Below, one piece after another: positions 1-64,000 of a stretch of 64,000 nt of DNA (positions within the stretch are counted from its first letter, which is position 1; every line of letters starts with the position of its first letter). Where the stretch lies: NCBI GenBank assembly GCA_038140435.1, contig JAYQGE010000005.1, forward strand, positions 2,250-66,249. Direction: 5' to 3'. The translations under genes were made by a program, and so were the position numbers. This DNA comes from Rhodospirillaceae bacterium. GTDB lineage: Bacteria; Pseudomonadota; Alphaproteobacteria; UBA6615. Below the pieces are notes generated by a model. It did no database searches, was not told where the DNA came from, and saw only the letters and a list, made by a program, of their open reading frames with translations.

Positions 1-231
1 CCGGTCGCCGGGCGCGAGCCCCAGGGCCGCGAGCGCGTTCCCCGCCCGGTTCACGCCCTCGGCGAGCTGGGCATACGTCGTGTCGCTGTCGTCGTCACGG
101 ATCGCCACCTTGTCGCCGCGGCCCTCGTCGAGGTGCCGGTCGATGAAGGGCACCGCCACGTTGAACCGGTCGGCATAGGTCAGCGTCGCGGGGCTGGTGG
201 ACGTATCGACGGTGACGGTGTTGGGGGTCAT
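1..231 (-). CDS. Benzoate-CoA ligase family protein, N-terminal part (runs off the left edge)
   Basis: Manual translation from ATG at 231: MTPNTVTVDTSTSPATLTYADRFNVAVPFIDRHLDEGRGDKVAIRDD...TTYAQLAEGVNRAGNALAALGLAPGDR, a typical aryl-CoA ligase N-terminus; lies downstream of boxCB. Confidence 0.8.
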   Translation of the reverse strand, partial: MTPNTVTVDTSTSPATLTYADRFNVAVPFIDRHLDEGRGDKVAIRDDDSDTTYAQLAEGVNRAGNALAALGLAPGDR

Positions 232-253
232 TGGTCGTTTTCCTGCGGATTCA

Positions 254-375
254 ACCCTCTCCCTGTGGGAGAGGGTGGCGAACAACGTGAGCCGGGTGAG
301 GGGTTACGGTTGTCGTGTGTTTGCTCATCGGCGTTTTATCCCCTCACCTAAACCCCTCTCCCCATGGGAGAGGGG
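254..375. repeat. REP-like palindromic dimer (CCCTCTCCC-N3-GGGAGAGGG units with GGTGAGGGG/CCCCTCACC tails)
   Basis: Hairpins accctctccc-tgt-gggagagggt (254-276) and cccctctccc-cat-gggagagggg (353-375); ggtgagggg (295-303) is complementary to cccctcacc (340-348). Confidence 0.9.
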
Positions 376-699
376 CTTTGCGGAACGCGCGGTATTGAGA
401 ATTTCCATCAAGACGCCGTCGATGTTCTCGATAACCTCGTTGTTCCAGAAGCGGATCACGATGTAGCCCATGGATTCCAGTGCTTGTGTGCGCTCGGCGT
501 CTGCTTCGGTTTGTTGTGCATGCTGCCCGCCATCGAGTTCGACGATCAGCTTCTCGGACTCGGATACGAAATCGACGATGTAGCGCCCAATCGGGGTTTG
601 GCGTCGAAACTTGATGCCGTCCAGCTGGCGATTCCGAAGTCGCGACCAAAGGCGTTTTTCGACTTCGGTCGCGTTTCTGCGGAGTTCGCGTTGCCTCAT
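325..699 (-). CDS. DUF559 / Vsr-like endonuclease domain protein
   Basis: LRRNATEVEKRLWSRLR, KFRRQTPIGRYIVDF, LIVELDGGQH, GYIVIRFWNNEV motifs; AGGAA RBS-like site; more AT-rich than flanking genes. Confidence 0.9.
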   Translation of the reverse strand: MRQRELRRNATEVEKRLWSRLRNRQLDGIKFRRQTPIGRYIVDFVSESEKLIVELDGGQHAQQTEADAERTQALESMGYIVIRFWNNEVIENIDGVLMEILNTARSAKPLSHGERGLGEGIKRR

Positions 700-705
700 T
701 TCCTG

Positions 706-735
706 CCGTTACCCCTCTCCATCCGGCGGTGGGGT
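706..735. repeat. Degenerate partial REP-like unit upstream of the DUF559 gene
   Basis: ccgttacccctc (706-717) is the reverse complement of gaggggttacgg (298-309) at 11/12 positions; continues as cccctctcc. Confidence 0.6.
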
Positions 736-739
736 TCTC

Positions 740-2158
<1,419 letters not shown>

Positions 2159-2162
2159 GGTC

Positions 2163-3818
2163 TCAGACCCGCCTGCGGTCGTATTCGGGTTGTTTGCCGG
2201 TGCCGTAGAGCTCCAGCGCGCCGTCGTCGCCGACGGCGTTGGGGCGTTGGAAAATCCAGTTCTGCCAAGCGCTCAGCCGCGCGAAGATCTTGCTCTCGAT
2301 GGTCTCGGGTCCGGGGAAGCGGAGGCTTGCCTCCATGCCGGTCAGCGCGTCGGGCGAGAAGGCGGCGCGGGCCTCGATCGCGAGCCGCACCTCGTCCTCC
2401 CAGTCGATGTCGTCGGGGGCGAAGGTGACGAGGCCGAGCGCCTCGGCGTCGATCGCCTCGAGATCGGTGCCGAGCTCGTCCTCGGCCGCGGCCCGCGCGT
2501 CATCGTCGCCGTAGAAGCGGCTCTGGAGCCGGGTGAGGCCGGTGCACATCTCGAGCGGGCCCGTGTTCATGCCGGTCAGCCGGACCGTCGCGGGTGGCAG
2601 GTTCGAGCCGTCCTCCTCGAACGTGCCGTCGAGCATGTAGGAACGGTCCGCGGCGAGCGCGAGCTCGAAGAGCGTGCCGGTGAAGCAGGAGCCCGGTTCG
2701 ATGAGCGCGATCAGCGAGCGCGCGGACACGTCGATGCGTTTCAGCGTGCGGCGCAGGTAGAGCGTGATCTCGCGGACCAGCCAGTCGCCGGCATGGTCGA
2801 GCAGGGCCGCGTCATGGGCCGCCACCAGATCCGGGTCGCCCTCGGTGCGGAACACCCAGGTGCCGATCTCGGTCTCGTTGAAGCGCAGGTGCAGAATCGC
2901 GTCGTCGAGCGCGCGGGCGATCGCCAGCGGCCAGAAGTCCACGCCGGCGGCATGGATGCCCGCGGCGTCCGCCGGGGGTGCACCCTCGGGACCGCGAATG
3001 GTGAACGTCGCCGTCCGGGCGGCCCGGTCGAGCGCGACCGTCAGGTGGGGATAATCGATCGCGTCGTCGGAAAGCTCGCGGGCGAGCGGTGTCAGTTCGA
3101 TGCCGTCCGCGTCGGCCGGCCGGTCGCTGGCCGCGATCCGCGCATCCGTGCGCGCGCGCACGGTCTCCTCGAACTTCGAGCGGGGCACCAGCGTGTCCAC
3201 CAGCCGCCACTCCAGCGCACGGCGTCCGCGCAGGCCCTCGCCGGTGGTGCAGAAGAAGTCGGCCCGGTCGCGGCGCACATGGCGCTTGTCCACCACGCGG
3301 GTGAGACCGCCGGTGCCGGGCAGCACCGCCAGCAGCGGCACCTCGGGCAGGGAGACGGCGCTCGACCCGTCGTCGATCAGCAGGATCTCGTCGCAGGCGA
3401 GCGCCAGCTCGTAGCCGCCGCCGGCTGCGGTGCCGTTCACCATGCAGATATAGGCCTGGCCGGAATGCGCGCTCGCATCCTCGATGGCGTTCCGGGTCTC
3501 GTTGGTGAACTTGCAGAAGTTCACCTTGTGATCGTGGCTCGAGCCCTTGAGCATCGGGATGTTGGCCCCGGCGCAGAAGACCCGCTCCATCGCCGAGGTG
3601 ACGACCACCGCCGCCACCTCGGGGTGCTCGAAGCGCAGGCGCTGGACGGCGTCGTAGAGCTCGATATCGACCCCGAGATCGTAGGAGTTGAGCTTCAGCT
3701 CGTAGCCCGGCGCGAGGCCGCCGGCTTCGTCCACGTCGAGGGTCAGGGTCGCGACCCGGCCATCGATGGAAAGGCGCCAGTGGCGGTAGCGGTCAGGGTG
3801 TGTTTCAAAGGCGATCAT
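2163..3818 (-). CDS. boxC: 2,3-epoxybenzoyl-CoA dihydrolase
   Basis: YELKLNSYDLGVDIEL, KVNFCKFTNETRN, RLSAWQNWIFQRPNAVG; double crotonase fold; adjacent to boxB. Confidence 0.95.
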   Translation of the reverse strand: MIAFETHPDRYRHWRLSIDGRVATLTLDVDEAGGLAPGYELKLNSYDLGVDIELYDAVQRLRFEHPEVAAVVVTSAMERVFCAGANIPMLKGSSHDHKVNFCKFTNETRNAIEDASAHSGQAYICMVNGTAAGGGYELALACDEILLIDDGSSAVSLPEVPLLAVLPGTGGLTRVVDKRHVRRDRADFFCTTGEGLRGRRALEWRLVDTLVPRSKFEETVRARTDARIAASDRPADADGIELTPLARELSDDAIDYPHLTVALDRAARTATFTIRGPEGAPPADAAGIHAAGVDFWPLAIARALDDAILHLRFNETEIGTWVFRTEGDPDLVAAHDAALLDHAGDWLVREITLYLRRTLKRIDVSARSLIALIEPGSCFTGTLFELALAADRSYMLDGTFEEDGSNLPPATVRLTGMNTGPLEMCTGLTRLQSRFYGDDDARAAAEDELGTDLEAIDAEALGLVTFAPDDIDWEDEVRLAIEARAAFSPDALTGMEASLRFPGPETIESKIFARLSAWQNWIFQRPNAVGDDGALELYGTGKQPEYDRRRV

Positions 3819-3930
3819 GGGATCGCAATCTCCTCCGGATTCCCGCTAGAACACTAGTCCAACCCCATCACCTTGTGGACCCGATAGTTGGCCTCTCCAA
3901 CCAATTGGCGACACGCGAAGGAATGTTTCG

Positions 3931-4737
3931 ATGTCATCCACGGATCGCCCGGAGCTGCAGCACCTGACCGCCGGGGGGCACCGGCTCGAATACTACTGGA
4001 CGGCGCCCCATGATGGCGACGGCACGGCGCTGGTGTTCCTGCACGAGGGGCTCGGATCGGCCGGCCTGTGGCGGGACTTTCCGGCAATGCTGACGACCGC
4101 AACCGGCCTGCCGGCGCTGGTCTATTCCCGCTATGGCTATGGCGGCTCGGACGCGCTGGAAGCGGCGCGCCCGGTGGACTACATGCACACCGAGGCGCTG
4201 GAGACCCTGCCGGTCATCCGCGACGCCCTTGATCTCGACGACGTGATTCTCGTCGGGCACAGCGACGGCGGGTCGATCGCCGCGATCCATGCCGGCGCGG
4301 GGCAATGGCCGGTGCGCGGCCTGATCCTCGAGGCGCCCCACTTCTTCGTCGAGGACGAGAGCATCGCCGGGATCGAGGACGCGAAGACGGCCTACGAGAC
4401 GACCGACCTGCCGGCGCGGATCGGGCGCCATCACACCGACGGTGACAAGACCTTCCGGGGCTGGAACGACATCTGGCTGTCGCCGGCCTTCCGTGACTGG
4501 AACATCGAGGAATATCTGCCGGGGATCACCTGTCCGTCCCTGGTGATCCAGGGCGAGGGCGACGAGTACGGTACCGCAGCCCAGCCCGAGGCGATCGGCC
4601 GCCAGTCGTCGGGGCCGGTGGATGCGGTGATGGTGCCGGATTGCGGCCACGCGCCCCACAAGGACGCGACCGAGGGGGTGCTCGAGCTGATGGCCGACTT
4701 CGCGGGCGCGCTCGCCGCGGGTGCCGAGGCCGAATGA
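3931..4737 (+). CDS. Alpha/beta hydrolase, divergent from boxC
   Basis: FLHEGLGS, GHSDGG nucleophile elbow, GHAPH. Confidence 0.9.
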   Translation: MSSTDRPELQHLTAGGHRLEYYWTAPHDGDGTALVFLHEGLGSAGLWRDFPAMLTTATGLPALVYSRYGYGGSDALEAARPVDYMHTEALETLPVIRDALDLDDVILVGHSDGGSIAAIHAGAGQWPVRGLILEAPHFFVEDESIAGIEDAKTAYETTDLPARIGRHHTDGDKTFRGWNDIWLSPAFRDWNIEEYLPGITCPSLVIQGEGDEYGTAAQPEAIGRQSSGPVDAVMVPDCGHAPHKDATEGVLELMADFAGALAAGAEAE

Positions 4738-4797
4738 TCTCCTCTGTGGATGACCGGCCCCTGTTAGGCGGTGCTGCGGGGTGATACGAATAACGTC

Positions 4798-6126
4798 ATG
4801 ACTGACACATACGATCTGATCATCAGGGGTGGCGAGGTCTGGGCCACCGGCGGGCTGGCTCGAACCGACGTGGCCGTCAGCGGCGGCCGTATCGCCCATG
4901 TGGGCGACCTCGGCGCGGCCGACGCCGAAACCGTCATCGACGCGGCGGGGCTCACCGTCCTGCCGGGCATGATCGACAGCCAGGTGCATTTCCGCGAGCC
5001 CGGCAACGAGCAGAAAGAGGACCTCGAATCCGGCACCCGCTCGGCGGCGCTGGGCGGCATCACGGCCGTGTTCGAGATGCCCAACACCAACCCGCTGACC
5101 ACGACCGTCGAGGCGCTGGCCGACAAGATTTCCCGCGCGAAGGGGCGTGCGTGGACCGACCACGCCTTCTTCATGGGCGCGTCGGCGGAAAATGCCGATG
5201 ATCTCGCCGAACTTGAGCGTGTGCCGGGCTGCTGCGGCGTCAAGATGTTCATGGGCAGCTCCACGGGGAACCTCCTGGTGCCCGACGACGAGACGGTGCG
5301 CCGCGTGCTCGCGAACGGCACCCGACGCATGTCGGTGCATTCGGAAGACGAGTACCGCCTCGAGGAACGCAAGGGCGAACGTGTCGAGGGCGATCCGTCG
5401 TCGCACCCTGTCTGGCGCGACGAGGAGACGGCGATCCGCTCGACCAAGCGCTTGCTCTCGATCGCGCGGGAGACCGGGCGGCGCGTGCATGTGCTGCACA
5501 TCACCACCGCCGAGGAGGTCGAGATACTCGCCGGGTACAAGGACGTGGCGACCTGCGAGGTGACGCCGCAGCATCTCACGCTTGCCGCACCCGACTGCTA
5601 CGAGCGGCTCGGAACCTACGCCCAGATGAACCCGCCGATCCGCGACGCGGCCCACCGCGCCGGGCTGTGGCGCGGGATCGAGCAGGGCGTGTTCGACGTG
5701 ATCGGCTCGGACCACGCACCCCACACCAGGGAAGAGAAGGCGCAGCCCTATCCCGCGAGCCCGTCGGGGATGCCCGGCGCGCAGACGACGGTGGCGGTGA
5801 TGCTCGACCATGTGGCCAACGGCCGGCTGTCGCTCGCCCGCCTGGTCGATCTCCTGTGCTCCGGCCCCCAGCGGATCTTCAACATCGCCGGCAAGGGCCG
5901 CATTGCCCAAGGCTATGACGCGGACTTCACGCTGATCGATCTCAAGGCGAAGCGCGAGATCACAGCGGACTGGCTCGCCTACAAGTGCGGCTGGTCGCCC
6001 TATGAGGGGATGACCGTCACCGGCTGGCCGGTGGGTACCATCATCCGCGGCAACGTCGTCATGCGCGACGGGGAACTCGCCGACGCGCCGGTGGGCGAAC
6101 CGGTCCGGTTCATGGAGACGCTTTAG
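4798..6126 (+). CDS. pyrC: Dihydroorotase (multifunctional-complex type; DSQVH variant)
   Basis: DSQVHFREPG, EMPNTNP, MNPPIR, IGSDHAPH, KCGWSPYEG; ATG at 4798 preferred. Confidence 0.88.
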   Translation: MTDTYDLIIRGGEVWATGGLARTDVAVSGGRIAHVGDLGAADAETVIDAAGLTVLPGMIDSQVHFREPGNEQKEDLESGTRSAALGGITAVFEMPNTNPLTTTVEALADKISRAKGRAWTDHAFFMGASAENADDLAELERVPGCCGVKMFMGSSTGNLLVPDDETVRRVLANGTRRMSVHSEDEYRLEERKGERVEGDPSSHPVWRDEETAIRSTKRLLSIARETGRRVHVLHITTAEEVEILAGYKDVATCEVTPQHLTLAAPDCYERLGTYAQMNPPIRDAAHRAGLWRGIEQGVFDVIGSDHAPHTREEKAQPYPASPSGMPGAQTTVAVMLDHVANGRLSLARLVDLLCSGPQRIFNIAGKGRIAQGYDADFTLIDLKAKREITADWLAYKCGWSPYEGMTVTGWPVGTIIRGNVVMRDGELADAPVGEPVRFMETL

Positions 6127-6136
6127 TCCCCATCTT

Positions 6137-6228
6137 CGTCACTCCCGCGAAGGCGGGAGTCCATAAACACCGAAGTAGGAACGGGCAAACGCCTCTGATC
6201 GTGGTTGCCCGCCTGCGCGGGCAGGACG
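6137..6228. repeat. CGTC-tagged REP-like inverted dimer between convergent pyrC and hisI
   Basis: cgtc-actcccgc-gaag-gcgggagt-cca (6137-6163) and inverted copy tgg-ttgcccgc-ctgc-gcgggca-ggacg (6202-6228). Confidence 0.85.
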
Positions 6229-6234
6229 ATGTGT

Positions 6235-6714
6235 TTAGAGCTTCGTCGGGTTCGGCGCGTCGCCGTAGACCTCGACCGGGTCGAAGACCTTCTCGGTCTC
6301 CTCATAGCCGAGGGTGACCGGCGCATCGTCCGCGGCGCCGACCGGCACCGAGCGGTAGAAGCAGGAGCGGTAGCCCACATGGCAGCTGGCGCCACCCTGG
6401 ACATCGACGCGCAGCCAGACCGCGTCCTGATCGTCGTCGATCCGGATTTCCTTGACCTTCTGGACCAGGCCCGACGTGGCGCCCTTGTGCCAGAGGACTT
6501 CGCGCGAGCGGGACCAGTAGTGGGCCTCGCCCGTCTCGATGGTCTTGGTCAGGGCCTCGGCGTTCATGTAGCCGTGCATCAGCACCTCGCCGCTGTCGGC
6601 GTCGGTGGTGACGACGGGCATCAGGCCGTCGGCGTCGAACTTCGGCGCGAGTTCGTGGCCTTCCTCGACCTGTTCGATGGTCTGGCGCGGGGCGAACATG
6701 GGGTTCTCGGACAT
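6235..6714 (-). CDS. hisI: Phosphoribosyl-AMP cyclohydrolase (DDDQD variant)
   Basis: [42 protein letters not shown]. Confidence 0.92.
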
Positions 6715-6741
6715 GGGACCGCTCTCGATAGGGGGCGCGCA

Positions 6742-6795
6742 TTGCGGCGCCCGGTTTCGCGCGTGTTATAACGGTTCGCGCCCGGCGAATGTCAA
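6742..6795. promoter_or_regulatory. Putative symmetric bidirectional promoter for hisI and the COG0523 gene
   Basis: TTGCGG (6742, +) and TTGACA (6795, -) lie equidistant from the palindrome GTTATAAC (6765-6772). Confidence 0.45.
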
Positions 6796-6822
6796 GCGGG
6801 CGGCACGCGGCGAGAGATACGA

Positions 6823-7938
6823 ATGAGCGAGAATGCGCCGGAAACCCCGGACGAACTGATCCCCGTTTCCCTGCTGACGGGCTTCCTGGGCAGCGGCAAG
6901 ACGACCGTGCTCAACCATGTGCTGCACGACCCGCGCATGGACAAGGCGGCCGTGATCGTCAACGAGTTCGGCGAGGTCGGGCTCGACCACGAGCTGATGG
7001 TGGCGGGCAGCGAGGACATGGTGCTGCTGAATAGCGGCTGTCTGTGCTGCACCGTGCGCGGCGATCTCGTGAACACGCTCCGCGACATGATGATGCTGCG
7101 CCTGCGCGAGGACGTGCCGTCCTTCAACCGCGTGCTGATCGAGACGACGGGGCTGGCGGACCCGGCGCCGATCCTGCACACGCTCATGTCCGACCAGCTT
7201 GTGACCAACTATTTCCGCCTCGATGGGGTGATCACCACCGTCGACGCGGCGAACGGTGCCGACACGCTCGACCGGCAGTTCGAGTCCGTGAAACAGGTGG
7301 CGGTGGCGGACCGGTTGCTCCTGACTAAGACAGACATCGCCGATGAAGCGGCGCGCGAAGCGCTCGAGGCGCGCATCGCGGCGGCCAATCCCGCGGCCCC
7401 GCGCATCACGGTTGTCGATGGGGATGTCGATCCCGGGCTCCTGTTCAACGCCGGGCTCTACGACCCCGAGACCAAGACCGCGGACGTGGCGGGCTGGCTA
7501 CGCGACGAGGCCTACGGGGACGATCATCATCATGAGCATGAACATCATCATCATGATCATGATCATGGGCACGACGTGAACCGCCACGACGACCAGATCA
7601 GCTCCTTCTGCGTGACCTATGACGAGCCGCTGCGCCTCGACGCGCTGGAGCAGTGGTTCGACACCATCATGATGCTCAAGGGCCCCGACCTGCTGCGCAT
7701 CAAGGGCATCGTCAACGTGGCGGAGATGGACAAGCCCGTCGTGATCCACGGCGTACAGCATGTCTTCCATCCGCCCGCGGTGCTCGACGCGTGGCCGTCG
7801 GAGGATCGACGGACCCGGATCGTCTTCATCACCCGGGACGTGGAGCGCAAGGCGATCGAGGACACGCTTACCTGGTTCTCCGACGAGCGGCTGCGCGACC
7901 AGAAAAGCCCGGGCGCGGGGCGCGGCCTGATCCGTTAG
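6823..7938 (+). CDS. COG0523 (CobW/ZigA-like) G3E GTPase metallochaperone
   Basis: LTGFLGSGKTT, VNEFGEVGLD, GCLCC, IETTGLADP, His-rich linker, CobW_C-like LLRIKG...HGVQH. Confidence 0.93.
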   Translation: MSENAPETPDELIPVSLLTGFLGSGKTTVLNHVLHDPRMDKAAVIVNEFGEVGLDHELMVAGSEDMVLLNSGCLCCTVRGDLVNTLRDMMMLRLREDVPSFNRVLIETTGLADPAPILHTLMSDQLVTNYFRLDGVITTVDAANGADTLDRQFESVKQVAVADRLLLTKTDIADEAAREALEARIAAANPAAPRITVVDGDVDPGLLFNAGLYDPETKTADVAGWLRDEAYGDDHHHEHEHHHHDHDHGHDVNRHDDQISSFCVTYDEPLRLDALEQWFDTIMMLKGPDLLRIKGIVNVAEMDKPVVIHGVQHVFHPPAVLDAWPSEDRRTRIVFITRDVERKAIEDTLTWFSDERLRDQKSPGAGRGLIR

Positions 7939-8011
7939 CGTTCGCCTCGCAACCACCGGGGATTTGCGCGATACTGCGCCCCGTCATTCCCGACAAAAAA
8001 GAGAGATACCC

Positions 8012-8791
8012 ATGACCGAGATCGTTCAGGTCGAGCGTCGCGACGACATTGCCATCGTCTCCCTGCATCGCACGGAGAAGCGGAACGCGCTGCGCCAGGA
8101 GGACTGGATCGCCGTCGGCGACACGATCGGGGCGCTGGGTGAGGATGACGATCTGCGCTGCATCGTCCTGCGCGGGGCGGGCGACGAGGCGTTCTGCGCC
8201 GGCGCGGACATCACCAACTTCGAGGCCGAGCGCTCGGACCGCAAGAAGGTGAAGGCCTATGAGGCGGCGACGGACCACGCGTTCCTCGGGGTCCACAATT
8301 CGCGCCACCCGGTGATCGCCATGATCCACGGCTTCTGCATCGGCGGCGGCTTCGAGCTCGCGCTCGCCGCCGACCTGCGCATCTCGGGCGAATCCGGCCG
8401 TTTTGCCGTGCCGGCCAAGAATATCGGTCTCTTCCTCGGCTACCGGCTCGTCCAGTTCCTGATGGACGCGGGCGGTCCCGCGGTGACGGCGGAGATCCTG
8501 CTCGAGGGCCGGCCGCTGTCCGCCGAGGAGGCGCTGGCGAAGAACCTCCTGACCCGGGTGGTGCCGGATGCCGAGCTCGAAGAAGAGGTCATGAAAGCCG
8601 CGCGGCGGATCGCGGACGGCGCGCCCCTGTCCCATCGCTATCACCGGGCCGCGATCAAGCGGCTGGGCGACCCGCGCCCGCTCAGCCGGGCCGAGCTGGA
8701 AGGCCAGTTCGACTACGCGGACAGCGAGGACTACATGACCGGCTACAACGCGTTCAAGAACCGCGAGAAGCCCAAGTTCCAGGGCCGCTAG
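8012..8791 (+). CDS. Enoyl-CoA hydratase/isomerase family protein
   Basis: AFCAGADI, GFCIGGGFELALAADLR, C-terminal REKPKFQGR. Confidence 0.9.
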   Translation: MTEIVQVERRDDIAIVSLHRTEKRNALRQEDWIAVGDTIGALGEDDDLRCIVLRGAGDEAFCAGADITNFEAERSDRKKVKAYEAATDHAFLGVHNSRHPVIAMIHGFCIGGGFELALAADLRISGESGRFAVPAKNIGLFLGYRLVQFLMDAGGPAVTAEILLEGRPLSAEEALAKNLLTRVVPDAELEEEVMKAARRIADGAPLSHRYHRAAIKRLGDPRPLSRAELEGQFDYADSEDYMTGYNAFKNREKPKFQGR

Positions 8792-8795
8792 GCCC

Positions 8796-10046
8796 ATGGC
8801 ATCCCTGTCCGGCCGGCCGCAGGAGGCACCCGCGCCGGTGCGCCTGTTCGCGCTGATCTTCCTGCCCTTCGCGCTCGGCTATTTCTTCTCCTATCTCTAC
8901 CGGACCGTGAACGCGGTGATCGGTCCCGACCTGGCGCTCGAGATGTCGCTCTCGCCGGGGCAGCTGGGTTTGCTCACGAGCGCCTACTTCATCACCTTCG
9001 CCGCAGCGCAGATTCCGGTGGGTATCTATCTCGACAGCCACGGGCCGCGCCGCGTGGTGACCGTGCTGTTGCTGATCGCCGCCGTCGGCGCGTTCGTCTT
9101 CTCGATCGGCGAGGGGCTCTGGAGCCTCGTCGCCGGCCGCGCGCTGATCGGCCTCGGCGTGGCCGCGTGCCTCATGGGTTCGTTCAAGGCGATGAGCGAA
9201 TGGTGTCCGGGCGAGAAGCTGCCCTTCATGAACGGGCTCGTCGTCGCATTCGGTGGGCTGGGCGCGATGGTGGCGACTGCGCCCACCGAGGCGATCGTGT
9301 CCGAGGTGGGCTGGAGGTACGGCTTCGTCGCGCTGGCGCTGGCGACCGTCGTCGTCGCGGCTGCGATCTGGTTCGTCGTGCCCGAGCGCGAGCGGGCCGG
9401 CGCGTCGGAGCCGATGGCGTCGCGGATCGCCGGGATGCTGTCGATCTACCGCAGCGGGTTGTTCTGGCGGGTGGCACCCCTCGCGGCGCTGTCTCAGGGC
9501 GGGTTCCTGGCGATCCAGACCCTGTGGGCCGGACCGTGGCTCCGGGACATCGCGGGCCTCGATTCACGTGCGGTGAGCTTCACGCTCCTGGCGGGGGCCG
9601 GGGGCTTCGTGATCGGCAATATCGTCTTCGGCTTGATCGCCGAGCGGCTCATGCGGCGGAACATCCCGCCGCTGGTGACGGCGGCCGGCGGCATGGCGCT
9701 GTTCATCCTGGTGCAGCTGTTTGTGATCTTCGAGTGGACGGCGGCACCTGCCGCCCTCTGGTTCGTCTTCGGTGCCACGGGTACGACGGGGGTGGTGATC
9801 TTCGCGGTGCTCGCGCGGATGTTCCCCCCCGAACTCGCCGGGCGGGCGAGCACGGCCCAGAATCTGCTGATCTTCGGCGCCGCCTTTGCGCTCCAATGGG
9901 GCATGGGCGAGGTGATCAACATCTGGACGGTCGGCGCGGACGGCACCTACGCGGTCGCCGGCTACCGCGCGGCCATCGGCCTGGTCCTGGCGCTGCAGGT
10001 CCTGGCGTTCGCCTGGATGCTGTTCTATCGGCCCCGGCAGCGTTGA
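8796..10046 (+). CDS. MFS transporter
   Basis: About 12 hydrophobic segments; GIYLDSHGPRR motif A. Confidence 0.9.
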   Translation: MASLSGRPQEAPAPVRLFALIFLPFALGYFFSYLYRTVNAVIGPDLALEMSLSPGQLGLLTSAYFITFAAAQIPVGIYLDSHGPRRVVTVLLLIAAVGAFVFSIGEGLWSLVAGRALIGLGVAACLMGSFKAMSEWCPGEKLPFMNGLVVAFGGLGAMVATAPTEAIVSEVGWRYGFVALALATVVVAAAIWFVVPERERAGASEPMASRIAGMLSIYRSGLFWRVAPLAALSQGGFLAIQTLWAGPWLRDIAGLDSRAVSFTLLAGAGGFVIGNIVFGLIAERLMRRNIPPLVTAAGGMALFILVQLFVIFEWTAAPAALWFVFGATGTTGVVIFAVLARMFPPELAGRASTAQNLLIFGAAFALQWGMGEVINIWTVGADGTYAVAGYRAAIGLVLALQVLAFAWMLFYRPRQR

Positions 10047-10052
10047 GGCCGG

Positions 10053-10991
10053 TCAGTCGTCGCCCGTTGCGGCTGGCAGGGATGCCTGGTTCCGCCGGAA
10101 CGGCTGCGCGACCTGGCCCACGAAGCTCTCGGGCATCGGCCCGTCGATCCCGATATTTGCCGGTGGGCGGCGGTCCGGACAGTAGAAGGTCCGGAACAGC
10201 ACGTCGTAGAGCATCAGGTTCTCGCCGTAGTTTCTGTTGCCCTCTTCGGGAATGCGCGAGTGATGCCAGCGGTGCACGGCGGGCGTGTTGAACACGTAGT
10301 TCAGCGGCCCGAACCGCATCTCGACGTTGCAGTGGGTCAGCATCCCGATGAAGGCGGTGATCGAGTTCACCCAGATGAAGATCTCCGACGGCGCGCCGGC
10401 CAGGAACAGCAGCGGCTGGCTCAAGAGGATGCTCGTCACCGTATCGACCACGTGGAACCGCCCGGTGTTGAAGAACCAGAGGCGCGGCGCGCTGTGGTGG
10501 ACGGCATGGAAGCGCCAGAGGAACGACCATTCATGGGCGAGGCGGTGGGCGGTGTAGAGCCCGGCCTCGGCGATGAACATGCCGAGCATGATCTGGAACG
10601 CCAGCGGCCAGTCGCTCGGCCAGTAGCCTGCGCCCTTGCTCGCAGCGGCCTCGGCAATGCCGATGGTGACGCCGACGACCACGAGAACCTGCGCGAAGCC
10701 CTTGTTCAGCAGCGTGTGGGCCAGGTCCGGGCCGATCTGTCCGTCGTTGGCCAGCCAGCCGCGTTCGTGCGGCAGCACGCGTTCCAGCGCGAACAGGCCC
10801 ACCGCCAGCAACAGGTAGTTGATGTTGAAGTAGATGGCGGAATGGCCGGCGGCGAAGCCGAGCCAGGTGCCATAGAGACAGGCCGCCAGGATTCCGGGCC
10901 AGAGCAGGAATGTCAGGGTATGGCACAAAACGCCGCGCCGCTTGCCGTCGCCGGTGATGGCGTCGGCTCCCCCATCGAGAACGATACTCAC
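10053..10991 (-). CDS. Sterol desaturase / fatty acid hydroxylase family protein (possibly OlsE-like)
   Basis: His boxes HRLAH, FHAVHHS, HCN, HRWHHS; GGAGG RBS before GTG at 10991. Confidence 0.85.
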   Translation of the reverse strand: MSIVLDGGADAITGDGKRRGVLCHTLTFLLWPGILAACLYGTWLGFAAGHSAIYFNINYLLLAVGLFALERVLPHERGWLANDGQIGPDLAHTLLNKGFAQVLVVVGVTIGIAEAAASKGAGYWPSDWPLAFQIMLGMFIAEAGLYTAHRLAHEWSFLWRFHAVHHSAPRLWFFNTGRFHVVDTVTSILLSQPLLFLAGAPSEIFIWVNSITAFIGMLTHCNVEMRFGPLNYVFNTPAVHRWHHSRIPEEGNRNYGENLMLYDVLFRTFYCPDRRPPANIGIDGPMPESFVGQVAQPFRRNQASLPAATGDD

Positions 10992-11111
10992 GTCCAAACC
11001 TCCGCAAGAACTGCGGGTGTTTTCAGGCACCCTCGGGCTCGGTGCCTCCCCACTCGATGTCTTTTGTCACAAAAGTCGGATGCTTTGGCAAGGGATCGCG
11101 CATCCGTGCCG

Positions 11112-12095
11112 TCACGCGGAAGGCCGGACGACCACGGTGCCCAGCTTGGCGCCGGATTCGACGTACTCGTGGGCCGCGGCGCATTCCGAAAGCGGGAAGG
11201 TCGCGGCGACGTTGTGAATGCCGTGCCCGGCGGCGAGCCAGCTCGCGATGTCCGCGCGCGCCGCGTCGATCGCGTCGCGCGGCACGCTGTGCAGTACCAT
11301 GAACCGGAGAACCGCGTTCTTCAGGGCCATGCGCATGAAGATGCCCTCGGGATCACCCGTGGAGGCATAGATCGCGATGGTTCCGCCCGGGCGGATGACC
11401 CGGCCGGATAGTCCGATGTTCGCCGCGAGATCGACCTCGACGATCCGGTCCACCCCGGCGCCCCCGGTGAGCTCGAGAATCTGCTCTGCGGCGTCGGAAG
11501 CGCGATAGTTCACGACATGTGTCGCGCCGGCTGCGCGGGCGTGTTCGGCTTTCTCGTCGGAGCTGACCGTCGCGATGACGTTTGCGCCGCCCCAGCTGGC
11601 CCACTGCACGGCATAGTGGCCGACAGCACCGGCGCCGCCGGTGACGAGGATGGTCTGGCCCGTGACCGGCCCGTCGCAAAAGACATTCCGGTGGGCGGTC
11701 ATGCAGGGGATGCCGAGACACGCGCCGGCGTCGAAGTCGAGCGCGTCGGGCAGGGGCGCCACGAGCCATGCGTCGAGGGTGATATATTCCGCCGCCGTGC
11801 CCAGCGCGCGGCCCTGGCGCTGGCCGTTGAACAGCCAGACGCGCTGGCCCTCCGCAAGGCCGGTCACGCCGTCGCCGAGCGCGTCGATTACGCCCGCCCC
11901 GTCGCTGTTGGGGATGATCCGCGGATGCTCCATGCCATATGTGCCGAGGCCCCGGCGCTTGACATCCGCCGGGTTCACGCCCGAGGCGTGGAGCTTGACC
12001 CGCACCTCGCCCGGGCCGGGGTCGGCGGCGTCCATCTCGCCATGCTCCAGGACATCCCGTGCGGGCCCGAGTTCCTCGTACCAGACTGCTTTCAT
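11112..12095 (-). CDS. NADPH:quinone reductase (zeta-crystallin/MDR family)
   Basis: ASGVNPAD, PNSDGAG, VTGGAGAVG. Confidence 0.9.
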   Translation of the reverse strand: MKAVWYEELGPARDVLEHGEMDAADPGPGEVRVKLHASGVNPADVKRRGLGTYGMEHPRIIPNSDGAGVIDALGDGVTGLAEGQRVWLFNGQRQGRALGTAAEYITLDAWLVAPLPDALDFDAGACLGIPCMTAHRNVFCDGPVTGQTILVTGGAGAVGHYAVQWASWGGANVIATVSSDEKAEHARAAGATHVVNYRASDAAEQILELTGGAGVDRIVEVDLAANIGLSGRVIRPGGTIAIYASTGDPEGIFMRMALKNAVLRFMVLHSVPRDAIDAARADIASWLAAGHGIHNVAATFPLSECAAAHEYVESGAKLGTVVVRPSA

Positions 12096-12204
12096 GACGC
12101 TTCCGTCGGTTGTTCGATGGCATCAGTGTGCCCCAGGATTACCCGTCTGCACTAGCGGGTGAGGTCCGTGTCCCGTCGCGCTAGACTGTTGAGCTCCGAG
12201 CCCG

Positions 12205-12627
12205 ATGAGCCTGACCGTCATGCCTGACTTCGAACTCCACCCCCAGCTCGCCGCAGACAGTGTTCCGGTCTGCTCCTGGCCGCTCTGCGAGGTGTTGCTG
12301 CTCAACGACGCCAACTATCCGTGGCTGGTGCTGGTGCCGGCCCGGGACGGCCTGCGGGATTTCCACGACCTGTCCCCCGACGACATGATTGCGGCGGGCC
12401 GCGAGATCAGCCGCGCCAGCGAGGCGCTGGTCGAATTGTTCGCGCCCGACAAGATCAATGTCGCGGCGCTCGGCAACATGGTCCCGCAACTGCATATACA
12501 CGTGATCGCCCGCTTCACGGACGATGCGGCCTGGCCGAACCCGATCTGGGGAGTGGTGCCGGGGGAGGCCTACGCGCCCGATGCGCTCGAAGCGCGGCTC
12601 GCCGACCTGCGCCGGGCCTTCGGCTGA
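12205..12627 (+). CDS. HIT domain protein
   Basis: FELHPQLAADS, DANYPWLVLVP, KINVAALGNMVPQLHIHVIAR; start may be ATG at 12220. Confidence 0.88.
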   Translation: MSLTVMPDFELHPQLAADSVPVCSWPLCEVLLLNDANYPWLVLVPARDGLRDFHDLSPDDMIAAGREISRASEALVELFAPDKINVAALGNMVPQLHIHVIARFTDDAAWPNPIWGVVPGEAYAPDALEARLADLRRAFG

Positions 12628-12658
12628 AGGTTTTTTAAAAAGGGCTTCGGGATAACAA

Positions 12659-15115
12659 ATGCATAACATCCTGCCCGACACGCTCGCCGACTGGTTCGCG
12701 TCGCGCGGATGGGCGCCCCATCCCCACCAGCTGGCGATGCTCGACGCGGCCACCGAAGGCCGCTCGGCCCTGCTGATCGCACCGACCGGCGGCGGCAAGA
12801 CCCTGGCCGGCTTCCTGCCGAGCCTGGTCGAGCTGACCGAAACCGATCCCGCGCCCGGGGGGCTGCACACGCTCTACATCTCGCCCCTGAAGGCGCTGGC
12901 CGTCGACATCCACCGGAACCTCGAGACCCCCATCGCCGAGATGGGGCTGCCGATCCGGGCCGAGACCCGGACGGGCGACACGCCCCAGGCAAAGCGCCAG
13001 CGCCAGCGCCGCACCCCGCCCCAGATGCTCATGACCACGCCGGAGAGCCTCGCGCTACTGCTATCCTACGAGGACGCGGCGGAGATCTTCGGCGGGCTGC
13101 GCTGCGTGATCGTCGACGAGCTGCACGCGCTCGAGGACAACAAGCGCGGTGATCTCCTCGCGCTTGGCCTGTCGCGCCTCGCCGGGCTGGCGCCGCAGGC
13201 GCGCCGGGTGGGGCTGAGCGCCACGGTGGCCAAGCCCGACCGGCTGCGTCGCTGGCTGTCGCCGACCCGCGATGCCGATGATGTGTCGCTGGTTCTTGGT
13301 GAGGCGGGCGTCGAGCCGCGCATCGAAGTTCTGGAGACGGCGGCGGAAATGCCCTGGTCGGGCCATATGGGCTCCCATGCCATGCCCGAGGTCTATGCGC
13401 GCCTGCGCGACGGCGGCACGACCATCGTCTTCGTGAACACCCGCGCCCAGGCGGAGATCGTGTTCCAGGAACTCTGGCGGATGAACGAGGACGGGCTCCG
13501 GATCGCGCTGCATCACGGCAGCCTCGCGCCCGAGCAGCGCCGCAAGGTCGAGGCGGCGATGGCGCGCGGCGACCTCGACGCGGTCGTCGCGACCTCGTCC
13601 CTCGATCTCGGCGTGGACTGGGCCGCGGTCGATCTCGTGATCCAGGTGGGTGCGCCCAAGGGTTCGACCCGATTGCTCCAGCGCGTCGGCCGCTCGAACC
13701 ACCGGATGGACAGCCCGAGCCACGCCGTTCTGGTGCCCGCCAACCGGTTCGAGGTGCTCGAATGCCGGGCGGCGGTCGAGGCGATCCGCGCTCACACGCT
13801 CGACGGCATCCCGGCCCGGCCCGGCGGGCTCGATGTGCTCGCCCAGCACATCCTGGGCACCGCCTGCTCCGGGCCCGTGGACCGCGATGCGCTCTATGAG
13901 GAGGTGCGCACCGCCGGGCCGTATATCGACCTCTCGCGCGAGGATTTCGACGACGTGTTCGAGTTCGTCGCCACCGGCGGCTACGCGCTCGGCGGCTACA
14001 AGAAGTTCCAGCGCCTGTTCCGGACGTCGAACGGCACCTACGAGATCGCCAGCCGGACGGCGGTTCGCGACTACCGGATGAATGTCGGCACCATCGTGGA
14101 AGCGCCGACCCTCAAGGTTCGCCTCGGCCGGGGCCGGGTGCTCGGCGAGGTGGAGGAGAATTTCGTCAACTACATGACCGCCGGCGACACCTTTGTCTTC
14201 TCGGGCCGGCTGCTTGAATTCGTCGAGGTGCGCGAGACAAGCGTGATCACGCGGCCCGGCAAGGGCGACGCGCCGGCCGTGCCCGCCTATGTGGGCGGCC
14301 GGCTGCCGCTCTCGACCCATCTCGCCGATCGGGTGCGGACGATCCTCTCGGATCCGCGGACCTGGGCCGATTTACCGGAGCAGGTCGCGACCTGGCTCGA
14401 CGTGCAGCGTTGGCGCTCGGTCCTGCCGCCGCGCGACGGGCTTCTGGTCGAGACCTTCCCGCGCGCCAACAAGCATTATCTCGTCGCCTACTGCTTCGAG
14501 GGCCGGAACGCCCACCAGACCCTCGGTATGCTGCTGACCCGCCGCATGGAGCGCGCCGGGCTCGGCCCGCTGGGCTTCGTCGCGACGGACTATGTCATCG
14601 GGGTCTGGAGCACGAAGTCCTGCGAGGCGGCCGACATCGACGCGCTGTTCGACGAGGACATGCTGGGCGACGACCTCGAGGCGTGGATGGCCGATTCCTC
14701 GATGCTCAAGCGGACCTTCCGCAACGTCGCGGTGATCGCCGGGCTCATCCAGCGCCGCCACCCGGGCGAGGAGAAGACCCGGCGCCAGGTCACGTTCAAC
14801 TCGGATTTGATCTACGACGTGCTCCGCTCCCACGAGCCGAACCACATCCTGCTCCGCGCCACGCGGGCCGACGCGGGATCGGGCCTGACCGACGTGCGCC
14901 GCCTGTCGGCCATGTTGTCGCGGGTGCGCGGACGCATCACCCACCGCCATCTCGACCGGGTCTCGCCGCTCGCTGTGCCGATCCTGCTCGAGATCGGGCG
15001 TGAGAGCGTCTACGGCGCGGCGATCGACGAGCTGCTGGGCGAATCGGCCGACGCGCTTATCTCCGAGGCCATGGACAATGTGGGAACCAGGGAGCTGGGC
15101 TTCGATGCGGCGTGA
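12659..15115 (+). CDS. Ligase-associated DNA damage response DEXH-box helicase (Lhr-core)
   Basis: APTGGGKT, YISPLKAL, DELH, SAT, LQRVGRSNH, LDVLAQH. Confidence 0.93.
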   Translation: MHNILPDTLADWFASRGWAPHPHQLAMLDAATEGRSALLIAPTGGGKTLAGFLPSLVELTETDPAPGGLHTLYISPLKALAVDIHRNLETPIAEMGLPIRAETRTGDTPQAKRQRQRRTPPQMLMTTPESLALLLSYEDAAEIFGGLRCVIVDELHALEDNKRGDLLALGLSRLAGLAPQARRVGLSATVAKPDRLRRWLSPTRDADDVSLVLGEAGVEPRIEVLETAAEMPWSGHMGSHAMPEVYARLRDGGTTIVFVNTRAQAEIVFQELWRMNEDGLRIALHHGSLAPEQRRKVEAAMARGDLDAVVATSSLDLGVDWAAVDLVIQVGAPKGSTRLLQRVGRSNHRMDSPSHAVLVPANRFEVLECRAAVEAIRAHTLDGIPARPGGLDVLAQHILGTACSGPVDRDALYEEVRTAGPYIDLSREDFDDVFEFVATGGYALGGYKKFQRLFRTSNGTYEIASRTAVRDYRMNVGTIVEAPTLKVRLGRGRVLGEVEENFVNYMTAGDTFVFSGRLLEFVEVRETSVITRPGKGDAPAVPAYVGGRLPLSTHLADRVRTILSDPRTWADLPEQVATWLDVQRWRSVLPPRDGLLVETFPRANKHYLVAYCFEGRNAHQTLGMLLTRRMERAGLGPLGFVATDYVIGVWSTKSCEAADIDALFDEDMLGDDLEAWMADSSMLKRTFRNVAVIAGLIQRRHPGEEKTRRQVTFNSDLIYDVLRSHEPNHILLRATRADAGSGLTDVRRLSAMLSRVRGRITHRHLDRVSPLAVPILLEIGRESVYGAAIDELLGESADALISEAMDNVGTRELGFDAA

Positions 15116-15854
15116 TCCGACGCCATCCGCGCCGAACAGGCAGGCGGCCGCGACCATGGAGATCGCGGGGCAACGGATCGTGCTCGACCATTCGGGCGCG
15201 GCGTGGCTGCCGGAGACGGGCGATTTGCTCGTCGCGGACCTGCATTTCGAGAAGGGCTCGGCCTTCGCCGCACGCGGGCAGGGGCTGCTGCCGCCCTACG
15301 ACACCGCCGAGACCCTGGGCCGCCTCGAACAGGTCTGTGCGCGGCTCAAGCCAACCCGCGTCATCTGCCTCGGCGACACACTGCACGATCTCGCCGGCGA
15401 GGCGCGCATGGCCGATGGCGACCGCCAGCGGCTCGCGCGGCTCGTCGCGAAGCAGGACTGGGTCTGGATCGCCGGCAACCACGATCCCGAGCCGCCCGCC
15501 GACTTCGGCGGAGACGCGATGGGAGAGCTGCGCATCGGCGACCTGGTGCTCTGCCACGACGTCGCCGAGCGTGCGCCAGACGTGTGTCTCGCCGCCGGCG
15601 AGGTTTGCGGGCACTACCATCCCAAGGCCGCCGTGCGGGTGCGCGGCCGGCGGATTTCCGGGCGCTGCTTCGCGACCGACGGGCGACGCCTGGTCATGCC
15701 GGCCTTCGGCGCCTTCGCCGGGGGGCTGAACGCCCGCGAGCCGGCGATTGCCGGGCTGATGGCGGGCCGGTTCCGGGTTTATCTGATCGGGCCGTCGGGC
15801 CTCTTCGCGTTCCGGCACGACCAGCTGCTGCCCGATCCAAAGCGGGCCGCCTGA
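15105..15854 (+). CDS. pdeM: Ligase-associated DNA damage response endonuclease (metallophosphoesterase)
   Basis: ADLHFEKG, LPPYDT, CLGD, GNHD, GHYHPK, MPAFGA; overlaps the helicase stop; alternative ATG at 15156. Confidence 0.88.
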   Translation: MRRDPTPSAPNRQAAATMEIAGQRIVLDHSGAAWLPETGDLLVADLHFEKGSAFAARGQGLLPPYDTAETLGRLEQVCARLKPTRVICLGDTLHDLAGEARMADGDRQRLARLVAKQDWVWIAGNHDPEPPADFGGDAMGELRIGDLVLCHDVAERAPDVCLAAGEVCGHYHPKAAVRVRGRRISGRCFATDGRRLVMPAFGAFAGGLNAREPAIAGLMAGRFRVYLIGPSGLFAFRHDQLLPDPKRAA

Positions 15855-15866
15855 CGTATCAGGTTC

Positions 15867-17312
15867 ATGACTTCGCAAAGCCCCTTCATCGTCTGGTTCC
15901 GCCAGGATCTGAGGCTCGCCGACAACCCGGTGCTCGCCGCAGCTGCCGAATCGGGCCAGCCGGTCCTGCCGCTCTTCATCCTTGATGAGGAAACCCCCGA
16001 CGTTCGGCCGGTCGGCGGGGCGTCGCGCTGGTGGTTGCACCACAGCCTGGAATCACTGGCGACGGGCCTGCGCGAGCTTGGGCTGGAACTCATTTTGCGC
16101 CGGGGACCCGCTGCGGACGTCCTCACAGATATCGTGGGCGCAACGGGCGCGGACCGGGTCGTCTGGAACCGGTGCTACGAGCCGGGCGCGATCGCCCGGG
16201 ACACCGCGGTCAAGACGATGCTCAGGGATGCGGGCGTCGCGGCCGAGAGCTTCAACGGATCATTGCTGATCGAGCCCTGGAAGATCGAAACCGGTCAGGG
16301 CGGGCCCTACAAGGTCTTCACCCCCTACTGGCGTCGCCTGCGCGAGCTCTATCAGGCACCGCCCGTGACGGCGCTACCGGAGAAGCTGCCGGCGGCCGAG
16401 CCGCAGCCCGGGGACGCACTGGAGGCATGGGCGCTGCTGCCGACCGCGCCCGACTGGGCGGGCGGGCTCCGCGAAATCTGGGAGGTCGGCGAGGACGCCG
16501 CGATGGCCCGGCTCGGCGCGTTCCTCGATGACGCGGTCGCGCGCTATCCCCGGGAGCGCGACCGGCCCGATATCGACGGCACCTCGCGCCTGTCGCCCCA
16601 TCTTCACTGGGGCGAGATTGGCCCGCACCAGGTCTGGCGCGCCGCCGCCGCGTATCTCGACAAGGGCGGTGACGCGGTCGCCGGCGCGGAGGCGCTCCTG
16701 CGCGAGCTCGCCTGGCGCGACTTCAACCACCACCTGCTGTTTCACTTCCCCGGGATTGCGACGGCCAACTGGCGCGAACAGTTCGATGGCTTTCCGTGGC
16801 GCGACGATCCGGACGCGCTCGCCCTGTGGCAGAAGGGCCGAACCGGTTATCCGCTGGTGGACGCGGGCATGCGCGAACTCTGGCACACGGGCTTCATGCA
16901 CAACCGGGTGCGCATGATAGTCGGCTCCTTCCTGATCAAGGATTTGATGATCGACTGGCGCGCGGGCGAGGCGTGGTTCTGGGACACGCTGGTGGACGCC
17001 GACCTCGCGAACAACGCCGGGAACTGGCAGTGGGTCGCGGGTTCGGGGGCCGATGCGTCGCCCTTCTTCCGGATCTTCAACCCCGTTACCCAGGGCGAGA
17101 AGTTCGATCCGGCGGGTGCCTATGTGCGGCGCTGGGTGCCGGAGTTGGCCGAGCTGCCAGACAAGTGGATCCACAAGCCGTGGGCGGCCTCTCCGGAAGT
17201 CCTCGATGCCGCCGGTGTCCGGCTCGGCGAGACCTACCCGGCGCCCATGGTCGATCATGGCATGGCGCGCGAGCGGGCGCTCGAAGCCTACCAGACGATC
17301 CGGGGGGGCTAA
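15867..17312 (+). CDS. phrB: Deoxyribodipyrimidine photolyase (CPD)
   Basis: WFRQDLRLADN, TSRLSPHLHWGEI, TGYPLVDAGMREL, MHNRVRM, NWQWVAG, FRIFNP. Confidence 0.93.
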   Translation: MTSQSPFIVWFRQDLRLADNPVLAAAAESGQPVLPLFILDEETPDVRPVGGASRWWLHHSLESLATGLRELGLELILRRGPAADVLTDIVGATGADRVVWNRCYEPGAIARDTAVKTMLRDAGVAAESFNGSLLIEPWKIETGQGGPYKVFTPYWRRLRELYQAPPVTALPEKLPAAEPQPGDALEAWALLPTAPDWAGGLREIWEVGEDAAMARLGAFLDDAVARYPRERDRPDIDGTSRLSPHLHWGEIGPHQVWRAAAAYLDKGGDAVAGAEALLRELAWRDFNHHLLFHFPGIATANWREQFDGFPWRDDPDALALWQKGRTGYPLVDAGMRELWHTGFMHNRVRMIVGSFLIKDLMIDWRAGEAWFWDTLVDADLANNAGNWQWVAGSGADASPFFRIFNPVTQGEKFDPAGAYVRRWVPELAELPDKWIHKPWAASPEVLDAAGVRLGETYPAPMVDHGMARERALEAYQTIRGG

Positions 17313-17328
17313 CTGGGCACCGTTCGCG

Positions 17329-17357
17329 TTTTCATTGATCTGTCACCGCACCGTCAC
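17329..17357 (+). promoter_or_regulatory. Pho box (PhoB site), three 11-bp-phased units
   Basis: TTTTCAT-tgat-CTGTCAC-cgca-CCGTCAC upstream of phoX. Confidence 0.8.
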
Positions 17358-17430
17358 GCTGCGTCTATAGCTGTTGGCTAAACAGCGTTCCCAGCCATTC
17401 TGATAGTCTTGTGATCCCGGAGCGGAAGAG

Positions 17431-19422
17431 ATGAACCACCAGCCCACCGAATTTGCGACGCGCGCGGAAGCCTTCGAAGCCTCCGAAGACGCACCTGCGA
17501 ACCCGTCCAAGACCAGGTCCTTCGGCGAGGTCGTGCATGCCCGTTACATCGGACGCCGGGGCCTTCTGAAGGGCATGACCGCGGTCGCCGCGCTCGCGGC
17601 CGCCACGACGCCCATGAGCACCCTCGTGTCGCGCGCGGCACACGCCGCGGCCGCGCCGTTCCGCTTCGATGAGATTTCCCACGGCGTGGACGAGACCGAT
17701 CATGTCGCGCCGGGACACAGCGCCGACGTGCTGATCCGCTGGGGCGATCCCGTGCTGGCCGGCGCGCCGGAGTTCGACCCGGCGAACCAGAGCGCGGCCG
17801 CCCAGTCCGGCCAGTTCGGCTACAACAACGATTTCATCGGCTACGCCGCGCTGCCCTTCGGGTCGGACAATCCGGAACGCGCGCTCCTCTGCGTGAACCA
17901 CGAATACACCAACGAGGAGGTGATGTTCCCGGGCATCGAACGCCAGGACAAGATCGGCTTCCCAAAGATGACACGCGCGCTGGTCGATATCGAGATCGCC
18001 GCCCATGGCGGTTCGGTCGTCCAGATCGAGAAGGTCGGTGGCAAGTGGCGCCCCGCGGCCGACCGCTCGCTCAACCGGCGGATCACGGCGGACACGCCGA
18101 TGCGCCTTTCGGGGCCGGCCGCCGGCGACGAGCGCATGAAGACCAGCGCCGATCCTACCGGCACCAGCGTGCGCGGCACGATCAACAACTGCGCAGGCGG
18201 CATGACGCCCTGGGGCACCTATCTGATGGCCGAGGAGAACTTCAACGGCTACTTCTGGGGCGAGCTTGCCGACGATCATCCCGAGGCTCGCAACTACAAG
18301 CGCTATTCGCTGCCCGGTAACTGGTACGCCTGGGGCAAGTATTACGACCGGTTCGACGTGAACAAGGAGCCCAATGAGGGCAACCGCTTCGGCTGGGTCG
18401 TCGAAGTCGATCCCTACGACCCGACCTCGACCCCGGTAAAACGCACCGCGATGGGCCGGTTCAAGCATGAGGGTGCGGAGACGATCGTCAACAGGGACGG
18501 TCGCCTCGTTGTTTACCAGGGCGACGACCAGCGCTTCGACTATCTCTACAAGTTCGTCACTCACGGGCGCTACAACCCGAATAACCGTGCGGCGAACCGT
18601 GATCTGCTCGACAGCGGCACGCTCTTCGTCGCGCGCTTCGATGCCAATGGCGGCCTGACCTGGATGCCGCTGGTGTTCGGTGCCGGACCGCTCACCCCGG
18701 TGAACGGCTTCAACAGCCAGGCCGATGTGCTGATCGAGACCCGGCGGGCCGCCGACCTTCTGGAGGCGACGCCCATGGACCGGCCGGAGGATGTGAATCC
18801 CAATCCGGTGACCGATAAGGTCTATGTGATGCTGACCAACAATTCGAAGCGCAAGGAAGCTGACGAGAACGCGCCGAACCCGCGCGCGCCGAACACGTTT
18901 GGCCACATCGTCGAACTCAGCCCGCCCGACGGCGACCACGGCGCGCTGAACTTCACCTGGGACATCCTGGTCCTGGCAGGCGATCCGGACGACCCGTCGT
19001 CCAAATGGGGCCCGGAGACCTCGCGCAACGGCTGGTTCGGCTCGCCCGACAACTGCGCGGTGGACGGTCGGGGCCGGCTCTGGATCTCGACGGACCAGGG
19101 GTCGAACTGGCCCAAGACAGGAACGGCGGACGGCACCTGGGCGATGGAGACCGAGGGCAGCGCGCGCGGCAGCGGCCGGATGTTCTACCGGGTGCCGGTG
19201 GGTGCGGAGATGTGCGGCCCGCAGTTCGCCCCCGACGACCGGACGCTCTTCGTCGCCGTCCAGCATGTCGCCGTCGATGGCGCGAAGGCATGGGCGCCGT
19301 TCGGGAAGAACTCAAGCTACGAGGACCCTGCGACCCGCTGGCCGGATTTCAAAGCGGATATGCCACCGCGTCCGTCGGTTGTCGCGATCACCAAGGACGA
19401 CGGCGGGGTGGTCGGTGGCTAG
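17431..19422 (+). CDS. phoX: PhoX family alkaline phosphatase, Tat-exported
   Basis: GRRGLLKG Tat motif, VNHEY, NNCAGG, AEENF, GRFKHE, MDRPED, SPDN, VQH. Confidence 0.95.
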   Translation: MNHQPTEFATRAEAFEASEDAPANPSKTRSFGEVVHARYIGRRGLLKGMTAVAALAAATTPMSTLVSRAAHAAAAPFRFDEISHGVDETDHVAPGHSADVLIRWGDPVLAGAPEFDPANQSAAAQSGQFGYNNDFIGYAALPFGSDNPERALLCVNHEYTNEEVMFPGIERQDKIGFPKMTRALVDIEIAAHGGSVVQIEKVGGKWRPAADRSLNRRITADTPMRLSGPAAGDERMKTSADPTGTSVRGTINNCAGGMTPWGTYLMAEENFNGYFWGELADDHPEARNYKRYSLPGNWYAWGKYYDRFDVNKEPNEGNRFGWVVEVDPYDPTSTPVKRTAMGRFKHEGAETIVNRDGRLVVYQGDDQRFDYLYKFVTHGRYNPNNRAANRDLLDSGTLFVARFDANGGLTWMPLVFGAGPLTPVNGFNSQADVLIETRRAADLLEATPMDRPEDVNPNPVTDKVYVMLTNNSKRKEADENAPNPRAPNTFGHIVELSPPDGDHGALNFTWDILVLAGDPDDPSSKWGPETSRNGWFGSPDNCAVDGRGRLWISTDQGSNWPKTGTADGTWAMETEGSARGSGRMFYRVPVGAEMCGPQFAPDDRTLFVAVQHVAVDGAKAWAPFGKNSSYEDPATRWPDFKADMPPRPSVVAITKDDGGVVGG

Positions 19423-20480
19423 GCGGCCTCTGCGCGCAGCTCGTGGAGCAGCCAGACCACGAGCGTGAACAGCAGGACCGCACCGGCCTGGTGCGTGGCG
19501 GCCGCGTGCACCGGGACGACCAGCAGCAGCGTCGTGATGCCGAGCGCCACCTGCAGCACTGCCATCGCGAGCAGGCCGTTCGCCACCCGACGCGCGCGCG
19601 GCGTGAGCGCCAGCCAGCGGCTCTGCCACCATAGTGCCGTCACGCCGATGAGGCTCGCGGTCGCCAGCAGCCGGTGGTGGAACTGCACGGTGCCGTGGTC
19701 CTCGAAGGCCGCCGCGGCCGTGGCGAAGTAGCCGGGCGGCAGGACCCCACCGTCCATGAGCGGGAACGTGTTGTAGATGAGGCCGGCGTCGATGCCGGCG
19801 ACGAAGGCCCCGGACAGGACGGTCAACGACACGAGCGCGAGGACCGCGATCGCAATCCGCCGGACACGCGCCGCGATTCGGTCTGCCGCGACGGCGGTTA
19901 CGGGGAGGGCGAGGGACAGGCCCGTCCAGACGAGCGCGCCATAGATGAGGAAGGCGAGGGACAGGTGCGCGGCCAGCCGGTACTGGCTCACCTCGGGCAC
20001 ATCGACCAGTCCGCTTTGCACCATGTACCAGCCGAGCACGCCCTGAGCGCCGCCTAGCACGAACAGGCCGACCAGCCGCGGCACCAGGCTCCTGCGAACG
20101 CGCCCGCGAATCAGGAACCAGGCGAACGGAACGGCGAAGACGAGGCCGATCAGGCGGCCCCAGGCCCGGTGGATATATTCCCACCAGAAGATCGTCCGGA
20201 ATTCCGCCAGCGTCATGCCGGCATTGACCTCGAGATATTGCGGGCTCGTCCGGTAGAGCTCGAAGGCTTCCGTCCACGCGGCCGCGCCGAGCGGCGGGAG
20301 GAAACCCGTGACCGGGCGCCAATAGACGATCGAGAGCCCGGATTCGGTCAGCCGGGTGATGCCGCCGATAACGACCATGGCGAGGACCATGGCGGCGCAC
20401 ACGAGCAGCCAGTATCCGATCGCGCGGTCGTTCGCGCGCTGGCGCGCATCCATCGGCTCGGGGCGGGTCGTTGCGGTCAT
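19419..20480 (-). CDS. ctaA: Heme A synthase (COX15/CtaA)
   Basis: GGITRLTESGLSI, WWEYIHR, VSQYRLAAH, QFHHR, THQ. Confidence 0.95.
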   Translation of the reverse strand: MTATTRPEPMDARQRANDRAIGYWLLVCAAMVLAMVVIGGITRLTESGLSIVYWRPVTGFLPPLGAAAWTEAFELYRTSPQYLEVNAGMTLAEFRTIFWWEYIHRAWGRLIGLVFAVPFAWFLIRGRVRRSLVPRLVGLFVLGGAQGVLGWYMVQSGLVDVPEVSQYRLAAHLSLAFLIYGALVWTGLSLALPVTAVAADRIAARVRRIAIAVLALVSLTVLSGAFVAGIDAGLIYNTFPLMDGGVLPPGYFATAAAAFEDHGTVQFHHRLLATASLIGVTALWWQSRWLALTPRARRVANGLLAMAVLQVALGITTLLLVVPVHAAATHQAGAVLLFTLVVWLLHELRAEAA

Positions 20481-20617
20481 GATCTTACGCGGATGTCCAT
20501 CGCTGGACAGAAATCTGTGTCCTCACGAAAAGCGGGGCAAGCGGCCGCGCCCATCGGTCGCAGGTCCGTGCGTCCGGTTCGAAGTCGTCGGAGGGCGGGC
20601 GGCCCGCCCGGCCAGAC

Positions 20618-21643
20618 TTACTCGACGGTCCAGGTCTGGCCGCGCTGCAGGAGGCGGTTCAGGTCGGCCGAACCGCCGTCCTTCGACGCCTGCTCGATCT
20701 GCGCGTGTACCGCGGCCTCGTAGGTCGGCGCCGGTTCGGCATAGAGAACACCGAGCGCGACCGGGAACTCCGGCGGGTCCATCTGGGCCAGCATCGTCGC
20801 GAGGCCGCGGTTGGTCTCGTCGTGGATTGCTATGTCGTCTTCCGTGACCCCATTCTCGCCCAGGGTGACAACCTCGAGCCGCATCTCTTCCTTGTTCAGG
20901 ACCAGGCCCTTCTGCTTGTCCTTGCCGAAGAGCAGCGGCTGCCCGTGTTCGACATGAATCTGCATCTCATCCTGGACGCTCTTCTCGGTGAAGTGCTTGA
21001 AGGCACCGTCGTTGTAGACGATGCAGTTCTGGAAGATCTCGACGAACGAGGCACCCTTGTGGTTGTAGGCGCGCTTGAGGACCTCGGGCAGATGCTTCTG
21101 CAGGATGTCCGACGAGCGGGCGATGAACGTGCCGCCGACGCCGAGCGCGAACTGGGCTGCCGAGACCGGGTTGTCGATGGACCCGAGCGGCGTCGAGGGC
21201 GACCGGGTGCCGATCTTCGACGTCGGGGAATACTGGCCCTTGGTCAGGCCGTAGATCTGGTTGTTGAACAGCAGGATCTGCAGGTCGATGTTGCGGCGGA
21301 TCGCGTGCATCGTGTGATTGCCGCCGATCGACAGCATGTCGCCGTCACCGCCGACGACCCACACGTCGAGTTCCGGGTTCGCGAGCTTCACGCCCGATGC
21401 CACCGCCGGCGAACGGCCATGGATCGTATGGAAGCCGTAGGTCTCCATGTAATACGGGAAGCGCGCGGCGCAGCCGATACCGGACACGAAGACGGTGTTT
21501 TTCGGGTCCGCCTCGAGCTGCGCGAGCGTGTTCTGGACACCCTTGAGAATCGCGTAGTCACCGCAGCCGGGGCACCAGCGCACCTCCTGGTCGGTCGCGA
21601 AATCGCGGGCGGTGAGTTTTTCCGGGGGGCTTTGGACGTTCAT
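20618..21643 (-). CDS. korB: 2-oxoacid:ferredoxin oxidoreductase beta subunit
   Basis: WCPGCGD, SGIGC, HTIHGR, GGDGD...NN TPP-binding motif. Confidence 0.9.
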   Translation of the reverse strand: MNVQSPPEKLTARDFATDQEVRWCPGCGDYAILKGVQNTLAQLEADPKNTVFVSGIGCAARFPYYMETYGFHTIHGRSPAVASGVKLANPELDVWVVGGDGDMLSIGGNHTMHAIRRNIDLQILLFNNQIYGLTKGQYSPTSKIGTRSPSTPLGSIDNPVSAAQFALGVGGTFIARSSDILQKHLPEVLKRAYNHKGASFVEIFQNCIVYNDGAFKHFTEKSVQDEMQIHVEHGQPLLFGKDKQKGLVLNKEEMRLEVVTLGENGVTEDDIAIHDETNRGLATMLAQMDPPEFPVALGVLYAEPAPTYEAAVHAQIEQASKDGGSADLNRLLQRGQTWTVE

Positions 21644-21644
21644 T

Positions 21645-23513
21645 CTACTTCTCCAGCCGGGCGCGGATCGCGTCTTCAAGCTCGCCAATCAGGAACGGCT
21701 TGCCGTTGACTTTGTTGAGCCCTTCAGCGGGCAGCAGGTACTGGTCGCGCAGCAGGGTGCGCAACTGGCCGTTGTTCATCTCCGGCACCAGGATCTGGTC
21801 GAAGCTGCCGAGGAGCTCTTCCAGGTTGCGCGGCAGCGGCCAGATGTAGCGCAGATGGACCTGCGATACGTCCAGGCCCTCGTCGCGCATGTTGTTGACC
21901 GCGCGGTTGATCGGCCCGTAGGTCGAACCCCATCCGACCACCACGAGCTTGCCGCCGGCCTCGCCGAGATCGACCTGCTGTTCGGGGATGTCGTTGGCAA
22001 TGCCGAGGACCTTCGCCGCGCGGACGTCGGTCATCTTCTGATGGTTTTCCGGGTCGTAGGAGATATGGCCGCTGTCGTAGGAGCGCTCGATGCCGCCGAT
22101 GCGATGCATCAAGTCCGGCGTTCCCGGCTTCACCCACGGGCGCGCGAGCGTCTCGTCGTCGCGCATGAAGGGCTGGAAGTTTTGCGGGTCCGTGCGGAAG
22201 GTCACGTCGAACCGCTCGGCGTCTTCCGCGTTGGGAATGCGCCATGGCTCCGATGCGTTGGTGATGTATCCGTCCGTGAGGACCATGACCGGCGTCATGA
22301 ACTTGGTGGCGATCCGGACCGCCTCGATGGCGACCTCGTAGCCGTCGGACGGGGTCGAGACCGAGATGACCGGCATCGGCGCATCGCCGTTGCGGCCATA
22401 GACGGCCTGGTAAAGGTCCGACTGCTCGGTCTTGGTCGGCATGCCGGTCGACGGACCCGCGCGCTGCGAGTTGATCACGACCAGCGGCAGCTCGGTCGCG
22501 ATCGCGAGGCCGATGGCCTCCATCTTGAGCGCGATGCCCGGGCCGGAGCTCGAGGTGATGCCCAGTGAACCGGCATAGGATGCGCCGATCGCGGCTGCGG
22601 CGGCGGCGATTTCGTCTTCCGCCTGGAAGGTGACGACGCCGAACTCCTTCATCCGCGCGAGTTGGTGCAGCAGCGAGGAGGCGGGCGTGATCGGGTAGGA
22701 GCAGAACGCGATCTTCAGATCGGCGAGCAGGGAGCCGGCCAGCAGGCCGAGCGAGACCGATTCCGCGCCGGTGATGGTGCGGTACAGCCCGGGCTCGATC
22801 TTGGCGGGCTCGACGTCGAAGTTCCCGAGCTCGGCGGGCATCTCGGCCGTCTCGCCGAAGGCGTGACCGGCGTTCAGGGCGGCGATGTTCGCCTTGGCGA
22901 TGTCCGGGTTCTTCGCGAACTTCGCCTCCAGCCAGTCGACCGATGCCTGGCGCTTGCGGCCGTACATCCAGTAGACAAGCCCCAGCGCCCACATGTTCTT
23001 CGAGCGCAGCGCTTCCTTGTTCGAGAGGCCGAACTCCTTGACCGCCTCGACCGTGAGCCGGGACATGTCGATCTTGACCAGCCGGTAGTTCTCCAGGCTG
23101 TTGTTCTCGAGCGGGTTCTCGTCGTATCCGGCCTTGGCCAGGTTGCGGTCCGTGAACGCACCCGAGTCCGCGATGACAATGCCGTTCGGCTTGACGTCCT
23201 CGAGGTTCGTGACGAGCGCGGCGGGGTTCATCGCGATCAGCACGTCGAGCTTGTCGCCCGAGGTCATGATCTTGCGGGCGCCGAAGTTGATCTGGAACGC
23301 CGAGACGCCGAAGGTCGTGCCGGCGGGCGCGCGGATTTCGGCGGGGAAGTCCGGGAAGGTGGCCAGGTCGTTGCCGGCGATCGCCGCCGTCATGGTGAAC
23401 TGGCTGCCGGTCAGCTGCATGCCGTCACCGGAGTCGCCGGCGAACCTCACGACCGCGGATTCAATTTCCTGGCGGTCTTCTTCCGGCCGATCTATGGCCG
23501 CTGCTTCAGACAT
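21645..23513 (-). CDS. korA: 2-oxoacid:acceptor oxidoreductase alpha subunit (gamma-alpha fusion)
   Basis: FAGDSGDGMQ, YPITP, QAEDEI, SSGPG, QRAGPSTGMPT. Confidence 0.9.
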   Translation of the reverse strand: MSEAAAIDRPEEDRQEIESAVVRFAGDSGDGMQLTGSQFTMTAAIAGNDLATFPDFPAEIRAPAGTTFGVSAFQINFGARKIMTSGDKLDVLIAMNPAALVTNLEDVKPNGIVIADSGAFTDRNLAKAGYDENPLENNSLENYRLVKIDMSRLTVEAVKEFGLSNKEALRSKNMWALGLVYWMYGRKRQASVDWLEAKFAKNPDIAKANIAALNAGHAFGETAEMPAELGNFDVEPAKIEPGLYRTITGAESVSLGLLAGSLLADLKIAFCSYPITPASSLLHQLARMKEFGVVTFQAEDEIAAAAAAIGASYAGSLGITSSSGPGIALKMEAIGLAIATELPLVVINSQRAGPSTGMPTKTEQSDLYQAVYGRNGDAPMPVISVSTPSDGYEVAIEAVRIATKFMTPVMVLTDGYITNASEPWRIPNAEDAERFDVTFRTDPQNFQPFMRDDETLARPWVKPGTPDLMHRIGGIERSYDSGHISYDPENHQKMTDVRAAKVLGIANDIPEQQVDLGEAGGKLVVVGWGSTYGPINRAVNNMRDEGLDVSQVHLRYIWPLPRNLEELLGSFDQILVPEMNNGQLRTLLRDQYLLPAEGLNKVNGKPFLIGELEDAIRARLEK

Positions 23514-23686
23514 CGGGTATTTCCTTCCCTAATTCGACCGCTCGTACGGCCTGTCGTTCCGCTGCAAAGTCGAAAATTTTTCAGGATGTGCACAAGGCGT
23601 GTTGCGCGGCGCTACATTCATCCGGCTGCCGGTCCGTTTCAAGCACAAATTGGCGTCCCGCCAGCCGAGCTAAGGTGTTTTGCCGG

Positions 23687-24988
23687 TCAGTCAAGAGCCG
23701 CCAGCATGCTGTCGATCGTGACGAACTTGCGGCGCGGCGCGCCGGGCTTCGCCGCCGCCACTTCCGCCGCGTCGATCGTCTGCCAGTCCTGGTAGCGCAG
23801 ATGGCGCACCGAACGATCGTCCAGCAGCGCCTCGAGCGCCTCGCGGCCGGGCTTCGTGCCGTCCGCGATGTCCTCGACGATCTGCGTCGCGGCGATGTCG
23901 CCGTCGGGCTTGTTCGTCCCGATCACGCCGGTGGGGCCGCGCTTGATCCAGCCGACGGCATAGATGCCGTCGCCCACCCGGCCCTCGTCATGCACGACGA
24001 TGCCGTTGTCGGCGTCGAACGGCACGCCGGGGAAGGGGTCGGAGAAGTAACCGATCGCCGGGATCACGAGCCCGCATTCGATCTCGAAGAACTCGCCCGT
24101 GCCGACCGAGCGGCCGTCCTCGACGCGGGTGTGCTCCATCCGGATGCCCTCGACCTTGTCGCCGCCGAGAATCTCGACCGGCTTGGCGAAGAAGGTGAAG
24201 TGGACACGCTTGGACTTGCCGGCGGGATCGACGTCGGGGAATTCCTTCATCGTCGCCAGGTTGCGTTCCTTCAGGCGCAGGTCGCGGTCCGACCAGTCGC
24301 CCGTCACCTCGTCGGGAAGCTGGGCAGGGTCGATGACCGGCTGGCAGTCCTCGAGCTTGCCCATCTCGCGCAGTTCGACATTGGTGAACTTCGCCTCGAT
24401 GGGACCGCGGCGGCCGACCATGTAGACATCCGTGATCGGCGAGGCCGCGATGGCGTCGGCCGCGTGATCGGCGATGTCCGTCTCGGTCATCTCCTTCGGC
24501 GTCTTCACGAGTACGCGCGCGGTATCGACCGCCACGTTGCCCTGGCCGATGACGACCACCGTGTTCGTGTTGAGATCGGGTGCGAGGTCCGTGAAGTCCG
24601 GGTGTCCGTTGTACCAGCCGACGAAGTCCGCCGAGCCGAAGACGCCCGTCTTGTCCTCGCCGGGGATGCCGAGCTTGCGGTCGCGCGGCGCGCCGACGGC
24701 GAGCACGATCGCGTCGTACATCTCCTGCAACTCGGCGATGGTGACGTCGCGCCCGACCTCGACGTTTCCGAAGTAGCCGACGCCGTCGGTCAGGGCGGTC
24801 TTCTCGTAGACGCGCGCGACCTTCTTCGTCGTCTGATGGTCCGGCGCCACGCCGCCCCGGATCAGCCCGAATGGCGTGGGCAGGCGTTCGATGATGTCGA
24901 CGCGGATGTCCTTGTCGGCCTTCAGCAGGGCATCGACCGTATAGAATCCGCTCGGTCCCGCGCCGATAACGGCAACATTGATTGTCAT
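23687..24988 (-). CDS. Ferredoxin--NADP+ reductase, FprA/adrenodoxin reductase type
   Basis: IGAGPSGFY, PFGLIRGGVAPDH, WYNGHP, GQGNVAVD, GWIKRGPTGVIGTN. Confidence 0.9.
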   Translation of the reverse strand: MTINVAVIGAGPSGFYTVDALLKADKDIRVDIIERLPTPFGLIRGGVAPDHQTTKKVARVYEKTALTDGVGYFGNVEVGRDVTIAELQEMYDAIVLAVGAPRDRKLGIPGEDKTGVFGSADFVGWYNGHPDFTDLAPDLNTNTVVVIGQGNVAVDTARVLVKTPKEMTETDIADHAADAIAASPITDVYMVGRRGPIEAKFTNVELREMGKLEDCQPVIDPAQLPDEVTGDWSDRDLRLKERNLATMKEFPDVDPAGKSKRVHFTFFAKPVEILGGDKVEGIRMEHTRVEDGRSVGTGEFFEIECGLVIPAIGYFSDPFPGVPFDADNGIVVHDEGRVGDGIYAVGWIKRGPTGVIGTNKPDGDIAATQIVEDIADGTKPGREALEALLDDRSVRHLRYQDWQTIDAAEVAAAKPGAPRRKFVTIDSMLAALD

Positions 24989-25238
24989 GATTCCTCCCTA
25001 GAACCCGGCTGGACTATATCCAAACCGGTTCCCCTCTGCCATCCCGTCCAATGGCCCATCACGCATGGTATCCCGGCGTGCGATTCGCGGCGGTGGCCCA
25101 AGAGGGACGATTGGCGTTGGACCTTTGGCTCAATTTGAGTATATGGTCTGCCCGATGTCCCGTATCGAGCGGGACGCGGGAACGGAAGAACGCGGGCAAC
25201 GCGTCCCACTCGAACGAGTTTGCCAAGGAGACCGCGTC

Positions 25239-26459
25239 ATGCAGCGCATGCGCTTTCGCAACCACCTGGCCGCCGCGGCGGCGGGCCTGATCGCCCTGAC
25301 ATCGGCATCGGTCGCCGGTGCGCAGCAGGATCCCATCCGGATCGGTGAGATCAACAGTTACACCGGCCCGCTGGCGTCGTTCACGGTGCCATACCGGAAC
25401 GGCTGGCAGCTCGCGGTCGAGGAGGTCAACGCGAGGGGCGGCGTGCTCGGGCGCTCGCTCGAAGTGATCTCGCGCGACGACGGTGCGAAGCCAGCCGACG
25501 CTGTCAAGTTCGCCGAGGAGCTGGTGCGGCGCGAGAAGGTGGACCTCCTCGCCGGCACCTTCCTGTCGCATATCGGACTCGCGGTCGCCGACTTCGCAAA
25601 GCGCAGCAAGGTCCTGTTCGTGGCCTCCGAGCCGCTGTCGGACGCGATCGTCTGGGCCAAGGGCAACGACTATACGTTCCGCCTCCGGCCCTCGACCTAC
25701 ATGCAGGCGGCGATGCTGGCCGAGGAGGCGGCGAAACTGCCGGCCAGGCGCTGGGCGACCGTCGCGCCGAACTATGAATATGGCCAGTCGGCGGTGAAGG
25801 CGTTCCAGGATGTGCTCAAGGCACTGCGCCCCGACGTGGAGTTCGTCGAGCAGCAGTGGCCGGCCCTGTTCAAGCTCGACGCGGGCGCGACGGTGCAGGC
25901 GCTCGCCCAGGCAAAGCCCGACGCCATCTACAACGTCACCTTCTCCATCGACCTGGCGAAGTTCGTGCGCGAGGGCCAGCTGCGCGGGCTGTTCAAGGAT
26001 CGCGACGTGGTCAGCCTGCTCACGGGCGAGCCCGAGTATCTCGACCCGCTGAAGGGTGAGGCGCCGGAGGGCTGGATCGTCACCGGCTATCCCTGGCAGG
26101 GGATCGACGACCCCGCCCACAAGGCATTTCTCGACGCCTACACCAAGCGCTTCGACGACTATCCGCGGGCGGGCTCGATCGTCGGCTACAACACGATCCT
26201 GACCATCGCGGCCATGCTGGAGAAGGCGGGCTCGACCGACACCGACGCGATGGTGGCGGCGATGAAGAACCTTGAGCTCGACACACCATTCGGCGCGATC
26301 ACCTACCGCGCGCTCGACCACCAGTCGACGATGGGCGCCTATGTGGGCCGCACGGCAAAGGTTGACGGGAAGGGCGTCATGGTGGATTTCCGCTATGCGG
26401 ATGGCGCCGACTATCTGCCCGACGACGCGACGGTCCGGAAGCTCCGGCCCGCCAACTAG
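25239..26459 (+). CDS. ABC transporter substrate-binding protein (Liv/HAAT family)
   Basis: Signal peptide; IRIGEINSY, NARGGVLGR; AAGGAG RBS. Confidence 0.9.
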   Translation: MQRMRFRNHLAAAAAGLIALTSASVAGAQQDPIRIGEINSYTGPLASFTVPYRNGWQLAVEEVNARGGVLGRSLEVISRDDGAKPADAVKFAEELVRREKVDLLAGTFLSHIGLAVADFAKRSKVLFVASEPLSDAIVWAKGNDYTFRLRPSTYMQAAMLAEEAAKLPARRWATVAPNYEYGQSAVKAFQDVLKALRPDVEFVEQQWPALFKLDAGATVQALAQAKPDAIYNVTFSIDLAKFVREGQLRGLFKDRDVVSLLTGEPEYLDPLKGEAPEGWIVTGYPWQGIDDPAHKAFLDAYTKRFDDYPRAGSIVGYNTILTIAAMLEKAGSTDTDAMVAAMKNLELDTPFGAITYRALDHQSTMGAYVGRTAKVDGKGVMVDFRYADGADYLPDDATVRKLRPAN

Positions 26460-26525
26460 CGTCTCCGGATATCCCGCGCGACCTGGCGGGCGGCGCCGGG
26501 CCTGGCCGCGGCGTCGGAGGGTAGA

Positions 26526-28361
26526 TTGAGTTTCATTGTCGTCCAGGCGATCACGGGGCTGGCCAGCGCCGCATCGCTGTTCCTGATCGCGGTCGGCCTG
26601 TCCATCGTGTTCGGCGTGACGCGGGTGGTGAACTTCGCCCACGGCTCGCTCTACATGCTGGGTGCCTACCTGGCCTACAGCCTCTCGACGGCCATCGGTG
26701 ACAGCTTCCTCGGGTATCTCGCGGCGATGCTCGCCGCCGCGATCATCGTCGGCGGGCTCGGTGCCGTCATGGAAACCGGGCTCCTCCGGCGCATCTATCG
26801 CGCGCCGGAACTCTTCCAGCTGCTGGCGACGTTCGGCGTCGTCCTGATCGTGCAGGACCTCACGCGGCTCCTCTGGGGGGTGGACGACCTGTTCGCCGCC
26901 CGAATGCCCGGGCTCGACGGATCGGTCATGCTGCTGGGGCATGCGGTGCCCGCCTACGACTTCTTCCTGATCGCGGTCGCGTTCCTGGTCCTCGGCGGCC
27001 TCTGGCTGACATTTCATCGCACGCGCTTCGGCGTGCTGGTGCGCGCGGCGACCGAGGACCGCGAGATGGTCGCGGCGCTCGGGATCGATCAGCGCTGGCT
27101 GTTCACCGGCGCGTTCGTTCTGGGGGCGACGCTCGCCGGGCTCGGCGGCGCGCTGCAGATTCCCCGTCAGGCGGCGAGCCTGTCGATGGACCTGAACATC
27201 ATCGTCGATGCATTCGTCGTCGTGGTCATCGGCGGCATGGGCTCGATCATTGGTGCGTTCGTCGCGGCGGTGCTGATCAGCGAGCTGCTCGCCTTCGGGG
27301 TCGTGATCTTCCCCGAGATCACGCTGGTGCTGATCTTCCTCGTGATGGCGGTCACCCTCGTGCTCAAGCCGAGCGGGTTGTTCGGCCGCCCGGAATTCAC
27401 GACCGCGGAGGACCGGCGCAACCCGGACCCGCCGTTGCGTACGGGCGGGCTCGGCCGCGTCTTCTGGTGGGGCATTGCGGCTGTCGGGATCGTCGTGCCC
27501 ATGCTGGCGGGCGAGTTCACCGTCGTCGTCCTGACCGAGATCGTGATCCTGGCCCTGTTCGCCGTGAGCCTGCACTTCCTCATCTCGGGCGGCGGGCTGA
27601 TAAGCTTCGGACATGCCGCCTATTTCGGGCTCGGTGCCTACGGGTCCGGGCTCGCGGTCTTCCATCTCTCGCTCGGAATGGCGCCCGCGCTGCTGCTCGC
27701 CCCGGTGGCCGGGGCCGCTGGCGCGATCCTCTTCGGGTGGTTCTGCGTGCGCCTGTCGGGCATCTACATGGCGATGCTGACGCTCGCATTCGCCCAGATC
27801 GCCTGGTCGGCGGCCTTCCAGTGGATCGGTTTCACCGGCGGCGACAACGGCATCCTCGGGGTCTGGCCCAGCGAATGGGCAGCCGATCCGCTGGCCTTCT
27901 ACTATCTCGCGTTCATCGTGTGCGCGGCGGTGATCTGGGGGCTGCGTCACGCGGTCTTCAGCCCCTTCGGATACACCCTTCGCGCGACACGGGACTCGTC
28001 GCTGCGCGCTGCATCCATTGGCATCGACGTGACCCGGCATCGCTGGCTCGCATTCACGCTTGCCGGCGCGGCCGCGGGTGTCGCCGGCGGCTTCTTCGCC
28101 TTCGCCAAGGGAAGCGTGTTTCCCGAGGTGCTGTTCGTCTCCACCTCGGTGGACGGGCTGGTGATGGTCCTGCTTGGCGGGATGCAGGCGCTCGCCGGGC
28201 CGGTCCTGGGCGCGATCGCGTTTACCGGGATCGAGACCGAGCTGACGCGGCTGACCGAGCTTTGGCAGCTTGCGCTGGGTCTCCTGATCGTCTTGCTGGT
28301 GGTCGTCCTGCCGAACGGGCTGGCCGGCCTGTCGGCGCTGCTGCGCCGGGGGACGCCATGA
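26526..28361 (+). CDS. Fused LivH-LivM ABC permease
   Basis: GLSIVFGVTRVVNFAHG (LivH half), then GLISFGHAAYFGLGAY and TGGDNG (LivM half); TTG start after GGAGG. Confidence 0.9.
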   Translation: MSFIVVQAITGLASAASLFLIAVGLSIVFGVTRVVNFAHGSLYMLGAYLAYSLSTAIGDSFLGYLAAMLAAAIIVGGLGAVMETGLLRRIYRAPELFQLLATFGVVLIVQDLTRLLWGVDDLFAARMPGLDGSVMLLGHAVPAYDFFLIAVAFLVLGGLWLTFHRTRFGVLVRAATEDREMVAALGIDQRWLFTGAFVLGATLAGLGGALQIPRQAASLSMDLNIIVDAFVVVVIGGMGSIIGAFVAAVLISELLAFGVVIFPEITLVLIFLVMAVTLVLKPSGLFGRPEFTTAEDRRNPDPPLRTGGLGRVFWWGIAAVGIVVPMLAGEFTVVVLTEIVILALFAVSLHFLISGGGLISFGHAAYFGLGAYGSGLAVFHLSLGMAPALLLAPVAGAAGAILFGWFCVRLSGIYMAMLTLAFAQIAWSAAFQWIGFTGGDNGILGVWPSEWAADPLAFYYLAFIVCAAVIWGLRHAVFSPFGYTLRATRDSSLRAASIGIDVTRHRWLAFTLAGAAAGVAGGFFAFAKGSVFPEVLFVSTSVDGLVMVLLGGMQALAGPVLGAIAFTGIETELTRLTELWQLALGLLIVLLVVVLPNGLAGLSALLRRGTP

Positions 28362-29119
28362 GCGTCCTGGCGGTCGAGAACCTCTCCCGCGCATTTGGCG
28401 GGGTGCGGGCCGTCGACGGGGTGTCGTTCCAGGTCGCGTCCGCCGAGCGCGTCGCGCTGATCGGGCCGAACGGGGCGGGGAAGACGACCCTGTTCAACTG
28501 TATCAACGGCCAGCTCAAACCCGACGCGGGCCGCGTTCGGATCTCGGGGCACGATGCGACGGGGCGTCCGCCCCATCGGATCTGGCGTCTCGGCGTGGGA
28601 CGCACGTTCCAGATTACGGCCACCTTCGCGAGCATGACCGTGCGCGAGAATGTTCAGCTCGCGCTCGCGACGGCCGATGGAACCGCGACGGGTCTCGGCC
28701 GGCGGCTGGGACGCCGGTATCGCGACCAGGCCCGCGAACTCGTCGAGATGGTGGGGCTCGGTCCGCGCGCAGACGACTGGACGGTGGAGTTGCCCTATGG
28801 AGACCTGAAGCGGCTCGAGCTTGCCGTCGCGATGACGAACGCACCGTCCCTGCTGCTCATGGACGAGCCGACCGCCGGCATGGCCGCCGACGCGCGCGGC
28901 GGCATGATGGATCTGGTGGACATGATGGTGGCCGAGCGCGGCGTCGCGGTGCTGTTCACCGAACATGACATGGACGTGGTGTTCGGCCATGCGGACCGGG
29001 TGATCGTGCTCGACCGCGGCCGGGTCATCGCTGCGGGCCGCCCGGACGCCATCCGGGCGGACGCGACCGTACAGGCTGTCTATCTGGGTGATTTCGATGG
29101 CACGGAGGCGACGACATGA
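28358..29119 (+). CDS. ABC transporter ATPase (LivG-like)
   Basis: GPNGAGKTT, RTFQ, LMDEPTAG, EHDM; ATGA overlap with the permease. Confidence 0.9.
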   Translation: MSVLAVENLSRAFGGVRAVDGVSFQVASAERVALIGPNGAGKTTLFNCINGQLKPDAGRVRISGHDATGRPPHRIWRLGVGRTFQITATFASMTVRENVQLALATADGTATGLGRRLGRRYRDQARELVEMVGLGPRADDWTVELPYGDLKRLELAVAMTNAPSLLLMDEPTAGMAADARGGMMDLVDMMVAERGVAVLFTEHDMDVVFGHADRVIVLDRGRVIAAGRPDAIRADATVQAVYLGDFDGTEATT

Positions 29120-29829
29120 GCGGGTCCGCGCTGCGTCTTTCGGGGATAGAGGCCCACTACGGCGCCGCGCAGGCGCTGTTCGGTGTCGATCTCGAGGTCC
29201 CCGCCGGTTCGGTCACGGTCCTGCTCGGACGCAACGGGGCCGGGAAATCGACCACGCTCAAGGCCGCCATGGGACTGGTCGACATGCGTGCCGGCCGGGT
29301 CATGGTCGGCGAACGCGATGTGACGGGCGCGCCGGCATACGAGATCGCGCGGGCCGGGCTCGGTTATGTGCCGGAGACGCGCCGCGTGTTCGCGGGCCTG
29401 AGCGTGGACGAGAACCTCCTGGTGGGAACCCGCGCCGGCGATCGAACCGCGCCGGCCTGGACCCGGGAGCGCATCTTCGATCTGTTTCCGCCACTGGCCG
29501 ACATGCGCGAGCGCCTGGCGGGGCAGTTGTCGGGTGGCGAGCAGCAGATGCTGACGATAGCCCGCACGCTGATGGGAAACCCTGAAATCGTGTTGCTGGA
29601 CGAGCCGTCGGAGGGGCTCGCGCCCGTGATCGTGCAGCAGATCGCGGCGACGATCCGGACCCTGTCGGCCGAGGGCCTGACGGTGCTTCTGTCGGAGCAG
29701 AATGTGCGTTTCGCAACGCACGTGGCTAGCCGGGCCGCCGTCATCGAGCGGGGGCGTATCCTGTTGGAGGGCCCGATCGGCGAAATCGCCGCGGACGCGC
29801 GCGTGCGCGAGGCCTACCTCACCCCCTAG
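29116..29829 (+). CDS. ABC transporter ATPase (LivF-like)
   Basis: GRNGAGKST, LSGGEQQM, LDEPSEGLAP, SEQN. Confidence 0.9.
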   Translation: MSGSALRLSGIEAHYGAAQALFGVDLEVPAGSVTVLLGRNGAGKSTTLKAAMGLVDMRAGRVMVGERDVTGAPAYEIARAGLGYVPETRRVFAGLSVDENLLVGTRAGDRTAPAWTRERIFDLFPPLADMRERLAGQLSGGEQQMLTIARTLMGNPEIVLLDEPSEGLAPVIVQQIAATIRTLSAEGLTVLLSEQNVRFATHVASRAAVIERGRILLEGPIGEIAADARVREAYLTP

Positions 29830-29871
29830 ACCGGTTCCGGCCGGTCACCCTTGTCGTGGTGCCTCGATGCT

Positions 29872-30147
29872 TCAGTGAAGCTCGAAGGACTTGGCGACGT
29901 TCCGGAACTTCGGCGGCGCGATGATCTCGGTGTGACCGACCCGCACGGAGTGCAGCGGCCCGTCGAGATTCTCGGTCCAGAAGTCCAGGAACTTGTGCAG
30001 CTTGGGGAACTCCGGCGGATAGTCGAGCTTCTGCCACACGAAGCTCTGCAAAATGCCGGGGTGGTCCGGCATGTGATAGATGATCTCGGCGGTGGTCATC
30101 CGCCACCCTTCCAGTTGTAACGCGATATCCTTTCGCATCCTCGACAC
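29872..30147 (-). CDS. Usg-like family protein
   Basis: TTAEIIYHMPDHP, LQSFVWQ, FPKLHKFLDFW, DGPLHSV; start may be the second Met. Confidence 0.85.
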   Translation of the reverse strand: MSRMRKDIALQLEGWRMTTAEIIYHMPDHPGILQSFVWQKLDYPPEFPKLHKFLDFWTENLDGPLHSVRVGHTEIIAPPKFRNVAKSFELH

Positions 30148-30237
30148 CTCGATCCTTGGACAAAACGAATCACTCGAACCCTCGAATTATCCGAAGCGCG
30201 GGTTAACCGAACAAGAAAAACGTTTAATAACATATTG

Positions 30238-30264
30238 TTAGCACCGATCTGCCGAGAGTGCTGC
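30238..30264. promoter_or_regulatory. CIRCE-like element (degenerate, usg side)
   Basis: TTAGCACcg-N9-GAGTGCTgc versus consensus TTAGCACTC-N9-GAGTGCTAA. Confidence 0.7.
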
Positions 30265-30349
30265 CAATCCGCCGGCCGGGTGCGGTGAAAAAAACTTAGA
30301 AAGCGGGGTTGTGCCCGGGTTGACAGGGGACGCCGGGATCACTACCTGT

Positions 30350-30376
30350 TTGGCACTCACGCGGGATGAGTGCTAG
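30350..30376 (+). promoter_or_regulatory. CIRCE element (HrcA operator) of groESL
   Basis: TTgGCACTC-N9-GAGTGCTAg, downstream of TTGACA at 30320-30325. Confidence 0.9.
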
Positions 30377-30427
30377 CAGCTCGGCGAGACCCGCGGATTT
30401 ATTCATATTTTACAGGAGGATAAGGGG

Positions 30428-30742
30428 ATGAGCTTTCGCCCTTTGCATGACCGGGTTGTGGTGCGTCGCGTCAGTTCCGACGAGAAGACGGCGGGCGGCA
30501 TCATTATTCCGGATACGGCCCAGGAAAAACCTTCGGAAGGCGAAGTCGTCTCCGTGGGCCCCGGTGGCCGCACCGAGGACGGCAAGGCCATTGCCATGGA
30601 TGTGAAGGCCGGTGACCGGGTCCTGTTCGGCAAGTGGTCGGGCACGGAAGTCACGATCGACGGCGAGGAACTCCTGATCATGAAGGAGTCCGACATCATG
30701 GGCGTTATCGAGGCCAAGAAGAAGGCCAAGAAGGCCGCTTAA
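30428..30742 (+). CDS. groES: Co-chaperonin GroES
   Basis: [33 protein letters not shown]. Confidence 0.98.
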
Positions 30743-32419
<1,677 letters not shown>

Positions 32420-32444
32420 GCCAGTCCCATCCGGACAGAATGAA

Positions 32445-32481
32445 GAGGGCCGCACCGGCGACGGTGCGGCCCTTTTTCTTT
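32445..32481 (+). terminator. Rho-independent terminator after groEL
   Basis: agggccgcaccg-gcga-cggtgcggccct followed by ttttcttt. Confidence 0.9.
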
Positions 32482-32489
32482 GGTTATTG

Positions 32490-32611
32490 CCCTTCGAGAC
32501 GCGCCGCCTTCTGCGAAGCCGTCGCTCCTCAGGGTGAGGTGGGGACTATGTCTTGGAATATGACAGCAACCTCATGCTGAGGAGCAGACCGTAGGTCGGC
32601 GTCTCGAAGCA
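32490..32611. repeat. REP/MITE-like inverted dimer (third family)
   Basis: cttcgagacgc (32492-32502) pairs with gcgtctcgaag (32599-32609); gctcctcagggtgaggt (32524-32540) pairs with acctcatgctgaggagc (32569-32585). Confidence 0.85.
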
Positions 32612-32624
32612 TATTTCGCGCCGG

Positions 32625-33506
32625 TTACTCTTCCTCGACGGCGCGGATGATGCCCGCCTGGTCGAGGTCGGCCCAGCCCCGGTCCATCATCTTCTGCCAG
32701 AGCTCGAGGTTCGTGCGCACGGACAACAGGTCGATCCCGACCTGCTCGGCCAGCTCGAGCGCCTGGAGGATGTCCTTGTGGTGGACCGACGCGCGGCCGT
32801 GGGGCTCGAAGGCGCGTTCGACCATGCGACCCCCGTGCAGGTCGAGCACCCGGGATTCGGCGAAGCCGCCGAGCAGCGCCTCGCGCACCTTTGCGGGATC
32901 GACGCCGGCGCGCGCCGCGAGGGTCAGCCCCTCGGCGACCGCCGCGAGCGTGACGCCCACGATTGCCTGGTTGGCGGTCTTGGTGACCTGGCCCGCGCCC
33001 ACATCGCCGATATGGGTGATGTTCTGGCCCAGCACCTCGAACACGGGCATCACCGTGGCAATGGTGTCGTCGGACGCACCGATCATGATGGTGAGATTGC
33101 CTGCCTCGGCGCCGACGGTCCCGCCGGAAACCGGCGCATCCACATAGGCGGCGCCGCGCGCATTTGCCTCGTCGGCCCAGGCGCGGGTCTCGCGCACCTT
33201 GGTGGTGCCCATGTCGATGAGGGTCTTGCCGGCGGCGAGGCCGGCGAGCACACCGTTGTCACCGTGCAGGACGGCATCGACCGATGGCGTGTCGGTGACC
33301 ATGAGAATGACGATGTCGCTGGCCGCAGTGACCTCGCGCGGACTGGCGGCCCGGTTCGCGCCGAGCGCCTCGAGTTCCTCGGCGGGGCCGGGGCTGCGGC
33401 TCGTCACGGTGAGCGCCGCGCCGGCCTCGAGAAGATTGCGCGCCATGGGCTTGCCCATCAGGCCGAGCCCGATGAAACCGATCTTCATACCTTCGAGAGT
33501 GCCCAT
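32625..33506 (-). CDS. Beta-hydroxyacid dehydrogenase (tartronate semialdehyde reductase / HIBADH family)
   Basis: GFIGLGLMG, DAPVSGG, GAGQVTKTANQ. Confidence 0.9.
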   Translation of the reverse strand: MGTLEGMKIGFIGLGLMGKPMARNLLEAGAALTVTSRSPGPAEELEALGANRAASPREVTAASDIVILMVTDTPSVDAVLHGDNGVLAGLAAGKTLIDMGTTKVRETRAWADEANARGAAYVDAPVSGGTVGAEAGNLTIMIGASDDTIATVMPVFEVLGQNITHIGDVGAGQVTKTANQAIVGVTLAAVAEGLTLAARAGVDPAKVREALLGGFAESRVLDLHGGRMVERAFEPHGRASVHHKDILQALELAEQVGIDLLSVRTNLELWQKMMDRGWADLDQAGIIRAVEEE

Positions 33507-33524
33507 TGCGCGCCCCGTTGTCGT

Positions 33525-33929
33525 CTAGATCGGGGCGTAGCGGGCGCGGGCCGCGCGCTCGATCGCGGCGGCGGTCAGGCGTTCGATGTTGAGCGTGTGA
33601 CGGAGCATTTCCAGAAGCCGCAGCTCCTCCTGGCTCGCCTTCCCGTCGGCCGTGGCGATATCACAGGCGAGAACATAGGCGGTGTCGCGCAGGCGTTCGG
33701 GCAGTGCGTCGCGGATCTGGGCGAGCGCTTCGTCCAGCCCGTCCTCGCGCGACAGCAACTCGGCGCAGTCACGCGCGATGTCGGTGAGCTGCTCGGTGTC
33801 GAAGCCGGAGAAGACCGGAAGCTGGCTGACGATCTCACCGATCCGGCCGATCTCGGAGTCGGTCATGTCGCTGTCGGCGGCGGAGACCATCACCATGGTG
33901 TAAACAAGGGCGGTCTGGGGTTCGATCAT
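33525..33929 (-). CDS. TerB-like family protein
   Basis: ALVYTMVMVSAADSDM...E, TAYVLACDIATADG...EE, AAIERAARAR. Confidence 0.85.
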   Translation of the reverse strand: MIEPQTALVYTMVMVSAADSDMTDSEIGRIGEIVSQLPVFSGFDTEQLTDIARDCAELLSREDGLDEALAQIRDALPERLRDTAYVLACDIATADGKASQEELRLLEMLRHTLNIERLTAAAIERAARARYAPI

Positions 33930-34060
33930 TGTTCGCTTTCTTCCTTGCCTGTGCTTCGGCCGGTTAAAGCGGCCGGGGGGAGCGGCGTCAACCCGCCGGG
34001 GGGATGGGTTCGCCCAAAGTCCCAATCGACAGGACCGCGAGCCCCCAATAGGTTGGGCTT

Positions 34061-34999
34061 ATGTCCGCTGTAATCAATGTCGCCGTTCCCGTTTTTGCGA
34101 TCATGTTCGCCGGCTACCTCGCCGGCCGTTTTCGTATCCTCGGAGAATCCAGTTCCGAGGCGCTCAACGCCTTCGTTTACTGGTTCGCGCTGCCACCGGT
34201 GATGTTCCTGTCGATCGCCACGGTGCCGCTGTCCGCCGTGTTCAACTGGCCCTTCATCTGGACGCTGCTGGCCGGTATGGCGGTCGTGGCGGTTCCGTCC
34301 TTCGTGCTCGCCCGTTTCCTGTTTCCCAACTCGCTCACCGGGCTCACCCTGCACAGCCTGACCGGGATATTCGCGAACACCGGCTACATGGGGATTCCGC
34401 TGTTCATCGCCGCCTTCGGGACGGACGGCGCGCTGCTCGCGGTCATCGCGACGGCGGTGAACAATATCGTTCTGCTCGGGCTCACCATCCTGGTGATCGA
34501 GCTGCGCGGCGGCACGGGGACAACGCCCGTGCGCGTTTTCGTTGACGCCGTGTGGACCGTCGTGCGGGGACCGTTGTTCCTCGCACCCCTGGCGGGAATC
34601 CTGTGGTCGTGGACTGGCCTGGGTCTTCCGGTCGCCGCGAACAATTTTCTCGCCCTCATGGGGGCCGCCGCCGGTCCCTGTGCCCTGTTCGCGATCGGGC
34701 TGTTCATGGTGGGCAAGCCGATCTCCAGCGGTGCCGGCGAGGTCGGCTGGCTGGTCTTCGCGAAGATCATCCTGGCGCCGCTCGTGACCTGGTGGTTCGC
34801 CGTCGAGGTGTTCGCCCTGGAGTTCGAGCTGGTGCGTGGCGCCGTCCTCATGGCCGCGCTGCCGACGGGCGCGCTGGCGTTCGTCGTCGCCATGAAATAC
34901 GGGGTCTTCGTGCAGCGCTGCTCGGCGGCGATCCTGTTCTCGACGATTGTGTCGCTCGCGACGGTGAGCGCGCTGCTCGCCTGGTTCGGGACCGCCTAG
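34061..34999 (+). CDS. AEC family transporter
   Basis: LNAFVYWFALP, NTGYMGIP, PCALFAIG, AALPTG. Confidence 0.9.
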   Translation: MSAVINVAVPVFAIMFAGYLAGRFRILGESSSEALNAFVYWFALPPVMFLSIATVPLSAVFNWPFIWTLLAGMAVVAVPSFVLARFLFPNSLTGLTLHSLTGIFANTGYMGIPLFIAAFGTDGALLAVIATAVNNIVLLGLTILVIELRGGTGTTPVRVFVDAVWTVVRGPLFLAPLAGILWSWTGLGLPVAANNFLALMGAAAGPCALFAIGLFMVGKPISSGAGEVGWLVFAKIILAPLVTWWFAVEVFALEFELVRGAVLMAALPTGALAFVVAMKYGVFVQRCSAAILFSTIVSLATVSALLAWFGTA

Positions 35000-37755
35000 C
35001 CGGCGAGAAACTCCTCGCTCGCCTCGATTGCCTCGACGAGTCCGACTCGCTCCGGCACGACGCCCTCCGGGAAGGCGCCGAAGAGCCGGGTGGGGGTCGC
35101 GGCGTCGAGCACCACGAACACGCCCCGGTCGCCCTTTCGGCGGATCAGCCGGCCATAGGCCTGGGCGAGGCGCAGCCGCGCGATCAGGTCGTCATGGGTC
35201 CGGCCCCCGAACGCTTCGCGCCGCGCCCGATGGAGGATCGTCGGTCGCGGCCAGGGAATCCGGTCGAAGGCGAGCATCCGCAGCGAGCGCCCCGGCACAT
35301 CCACGCCGTCACGCACGGCATCCGTGCCCAGCAGGCAGGCGTCGGTCTCGGCGCGGAAGATGTCGATCAGGGTCGCCACGTTGAGCGAGTCCACGTGCTG
35401 GGCATAGAGCGGCAGCCCGGCCGCGTCGAGCGCATCGGCCATGCGCCGATGGACCTGGCGCAGCCGCGCGATGGAGGTGAACAGCCCGAGCCCGCCGCCG
35501 CCCGCGGCGACGAAGAGTTCGCGCATCGCCGCCGCGACCTGGTCGGCATCGTTGCGGCGCACGTCGGTCACGACGAACACGCGGGTCTGTTCGGCGTAGT
35601 CGAAGGGCGACGCGACGCGGGTGTGCAGGGCCGGTGCGGGGAAATGAATCGCACCCGTGCGCGCGTCGGCGCTTGCCCAGTCGGGTTCCGCGTCCGCGAT
35701 GCGGTCGGTCAGGGTTGCCGACGTGAAGACCATGCCGTGGGCGATGGGCGCCATGGCTTCCGCGAAGGGCAGGGTGGGGTCCACCCAGTGCCGGTAGAGG
35801 CCCGCGTCGATCTCGCGGCCCTCGATCCGCTCGACCTCGATCCAGTCCACGAAGGCGTCCGACGCCGGCGCGTCGATCGCGTCGAGCATGTCGATCCAGG
35901 CGCCGATCAGCATTTCCGCGCGCCGCTGGAGCGCCCGCGCGACCGCCTCGATCCGTACCCGGGTGGCACTGTCGAGTTCGTCCGCTTCCGTATCGAGGCG
36001 GCGGATCAGCCGTGCGCAGAGCTTGCGCAGCGGCGTGGCCAGGTCGACGAGGCATTCGCGCAAGGCCGCCGCCGCGTCCGGCAGTCCGTCGGACGGCGGA
36101 CGCACCTCGGTTTCGAGCGAGTAGGGGCCGTCGCCGCTGTCGGCCCGGGCGAAGACCTGTTCGCGGACCTCCGCCAGGAACGCCTCGGCCGGGCCCTCGG
36201 TCATGGCCCCCGATAGCCGGTTGAGCCAGCCCGGGGCCGGGAGGATTTGCGCGGCATCCAGCGCCGCTGCGAGCGCCTCGGTGGCCTTGCCGTCGTCGGC
36301 GGCGATCAGGTCCTCGGCCCGCTCGCGCAGACCGCGTGCCCGTCCGCCCGGCCGGCGGCGCCCGCCACCCTCATTGCCGAGCAGCCAGCGTCGTAGCTCC
36401 GCCATCTCGCGGCCGCTCAGATGGGCGGCGAAGGCGGAATCGGCGGCGTCGAAAATGTGGTGGCCCTCGTCGAAGACGTAGCGCGAGGGCACGCTCCCGT
36501 CGCCGTCCGTGCCGGCGCCGAGCGCGGCCTGGATCATGACCAGCGCGTGGTTTGCGACGACCAGCCGCGCCTTGCGGGCCTTGCGCACGCTGTGCTCGAC
36601 GAAGCAGCGGCTGTAGTGGCTGCAGGCGGAGTAGATGCATTCGCCGCGCCGGTCGGACAGGCCCAGGGTCGCGCCCACGCCGACAAGATCGACGAGCCAG
36701 GCCGGGAAGTCGCCGCCCAGGTCGCCGTCGCGCGTGGCCTGGACCCAGCGCGCCGTGAGCGCCACGCCGAGGGCATTGCGGCGCTGCAGGGTCGTGAACC
36801 GGCCCGCCGCGTCCTCGAGGTTGAGCAGGCAGAGATAGTTCTCGCGCCCCTTTCGGATCACCACCTGGCGCGCCTTGTCGTCGGGGTCGGGATACAGCCG
36901 GTCGAGCTCCCGGTCGATTTGCTGCTGCAGGTTCCGGGTGTAGGTGCTGACCCAGACCGGCCCGGCATTCTTCTCCGACCAGAGGCTCGCCGGGGCGATG
37001 TAGCCGAGGGTCTTGCCGGTGCCGGTGCCCGCCTCGGCGAGCACGATGTTGGGGGTCTCCGGCGCGGGGCGCGGGGCGAAGGCTTCCGCCGCCGCCGCGG
37101 CATAGTCGCGTTGGCCCGCGCGGCTCTCGGCGTCCGGTCCGAGCAGGGCTGCGAGGCGTTCGCGCGCCTCGTCGGCCGAGACGGGATCGTTGCCCGGCGG
37201 CGGTTCGGGGGCGCTCTCCGACCATTCCGGCACCTCGCGCCAGACGGCGAGTGCGCTCGCGACCCGGGCGTCGCCGTCGTCCGGCCAGCCGACCGTGTCG
37301 AGAGCCGCGAGCACGAACGGCGCCCACAACCAGCCGGCGCGCTGCAGCGCCCGGGCGATGGCCGCGGCATCTTCGTAGCCCTGCCGGTCGTCGGCGAGGT
37401 CGGACAGCAGCCGATCGACGATCTCGATCAGTGCGTCGGACTCGTCCTCGACACCGATCCCCAGCGTGCGCGCCAGGCCGCGGATGGTGGGCAGGGTGAA
37501 TTCGGCGGGTCGGACGAAGGCGAACAGTTCCAGCACATCGTAGCCGTCGATGTGGTCGGCGCCGAGCCGGCGCGCCGTGGACGGTGCGTGACAGAGGATC
37601 GGGGGCTGGGACCGGGCCCGGCGGATCGCCTCATCGGCCCCCAGCGCGTCGCGCGTCCCGGCCGGATCGCGCCAGGTCGCGAAGCTGCGGCCGGCGACCA
37701 GGGCCGGCAGATCGGCCAGGCGCGAGGCGGGTGCGGGAAAAGGCGTGTCGCTCAT
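34996..37755 (-). CDS. dinG: DinG family ATP-dependent helicase (Fe-S)
   Basis: EAGTGTGKT, KGRENYLC...CIYSACSHYSRC, NHAL, DEGHH, TSAT, QAYGRLIR. Confidence 0.9.
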   Translation of the reverse strand: MSDTPFPAPASRLADLPALVAGRSFATWRDPAGTRDALGADEAIRRARSQPPILCHAPSTARRLGADHIDGYDVLELFAFVRPAEFTLPTIRGLARTLGIGVEDESDALIEIVDRLLSDLADDRQGYEDAAAIARALQRAGWLWAPFVLAALDTVGWPDDGDARVASALAVWREVPEWSESAPEPPPGNDPVSADEARERLAALLGPDAESRAGQRDYAAAAAEAFAPRPAPETPNIVLAEAGTGTGKTLGYIAPASLWSEKNAGPVWVSTYTRNLQQQIDRELDRLYPDPDDKARQVVIRKGRENYLCLLNLEDAAGRFTTLQRRNALGVALTARWVQATRDGDLGGDFPAWLVDLVGVGATLGLSDRRGECIYSACSHYSRCFVEHSVRKARKARLVVANHALVMIQAALGAGTDGDGSVPSRYVFDEGHHIFDAADSAFAAHLSGREMAELRRWLLGNEGGGRRRPGGRARGLRERAEDLIAADDGKATEALAAALDAAQILPAPGWLNRLSGAMTEGPAEAFLAEVREQVFARADSGDGPYSLETEVRPPSDGLPDAAAALRECLVDLATPLRKLCARLIRRLDTEADELDSATRVRIEAVARALQRRAEMLIGAWIDMLDAIDAPASDAFVDWIEVERIEGREIDAGLYRHWVDPTLPFAEAMAPIAHGMVFTSATLTDRIADAEPDWASADARTGAIHFPAPALHTRVASPFDYAEQTRVFVVTDVRRNDADQVAAAMRELFVAAGGGGLGLFTSIARLRQVHRRMADALDAAGLPLYAQHVDSLNVATLIDIFRAETDACLLGTDAVRDGVDVPGRSLRMLAFDRIPWPRPTILHRARREAFGGRTHDDLIARLRLAQAYGRLIRRKGDRGVFVVLDAATPTRLFGAFPEGVVPERVGLVEAIEASEEFLAG

Positions 37756-37916
37756 CGCGCGAGATTACCGGGCCGGCTCCGAATCCCTAAAGCTTTGTGC
37801 GAATGCCGCAGGCATTCCGGGCAAATCACCGTCGATCGGGGGTGATCCCGGACGCCCGGCGCGTCATCTATATCGGGCGGGTCCGTGATCCGCATGCGAT
37901 GCGAAGGGAGCCGAGA

Positions 37917-38210
37917 ATGATGGATCTGTCTGGCATGAGCCAGGTCTCGACGCTAGTCGCCGAGCCGCCGCGCGCGCCCGCTGCGAAGCCACCGGCCGAG
38001 GAGCCGCGGCCGTCCGGGAACACGTCGGAAGAGAGTTCGGGCAACCAGAGCACCGAATATCCCGCCGGGAATCCCGAGGACGAGGTGCGGATTTCCAAGG
38101 CTGCCGAGCAGGCGGCCGACCCCTGGGTCGATCGCACCCCGACCGAACCGCTGGTGGATCGCTCCTTCCCCCTGTCCGAGCGTGCGGCACGCCTCAACCT
38201 GACGATCTGA
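37917..38210 (+). CDS. Hypothetical low-complexity protein (97 aa)
   Basis: GGGAG RBS, host-like codon use, fills the dinG-lysS gap; DEVRISKAA motif. Confidence 0.6.
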   Translation: MMDLSGMSQVSTLVAEPPRAPAAKPPAEEPRPSGNTSEESSGNQSTEYPAGNPEDEVRISKAAEQAADPWVDRTPTEPLVDRSFPLSERAARLNLTI

Positions 38211-38298
38211 CGTCCCGGTCGATGCGGTCGGCAGTTGACCTGATTCCGGCCCGCGCCTAGGTTCCGCCGCACGAATTCCGGCGAACCGAAACGGGTCC

Positions 38299-39900
38299 AT
38301 GGCACACGATCACGACATGCTGCTGGCGGCGAAGGCCTGGCCGTTCCAGGAGGCGCGGGCGATCCTCGACCGCCTCGGCGGGCCCGATGCCGCGCAGGCG
38401 CCCGAGAAGGGGTACGTGCTGTTCGAGACGGGCTACGGCCCGTCGGGCCTGCCGCATATCGGCACCTTCGGCGAGGTGGCGCGGACGACCATGGTCCGCC
38501 AGGCCTTCGCGCAGCTCTCGGACATCCCGACCCGGCTGATCGCCTTCTCCGACGACATGGACGGGCTGCGCAAGGTGCCCGACAACGTGCCCGAGCAGGA
38601 GATGCTGAACACCCATCTCGGCAAGCCGCTGACGGCGGTGCCCGACCCGTTCGGCACCCATGACAGCTTCGGCGCCCACAACAATGCACGCCTGCAGGCC
38701 TTCCTCGATACCTTCGGTTTCGAGTACGAGTTCCGGAGTTCGACCGAATGCTACAGGGCGGGCCTCTTCGACGAGACGCTGCTGGCCATGCTCGCCCAGT
38801 ATGACGCGATCATGGGCGTGATCCTGCCGACGCTGGGCCCGGAGCGGCAGGCGACCTACAGCCCGTTCCTGCCGATCTGCCCGCGCACCGGCGTGGTGCT
38901 GCAGGTGCCCATGGACGCGACCGACCCCGACGCCGGCACGGTCACCTACACCGATCCCGAGACGGGAGACACGGTCGAGACGCCGGTCACGGGCGGCCAC
39001 TGTAAGCTCCAGTGGAAGGCCGACTGGGCGATGCGCTGGGTCGCGCTCGCCGTGGATTACGAGATGTCGGGCAAGGACCTGATCGATTCGGTGAACCTGT
39101 CGGGGAAGATCTGCCGCATCCTCGGCGCGAAGCCGCCGGAAGGTCTCACCTACGAGCTCTTCCTCGACGAGCATGGCGAGAAGATCTCGAAGTCCCGCGG
39201 CAATGGTCTCACCATCGAGGAATGGCTCACCTACGGCCCGCCCGAGAGCCTGTCACACTACATGTTCGGCAAGCCGAAGTCGGCCAAGCGGCTGCATTTC
39301 GACGTGATCCCGAAGTCGGTCGACGAGTATCTGACCAACATCGCGCGCTATCCTGGTCTCGATCCGGACAAGCAGCTTGAGAGCTCCGCCTGGCACATCC
39401 ATGGCGGCGACGTGCCGCCCGCCGGCGCCGATCTCTCCTTCGGCCTGCTGCTCAACCTCGCGGCCGCGTGCAACTCTGAGGACCCGGAAGTGCTCTGGGG
39501 CTTCATCGCGCGTTACGCCGAGGGCGCGACGCCGGAGAACAGCCCGTTTCTCGACCGCCTCGTCGGCCACGCGATCGCGTATTACCGCGACTTCGTGAAG
39601 CCGGCGAAGCAGTATCGCGCGCCCGACGACCGGGAGCGCGCCGCGCTCGCCGATCTCGCCGACCGGTTCGCCGCGTTGCCGGCCGATGCCGACGGCGAGG
39701 CGCTGCAGAACGAGGTCTATGCCGTCGGCAAGGACCATGAATTCGATCCGCTGCGCGACTGGTTCCGGGCGCTCTACGAGGTGCTGTTCGGCCAGAGCCA
39801 GGGCCCGCGCTTCGGGTCCTTCGCCGCGCTCTACGGCCGCGACGCCACGGTGGACCTGCTGCGTCGCGCGCTCGCGGGCGAGGATCTGAGCGCCGCCTGA
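38299..39900 (+). CDS. lysS: Class I lysine--tRNA ligase
   Basis: [37 protein letters not shown]. Confidence 0.96.
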
Positions 39901-39901
39901 T

Positions 39902-40747
39902 CTATCGCTTGGAGTTGGCGAAGTCCCAGTAGAGCTCCCGCGCGCGCCGGTAGATCGGCCCGGGCTGGAGCCGCCGGTCCTCATATTGAATGACCGGCTG
40001 GACCTTGCCGTAGTTGCCGGAATTGAAGATCTCGTCGGCTGCGTGAAGCTCGTGGGTCTCGACCGTGCGCTCCTGGACCTCGATCCCGTCGTCGCGCATG
40101 AGCCCGATCAGGCGTTGGCGGGTAATCCCGTTCAGGAAGGAGCCGTTCGGCACCGGCGTGATCGCCACCCCGTCGCGCACGATCCAGATGTTCGCCGTCG
40201 CGAACTCCGCCACGTGGCCGAGTGCGTCGCACATGACCGGGTTGTCGAAGCCGCGCTCGCGGGCATCGATGATCGCGCGCGAGGAGTTCGGGTAGTGGCA
40301 CGACGCCTTGGCGTCGGTCGGCGCGACCTCGGGTCCCGGGCGGCGATAGGGGCTGAGGCAGCAGCTGAACCCGTCGCCCGGGGGCATCGGCGCCTCGAAC
40401 AGGGTGAGCACGAAGCGCGTGCTCGCCGGGTCGGGCGCGAGCAGCCCGCTCCCAGCGTCGGCATAGAGCATCGGCCGGATGTAGAGCGCGGCATCGTCGC
40501 CGAAGCGCGCGATGCCGTCATGGGCAATCTGCTCGATATCGGCCGCCGAGAGCGGCGATTTGAGATGCATCGCGGCGGCGGAATTGACCACCCGCTGGCA
40601 GTGGCGGTCGAGGTCGGGCGTCACCCCCTCGAAGGCGCGCGCGCCGTCGAACGCGATCGAGCCCAGCCAGATGGCATGGGACGTCGCGCCGATCACCGGG
40701 ACGTTGCCCTCGTGCCAGTCGCCGTCGATGTAGGTGAGTGCGGACAA
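39902..40747 (-). CDS. Class IV aminotransferase (branched-chain aminotransferase-like)
   Basis: FDGARAF, YIRP, AKASCHYP, EFATANIW, FLNGITR; AGGAG then TTG at 40747. Confidence 0.88.
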   Translation of the reverse strand: MSALTYIDGDWHEGNVPVIGATSHAIWLGSIAFDGARAFEGVTPDLDRHCQRVVNSAAAMHLKSPLSAADIEQIAHDGIARFGDDAALYIRPMLYADAGSGLLAPDPASTRFVLTLFEAPMPPGDGFSCCLSPYRRPGPEVAPTDAKASCHYPNSSRAIIDARERGFDNPVMCDALGHVAEFATANIWIVRDGVAITPVPNGSFLNGITRQRLIGLMRDDGIEVQERTVETHELHAADEIFNSGNYGKVQPVIQYEDRRLQPGPIYRRARELYWDFANSKR

Positions 40748-40861
40748 GGGGCCGCTCCTGCTGCAAACGTTGCGGCAAGGATAACGCCAACGCGCGGGCG
40801 GGCGCGAGCCTGCTTTGCCCGCGCCCTTTACTGCGGCGGGCCGCAAACGCATATTCCGGCC

Positions 40862-41419
40862 ATGGCGATACTCAAGATAGCCCGGATGGGGCATCCCATT
40901 TTGCGCGAGCGCGCCGCCGAGGTGCCCGACCCGACGGCGCCCGAGGTCGCGCGGCTCGTCGATGCGATGATCGAGACCATGGAGGACGCCGACGGCACCG
41001 GCCTCGCCGCGCCCCAGGTGCACATGCCCAGGCGGATCGTGGTTTACATGGTGGAGGGCGCGCGCGCCGCGGATGAAGACGGCGGCGATGCCGGCGGTGT
41101 CCCGCTAACCGCGATGATCAACCCCGTGGTCACGCCCGTCGGCGAGGCGACCAACCTCGGCTACGAGGCCTGCCTCTCGGTGCCCGGCATGGCCGGCGCC
41201 GTCCGCCGTTTCGACCGGGTGCATGTCACGCACCAGACCCTCGACGGCGAGACGGTGGAGTTCGAGGCCGAGGGCTTCCATGCCCGGGTGATCCAGCACG
41301 AGTGCGATCATCTCGACGGCATCCTCTACCCCAGCCGGATCGAGGACATGTCCCAGTTCGGCTTCGTCGAGGAGCTGAGCAAGGGCCAGGCACCCGCGGA
41401 CGAGGCCGATGACGGCTGA
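40862..41419 (+). CDS. def: Peptide deformylase
   Basis: GTGLAAPQV, EACLS, QHECDHLDG. Confidence 0.95.
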   Translation: MAILKIARMGHPILRERAAEVPDPTAPEVARLVDAMIETMEDADGTGLAAPQVHMPRRIVVYMVEGARAADEDGGDAGGVPLTAMINPVVTPVGEATNLGYEACLSVPGMAGAVRRFDRVHVTHQTLDGETVEFEAEGFHARVIQHECDHLDGILYPSRIEDMSQFGFVEELSKGQAPADEADDG

Positions 41420-42080
41420 CGACACCCATCTGCTCGATACGAAGCGGGCGCTGCTGGCAGCGATCCTGCCGCATGTGCCCTTCGACGGCTGGTCCGCGAA
41501 GTCCCTGCGCGCCGCCGCCGCGGATGCCGGGGTCGCGCCCGAGCTGACGAAACTCGCCTTCCCGGGTGGCGTCGCGGAGCTGATCGCCTTCTGGAGCGGG
41601 GAGGCGGACCGGGCCATGGTCGCCGCCTACGAGGAGGCGGACGGGGACGCGATGCGCTTCCGCGAGCGGATCACCTTTCTGGTGCGCGCCCGGATTGACG
41701 CGGTCGGCGACCATCGCGAGGCGGTGCGCCGCGCGCTCACCTATCTGGCGCAGCCCCAGCATGGCGGCAAGGGCCTCGCCTGCCTGTACCGGACCGTGGA
41801 CGAGATGTGGTATGCGGCCGGCGACCGCGCCACGGACTTCAACTTCTATACGAAGCGCCTGACCCTCGCGGGCGTCTATTCCGCGACCCTGCTGTTCTGG
41901 CTCGATGATGGGTCCGAGGACGGTGTCGCAACCCGGGCGTTCCTCGACCGGCGCATCGCCGGGGTGATGCGCATTCCCCAGCGGCGCGAGAAGCTGCGCC
42001 GCGCGACCGGGTTCCTGCCGAACCCGCAGCGCTTCGCGCGCCTCGTCTCGGATCGCCTGCGCGAGCGCGGGGTCGGCTGA
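41409..42080 (+). CDS. COQ9 family ubiquinone biosynthesis protein
   Basis: HVPFDGWS, VDEMWYAAGDRATDFNFYTKR, FLDRRI. Confidence 0.9.
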   Translation: MTADDTHLLDTKRALLAAILPHVPFDGWSAKSLRAAAADAGVAPELTKLAFPGGVAELIAFWSGEADRAMVAAYEEADGDAMRFRERITFLVRARIDAVGDHREAVRRALTYLAQPQHGGKGLACLYRTVDEMWYAAGDRATDFNFYTKRLTLAGVYSATLLFWLDDGSEDGVATRAFLDRRIAGVMRIPQRREKLRRATGFLPNPQRFARLVSDRLRERGVG

Positions 42081-42183
42081 TTCGCGTATATCCGCTTGCG
42101 AACCGGGCGAACGCGCTTTCCCGCGACTGACGGCGCCTGACGTCCAGCCAACACCCGGGCACTCGTTCCCGAACGCGTTTGCG

Positions 42184-43401
42184 TTACCTGGCTGCCTGCA
42201 GCCGCGTCACTGGCCGGTCGTTGATCGCCATGTGTATCGCGGCCGAAATGAATCCGAGCGCGATCGCGATCCACCAGATGGTTTCGTAGGAGCCGGTCGC
42301 GTCGAATACGCGCCCGCCGAGCCAGACGCCGAGGAAGGCACCGATCTGGTGGCTGAGGAAGACGATTCCGAACAGGGTCGCCATATAGCGGGTGCCGAAT
42401 ATCTGCGCGACGAGGCCGCTCGTGAGCGGCACCGTCCCGAGCCAGAGAAAACCGATGGCCGCCGCGAATATCATCACGCCGGCGGTGCTGGGAGGCGTGA
42501 CGACGAATGCGAGGATCGCCACAGAACGCATCGTGTAGAGGCCGGAAAGCAGGTGCTTCTTGCGGTAGCGGCCGCCGAGCCAGCCGAATCCCCACGAGCC
42601 GATGCCGTTGCACACGGCGATGACGACCAGCGCCGTCGCCGCCAGCTGGGGCGTGAAGGCGAGATCACCGAGATAGGCCGGCAGGTGGACGGCGATAAAA
42701 CGGACGTGGAATCCGCAGACGAAGAACCCGACAATCAGGAGAATATAGCCGGAATTACTTCGTGCCTCGACGAGCGCTTCACCGAGTTTCTGCGTCGAGG
42801 GTGCTTCTGCGCTGGTGCTGCTCGTCTGGCGGATGGCCAATGCCAGCGGCACGATGAGGCTGACGATGCAGGCCACTGCGACCAGTGCGACAGGCCACCC
42901 ATAGGCGGAGATCATCTGCTGGCTGAAGGGCACGATGAGGAACTGGCCGAGCGTGCCGCAGGCCGTCACGGTGCCGAGCCATACGCTGCGCCTCTCGGCG
43001 CTGACATTGCGGCTGACAATCGACAGGACCAGTGGCATGCCGGTCGCGGCGGCGGCGATGCCGACCAGTAATCCGGCGTTCAGGAACATCGTGACCGGCG
43101 TGACCGATTGCGACATCAGCACCAGGCCGACGACGTATAAAAGCCCGCCCGCCCCCAGCACGCGGGGTGCGCCCCATTTATCGGCGATCGCCGCGACGAA
43201 GGGCGTGGTCAGGCCGATGATGAGCGCCTGGCCGGCGAGGGCCAGCGACAGAATCTCGCGTCCCCATCCCTGTTCGACACTGATCGGCAGCATGTACAGC
43301 CCGAACGTCTGTTGGATGCCGGCGGAAATGACGATGACGGCCAGTGCGCTGACGAGAATGATCCAGGTTTGGCGGCCCCTCACGGCGGCGCGGCCAGGCA
43401 T
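42184..43401 (-). CDS. MFS transporter
   Basis: AIADKWGAPR, GFFVCGFH, WLGTVPLT, SHQIGAFLG. Confidence 0.9.
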   Translation of the reverse strand: MPGRAAVRGRQTWIILVSALAVIVISAGIQQTFGLYMLPISVEQGWGREILSLALAGQALIIGLTTPFVAAIADKWGAPRVLGAGGLLYVVGLVLMSQSVTPVTMFLNAGLLVGIAAAATGMPLVLSIVSRNVSAERRSVWLGTVTACGTLGQFLIVPFSQQMISAYGWPVALVAVACIVSLIVPLALAIRQTSSTSAEAPSTQKLGEALVEARSNSGYILLIVGFFVCGFHVRFIAVHLPAYLGDLAFTPQLAATALVVIAVCNGIGSWGFGWLGGRYRKKHLLSGLYTMRSVAILAFVVTPPSTAGVMIFAAAIGFLWLGTVPLTSGLVAQIFGTRYMATLFGIVFLSHQIGAFLGVWLGGRVFDATGSYETIWWIAIALGFISAAIHMAINDRPVTRLQAAR

Positions 43402-43459
43402 TACGGCATTCTCGTTTGTGGGTGCGCACGCCAGCGTCTGTCGGAAGAGTAATTTGTGC

Positions 43460-44569
43460 TCATCCGCTGAACGCTGCCCCCAGCCGGGTCACATGGCCCA
43501 TCTTGCGGCCCGCGCGGGTCTCGGTCTTGCCGTAGAGGTGAAGCCGCGCGCGGGGATCGTCGATCTCGTCGCGCCAGGTCTCGACCTCGTCGCCGATCAG
43601 GTTCTTCATCACCGCATCGCAGCGCCGGGTCGGGTCGCCGAGCGGCAGACCGCAGATGGCGCGCACGAGCTGCTCGTACTGGCTGGTGCGGCCGGCATCG
43701 ATGCTCCAGTGCCCGGAATTATGGGGGCGTGGCGCCACCTCGTTTACCAGCACCTCGCCTTCGGCCGTGACGAACATTTCGACCGCCAGCAGGCCGACCA
43801 CGTCGAGCCCCGCGCACAGCCGGACAGCGATGTCGCGCGCCGCGTCAGCCGTCGCGTCCGGGATCGGGGCCGGCACGATGGTCTCGTCCAGGATGTGGTT
43901 CCGGTGCCGGTTCTCGACCGGGACGAACGCTGCCGTTTCTCCGGCTTCGGTCCGCGCGACGATCACCGAGATCTCGAGTTCGAAATCGACGAACCCCTCG
44001 AGGATGCCGCCGTCGGTGTCGGGGCCGGCGCCACTGTCGGCCCAGGCCTGCGCCGGGTCCGTGCCTTCGTCGATCCCGACCTGTCCCTTGCCGTCATAGC
44101 CGAAGCGCACGGTCTTCAGGACGGACGGCGTGCCGATCTCCGCGATCGCCGCCGCCAGCTCGTCCGCGCTGCCCACCGCGCGGAACGGCGCGGTCGCGAT
44201 GCCGAGCTCGTTGGCAAACGTCTTCTCGCGCAGCCGGTTCTGTGCCACGGCCTGCACGGCGGGCGACGGGTGGACGGGCGTGCGTGCGGCGATGCGTTCC
44301 AGGGTCGCGATGGGGACGTTCTCGAACTCGAGCGTGGCCACGTCGATCCGCGCGGCGAAGGCGTCGAGCGCGTCGGTGTCGTCGAACGGCGCGAGCGTCG
44401 TCGCGGCGGCGACCTGCGCCGCGGGCTCGTCGGCGCTCTGGCAGAAGACATGGCAGCGATAGCCGAGGTTGGCCGCCGCAAGTGCGGTCATGCGGCCGAG
44501 CTGGCCGCCGCCGAGGATGCCGATCGTGGCGCCCGGCGCGATCACCGTGTTGCCGTCGTTGTCCGGCAT
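43460..44569 (-). CDS. purK: N5-carboxyaminoimidazole ribonucleotide synthase
   Basis: GILGGGQLGRM, EFENVP, GYDGKGQ, NEVAPRPHNSGH, GRKMGH. Confidence 0.96.
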   Translation of the reverse strand: MPDNDGNTVIAPGATIGILGGGQLGRMTALAAANLGYRCHVFCQSADEPAAQVAAATTLAPFDDTDALDAFAARIDVATLEFENVPIATLERIAARTPVHPSPAVQAVAQNRLREKTFANELGIATAPFRAVGSADELAAAIAEIGTPSVLKTVRFGYDGKGQVGIDEGTDPAQAWADSGAGPDTDGGILEGFVDFELEISVIVARTEAGETAAFVPVENRHRNHILDETIVPAPIPDATADAARDIAVRLCAGLDVVGLLAVEMFVTAEGEVLVNEVAPRPHNSGHWSIDAGRTSQYEQLVRAICGLPLGDPTRRCDAVMKNLIGDEVETWRDEIDDPRARLHLYGKTETRAGRKMGHVTRLGAAFSG

Positions 44570-44574
44570 CGGGC

Positions 44575-45069
44575 TCAGGCGTCGTCGGTCGGGGCGTCGG
44601 CCACCGCGTCGGTCTGGTTCGCCCGCCACGCGTCGAGCGCGTCGGCCACGGCCAAGTCCTCCAGCGCGACGACCGATGCCGCCAGCAGCGCGGCGTTCAC
44701 CGCGCCGGCGCGGCCGATGGCGAGCGTGCCGACGGGCACCCCGGCGGGCATCTGGACGATGGACAGCAGGCTGTCCATGCCGGACAGCGCCTTGCTCTCG
44801 ACCGGCACGCCGAACACCGGCAGGCTGGTCATCGAAGCGGTCATGCCGGGAAGATGCGCCGCGCCGCCGGCGCCGGCGATGATGACCTTCAGGCCCCGCC
44901 CGCGCGCCTGCTTGGCATAGTCGGACATTCGGTCAGGGGTGCGGTGGGCGGACACGATCCGCACCTCGTGCGCGACCCCGAGCGCATCCAGCGTCTCCGC
45001 GGCGTTGCGCATGGTCTCCCAGTCGGACTGGCTGCCCATGATGATCCCGACAAGCGGCGCGTCTGCCAT
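44575..45069 (-). CDS. purE: N5-carboxyaminoimidazole ribonucleotide mutase
   Basis: [31 protein letters not shown]. Confidence 0.97.
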
Positions 45070-45275
45070 CGCTAGCTCCCTCGGGCCTGCCCAGCCCGGA
45101 AAAGCGCGGATTATAGGTGTGCGGCCCGACGTGGCAAGCGCGACCGACGGCATTTGCCGGGATTCCTGCCACGCTGCAAAGATTTGTTAACCACTTTCGG
45201 AATAGGTTCGGGCAGCGTATTTATGTGGCAATCCAATTGTTTGCCCGATTCTGGTGTCTCCCCGACGGGGTTTGG

Positions 45276-46022
45276 ATGAAGATCGAACGCACACAGACCG
45301 GCCGGACGAGCGCGGCGACGCCTGTCCGCGCGACTGAACAGGCCGCACAGGCATACGGTGCCACGGGTGCCGGCCAGGCCAGCGGTCCGCCGCCCGCCGG
45401 CGACGTCGCGACGATCGCGGGCCTGACGGAGGCCGATCTGACGCCGAAGGTGCGCCAGGCCCTCGACCTGCTGATGACCGAAGTCCAGCGGATGCGCGAG
45501 GAGCTGAGCCAGGCGCGCAACCGGATCAACTATCTCGAGAAACTCGCCGACGAGGACACGCTCGTCCCCGTGGCCAACCGCCGTGCCTTCGTGCGTGAGA
45601 TGAGCCGAATGGTGGCCGATGCCGAGCGCTACGGCGCCGGTTCGAGCGTGCTGTATTTCGATATCAACGGTTTCAAGGAAATCAACGACCGCCACGGCCA
45701 TGCCGCCGGCGATGCGGCGCTGCGCCAGATCGCGGAGCTGCTGGCCGATAATGTGCGTGAGTCCGACATTGTCGGCCGCCTCGGCGGCGACGAGTTCGAC
45801 GTGATCCTGGCCCAGGCCGGCCCAGAGATCGCGGCGGAGAAGGCGGCGTCCCTTTCGGCGCTGATTGCCGCGACGCCGCTGGACTGGGAGGGCACCGCCG
45901 TGTCCCTGTCCGTGTCCTACGGCGTCTATTCCTTCACGGGAACCGAGGATGCCGGCGAGGCGCTGCAGCGCGCGGACCAGGCGATGTACGAGCAGAAGCA
46001 GAGCCGCGCCGCCGGCGATTGA
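45276..46022 (+). CDS. Diguanylate cyclase (GGDEF) with N-terminal coiled coil
   Basis: D-x-L...NRR, DINGFKEINDRHGH, RESD I-site, RLGGDEF, ADQAMY. Confidence 0.92.
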   Translation: MKIERTQTGRTSAATPVRATEQAAQAYGATGAGQASGPPPAGDVATIAGLTEADLTPKVRQALDLLMTEVQRMREELSQARNRINYLEKLADEDTLVPVANRRAFVREMSRMVADAERYGAGSSVLYFDINGFKEINDRHGHAAGDAALRQIAELLADNVRESDIVGRLGGDEFDVILAQAGPEIAAEKAASLSALIAATPLDWEGTAVSLSVSYGVYSFTGTEDAGEALQRADQAMYEQKQSRAAGD

Positions 46023-46048
46023 ACGGCGCGCCGTCCGCGCGCCATCCT

Positions 46049-46276
46049 TCAGGCGATGATGTCGGGCAGGAGCTCGGCCTCGAGCTGAAGGATTTCATCC
46101 TTCAGACCCAGCTTCCGTTTCTTGAGCACCTGCACCTGCAACTGGTCGAACGGCTGTGACTCCGAGATGCGCGCGATCACGTCGTCGAGGTCGCGATGCT
46201 CCGAACGCAGTTCGTTGAGGCGTGCTGCAGGGCCTCCTGGCCCGGCTCCGATGTGTGGTCGTCCGACAAGCTTCAT
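46049..46276 (-). CDS. DUF465/YdcH family protein (5' end possibly frameshifted)
   Basis: RLNELRSEHRDLDDVI...LKKRKLGLKDEI...LLPDIIA. Confidence 0.8.
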   Translation of the reverse strand: MKLVGRPHIGAGPGGPAARLNELRSEHRDLDDVIARISESQPFDQLQVQVLKKRKLGLKDEILQLEAELLPDIIA

Positions 46277-46424
46277 CCCGTTCCGGCTGGTGTCGTTGCC
46301 CCAGTATAGCAGCCCCCTGTGGACCGCAGCGCGGCATCGACCCTTTCCATGCCGTGGTGAATCGTCCTAGCATTCGAGGGTTACAAATCGGATGAGTCGC
46401 AGCCCAGACAAGGAGACATGTCAC

Positions 46425-46592
46425 GTGTCCACGGATGCCAGGATTGAGAACCTCAAGCGCAAACACGCCACTCTGGATCAGGAACTTGGAGGCGAAGAGC
46501 AGCGCCCCAATCCGGATCAGGCCGTGATCACCGAGTTGAAGCGCGAAAAGCTCAAGCTGAAGGACGCGATCGTCAGCCTCGAAGAGGCCTGA
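46425..46592 (+). CDS. DUF465/YdcH family protein
   Basis: RIENLKRKHATLD...RPNPD...LKREKLKLKD; AAGGAG then GTG. Confidence 0.85.
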   Translation: MSTDARIENLKRKHATLDQELGGEEQRPNPDQAVITELKREKLKLKDAIVSLEEA

Positions 46593-46616
46593 ACGGGCCT
46601 CGGTCGGACAGAACGG

Positions 46617-46643
46617 AAAAGGCGGCCCCCGGGCCGCCTTTTT
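46617..46643. terminator. Bidirectional intrinsic terminator
   Basis: aaaaggcggccc-cc-gggccgccttttt between convergent genes. Confidence 0.8.
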
Positions 46644-46667
46644 GCATTTCCGGGCGGGACTTACCGC

Positions 46668-48305
46668 CTACTGGGCGGCGCTCGCCAGCTCGTTGGCCTG
46701 GTCCCGGAGCTTGAACTTCTGGATCTTGCCGGTGGACGTCTTGGGCAGGGGACCGAAGACGATGTGCCGGGGGCACTTGAAGTGGGCGAGATTGTCCCGG
46801 CAATGCTGGATCATGTCGTCCTCGCTCGCTTCCACGCCGGGCTTGAGCTCGATGAACGCGCAGGGCGTTTCACCCCATTTCTCGTCCGGCCAGGCGACCA
46901 CACCCACCGCGGCGACCGCCGGATGCTTGTACAGCGCGTCCTCGACCTCGATCGAGGAGATGTTCTCGCCGCCCGAAATGATGATGTCCTTCGACCGGTC
47001 CTTGAGCTCGATATAGCCGTCGGCATGCCAGACACCGAGGTCGCCCGTGTGGAACCAGCCGCCGGCGAAGGCCTCGTCGGTCGCCTTCGGGTTCTTGAGA
47101 TACCCCTTCATGGTCACGTTGCCGCGGGTGAAGACCTCGCCCATGGACTCGCCGTCCTGCGCGACGGGCTCCATGGTCTCGGGGTCCGCGACCATCATGT
47201 CCTCGAGGACCTCGTAGGGCACGCCCTGGCGCGACTGCAGTCGCGCGCGCTCGTCGAGGGGAAGATCGTCCCACTCGTCCTGCCAGGCGCAGATGATCGC
47301 CGGGCCGTAGATTTCCGTCAGCCCGTACACATGGGTCACGGTGATGCCTTCCTCGGCCATCGCCGCGAGGACGGCGGCGGGCGGCGGCGCCGCGGCGGTC
47401 ATGAACTCGATCTGCTGGTCGAACGGCCGCCGTTCCTCCGCCGTCGCGTTGACCACCATCTGCATCACGATGGGCGCGCCGCACAGATGGGTGATGCCCT
47501 TGGTCTCGAAGGATTCGTAGATCGACGCGGAGTTCACGTTGCGCAGGCAGACATTGGTGCCGGCGACGGCGGTGACGCCCCAGGTGAAGCACCAGCCGTT
47601 GCAGTGGAACATCGGCAGGGTCCAGAGATAGACCGGACCGCCGGTCGCGCCCCAGGTAAAGACGTTGCCGATCGCGTTCAGATAGGCGCCGCGATGATGG
47701 AACACCACGCCCTTGGGGTTGCCCGTGGTGCCCGAGGTGTAGTTGAGGGCGATCGCGTTCCACTCGTCGGCGGGCAGGGACCATTCGAATTCGGGATCGC
47801 CGGTCGCGATAAAGGCCTCATAGTCCATCTCGCCGAGTTTCTCGCCGCCCGGTCCCTCGGGATCGTCGATGTCGATCACGATCGGGTCGACCTCCGCCAG
47901 CGCGAGCGCCTCCTTGATGACGGGTGCGAACTCGGTGTCCGTCAGGATCACCTTGGCCTCGCCATGGTCGAGGATGAAGGCGATGGCCTTGGCGTCGAGG
48001 CGATAGTTCAGCGCGTTGATCACGCCCCGGGTCATGGGCACCCCGAAATGCGCCTCGAGCATGGGCGGCGTGTTGGGCGACATGATCGCGACGCAGTCGC
48101 CCGCGCCGATGCCGCGCTGGCTGAGCGCCGAGGCGAGCCGGCGGCAGCGCGCGTAGAACTCGCGGTAGGTGAAACTGGTCTCGCCGTGAACGACGGCCGC
48201 CCGGTCCGGATAGACGGTCGCGGAACGCCGGATGAAGCTCAGCGGCGACAGCGACGTGTAGTTCGCCGCGTTCTTGTCCATGCCGGTTTCGAAATGATTG
48301 GCCAT
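46668..48305 (-). CDS. Acyl-CoA synthetase (AMP-forming)
   Basis: NYTSGTTGNPKG, LPMFHCNGW, YGLTE, WFHTGDLG, DIIISGGEN, PKTSTGKIQK. Confidence 0.93.
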   Translation of the reverse strand: MANHFETGMDKNAANYTSLSPLSFIRRSATVYPDRAAVVHGETSFTYREFYARCRRLASALSQRGIGAGDCVAIMSPNTPPMLEAHFGVPMTRGVINALNYRLDAKAIAFILDHGEAKVILTDTEFAPVIKEALALAEVDPIVIDIDDPEGPGGEKLGEMDYEAFIATGDPEFEWSLPADEWNAIALNYTSGTTGNPKGVVFHHRGAYLNAIGNVFTWGATGGPVYLWTLPMFHCNGWCFTWGVTAVAGTNVCLRNVNSASIYESFETKGITHLCGAPIVMQMVVNATAEERRPFDQQIEFMTAAAPPPAAVLAAMAEEGITVTHVYGLTEIYGPAIICAWQDEWDDLPLDERARLQSRQGVPYEVLEDMMVADPETMEPVAQDGESMGEVFTRGNVTMKGYLKNPKATDEAFAGGWFHTGDLGVWHADGYIELKDRSKDIIISGGENISSIEVEDALYKHPAVAAVGVVAWPDEKWGETPCAFIELKPGVEASEDDMIQHCRDNLAHFKCPRHIVFGPLPKTSTGKIQKFKLRDQANELASAAQ

Positions 48306-48347
48306 GTTTTCCTCCCGGCGCCCGTTGCCGGCGCCGAACCCTGTTTT

Positions 48348-48373
48348 CCTAGCTCTTGAACCTAGCTTTTGAA
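48348..48373. repeat. 13-bp tandem duplication of the DUF1192 gene end
   Basis: cctagctcttgaa / cctagcttttgaa. Confidence 0.8.
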
Positions 48374-48559
48374 CAATGCGTCCGCGTCGCCGCGCAGCGC
48401 CTCGCGGCCGGCAATCTCGGCCTCGGCGCGCGCGATCTCGCTCTTCGCATGCTCGATATAGGCCTTGAGTTCCTCGACCGACAGGCTTTCGACGTTCATT
48501 TCGTCAAAACCGGCCTTGTGGCCCTGAAATGTCGGTTCCAGATCGTCATCCAGGCTCAT
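48362..48559 (-). CDS. DUF1192 family protein
   Basis: LSVEEL..YI....EIARAE......ADALFK pattern; GGGGAG RBS. Confidence 0.8.
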   Translation of the reverse strand: MSLDDDLEPTFQGHKAGFDEMNVESLSVEELKAYIEHAKSEIARAEAEIAGREALRGDADALFKS

Positions 48560-48678
48560 CGTCTACTCCCCGCCGCCTCGCGTGGCCGCATGCGGCATGT
48601 CGTTGTGCATCGAGTTTGACGCGCCTAGATTGCGCCCGCAACCATCAGAAAGACTGAGACCCCGGATCGGAGAGGACC

Positions 48679-49692
48679 ATGGCGTTACCGGCAACGATGC
48701 GCGCAATCGAGATTTCGGAGCCCGGCGGACCGGAAGTGCTGGTGCCGACGGAGCGTCCTGTGCCCGAACCGGGCGCGGGCGATGTCCTGATCCGGGTGGT
48801 GGCCGCCGGCGTGAACCGTCCCGACGTGGCGCAGCGCAAGGGCCTGTATCCCGCGCCGCCGGGCGCGTCCGACCTGCCGGGCCTCGAGGTCGCGGGCGAG
48901 ATCGTCGCCGTGGGCGACAGCGCCGGCGAATGGAAGCCGGGGGACGCGGTCTGTGCGCTCGTCTCCGGCGGCGGCTATGCCGAGTATGTCGCGGTGCCGG
49001 GAACCCAGACCCTGCCGGTGCCCGACGGCCTCGACATGGTGCAGGCCGCGGGCGTGCCGGAGACCTTCTTTACCGTCTGGACCAACGTCTTCGATCGCGG
49101 CCGGTTCACGGCCGGCGAGCGCTTCCTGGTGCATGGCGGGTCGAGCGGCATCGGTACGACCGCGATCCAGCTCTGCAAGGCGTTTGGCGCGGAAGCGATC
49201 TACACCACGGTCGGCACGGCGGAGAAGGCGGCCTTCTGCGAGACCCTCGGGGCGACCCGCGCCATCAACTACAAGGAAGAGGCGTTCGAGGAAGTGATCG
49301 CGGCGCTGACGGCGGACATGGACGGCGGCCTCGGCGTCGATGTCATCCTCGACATGGTCGGCGGCGACTACACGCCCCGGAACATCTCCGCGCTCCGGCG
49401 CGACGGGCGCATCGTGCAGATCGCACTGATGGGCGGGGCCAAAACCGAGATCAATCTTGCGAAGATCATGATGAACCGCATGACGCTGACCGGTTCGACG
49501 CTCAGGCCCCAGTCCGTCGCCGCGAAGGCCGCCATCGCCGCCGCGCTGCGCGAAAAGGCTTGGCCCCTGTTCGCGTCGGGCGAGCTGGCCCCGGTCATTC
49601 ACGCGACCTTCCCCATGGACGAGGCGCCTGCTGCCCATGCGCTCATGGAAACCAGCACCCATATCGGCAAGATCATTCTCGAAATGTCGTAG
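48679..49692 (+). CDS. NAD(P)H:quinone oxidoreductase (PIG3 family)
   Basis: AGVNRPD, PGLEVAG, PETFFTVW, HGGSSGIG, GSTLR. Confidence 0.92.
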   Translation: MALPATMRAIEISEPGGPEVLVPTERPVPEPGAGDVLIRVVAAGVNRPDVAQRKGLYPAPPGASDLPGLEVAGEIVAVGDSAGEWKPGDAVCALVSGGGYAEYVAVPGTQTLPVPDGLDMVQAAGVPETFFTVWTNVFDRGRFTAGERFLVHGGSSGIGTTAIQLCKAFGAEAIYTTVGTAEKAAFCETLGATRAINYKEEAFEEVIAALTADMDGGLGVDVILDMVGGDYTPRNISALRRDGRIVQIALMGGAKTEINLAKIMMNRMTLTGSTLRPQSVAAKAAIAAALREKAWPLFASGELAPVIHATFPMDEAPAAHALMETSTHIGKIILEMS

Positions 49693-49712
49693 GGGCGCGG
49701 TGCCGTTGCGCT

Positions 49713-49741
49713 TTGCATTTCGGCGGAACGCCGCATATATA
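49713..49741 (+). promoter_or_regulatory. Putative sigma70 promoter of the DUF1013 gene
   Basis: TTGCAT-N17-TATATA. Confidence 0.55.
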
Positions 49742-49820
49742 GGGGCCGAACCCCCACAGGGATGACGAATTTGGGCCGTATCGGCCGCGCGGGCGCGGAC
49801 GGCCGGCGAAAGGAGATTTC

Positions 49821-50474
49821 ATGGCACCTCCGTTGATGCCGAAGGCCACGGCGATCTGGCTGGTCGAGAACACCTCGCTGTCGTTTGCGCAGATCGCGGA
49901 CTTCACGGGCATGCACATGCTCGAGATCCAGGGCATCGCCGACGGCGAGGTCGGCGTGGGCATGCGCGGGCTCGACCCGGTCGCCAACGGTCAGCTCGAA
50001 TGGTCCGAGATCGAGCGCTGCCAGGCCGACCCGGCCGCGCGCCTCGTCCTCCAGGAATCCGACAACCCGGCGCCGGTCAAGCGCACCAAGGGCCCGCGCT
50101 ACGTCCCGGTGTCGAAGCGCCAGGACAAGCCCGACGGGATCGCCTACCTCGTGCGCTACTATCCCGAGCTCAGCGACGCGCAGATCGGCAAGCTGATCGG
50201 AACGACCAAGCCGACGATCACGGCGATCCGCGACCGGACCCACTGGAACTCCTCGCAGATCCAGCCGCGCGACCCGGTGACCATCGGTCTGTGCCGCCAG
50301 GTCGATCTCGACGAGGCGGTGGAGAAGGCCCGCAAGGCCGGCCGCCAGCCGGCCGCGGACGACCGCCGGCCGATCAGCGCCGACCTGATCCCCGAGGAAG
50401 AGCCGTCCCAGAGCCGCATCCCGGACTGGATGGCGGATGTACGCATCGGCGGGAACAACCAGGGCGACAATTAA
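49821..50474 (+). CDS. DUF1013 family protein (TrcR-like)
   Basis: PLMPKATAIWLVENT, KRQDKPD, LIGTTKPTI, RTHWN, DPV..GLC.Q. Confidence 0.92.
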   Translation: MAPPLMPKATAIWLVENTSLSFAQIADFTGMHMLEIQGIADGEVGVGMRGLDPVANGQLEWSEIERCQADPAARLVLQESDNPAPVKRTKGPRYVPVSKRQDKPDGIAYLVRYYPELSDAQIGKLIGTTKPTITAIRDRTHWNSSQIQPRDPVTIGLCRQVDLDEAVEKARKAGRQPAADDRRPISADLIPEEEPSQSRIPDWMADVRIGGNNQGDN

Positions 50475-50501
50475 GTCTCTGAAAATAAAACAGATTATCG
50501 G

Positions 50502-50530
50502 AACGGGCCTCGAATTCGGGGCCCGTTTTT
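50502..50530 (+). terminator. Intrinsic terminator after the DUF1013 gene
   Basis: aacgggcc...ggcccgtt followed by a T run. Confidence 0.75.
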
Positions 50531-50582
50531 CGTTTCGGGCGCGCGGTTAACCATTCTTAAGACTTTCCCGGCGAGACTGATC

Positions 50583-50692
50583 GTGATGGCTCCTCCCAAA
50601 GATCCATCGATTTTGGATCGACCCAGATCCTTTTTTGCCTCCCTGTTTGACTTCGAGCCGCTCCGGGCCCCCTTCCGGAGCGGTTTTCTTTT
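50583..50692 (+). ncRNA. Candidate sRNA, suhB/MmgR (alpha-r8)-like
   Basis: Two hairpins, anti-SD motifs CTCCTCCC and TTGCCTCCCTGTTTGACT, GC hairpin ccgctccgg/ccggagcgg plus T tail; non-coding gap; 5' end estimated. Confidence 0.6.
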
Positions 50693-50774
50693 GCGGATTT
50701 CGATCGTGCCGGTTCAAGCGCGGATCGCTTTGCGATAAATTCCGCGGCGATCCAGGCCGCCGGCGGACATTTCC

Positions 50775-52079
50775 ATGATCGACCCGAAGCATCTGAAGTT
50801 CTCGACCCTGAGCCTGCATGCGGGCCAGCACCCCGATCCCGTGACCGGCGCCCGCGCCGCGCCCATCTATCAATCGACGTCCTACGTCTTCCCGGACGTC
50901 GAGTATGCCGCGAGCCTGTTCAACCTGGAGCGGGCCGGACACATCTATTCGCGCATCTCGAACCCCACCGTCGCGGTCTTCGAGGAACGCATGGCGGCGC
51001 TCGAGGGCGGGGTTGGCGCCATCGGCACCGCGAGTGGGCAGGCGGCGATGAGCCTCGCCGTGATGACCCTGATGGACGCGGGCGGGCACATCGTCGCCTC
51101 GCGGAACATCTATGGCGGCACCCACAATCTGTTCCAGCACACCCTGCCGCGCTTCGGGATCACGACCACGCTCGTCGATCCCCGTGATCCGCAGGCCTTC
51201 AAGGATGCGATCCGCGACGAGACGTGCCTTGTCTTCGCCGAGACCATCGGCAATCCGGGCCTCGAGGTGCTCGACATCGCCGCCGTGGCCGATGTGGCCC
51301 ACGCGGCGGGCCTGCCGCTGCTGGTCGATTCCACCTTCGCCACACCCGCGCTGCTGCGCCCGTTTGAGCATGGCGCCGACCTCATCATGCATTCCGCGAC
51401 CAAGTGGATCGGCGGCCACGGCGTCGCCATCGGCGGTGTGCTGATCGACAGCGGCAACTTTGACTGGGAAGCGTCCGGTAAGTTTCCGGGCATGACCGAA
51501 CCCTATGCGGGCTATCACGGCCTCGATTTCGCCGAGGAGTTCGGGCCGGCGGCCTTCATCATGCGGGCGCGGGCCGAGGGCTTGCGGGATTTTGGGGCCT
51601 GCATGGCGCCCCAGACCGCCTTCTACCTGCTGCAGGGGCTCGAGACCCTGCCCATGCGCATGGCCCGCCACGTGGAGAACGCGATGGCGACGGCGGAGTT
51701 CCTTGCGGGCGCGGACGAGGTCGCGTGGGTGACCTATCCCGGTCTCGAGAGCCATCCCGATCACGCGCTTGCCCGGTCGTTGCTGCCGGACGGGGCCGGG
51801 GCGATCGTCACCTTCGGGATCAAGCCGGGGACCGAGGGGCCGCGGCGCGCGGGCGCGAAGTTCATCGAGGCGCTGGAGCTGTTTTCACACCTCGCCAATG
51901 TCGGCGATGCGAAGTCGCTCGTGATCCACCCGGCGAGCACAACCCACCAGCAGATGAGCGCCGACGACCTTGCGGCGGCCGGCGTCGGCGAGGAGATGGT
52001 GCGCCTCGCGATCGGGTTGGAGGATCCGGGCGACATCGTCGGCGATCTGAAGCAGGCGCTCCGCGCCTCGCAGAAATAG
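50775..52079 (+). CDS. metY: O-acetylhomoserine aminocarboxypropyltransferase
   Basis: IYSRISNPT, SGQAA, VDSTFATP, HSATKWIGGHG (PLP lysine), HLANVGDAKSL. Confidence 0.9.
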   Translation: MIDPKHLKFSTLSLHAGQHPDPVTGARAAPIYQSTSYVFPDVEYAASLFNLERAGHIYSRISNPTVAVFEERMAALEGGVGAIGTASGQAAMSLAVMTLMDAGGHIVASRNIYGGTHNLFQHTLPRFGITTTLVDPRDPQAFKDAIRDETCLVFAETIGNPGLEVLDIAAVADVAHAAGLPLLVDSTFATPALLRPFEHGADLIMHSATKWIGGHGVAIGGVLIDSGNFDWEASGKFPGMTEPYAGYHGLDFAEEFGPAAFIMRARAEGLRDFGACMAPQTAFYLLQGLETLPMRMARHVENAMATAEFLAGADEVAWVTYPGLESHPDHALARSLLPDGAGAIVTFGIKPGTEGPRRAGAKFIEALELFSHLANVGDAKSLVIHPASTTHQQMSADDLAAAGVGEEMVRLAIGLEDPGDIVGDLKQALRASQK

Positions 52080-52089
52080 GGGCTGCGCG

Positions 52090-52890
52090 ATGGAGATCGA
52101 GACCGACGGCCATCCCGTCTTCGTCCACACGTGCGGGCGCGATTTCGACGCGTCCCAGCCGACCCTGGTGCTGATCCATGGCGGCGGCAACGACCACAGT
52201 TCGTGGGGTTTGCAGACCCGTTATTTCGCGCATCACGGCTTCAACGTGCTGGTGCCCGATCTGCCGGGGCACGGCCGCTCCGGCGGCGCGAGTCCGACGA
52301 CGATCGACGCTTTCGCGGCCTGGCTCTGGCGTTTCGTCGATGCGGTGGGGGCCGAGAGCGTCCACCTGGCGGGCCATTCCATGGGATCGCTGACCGCGTT
52401 GGCCGCCGCGGCGGTGCAGCCCGCGCGTGCGGCGTCGCTCACCCTCATCGGTCCGTCCGATCACATGCAGGTGCATCCTGACCTGCTGGCCGCCGCCGCG
52501 GCCAACGATCCGGTCGCCTGGGAGCTGATCACCGACTGGGGCTTCGGCAAGCCGGCCCACAAGGGCGGCCACCAGGCCCCCGGCCTCTGGCTGCGCGGCG
52601 GCGGGCGGGCATTGCTCGCCTCCGGTCCCGACGACGTGCTCGGCACCGATCTCGCGGCGTGTAACGACTGGACCGGCGCGCTCGAGGCCGCGGCGAAGGT
52701 TACCTGCCCGACCCTCTTCGTGATGGGCGATGGCGACCGGATGACCCCGGTGGGCGCCTCGAAGGGGCTGCGCGCGACGATTCGGGACGTGCGCAGCACC
52801 GTCCTGCCCGACACGGGCCACATGATCATGGTCGAGCGTCCGAACGAGACGATCGACATTCTTTCCGCATTTCTGAGCGAGATACGATGA
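52090..52890 (+). CDS. Alpha/beta hydrolase
   Basis: IHGGG, DLPGHGRS, GHSMG, GHMIMVE. Confidence 0.9.
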   Translation: MEIETDGHPVFVHTCGRDFDASQPTLVLIHGGGNDHSSWGLQTRYFAHHGFNVLVPDLPGHGRSGGASPTTIDAFAAWLWRFVDAVGAESVHLAGHSMGSLTALAAAAVQPARAASLTLIGPSDHMQVHPDLLAAAAANDPVAWELITDWGFGKPAHKGGHQAPGLWLRGGGRALLASGPDDVLGTDLAACNDWTGALEAAAKVTCPTLFVMGDGDRMTPVGASKGLRATIRDVRSTVLPDTGHMIMVERPNETIDILSAFLSEIR

Positions 52891-53336
52891 GCGACAAGAA
52901 ATCCGAGCGTGACGAGCGGCGCGGGAACTACCCGCATTTCCTCGAGGTCCCCACCCGCTGGATGGACAATGACGTCTATGGCCACGTCAACAACGTGACC
53001 TACTATTCCTACTTCGACACGGCGGTGAACGAGTTCCTGATCCGGTTCACGGGCCTCGACTACCGGAAGTCCGAGCCCGTCGGCATGGTCGTCGAGACCG
53101 GCTGCCGGTTCCACAGCGAGATCGCCTTTCCCGACGTGCTGGACGTGGGCGTGCGTGTGCGTCGGCTGGGCAACTCATCGGTGACCTACGAGATCGGGAT
53201 CTTCAAGCAGGGCGCCGACGCGCCGTCCGCGACGGGCCACTTCGTGCATGTCTATGTGCGCCCGGGCGAGATGAAGCCGATCCCGGTACCTGACTACGTC
53301 CGCGCGGGCCTCGCGCCGCTTCTGGTGGCCGAATGA
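52887..53336 (+). CDS. Acyl-CoA thioesterase (4HBT/YbgC-like)
   Basis: TRWMDNDVYGHVNNVTYYSYFD, LGNSS; ATGA overlap. Confidence 0.92.
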   Translation: MSDKKSERDERRGNYPHFLEVPTRWMDNDVYGHVNNVTYYSYFDTAVNEFLIRFTGLDYRKSEPVGMVVETGCRFHSEIAFPDVLDVGVRVRRLGNSSVTYEIGIFKQGADAPSATGHFVHVYVRPGEMKPIPVPDYVRAGLAPLLVAE

Positions 53337-53350
53337 GCGGTTAGGGCGGA

Positions 53351-54496
53351 CTAGCCCCAGAGCCGCTCGGACGCAATCTCCGCGCCGCGGACCAGCGACT
53401 TGAACTTCTCGACCGCGATGTCCGGGTCGACCTTGCCGATGCCGGCGAAGGTGGCGAAGCCGCAGTCCGCGCCGGCGATGACGCGCTCGCGGCCCACCAC
53501 GTTGGCGTAGTTGCAGATCCGGTCGGCGACGACGCCGGGATGCTCGATATAGTTGGTCACGCTGTCGATCACGCCCGGCATGATGATCTTGTCGTCGGGC
53601 AGCGCCTTGGTCTCGAACACCCGCCATTCATGGGCGTGGCGCGGGTTGGAGGATTCGACCAGCAGGCCCTGGGGCTTTGCCTTCATCAGCACGTCGAAGA
53701 TCGCCTCGAACGGGATGTCCAGATGGTGGGGGCCTTCATAGTTGCCCCAGCAGATGTGCATGCGCACCCGGTCGGCCGGGACGTTCGCCAGCGCCGCGTT
53801 GAGCGCCTCGATCTGCATCTCGGCATGCTTCAGGAAGTCCGCGTCCGAAAGCTCGCGATACTCGGTGTGGCGGCCCATGGCGAGGTCCGGGCAGTCGATC
53901 TGGAGCACGAATCCGGCGTTCGCGATCGCCTCGTATTCCTCGCGCATGACGTTCGACAGCGCCTCCAGATAGGCGTCGTCGTCGGGATAGTATTCGTTGT
54001 GCTGGAACACCGTGATGACGCCCGGGGAGGCGGCGTTCATGAAGAACTCGGTCGCGTCGCTCCCTTCGGCCGCCGCGGTCAGGTTCTCCAGGTCCTTGCG
54101 CATGGGCTCGCGGTCGCGGATCACCACCTCGCCCGTGCAGCAGGGCCGGTTGAGGCGGCGCGTGTCGGCCATGCGGGCCAGCATCTTGCGGAAGCCGGGG
54201 AAGTTCGAGAGGTCGTCGAAGCGCACCGAGGGGCTGTCGCCGGAGAACCCGTCCAGCCGCTGCTGGATGTAGGTGGCGTAGCCGGTCTTGGACATCTCGC
54301 CGTCGTTGATGACGTCGAGGCCCCATTCGCGCTGCAGCGCCACGATGTCGGCGACCGCGCGGGTCACCGTCGCGTCGAAGACCTCCGGGTCGTAGTCCTC
54401 GCCGAACTCGACCTTGTAGAGAAGGTCTTCCAGGTCCTGCGGGCGCGGCAGGCTGCCGACATGGGTCGTCAGGATGCGGTCTTTGCTGTGCTGCAC
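53351..54496 (-). CDS. Cobalamin-independent methionine synthase II family protein (catalytic domain only)
   Basis: TTHVGSLPRP, NDGE, LQIDCP, HICWGN, DCGF zinc motifs; GGGAG then GTG. Confidence 0.88.
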   Translation of the reverse strand: MQHSKDRILTTHVGSLPRPQDLEDLLYKVEFGEDYDPEVFDATVTRAVADIVALQREWGLDVINDGEMSKTGYATYIQQRLDGFSGDSPSVRFDDLSNFPGFRKMLARMADTRRLNRPCCTGEVVIRDREPMRKDLENLTAAAEGSDATEFFMNAASPGVITVFQHNEYYPDDDAYLEALSNVMREEYEAIANAGFVLQIDCPDLAMGRHTEYRELSDADFLKHAEMQIEALNAALANVPADRVRMHICWGNYEGPHHLDIPFEAIFDVLMKAKPQGLLVESSNPRHAHEWRVFETKALPDDKIIMPGVIDSVTNYIEHPGVVADRICNYANVVGRERVIAGADCGFATFAGIGKVDPDIAVEKFKSLVRGAEIASERLWG

Positions 54497-54573
54497 GTTG
54501 TATCTCCCGGGCAAAATCCAGAGCGGCTCTGAACCGGCCGCGTTGGCTGCTTTTATACACGCTCCGGACATGA

Positions 54574-54602
54574 AAAGGGCCCGCCGTTTCCGGCGGGCCC
54601 TT
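54574..54602 (-). terminator. Intrinsic terminator after ibpA
   Basis: aaaagggcccgccg...cggcgggccctt; T run on the minus strand. Confidence 0.8.
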
Positions 54603-54637
54603 CGCGGTTGTCGAGGGATGTTAATGTTGTGTTGTCG

Positions 54638-55102
54638 TCAGGCGGCCTTCTTTTCGTGGTCGATCGTCGGGGCGTCCGCGCCGCCGGCGATTTCGATCTT
54701 CCGCGGCTTCAGCGCCTCGGGCACCTCGCGCTTCAGGTCGATGACCAGGAGGCCGTTGGCCAGGTCCGCCTGGGTGACGTTCACATGGTCCGCGAGGTCG
54801 AACCGGCGCTCGAACGCGCGGGTCGCGATGCCGCGGTGCAGATAGGTGGCGTCGTCCCCGGACTTGCCCTGCTCACCCTTCACCACCAGCGAGTTGCTGG
54901 TCTGGGTGATGTCGATGTCGCCGGCGCCGAACCCCGCGACCGCCATGGTCACGCGATACTCGTCGTCGCCGAGCTTCTCGATGTTGTAGGGCGGATAGGA
55001 CGGCGCCTCGGTGTTGAAGGCCGAATCCAGCATCTGTCCGACGCGGTCGAAGCCGACCGAGGAGCGGAACAGGGGGGTCAAATCGAGATTGTAGGTACGC
55101 AT
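54638..55102 (-). CDS. ibpA: Small heat shock protein (Hsp20)
   Basis: PLFRSSVGFDR, YPPYNIE, AVAGF, YLHRGIA, NGLL, PRKIEI. Confidence 0.93.
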   Translation of the reverse strand: MRTYNLDLTPLFRSSVGFDRVGQMLDSAFNTEAPSYPPYNIEKLGDDEYRVTMAVAGFGAGDIDITQTSNSLVVKGEQGKSGDDATYLHRGIATRAFERRFDLADHVNVTQADLANGLLVIDLKREVPEALKPRKIEIAGGADAPTIDHEKKAA

Positions 55103-55210
55103 TTCACTTGTCCTCCTTTGAGAGCAACTGTGGCGTCGGCACCCCCGCCATTGGCCGGGCGGTGCCGGGTGGACGCGGTCCGGAACCCGAATTCGGCATT
55201 CCCCGCGCTA
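55103..55210 (-). promoter_or_regulatory. ROSE-like RNA thermometer in the ibpA 5' UTR
   Basis: Minus strand GTTGCTCTC-AAAG-GAGGAC: a UUGCU motif facing the SD, preceded by GC-rich hairpins. Confidence 0.7.
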
Positions 55211-55216
55211 ATCCCG

Positions 55217-55244
55217 ATATAGGTGGCTGAAATCGCGATTCAAG
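55217..55244 (-). promoter_or_regulatory. RpoH (sigma32) promoter of ibpA
   Basis: CTTGAA-N15-CCTATAT on the minus strand. Confidence 0.8.
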
Positions 55245-55311
55245 AGCATGAATCAAAACGGGCGCTGCAAACGCAACGCCCGGAAAACACTTAATCTTTT
55301 CGGGTTTCGGC

Positions 55312-55533
55312 TCAGCCGATGCCCAGGCCTTCGTAGCGCTTGTTGAACTTCGCCACCTGACCGCCCGTGTCCACCAGGCGATGCTGGCCGGTCCACGCGG
55401 GATGGGTCTTCGGGTCGATGTCCAGGCGCAGCGTGTCGCCCGGCTCGCCATAGGTCGAGCGGGTCTTGAATTCGGTGCCGTCCGTCATGACGACCGTAAT
55501 CTCGTGATACTCAGGGTGAATATCGCTCTTCAT
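55312..55533 (-). CDS. rpmE: 50S ribosomal protein L31 (cysteine-free)
   Basis: [28 protein letters not shown]. Confidence 0.96.
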
Positions 55534-55695
55534 CGCATCTACTCCGGGCTCGGAAGGCGCCGGTTATAGCCAAGCCCGCGCCCCACGGCAAGCGATTAGG
55601 CAAGGTCGGCGCGGCGCGCGCCGGACGCCCGATTGCCGCACCCCGGCGGGCGTTCTTGGCGGCGTTTCCCCGGGCTGCTAAACCCTGTTCCCGAG

Positions 55696-57516
55696 ATGGC
55701 CAAACAACCGCGAAACCGTTCCGCCGCCGAGGGCGCGGACGACCAGCTGCCGAAGCGGAGCCTGCGCGAGCTGCGCCGGCTCGGTCGCTTCGTGCGGCCC
55801 TACCGCCTGGCCGTCGCGGGTGCCTGTCTCGCGCTCGTCATCGCGGCGGCCACCGTGCTGGTGATCGGGCAGGGGCTGCGCCGGCTGGTGGACGAGGGTT
55901 TCGCCGCGGGCAATTCGGGCCTGCTGGACGACGCGCTGGTCGGGCTTCTGGTCATCGTGGTCGTGCTGGCGGGCGCCACCTATTCCCGTTTCTTCCTGGT
56001 GTCGTGGATCGGCGAGCGGGTCGTCGCCGACATCCGCAAGGCGGTGTTCGAGCACACCCTGCGGCTCGAACCGGCGTTCTACGAGACGATGCGGATCGGC
56101 GAGGTGATGTCGCGGCTGACCGCCGACACCACGCTGATCCAGACCGTCGTCGGCACATCCGCGTCGATGGCGATGCGCAACGTGCTTCTGGTCCTGGGCG
56201 GGCTCGTCATGCTCGCGGTGACCAGCCCGCGGCTGACGCTTCTCGTGCTGGTCGTCGTGCCGCTGGTGCTGGTGCCGATCCTGGTCTTCGGCCGGAAGGT
56301 GCGCCGCCTGAGCCGCGAGAGCCTCGACCGGCTGGCCGACGTCAGCGCCTATGTCGATGAATCGATCGCGAACATCCGCACCGTGCAGGCCTTCGGCCAT
56401 GAGGAGATCGACCGCACCCGCTTCTCGGGCCGCGTGGAGGAGACCTTCGCGACCTCGGTACGCCGCATCCGCGCGCGCGCCCTGCTGACCGCCATCGTGA
56501 TCCTGCTGGTGTTCGGGGCGGTCGGCGTGATCCTGTGGGTCGGCGGCCGCGACGTGATCGCGGGACGCCTGAGCGCGGGCGACCTGTCGGCCTTCGTCTT
56601 CTATGCGGTCGTGGTCGCCAGTTCCGTCGGCGCGATCTCGGAGGTGATCGGCGAGCTGCAGCGCGCCGCGGGCGCGACCGAGCGGCTGTTCGAGCTGATG
56701 GACATGCAGCCTGCGATCGTCGCGCCGGCCGCGCCGAAATCCCTGCCGGCGCCGGTGACGGCCCGCGTCGCGCTCGAGGGTGTGACCTTCCACTACCCGT
56801 CCCGGCCCGAAGACCCCGCCCTGTCGGACTTCTCCCTCGACGTCGCGCCGGGCGAAACCGTCGCGCTGGTCGGGCCGTCGGGGGCGGGCAAGACGACCGT
56901 CTTCCAGCTCCTCCTGCGGTTCTACGACCCGAATGCGGGACGGCTGTGTTTCGACGGGGTGGACATCCGCGACCTCGAACCGCTCGCGCTTCGCAGCCAT
57001 GTGGGCCTGGTGCCGCAGGAGCCGGTGATCTTCTCGGCCAACGCCTGGGAGAATATTCGCTACGGCCGTCCGGAAGCGGGCGACGACGAGGTGCGGGCGG
57101 CCGCGGACGCCGCCTCGGCGCGCGAGTTCCTCGAGGCGCTGCCCGAGGGCTTCGATACGTTCCTCGGCGAGAAGGGCGTACGCCTGTCGGGCGGCCAGCG
57201 CCAGCGCGTGGCGATCGCGCGGGCGATCCTGCGCGACCCCGAGCTGCTGCTGCTCGACGAGGCGACCAGCGCGCTGGACGCGGAATCCGAGCGCGCCGTG
57301 CAGGCCGCGATGACAGGCCTCATGGCGAACCGGACGACCCTGGTGATCGCCCACCGGCTGGCGACCGTGATCGCCGCGGACCGGATCGTCGTGATCGACG
57401 GGGGGCGGGTAGTCGCCGAGGGGACCCACCAGGACCTGATCCGGGAAGGCGGGCTCTACGCACGGCTCGCGGAGCTCCAGTTCGACACCGATCCGGCCGG
57501 CGTCGCCGCGCAGTGA
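55696..57516 (+). CDS. ABC exporter, fused permease/ATPase (MsbA-like)
   Basis: GERVVADIR, SRLTADT, GPSGAGKT, LSGGQRQR, LDEATSALD, IAHRL. Confidence 0.93.
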   Translation: MAKQPRNRSAAEGADDQLPKRSLRELRRLGRFVRPYRLAVAGACLALVIAAATVLVIGQGLRRLVDEGFAAGNSGLLDDALVGLLVIVVVLAGATYSRFFLVSWIGERVVADIRKAVFEHTLRLEPAFYETMRIGEVMSRLTADTTLIQTVVGTSASMAMRNVLLVLGGLVMLAVTSPRLTLLVLVVVPLVLVPILVFGRKVRRLSRESLDRLADVSAYVDESIANIRTVQAFGHEEIDRTRFSGRVEETFATSVRRIRARALLTAIVILLVFGAVGVILWVGGRDVIAGRLSAGDLSAFVFYAVVVASSVGAISEVIGELQRAAGATERLFELMDMQPAIVAPAAPKSLPAPVTARVALEGVTFHYPSRPEDPALSDFSLDVAPGETVALVGPSGAGKTTVFQLLLRFYDPNAGRLCFDGVDIRDLEPLALRSHVGLVPQEPVIFSANAWENIRYGRPEAGDDEVRAAADAASAREFLEALPEGFDTFLGEKGVRLSGGQRQRVAIARAILRDPELLLLDEATSALDAESERAVQAAMTGLMANRTTLVIAHRLATVIAADRIVVIDGGRVVAEGTHQDLIREGGLYARLAELQFDTDPAGVAAQ

Positions 57517-57522
57517 CGCGCC

Positions 57523-58689
57523 TCAGCGCTGGTCGAGCTTGAACTCGATCCGGCGGTTGCGGCGGTAGGCGATCTCGTCGGCGCGCGCGTCGATGGGCTG
57601 GAACTCGCCGAACCCGGCGGCGACCAGGTTCTCGGCCGGGATGCCGGCGCTGACCAGAAACTTGACCACGGAAATGGCGCGCGCCGCGGACAGCTCCCAG
57701 TTCGACGGGAATCGCGCGGTGCTGATGGGGCGCTCGTCCGTGTGGCCGTCCACCCGGAGAATCCACTCGATGTCGGCGGGGATCTCGGCGGCGATCTGCA
57801 CCAGCGTCTGCGCCAACTGCTGTAGCTGACCCTCGCCCTCGGGGTTGAGCACGGCCTGGCCCGAGCCGAACAGCACCTCGGACTGGAACACGAACCGGTC
57901 GCCCTCGATGCGAATGTCGGTGCGGTCGCCGAGGACCTCGCGCAGGCGGCCGAAGAACTCCGAGCGGTAGCGCGCCAGCTCCTGCACCTTGGTCGCGAGC
58001 GCCTCGTTCAGGCGCTTGCCCAGATTGACGACCTGGACCTCCTGTTCCTGGTTCTTCGCCTCCGACGCCTCCAGCGCCTCGTTGAGGGCGGCGAGCTGGC
58101 GGCGGAGCGCGGCAAGCTGCTGGTTCAGCAGCGCCACCTGCTGCTGGGCGCGCTCGGAAATCTCCCGCTGTTCGGAGAAGGACGTTTCGGCGGTCTCGGC
58201 CCGCTCGGTGAGCGCGGTCAGGCGGCTTTCGCGGTTCGAAATGTCGGCCTCGAGCCCGGCCAGGTCACGGCGCTGGCTCTCGATCGTCTCGCGGTCCTCG
58301 GCGATCCGTGCGCGCAGCGCATCGAGTTCCGCCGCGCTCGTGCGGCGTTCGGAATCGAGTTCCTGCTCGACGATCGACAGGCGGTCAACCAGCAGGTCGC
58401 GCTCGGAGATGGAGCTCTGGAGCTGCGCGGAAAGCTGTGAGACGGAGAGCCTGAGCTCGGTGTTCACCGAACGCTCGAGGTCGAGCATGCGGGCCAGTTC
58501 GTTGACCTGACGGTTGAGCTTCGAGAGCGCGTCGTCCCGGCCCGACAGCGCGTCGGACAGGAAGAACTGTGCCAGCGCGAAGACCATGATGAGGAACACC
58601 ACCACGACCAGGAGCGCGGCGAGTGCATCGACAAAACCGGGCCAGTAGTTGACGGCCGATTGCCGGCGCCGGGACGAGGATCCGGGCAC
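57523..58689 (-). CDS. MotB/OmpA-family peptidoglycan-binding membrane protein with long coiled coil
   Basis: YWPGFVD + TM helix, long heptad region, GHTD, NWELSAARA, RNRRIE. Confidence 0.9.
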   Translation of the reverse strand: MPGSSSRRRQSAVNYWPGFVDALAALLVVVVFLIMVFALAQFFLSDALSGRDDALSKLNRQVNELARMLDLERSVNTELRLSVSQLSAQLQSSISERDLLVDRLSIVEQELDSERRTSAAELDALRARIAEDRETIESQRRDLAGLEADISNRESRLTALTERAETAETSFSEQREISERAQQQVALLNQQLAALRRQLAALNEALEASEAKNQEQEVQVVNLGKRLNEALATKVQELARYRSEFFGRLREVLGDRTDIRIEGDRFVFQSEVLFGSGQAVLNPEGEGQLQQLAQTLVQIAAEIPADIEWILRVDGHTDERPISTARFPSNWELSAARAISVVKFLVSAGIPAENLVAAGFGEFQPIDARADEIAYRRNRRIEFKLDQR

Positions 58690-58700
58690 GGTGCCGGCCG

Positions 58701-59846
58701 CTAGAGGTCTTCGCCTTCGGCGAGTGCCGCGGCGATGGTGCGGGCCAGGAGCCGGATCTCGGAGCGCAGTTCCTGGACCATCTGGTTGCGCCCGTTAACC
58801 TGGTCTTCGAGCAGGCGCGCCATGTAGCTGTCGATGTTGCGGATGTGGTTGCGCGTGGCGTCGTCAAATCCATCGGCCTGGCGCGGTTCGGCGAGACGCT
58901 GCAGCACCGGGCGGAGCTCGGCCTGGTTCTCGGCCAGCCGCACCATGAGCTCCTGCTCGGTGCGCATCTGGTCGGTCATCGTCGAGAGCCGCTCGGTCAG
59001 CATCTGCAGGCTCTGGTCGCCATGGCTGCGCGAGGCCTCGGCCTGGGCGACCGTGCGTTGCAGGTTGTCCAGGGAATCCGCCGTCGTTTCGAGCAGCGCC
59101 TGGATGTAGGCCGGAACCGACTGGTCGCCCTCGACCGCGCGCAGCGGGCCGCCGCTGGACACGCGGGTCGCGCTTGCCAGCCAGTCCTCGAGATCGTTGT
59201 AGAAACGGTTCTGGGCGGCGCTCGCCTGCAGGTCGAGAAAGCCCAGCAGCAGCGAGCCGGCGAGGCCGAACAGGGACGAGCTGAAGGCCGTTCCCATGCC
59301 GGACAGCGGCGCTTCGAGGCCGGATTTCAGGTCGCTGAAGATGCGGGTCGTATCGCCGCCATCCACCTGGAGGCCGGCGATGACCGAGGCGACGGAGCCG
59401 ACGGTCTGCAACAGGCCCCAGAAGGTTCCCAGCAGGCCGAGGAAGATCAGAAGGCCTATCATGTAGCGCGAGATGTCGCGGGATTCGTCGAGCCGGGCGC
59501 TGATCCCGTCGAGGATCGAGCGCAGGGACGTGGTGTTCAGCCGAAGCTGGCCCTGGCGGTCGCCGATCATGGCGGCCATGGGTGCGAGCAGGCGCGGCGG
59601 ATCGGCGACGGTGCCCCCCGGCTGCTGGCTGCGGTAGCTCTGGATCCAGCTGACCTCCCGGCGGAGCATCAGGACCTGCCGGAAGACGAAGATCAGGCCG
59701 AACGCCAGCACCAGGATGATGATGCCGTTGATCGCCGGGTTCGCGAGGAACGCGTCGATGAGCTGACGGTGAAGCACCCCTGCCGCGACGACGGCGAGGG
59801 CGAGGAATATGCCCATGCGGGTGAGGTAGGTGCGCGGGTTCGTCAT
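58701..59846 (-). CDS. MotA/TolQ/ExbB proton channel family protein with long C-terminal tail
   Basis: LIFLGLLGTFWGL, GMGTAFSSSLFG, Q/E-rich helical tail. Confidence 0.88.
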   Translation of the reverse strand: MTNPRTYLTRMGIFLALAVVAAGVLHRQLIDAFLANPAINGIIILVLAFGLIFVFRQVLMLRREVSWIQSYRSQQPGGTVADPPRLLAPMAAMIGDRQGQLRLNTTSLRSILDGISARLDESRDISRYMIGLLIFLGLLGTFWGLLQTVGSVASVIAGLQVDGGDTTRIFSDLKSGLEAPLSGMGTAFSSSLFGLAGSLLLGFLDLQASAAQNRFYNDLEDWLASATRVSSGGPLRAVEGDQSVPAYIQALLETTADSLDNLQRTVAQAEASRSHGDQSLQMLTERLSTMTDQMRTEQELMVRLAENQAELRPVLQRLAEPRQADGFDDATRNHIRNIDSYMARLLEDQVNGRNQMVQELRSEIRLLARTIAAALAEGEDL

Positions 59847-59992
59847 GGCTTGTCTACCCGGTTGCGCCGGCGGCGATCGGTCCATGGCACGCTGTCACGC
59901 GCCAGTTCTCTGCCGCAAGCAGACATCATCGCGCGGCAGCATGACACTGCCGTGCCTATATGACGACTTTAGGGCGAAGACGTTGAGTCCCG

Positions 59993-60922
59993 CTATCTCC
60001 GAACGATGACCGCGTCGACGCGGTCGGCGGGGCCGCCCTCCGCCTTGACGCCGAGCGCCCGGACATCCATCCGGGTGCTGCGGACGCCCTGGTCGATGAG
60101 GTGCGAGCGGACCTTGAGCGCGCGCGACAGGGACAGGCGCCGGGCATCCGGCGCGGATTCGTCCGTTCCCGCGGCATAGGCCTGGAGCTGGACGCGGACG
60201 CCGGAATCGCTCTTGAGCGTGCGGGCCAGGGCATCGAGTTCCGCTTTCGCGACGTCGGTCAGGTTCGCCGAACCCGCATCGAAGATGATGCGCGTCTCGT
60301 CACCGTCCGAAACGGACACGGGCGGGACCGCGGCCGTCTGGGTAGGCGGCGGCGGCGGAGAATCCGCCGAGGGCGTCGATGTCGGCGCGGCGGGAGCCGG
60401 CGGCGGTGTCACTTCGGGCGCGGCAGGGGTTGCCGGCGCTGTCGCGGCGGGCGTGGCCGGGGCCGCGGGAGCCGGCGGCTCCGGCGCCGGCGGGGTTGCG
60501 GCGGCCATCGCGGGCGCGGGTTCTGCCGCGGCGGGCGGCTTCGGCGCGGCGGCGGGTGCCGTCACCGGGGCGGTGCTGGCCTGCCGCGCAGGCGGTGCGG
60601 AGCGCGCGGTCGGTGCGGTGAGCGCAATGCTGCGGTTCGCGAGGGGGCCTTCCAGCCGCGAGACCGGCTTCTGTGCCGGCGGGAACAGCGTAAATCCGTC
60701 GTTCGAAACAATCGCGGGGCCGGTTCCGCCGGGGAACCGTGCGGGTGCGCCGCCGCCGCCGAGCACACTGAGATCGACGACGACACCGTTGGTGCTGCCG
60801 AGGGCGCGCTGCTGGGCGTCCGCCGGCACCGTGAGAAGCAATCCGGCCGTTATGGCGACGGCCGATGCCGTCAGCGTGCCGCGAATACCCCGCAGGGCCG
60901 TGTTGGGATGTTGCCGTGTCAT
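59993..60922 (-). CDS. OmpA-like domain protein with signal peptide and Pro/Ala linker
   Basis: Signal peptide ending ADA-Q; PA-rich linker; IIFDAGS, RRLSLSRA, DRVD. Confidence 0.8.
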   Translation of the reverse strand: MTRQHPNTALRGIRGTLTASAVAITAGLLLTVPADAQQRALGSTNGVVVDLSVLGGGGAPARFPGGTGPAIVSNDGFTLFPPAQKPVSRLEGPLANRSIALTAPTARSAPPARQASTAPVTAPAAAPKPPAAAEPAPAMAAATPPAPEPPAPAAPATPAATAPATPAAPEVTPPPAPAAPTSTPSADSPPPPPTQTAAVPPVSVSDGDETRIIFDAGSANLTDVAKAELDALARTLKSDSGVRVQLQAYAAGTDESAPDARRLSLSRALKVRSHLIDQGVRSTRMDVRALGVKAEGGPADRVDAVIVRR

Positions 60923-61027
60923 TTCGCCGGACCCGTTATTGATCGGTCGAGCCGCGAGGGCCCCGAATCTCGGGTGCGAACATACCGTAACGGGGCCGAA
61001 ACCGACAACTGGGTCTAAGTATTGAGT

Positions 61028-61846
61028 TCAGCCCGCCGCGGCGCTGGGTGTCGGGCCGGGATCGGCCTCGCGCAGGCATTTGCGCAGTTTTTCGTGGATG
61101 CGGTCGTTGCCGGCGACGACCTCGCCGGTGACCAGCATGCTGTCGCGCCCGGCGATATCGCTGACGAAGCCGCCCGCCTCACGCACGATCAGGATGCCCG
61201 CCGCGATGTCCCAGATGTTGAGATCGAACTCCCAGAACCCGTCGAAGCGCCCCGCCGCAAGATAGGCCAGGTCAAGGGCCGCGGAGCCGTAGCGGCGAAT
61301 GCCCGCCACTTCGCCCATCACGCCGCGCAGGGTCGCCAGGTAGCGGTCGTGGTCGCCGTGGCCCAGGAACGGCATCCCGGTGGCGATCAGCGCCTCGGAC
61401 ATGTGCTGGCGTGCCGAGACCCGCAGGCGGGCGTCGTTCAGATAGGCGCCCGTGCCGCGCTCTGCCCAGAACAGCTCGTCGGTGAGCGGGTGGTACACGA
61501 TGCCGGCGACGATCTGGCCGCGCTCCTCGAGCGCGATCGAGATGGCGAACTTCGGCAGGCCGTGCAGAAAATTGGTGGTGCCGTCGAGGGGATCGACGAT
61601 CCAGCGGTGGACCCCGTCACCCTCGGACCGGGTGCCGCCTTCCTCGCCGAGGAAGCCGAAGGCGGGGCGCGCCTTCTCCAGCTCGTAGCGCACCGTCTCT
61701 TCGGCCCGGCGATCAGCGGCGGTCACGAAGTCGGCCGCGCCCTTGCGCGAGACCTGGAGCTGCTCGACCTCGCCGAAGTCGCGCGAAAGATCGCGGCCCG
61801 CCCGGCGGGCCGCCTTGTCCATCACATTGATGATCGCCGGTCGCAT
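61028..61846 (-). CDS. suhB: Inositol monophosphatase family protein
   Basis: DFVT, GEE, WIVDPLDGTTNF, GSAALDL, WDIAAG. Confidence 0.92.
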   Translation of the reverse strand: MRPAIINVMDKAARRAGRDLSRDFGEVEQLQVSRKGAADFVTAADRRAEETVRYELEKARPAFGFLGEEGGTRSEGDGVHRWIVDPLDGTTNFLHGLPKFAISIALEERGQIVAGIVYHPLTDELFWAERGTGAYLNDARLRVSARQHMSEALIATGMPFLGHGDHDRYLATLRGVMGEVAGIRRYGSAALDLAYLAAGRFDGFWEFDLNIWDIAAGILIVREAGGFVSDIAGRDSMLVTGEVVAGNDRIHEKLRKCLREADPGPTPSAAAG

Positions 61847-61849
61847 GCG

Positions 61850-62419
61850 TCAGCCGCGCGCGCGCTCGACATAGGTCGCATCGGCGGTGGACACAACCAC
61901 GGCCGTGCCCGCCTCGATGTGCGGCGGCACCTGGATGCGCACGCCGTTCTCGAGCATCGCCGGCTTGTAGGACGACGTCGCCGTCTGCCCCTTGACCACC
62001 GGGTCCGCCTCGACGACCTCGAGGGTGACACGCTCGGGCAGCTCGACGCCGATCGGCTCCTCTTCGTAGGACTCGATCTGGACGACCATGCCGTCCTGCA
62101 GGAACCGCGACTGGTCGGGATCGATCACGTCCTCGCTCAGGGTCACCTGCTCGTAGTTTTCCTGGTCCATGAAGGTGTGGGACGTGCCGTCGCTGAACAG
62201 ATACTGGTACTCCTTCTGGTCCAGCCGGACGCGCTCGACGGATTCCGACGAGCGGAAGCGCTCGTTGAGCTTGGTGCCGTCGCGGATGTCCTTGAGCTCG
62301 ACCTGCAGGAACGCGCCGCCCTTGCCCGGTTTCACATGCTGGGTCTTCACCGCGCGCCAGAGCCGGTTCTGGTGTTCGATCACGTTGCCGGGTCGAATTT
62401 CGTTGCCGTCGATCTTCAT
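61850..62419 (-). CDS. efp: Elongation factor P
   Basis: [30 protein letters not shown]. Confidence 0.96.
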
Positions 62420-62526
62420 GGTCTTCGCCTGTGGGGTTGTCACTTCGCGGTTCCGCGCCTTCGCGCCGGGGTGCCGCGGCGCGTCTCTAGCAGGTGCGGC
62501 GTGGGTTTTCCAGCCCGGCCGGGGCT

Positions 62527-63204
62527 CTAGTCGCAGGCGGCGTTGAACGCGCGCACCGCAGCCGCAGGGCCATCGGGGTGCGCCCAGACGCCCGCGGACA
62601 CGGCGAGGAAATCCGCGCCCGCCGCGATCAGGGGGGCGCAATTGTCGGTGGTGATGCCGCCGATCGCGACGCAAGGCACCTCCGTGACGTCGGACCACCA
62701 GGTGAGGATGTCGCGCCCGGCGCGGCTCTTCGGCGCCTTGGTGCTGGTGTCGTAGAACGCGCCAAAGGCCACATAGTCCGCGCCGGCCTCCGCCGCCTCG
62801 AGCGCGAGATGGCGGGAATCGTGACAGGTCACGCCGACGATGGCATCCGTCCCCATGGCGCGGCGCGCGTCGTCGTAGGACGCGTCGTCCTGTCCCACAT
62901 GCACCCCGTCGCATCCGAGTTCCGCCGCCAGGTCCGGCCGGTCGTTCAGCACGAAGGCGACGTCATGTTCCCGGGTGATGGGCAGGAGCGCGGTGACGGC
63001 CCGCCGAATCTCGTCGTCCGCGACCGGGGATTCATCCGGGCCTTTCAGGCGAAGTTGCAGGCAGGCGACATCGCCTGCGTCGAGCGCCGCCGCGAGCGCG
63101 TCGGCGAACGCCGGGAGGCGGTCGCCGCCGAGATCGGGCGGGCTGATCAGGTAGAGCCGGCAGCGGGCCGCGTCGCCCGCCGCGTCTGTCGCGGCCGGGC
63201 TCAG
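62527..63204 (-). CDS. thiE: Thiamine phosphate synthase (probable CTG start)
   Basis: [38 protein letters not shown]; frame open to a CTG overlapping the fbaB stop. Confidence 0.85.
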
Positions 63205-64000
63205 AACTTGCCCTGGTAGATCTTGATGATGTTGCCGAGAAGCTCGAGCGCGTCCTCGCGGGACCGCTGGAAGGAGTTGCGGCCGATGATCGAGCCGTTC
63301 GCGCCGCCATCACGAAGCTGGCGGATTTCGGCATAGACCTCGTCGGTGCCCTTCGCCGCGCCGCCGGAGAACACCACCAGGCGGCGGCCGCCGAAGGAGC
63401 TCTCCATGACATGGGCGATGCGCGCCTCGAGGCTCGCGATGTCGATCTTCTGCGCGTCGTACACCTTCTTGGCGTCACCGTTCTCGATGTGATCGGTCGG
63501 CGGCTTCACCTTGATGATGTTGGCGCCGAGCTGGGCGGCCATGTGCGCCGCGTAGGCCGTCACGTCGATGGCGGTCTCGCCCTCCCTGGAGAGGTTGCCG
63601 CCGCGCGGATAGGACCAGATGACGGTGGCGAGGCCGAAGGCCTTCGCCTCCTCGGAAATCTCGCGGATCTCCTCGATCATCTCGAAGGCATCGTCGGAGC
63701 CGGGATAGATCGTGAAGCCCACCGCGGCGCAGCCGAGGCGGAGCGCGTCGCCGACCGAGGCGGTGATCGCCTGGTCCTTGCTGGTCGCATGCGAGTTGGA
63801 CGAGTTCATCTTGAGGATCAGCGGGACCGAGCCGGCATAGCTGTCGGCGGCCGCCTCGATCTGGCCCAGCGGGGCCGCGTAGGCGTTCAGGCCGGCGTCG
63901 ATGGCGAGCTGCGGGAAATAGTGCGGGTCGTAGGCCGGCGGGTTCGGCGCGAAGCTGCGGGCCGGGCCGTGCTCCCAGCCCTGGTCCACCGGCAGGATGA
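63201..64000 (-). CDS. fbaB: Class I fructose-bisphosphate aldolase (5' part outside the window)
   Basis: [36 protein letters not shown]. Confidence 0.93.

Follow-up and report, generated by a model that had tools for sequence, protein, structure and literature searches.

The window analysed here, a stretch of 64,000 nucleotides from the 2.83-Mb, 82-contig genome G000, carries a gene for a 124-residue DUF559 protein between boxB and the 5' end of a gene of the benzoate-CoA ligase family. These three genes and boxC (TIGR03222) lie on the same strand. The DUF559 frame is the only match to PF04480 in G000, and its G+C content (0.55) is below that of the sequence alongside (0.62-0.69) and of the genome as a whole (0.661). 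Two hairpins with complementary inner arms lie at the gene's 3' end, and the last 21 residues of the protein are read from this repeat. The hairpin pattern occurs twice in the window, both times at this locus, against 0.00 occurrences expected from shuffled sequences. On the 5' side of the gene, a partial unit is complementary to the region of the first inner arm. A sequence-only reading of this stretch had picked out the AT-rich DUF559 gene, its position between boxB and the CoA ligase gene, the two perfect 10-bp hairpins with complementary tails and the upstream partial unit, and each of these features is confirmed by profile matches, base composition or comparison of the arms (Table 1).

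Table 1. Genes and repeat features at the boxB-ligase junction, in window coordinates.
Feature	Position	Strand	Description
Benzoate-CoA ligase family gene, 5' end (context)	1..231	-	TIGR02262 E 1.3e-10 on 77 residues in the window
Whole inserted block	232..743	-	512 bp, between the ligase start codon (229-231) and the boxB stop-codon region; empty sites in relatives
Tail outside hairpin A	232..253	-	22 nt; homologous to the tail of the G000 doublet C13:86855
Hairpin A	254..276		Perfect 10-bp stem, 3-nt loop; arms 254-263/267-276, 10 nt, 100% complementary
Gene-less doublet	255..374		Two motifs face to face; one of five in the genome
Three-block triplex-type motif	256..302	+	Pyrimidine arm, purine arm, 19-nt linker, third block GGTGAGGG; pattern match
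Inner arms	295..306 and 337..348		12 nt, 92% complementary
Doublet centre	304..339		36 nt; sequence unlike the other four copies, length identical
DUF559 nuclease ORF	325..699	-	124 aa; PF04480 E 1e-44; PDB 3HRL E 1.6e-28 (phmmer)
ORF end read from the repeat	328..390	-	Residues 104-124
Three-block triplex-type motif	341..373	-	Hairpin B, short linker, third block; pattern match
Hairpin B	350..378		Arms 350-362/366-378, 13 nt, 92% complementary, perfect 10-bp core
DUF559 domain coding stretch	about 391..693	-	Residues 3-103, profile positions 7-107 of 109
Decayed 5' end motif of the cassette	706..736	-	Third-block and hairpin remnant; 706-720 against 295-309, 15 nt, 87% complementary; 713-733 71% hairpin-like
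boxB (context)	740..2158	-	TIGR03225 E 1.4e-238

In the Pfam scan, the DUF559 match scores 151.3 bits against a curated cut-off of 20.6. A second, weak match is to MTES_1575; these were the only two families matched, and the Vsr family model gave no match to the ORF at E ≤ 0.01. Across 21 sequences, the nuclease-core columns E56 and H62 are invariant, and D45, D58 and Q61 are conserved in at least 90%. The D, E-x-D and Q-H columns, which we take to be the catalytic ones, are all present in the protein of the window. Its structure model (pLDDT 90.1) finds 3HRL as the first Foldseek match (E 1.9e-8, 46% identity). This entry, which is also the closest solved relative by phmmer, is NGO0050 of Neisseria gonorrhoeae, a structural genomics target titled 'endonuclease-like protein' without a stated function. 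The second match, and the closest functionally named fold, is the catalytic domain of the homing endonuclease I-Bth0305I of the EDxHD family (PDB 3R3P; E 9.8e-5, TM 0.68, 26% identity), and the third is E. coli Vsr (1VSR; E 7.9e-3, TM 0.54). As modelled, the protein has a restriction-endonuclease-like fold, nearer to the homing endonuclease domain than to Vsr. The earlier designation as a PD-(D/E)XK/Vsr-type nuclease stands for the fold and falls for Vsr proper.

The DUF559 protein belongs to the same superfamily as Vsr and as Caulobacter VsrA, which itself carries a DUF559 domain. Genes of Vsr nucleases have an adjacent cytosine methyltransferase partner; unlike them, the present ORF has boxB and the ligase gene for neighbours and no methyltransferase gene beside it. 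It is matched by none of the defence-system models of PADLOC, and no recombinase gene adjoins it in the window. The ORF is the sole one in the inserted block, which contains no HUH (Y1) transposase. Between G000 and its sister species G007, the orthologues differ by 17 synonymous and 5 non-synonymous substitutions, giving a dN/dS of 0.07; the ratio is 0.06-0.18 in the four other DUF559 pairs for which it could be computed. The value of 0.07 indicates that the protein is kept by selection, despite the decay of the 5' cassette motif at this locus.

An insertion between boxB and the ligase gene

Alignment of boxB-ligase junctions reveals that the 512-bp block is absent from 10 of the 11 other genomes of the genus. 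The spacer at the empty sites measures 15 bp in six genomes and 5-22 bp in others, with lengths of 5, 10, 21 and 22 bp in single genomes, and three genomes of the genus hold unrelated palindromic inserts of 101, 151 and 191 bp at the same junction. Among the 11 relatives the block is shared by G007 only, with 92% identity, and DUF559 is present in two. The last sense codon and the stop codon of boxB differ from those of the empty-site versions. All 512 bp of the block were thus inserted here, and they appear by now to be fixed and under selection; the sequence-only reading had envisaged an empty site at this junction in relatives, and the gene is not ancestral here.

Contigs from two independent DNA runs carry only the filled site, at near identity and with no excision joint. 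In the contigs of four sequencing runs there is no empty-site form and no strand-changing joint. A weakly supported joint of positions 281 and 347 is present in one contig, at a depth of 3.3 and with 25 letters on the shorter side, and probably derives from another copy of the doublet. Contigs from an RNA library cover positions 299-376 and 350-494; such contigs are not proof of transcription.

The two ends of the block are differently preserved. The 5' end motif of the cassette is decayed in the window and still more so in G007. At its 3' end the ORF adjoins a complete gene-less doublet, whose plus-strand motif has the position and orientation of the canonical 3' end of a DUF559 cassette. Outside the doublet, the 22-nt tail forms, on the gene strand, a purine run resembling a ribosome-binding site just before the ATG of the ligase gene. 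The tail of the doublet C13:86855 likewise sits directly ahead of the ATG of another gene, and is missing at the empty sites of G007 and G005. Repeat numbers are low in this genus, and G007 has no hairpin outside this locus.

End motifs and gene-less doublets

Eleven hairpins of this type are found in G000. They include a composite unit of 121 bp, present in five copies and made of hairpin, linker, inner arm, centre, complementary inner arm, linker and hairpin. The distance from the first to the last inner arm is exactly 54 nt in all five copies, while the sequences of the centres differ. The dispersed repeat family supposed by the sequence-only reading is present as a genome-wide set of 11 hairpins and five doublets, with gene-less copies scattered through the genome. 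We considered that the 36-nt centre might be hypervariable or newly generated with every insertion and rejected this, since the centre of the orthologous copy in G011 is still recognisably related and drifts at about the neutral rate.

Two inward-facing three-block motifs are matched in the window, with none expected, and together they make up the doublet at the 3' end of the ORF. By their sequence pattern, the units are three-block BoxC/PIT/TM intrastrand-triplex motifs and not REP elements. Such intrastrand-triplex repeats were reportedly the subject of an earlier study by Hoyne et al. in 2000, which Holder et al. cite. The published consensus of BoxC/PIT/TM(ECO) is CCCTCNCCC-N3-6-GGGNGAGGG-N3-GGGNGAGGG (Holder et al. 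2015, PMC4666352). The units share with these repeats the succession of a pyrimidine arm, a complementary purine arm and a G-rich third block mirroring the purine arm, and also their intergenic and dispersed location, their occurrence in many phyla and their link to locus variability. They differ in that the strict E. coli consensus has no match in the window; a slightly relaxed version has three matches elsewhere in the genome. The two units of the window depart from the consensus by a 19-nt second linker in one and by a third block offset by one G in the other. The label 'REP-like' given to them at first has to be dropped in favour of a hairpin with a mirror-symmetric third block. Of the 'inverted REP dimer', the inverted pair remains and the REP identity does not: it is a gene-less doublet, whose centre is the place held by the DUF559 ORF in other genomes.

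The sequence of the motif varies among lineages, and the arms of the hairpin covary so that pairing is kept. The relation of the third block to the purine arm can be told where the arm is asymmetric. The third block is then a mirror image in 61 cases and a direct copy in 12, the latter mostly where a symmetric core has shifted its register; another 41 cases, being symmetric, are uninformative. Mirror symmetry is a requirement of the purine-motif intrastrand triplex. According to the introduction of PMC4666352, triplexes of this kind are not formed in RNA, and the mirror-matched third block therefore points to a constraint that would act on folded DNA. A triplex was seen in vitro with E. coli oligonucleotides, and its stable formation was unsupported by footprinting in vivo, as described in parts of the same paper. 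An Rfam scan of positions 150-850 returned only chance-level matches, which fall far short of the gathering scores; none of the known RNA families fits.

Pairing of nuclease and repeat across genomes

Among relatives, 14 of the 22 strong DUF559 loci have the ORF flanked on either side by perfect stems of at least 8 bp, with 400-460 bp from one to the other, and the remaining eight have one-sided or imperfect stems. Along the gene strand, hairpin, linker and third block are followed by a few bases and the start codon, then by the ORF and its stop codon, and last by the complementary third block, linker and hairpin, so that the ORF takes the place of the short centre of the doublets. Between the third block and the start codon are 2-15 nt, which puts the block where a ribosome-binding site would be expected. 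An open frame of at least 250 codons runs through the DUF559 match in 14 of 102 loci.

The layout extends far beyond this group. A wide sample of one genome per species yielded 591 relatives. The 80 loci retained span many phyla and represent Alpha-, Beta-, Gamma- and Deltaproteobacteria, Chloroflexi, Elusimicrobia, Nitrospirales, Binatia and others. The best inverted match between the 160-nt flanks scores at least 14 in 55 of the 73 loci with full flanks, against none of 141 control windows shifted by 900 bp. Inward-facing three-block motifs are present at both ends in 61 of 92 loci, against none of 174 shifted controls. The upstream motif is found in 68 of the 92 loci and the downstream motif in 73, with neither in 12; a single-sided motif occurs once upstream and once downstream in the 174 controls. 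The sequence-only reading had likened the locus to RAYT genes flanked by REP or REPIN units and had anticipated an enrichment of units around DUF559 genes. The counts agree with it on both points, the pairing being non-random and wide. Taken with the layout, they make a partnership of nuclease and repeat well supported; the pairing is real, ancient and widespread.

Co-occurrence was scored in a class sample of 201 genomes from 184 genera, each at least 90% complete, with DUF559 counted at E ≤ 1e-15 and the motif by a relaxed TM pattern that matched in 41 of the genomes. DUF559 and the motif occur together in 30 genomes and are both missing from 141. No motif was found in 19 of the 49 genomes with DUF559, under a pattern that covers only some of the sequence variants, and 11 of the 152 genomes in which no DUF559 was found have the motif. 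The odds ratio is 20, with a Fisher p of 3e-14 that is too favourable, given the non-independence of related genomes. The result stands without G072, a motif-only genome with one match that is flagged as unpublished. In a sample of 61 relatives, at least five hairpins are present in 9 of the 15 genomes with a strong DUF559 match versus 7 of the 46 without. Five repeat-rich genomes, 92-100% complete, lack DUF559 even at E 0.01: three with 47 (G170), 77 (G219) and 19 motifs (G083), and two with 22 hairpins (G033, a closed genome) and 29 hairpins (G034). The expectation that repeat number would track DUF559 is borne out as an association and fails as a strict dependence.

Insertion sites and the proposed spread of the cassette

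Two more filled sites with clean empty counterparts come from other genera. The cassette of G022 (L025) has an empty counterpart in G034, where its flanks are 3 bp apart at an overlapping stop and start codon, and a cassette of G068 has one in G219, with flanks 5 bp apart in a 6-nt carA-carB spacer. At two further sites, the flanks of L006 are on different contigs in G034, and the place of L169 is taken in G219 by 177 bp of unrelated sequence. At the gene-less doublet C13:86855, about 148 bp stand in place of about 10 bp without duplication, the empty sites of G007 and G005 being a 10-bp spacer. The C4 doublet of G000 is common to G011 and absent from G005, and its site is occupied by another repeat family in G007 and G004. 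The relatives examined have neither the C8 nor the C13:70845 doublet at their orthologous sites. Most direct repeats flanking the ORF are palindromic hairpins, and only three are true duplications of the flank, in cassettes that carry 30, 35 and 52 bp of the end of the flanking gene. Unlike classical transposons and MITEs, these insertions have no fixed-length target-site duplication: the junctions show no duplication with a loss of about 10 bp, a 3-bp repeat, or the duplications of 30, 35 and 52 bp. Among nine pairs of loci with at least 75% protein identity, six share their flanks and three do not, and cassette movement therefore appears to be rare.

The best explanation, to which we give a probability of about one half, is a widespread family of cassettes whose nuclease would recognise and cut the folded ends, spreading the cassette and the doublets. 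The canonical cassette would consist of a DUF559 ORF of about 110 codons, coding for a Vsr-like PD-(D/E)XK protein, between two inverted BoxC/PIT/TM motifs, each end comprising a hairpin and a mirror-symmetric G-rich third block turned toward the ORF. The gene-less doublets of about 120 bp would be the same ends after loss of the ORF by deletion. An origin of this kind fits the genome G052, which has a 5'-truncated DUF559 gene between intact motifs and ten doublets with centres of differing length. The nuclease may recognise the hairpin or the intrastrand triplex and cut there, and host repair or replication could turn the breaks into copying and insertion of cassettes and doublets, probably in the main at operon junctions and gene ends. 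In the genus of G000, the gene would by now be a fixed, vertically inherited single copy under selection, by analogy with a domesticated RAYT and its REPINs. There is direct support for the block being an insertion, for a layout that is conserved, for co-occurrence across genomes, for three-way covariation in the end motif and for purifying selection on the protein, whereas nicking of the hairpins or spreading of the repeats by the nuclease is inferred.

Some observations count against mobilisation by the nuclease. A protein of about 110 residues has no evident strand-transfer activity, the five repeat-rich genomes manage without DUF559, movement appears to be rare and the junctions are not uniform. 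The searched motif is missing from 19 of the 49 genomes of the class sample that have DUF559, the contigs of the two DNA runs contain no excision joint, the 5' end motif is decayed here, G007 has hairpins nowhere else, and in-vivo footprinting gave no support for a stable triplex.

A homing-type selfish gene would produce part of the same picture. The nuclease would cut particular chromosomal sites, such as operon junctions like the start of carB, or else empty doublets, and its gene would be copied in when the break is mended by recombinational repair; the motifs would act as arms for homology or insulation instead of transposon ends. The modelled fold, nearer to the I-Bth0305I domain than to Vsr, favours such a role, and junctions without regular target duplications fit break repair. 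I-Bth0305I is intron-encoded and has extra DNA-binding parts; the DUF559 gene, unlike it, is free-standing, codes for about 110 residues and is bounded by inverted repeats, with no intron or intein. I-Bth0305I and the EDxHD family were reportedly studied by Taylor et al. in 2011, who are cited by the authors of PMC9403480. Passages of that paper place a DUF559-containing gene in the EDxHD homing endonuclease family. Of 104 loci, 11 have a carB-type start; in seven of these about 25-90 nt separate it from the cassette, and both orientations and several families are represented. The sites are otherwise diverse, however, and include the box operon, ruvC-ruvA, hsdS and an SDR gene. None of the three clean empty sites has a doublet that could serve as a homing target, DUF559 has entered none of the four other doublets of G000, and the arrival of gene-less doublets at new sites is left unexplained. 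We regard homing as a less likely account of the cassettes.

We are equally doubtful of a scheme in which DUF559 is a passenger. The doublet would then be a miniature element moved in trans by an IS transposase, or a product of replication or repair errors at a polymerase-blocking structure, and the nuclease would have a role of its own, such as Vsr-like mismatch nicking tied to cytosine methylation. The existence of repeat-rich genomes without DUF559 speaks for this, as does the strong purifying selection on a fixed single copy. In Caulobacter, the DUF559 protein VsrA triggers the SOS response when the ScmA methyltransferase is missing, according to PMC12907096, which implies in vivo action of a family member on chromosomal DNA. 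One would not, however, expect a passenger to occupy the same place in the same orientation between motifs across phyla, as DUF559 does in the 61 of 92 loci with both ends. In the loci examined, such ends enclosed no cargo other than DUF559, and here no methyltransferase gene stands next to the ORF. The E. coli motifs, as described in parts of Holder et al. (PMC4666352), have no transposase or integrase remnants and no mobility genes near them.

Programmed inversion of the DUF559 segment by its inverted repeats, as an on/off switch, is very improbable: 'DUF559 domain-containing protein' is 14-fold enriched among predicted programmed-inversion targets in Table 1 of PMC9881135, yet among loci with co-directional neighbours the gene is on their strand in 47 and on the opposite strand in 5, contrary to frequent flipping, no recombinase gene lies beside it here and the contigs of the four runs hold no strand-changing joint. 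An ordinary housekeeping repair gene that stands among REP-like repeats by chance, a reading already disfavoured and just as remote, would agree with the resemblance of the family to Vsr noted in passages of PMC1189080 and PMC3424549, but not with the patchy distribution (2 of 11 other genomes of the genus, 49 of 201 in the class), the arrival of the gene by insertion, the orientation-specific layout missing from all 174 controls or a G+C content below that of the surroundings.

For the cassette reading, a close known parallel lies in the REP/REPIN-RAYT systems. In these, a single-copy, vertically inherited gene under selection, coding for an HUH transposase, is flanked by its partner repeat; the repeat also forms inverted doublets scattered over the genome, and it can outlast the gene. 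The DUF559 cassettes share the single-copy, vertically inherited and selected gene flanked by its partner repeat, the dispersed inverted doublets and the persistence of the repeat without the gene. They differ in their enzyme, a PD-(D/E)XK nuclease and not an HUH transposase, in a repeat that is of the three-block triplex type and not a simple palindrome, and in the canonical location of the ORF inside the doublet. We know of no agreed function for DUF559, which is a very large family, and BoxC/PIT/TM repeats have so far been without a known origin or partner enzyme. Their tight, orientation-specific pairing across phyla offers a testable explanation for both, and would account for the presence of the repeats at unstable loci and at operon junctions. 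More tentatively, BoxC/PIT/TM repeats at large may be gene-less derivatives of a distinct class of mobile or domesticated elements, whose sole protein would be a DUF559 of about 110 residues that recognises triplex or hairpin ends; we regard this wider claim as possible and lend it limited credence. If true, an enzyme would for the first time be found paired in nature with triplex-forming DNA, and RAYT/REPIN would have a non-HUH counterpart. A nuclease that reads the triplex or hairpin fold would also be a new kind of structure-specific tool enzyme.

No published description of the DUF559-repeat pairing was found in a search that covered main texts of papers outside subscription journals. The main text of PMC4666352 contains no occurrence of 'endonuclease', 'ycjD' or 'DUF559'. 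In E. coli K-12, the DUF559 gene ycjD is followed about 170 bp downstream, on the same strand, by a TM(ECO) motif. There is a decayed hairpin at the stop codon of ycjD, and a duplication of its 3' end. In E. coli lineages without eefRABCD, ycjD occupies that place between fabI and sapF, as stated in part of PMC12817139.

Operon junctions as sites of insertion and start codons as possible targets

The junction between boxB and the benzoate-CoA ligase gene, which holds the DUF559 cassette of the window, carries a different palindromic miniature repeat family in three sister genomes (L113 in G001, L114 in G004 and L117 in G010). The site of the C4 doublet, a gene-less pair of facing hairpin motifs in the genome of the window (G000), is likewise occupied by this repeat family in L132 (G007) and L133 (G004). 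These alternative repeats measure about 85-190 bp, and their presence at the same intergenic sites indicates that these operon junctions are struck repeatedly by unrelated small elements.

The start of carB looks like a possible preferred target of DUF559 cassettes. A carB-type start codon is held by 11 of 104 DUF559 loci, and the cassette lies about 25-90 nt from the carB start in seven of the 11. Cassette and carB share an orientation in some families and diverge in the sphingomonads; the carA-carB junction of G219 is empty.

In another compared genome, G052, the short-linker end is preceded by one shared six-base sequence in seven of ten doublets, with a one-base change there in an eighth. 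As these bases include the complement of ATG, the end of the doublet may supply or abut the start codon of the adjacent gene.

Locations of features in the window and in the compared genomes
Feature	Location
DUF559 loci with a carB-type start	L032, L002, L168, L008, L045, L063, L078, L087, L041, L058, L100
G052 doublets bearing on the six-base sequence	L152, L154-L160
Two short metatranscriptome contigs	window 299-494
Repeat next to the C13:70845 doublet	L129:523-586 (G000 C13)
Two identical longer hairpins	G000 C3:63117-63140; G000 C10:55791-55814
Region downstream of ycjD, with the duplicate of its 3' end	L126:4206-4440 (E. coli K-12)

RNA-library coverage of the window

The two contigs, from the metatranscriptome library of run X16, span the inner doublet and hairpin B and also take in the 3' part of the DUF559 ORF; boxB has barely any coverage. 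They may represent an RNA fragment protected by the hairpin, or DNA carried over into the library.

In-frame cassettes and further repeats

Two distinct HsdS-like (type I restriction specificity) genes of G049 (L011 and L027) each have an identical DUF559 cassette mid-gene, read in frame, so that the open frames run to 623 and 612 codons. The cassette between ruvC and ruvA in L028 (G052) is open in frame with ruvC over 332 codons, and ruvA starts a few bases past its 3' hairpin.

The repeat beside the C13 doublet, about 55-60 nt long, recurs in G007, G001 and G011 at 85-96% identity. The longer hairpins of G000, of related sequence type, are solitary and devoid of inner arms; hairpins similar in type flank the DUF559 gene of G017 (L013).

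The E. coli gene ycjD, described in PMC12817139 as found where the eefRABCD operon is absent, is followed by the duplicate of its own 3' end, ahead of a three-block TM(ECO) motif.
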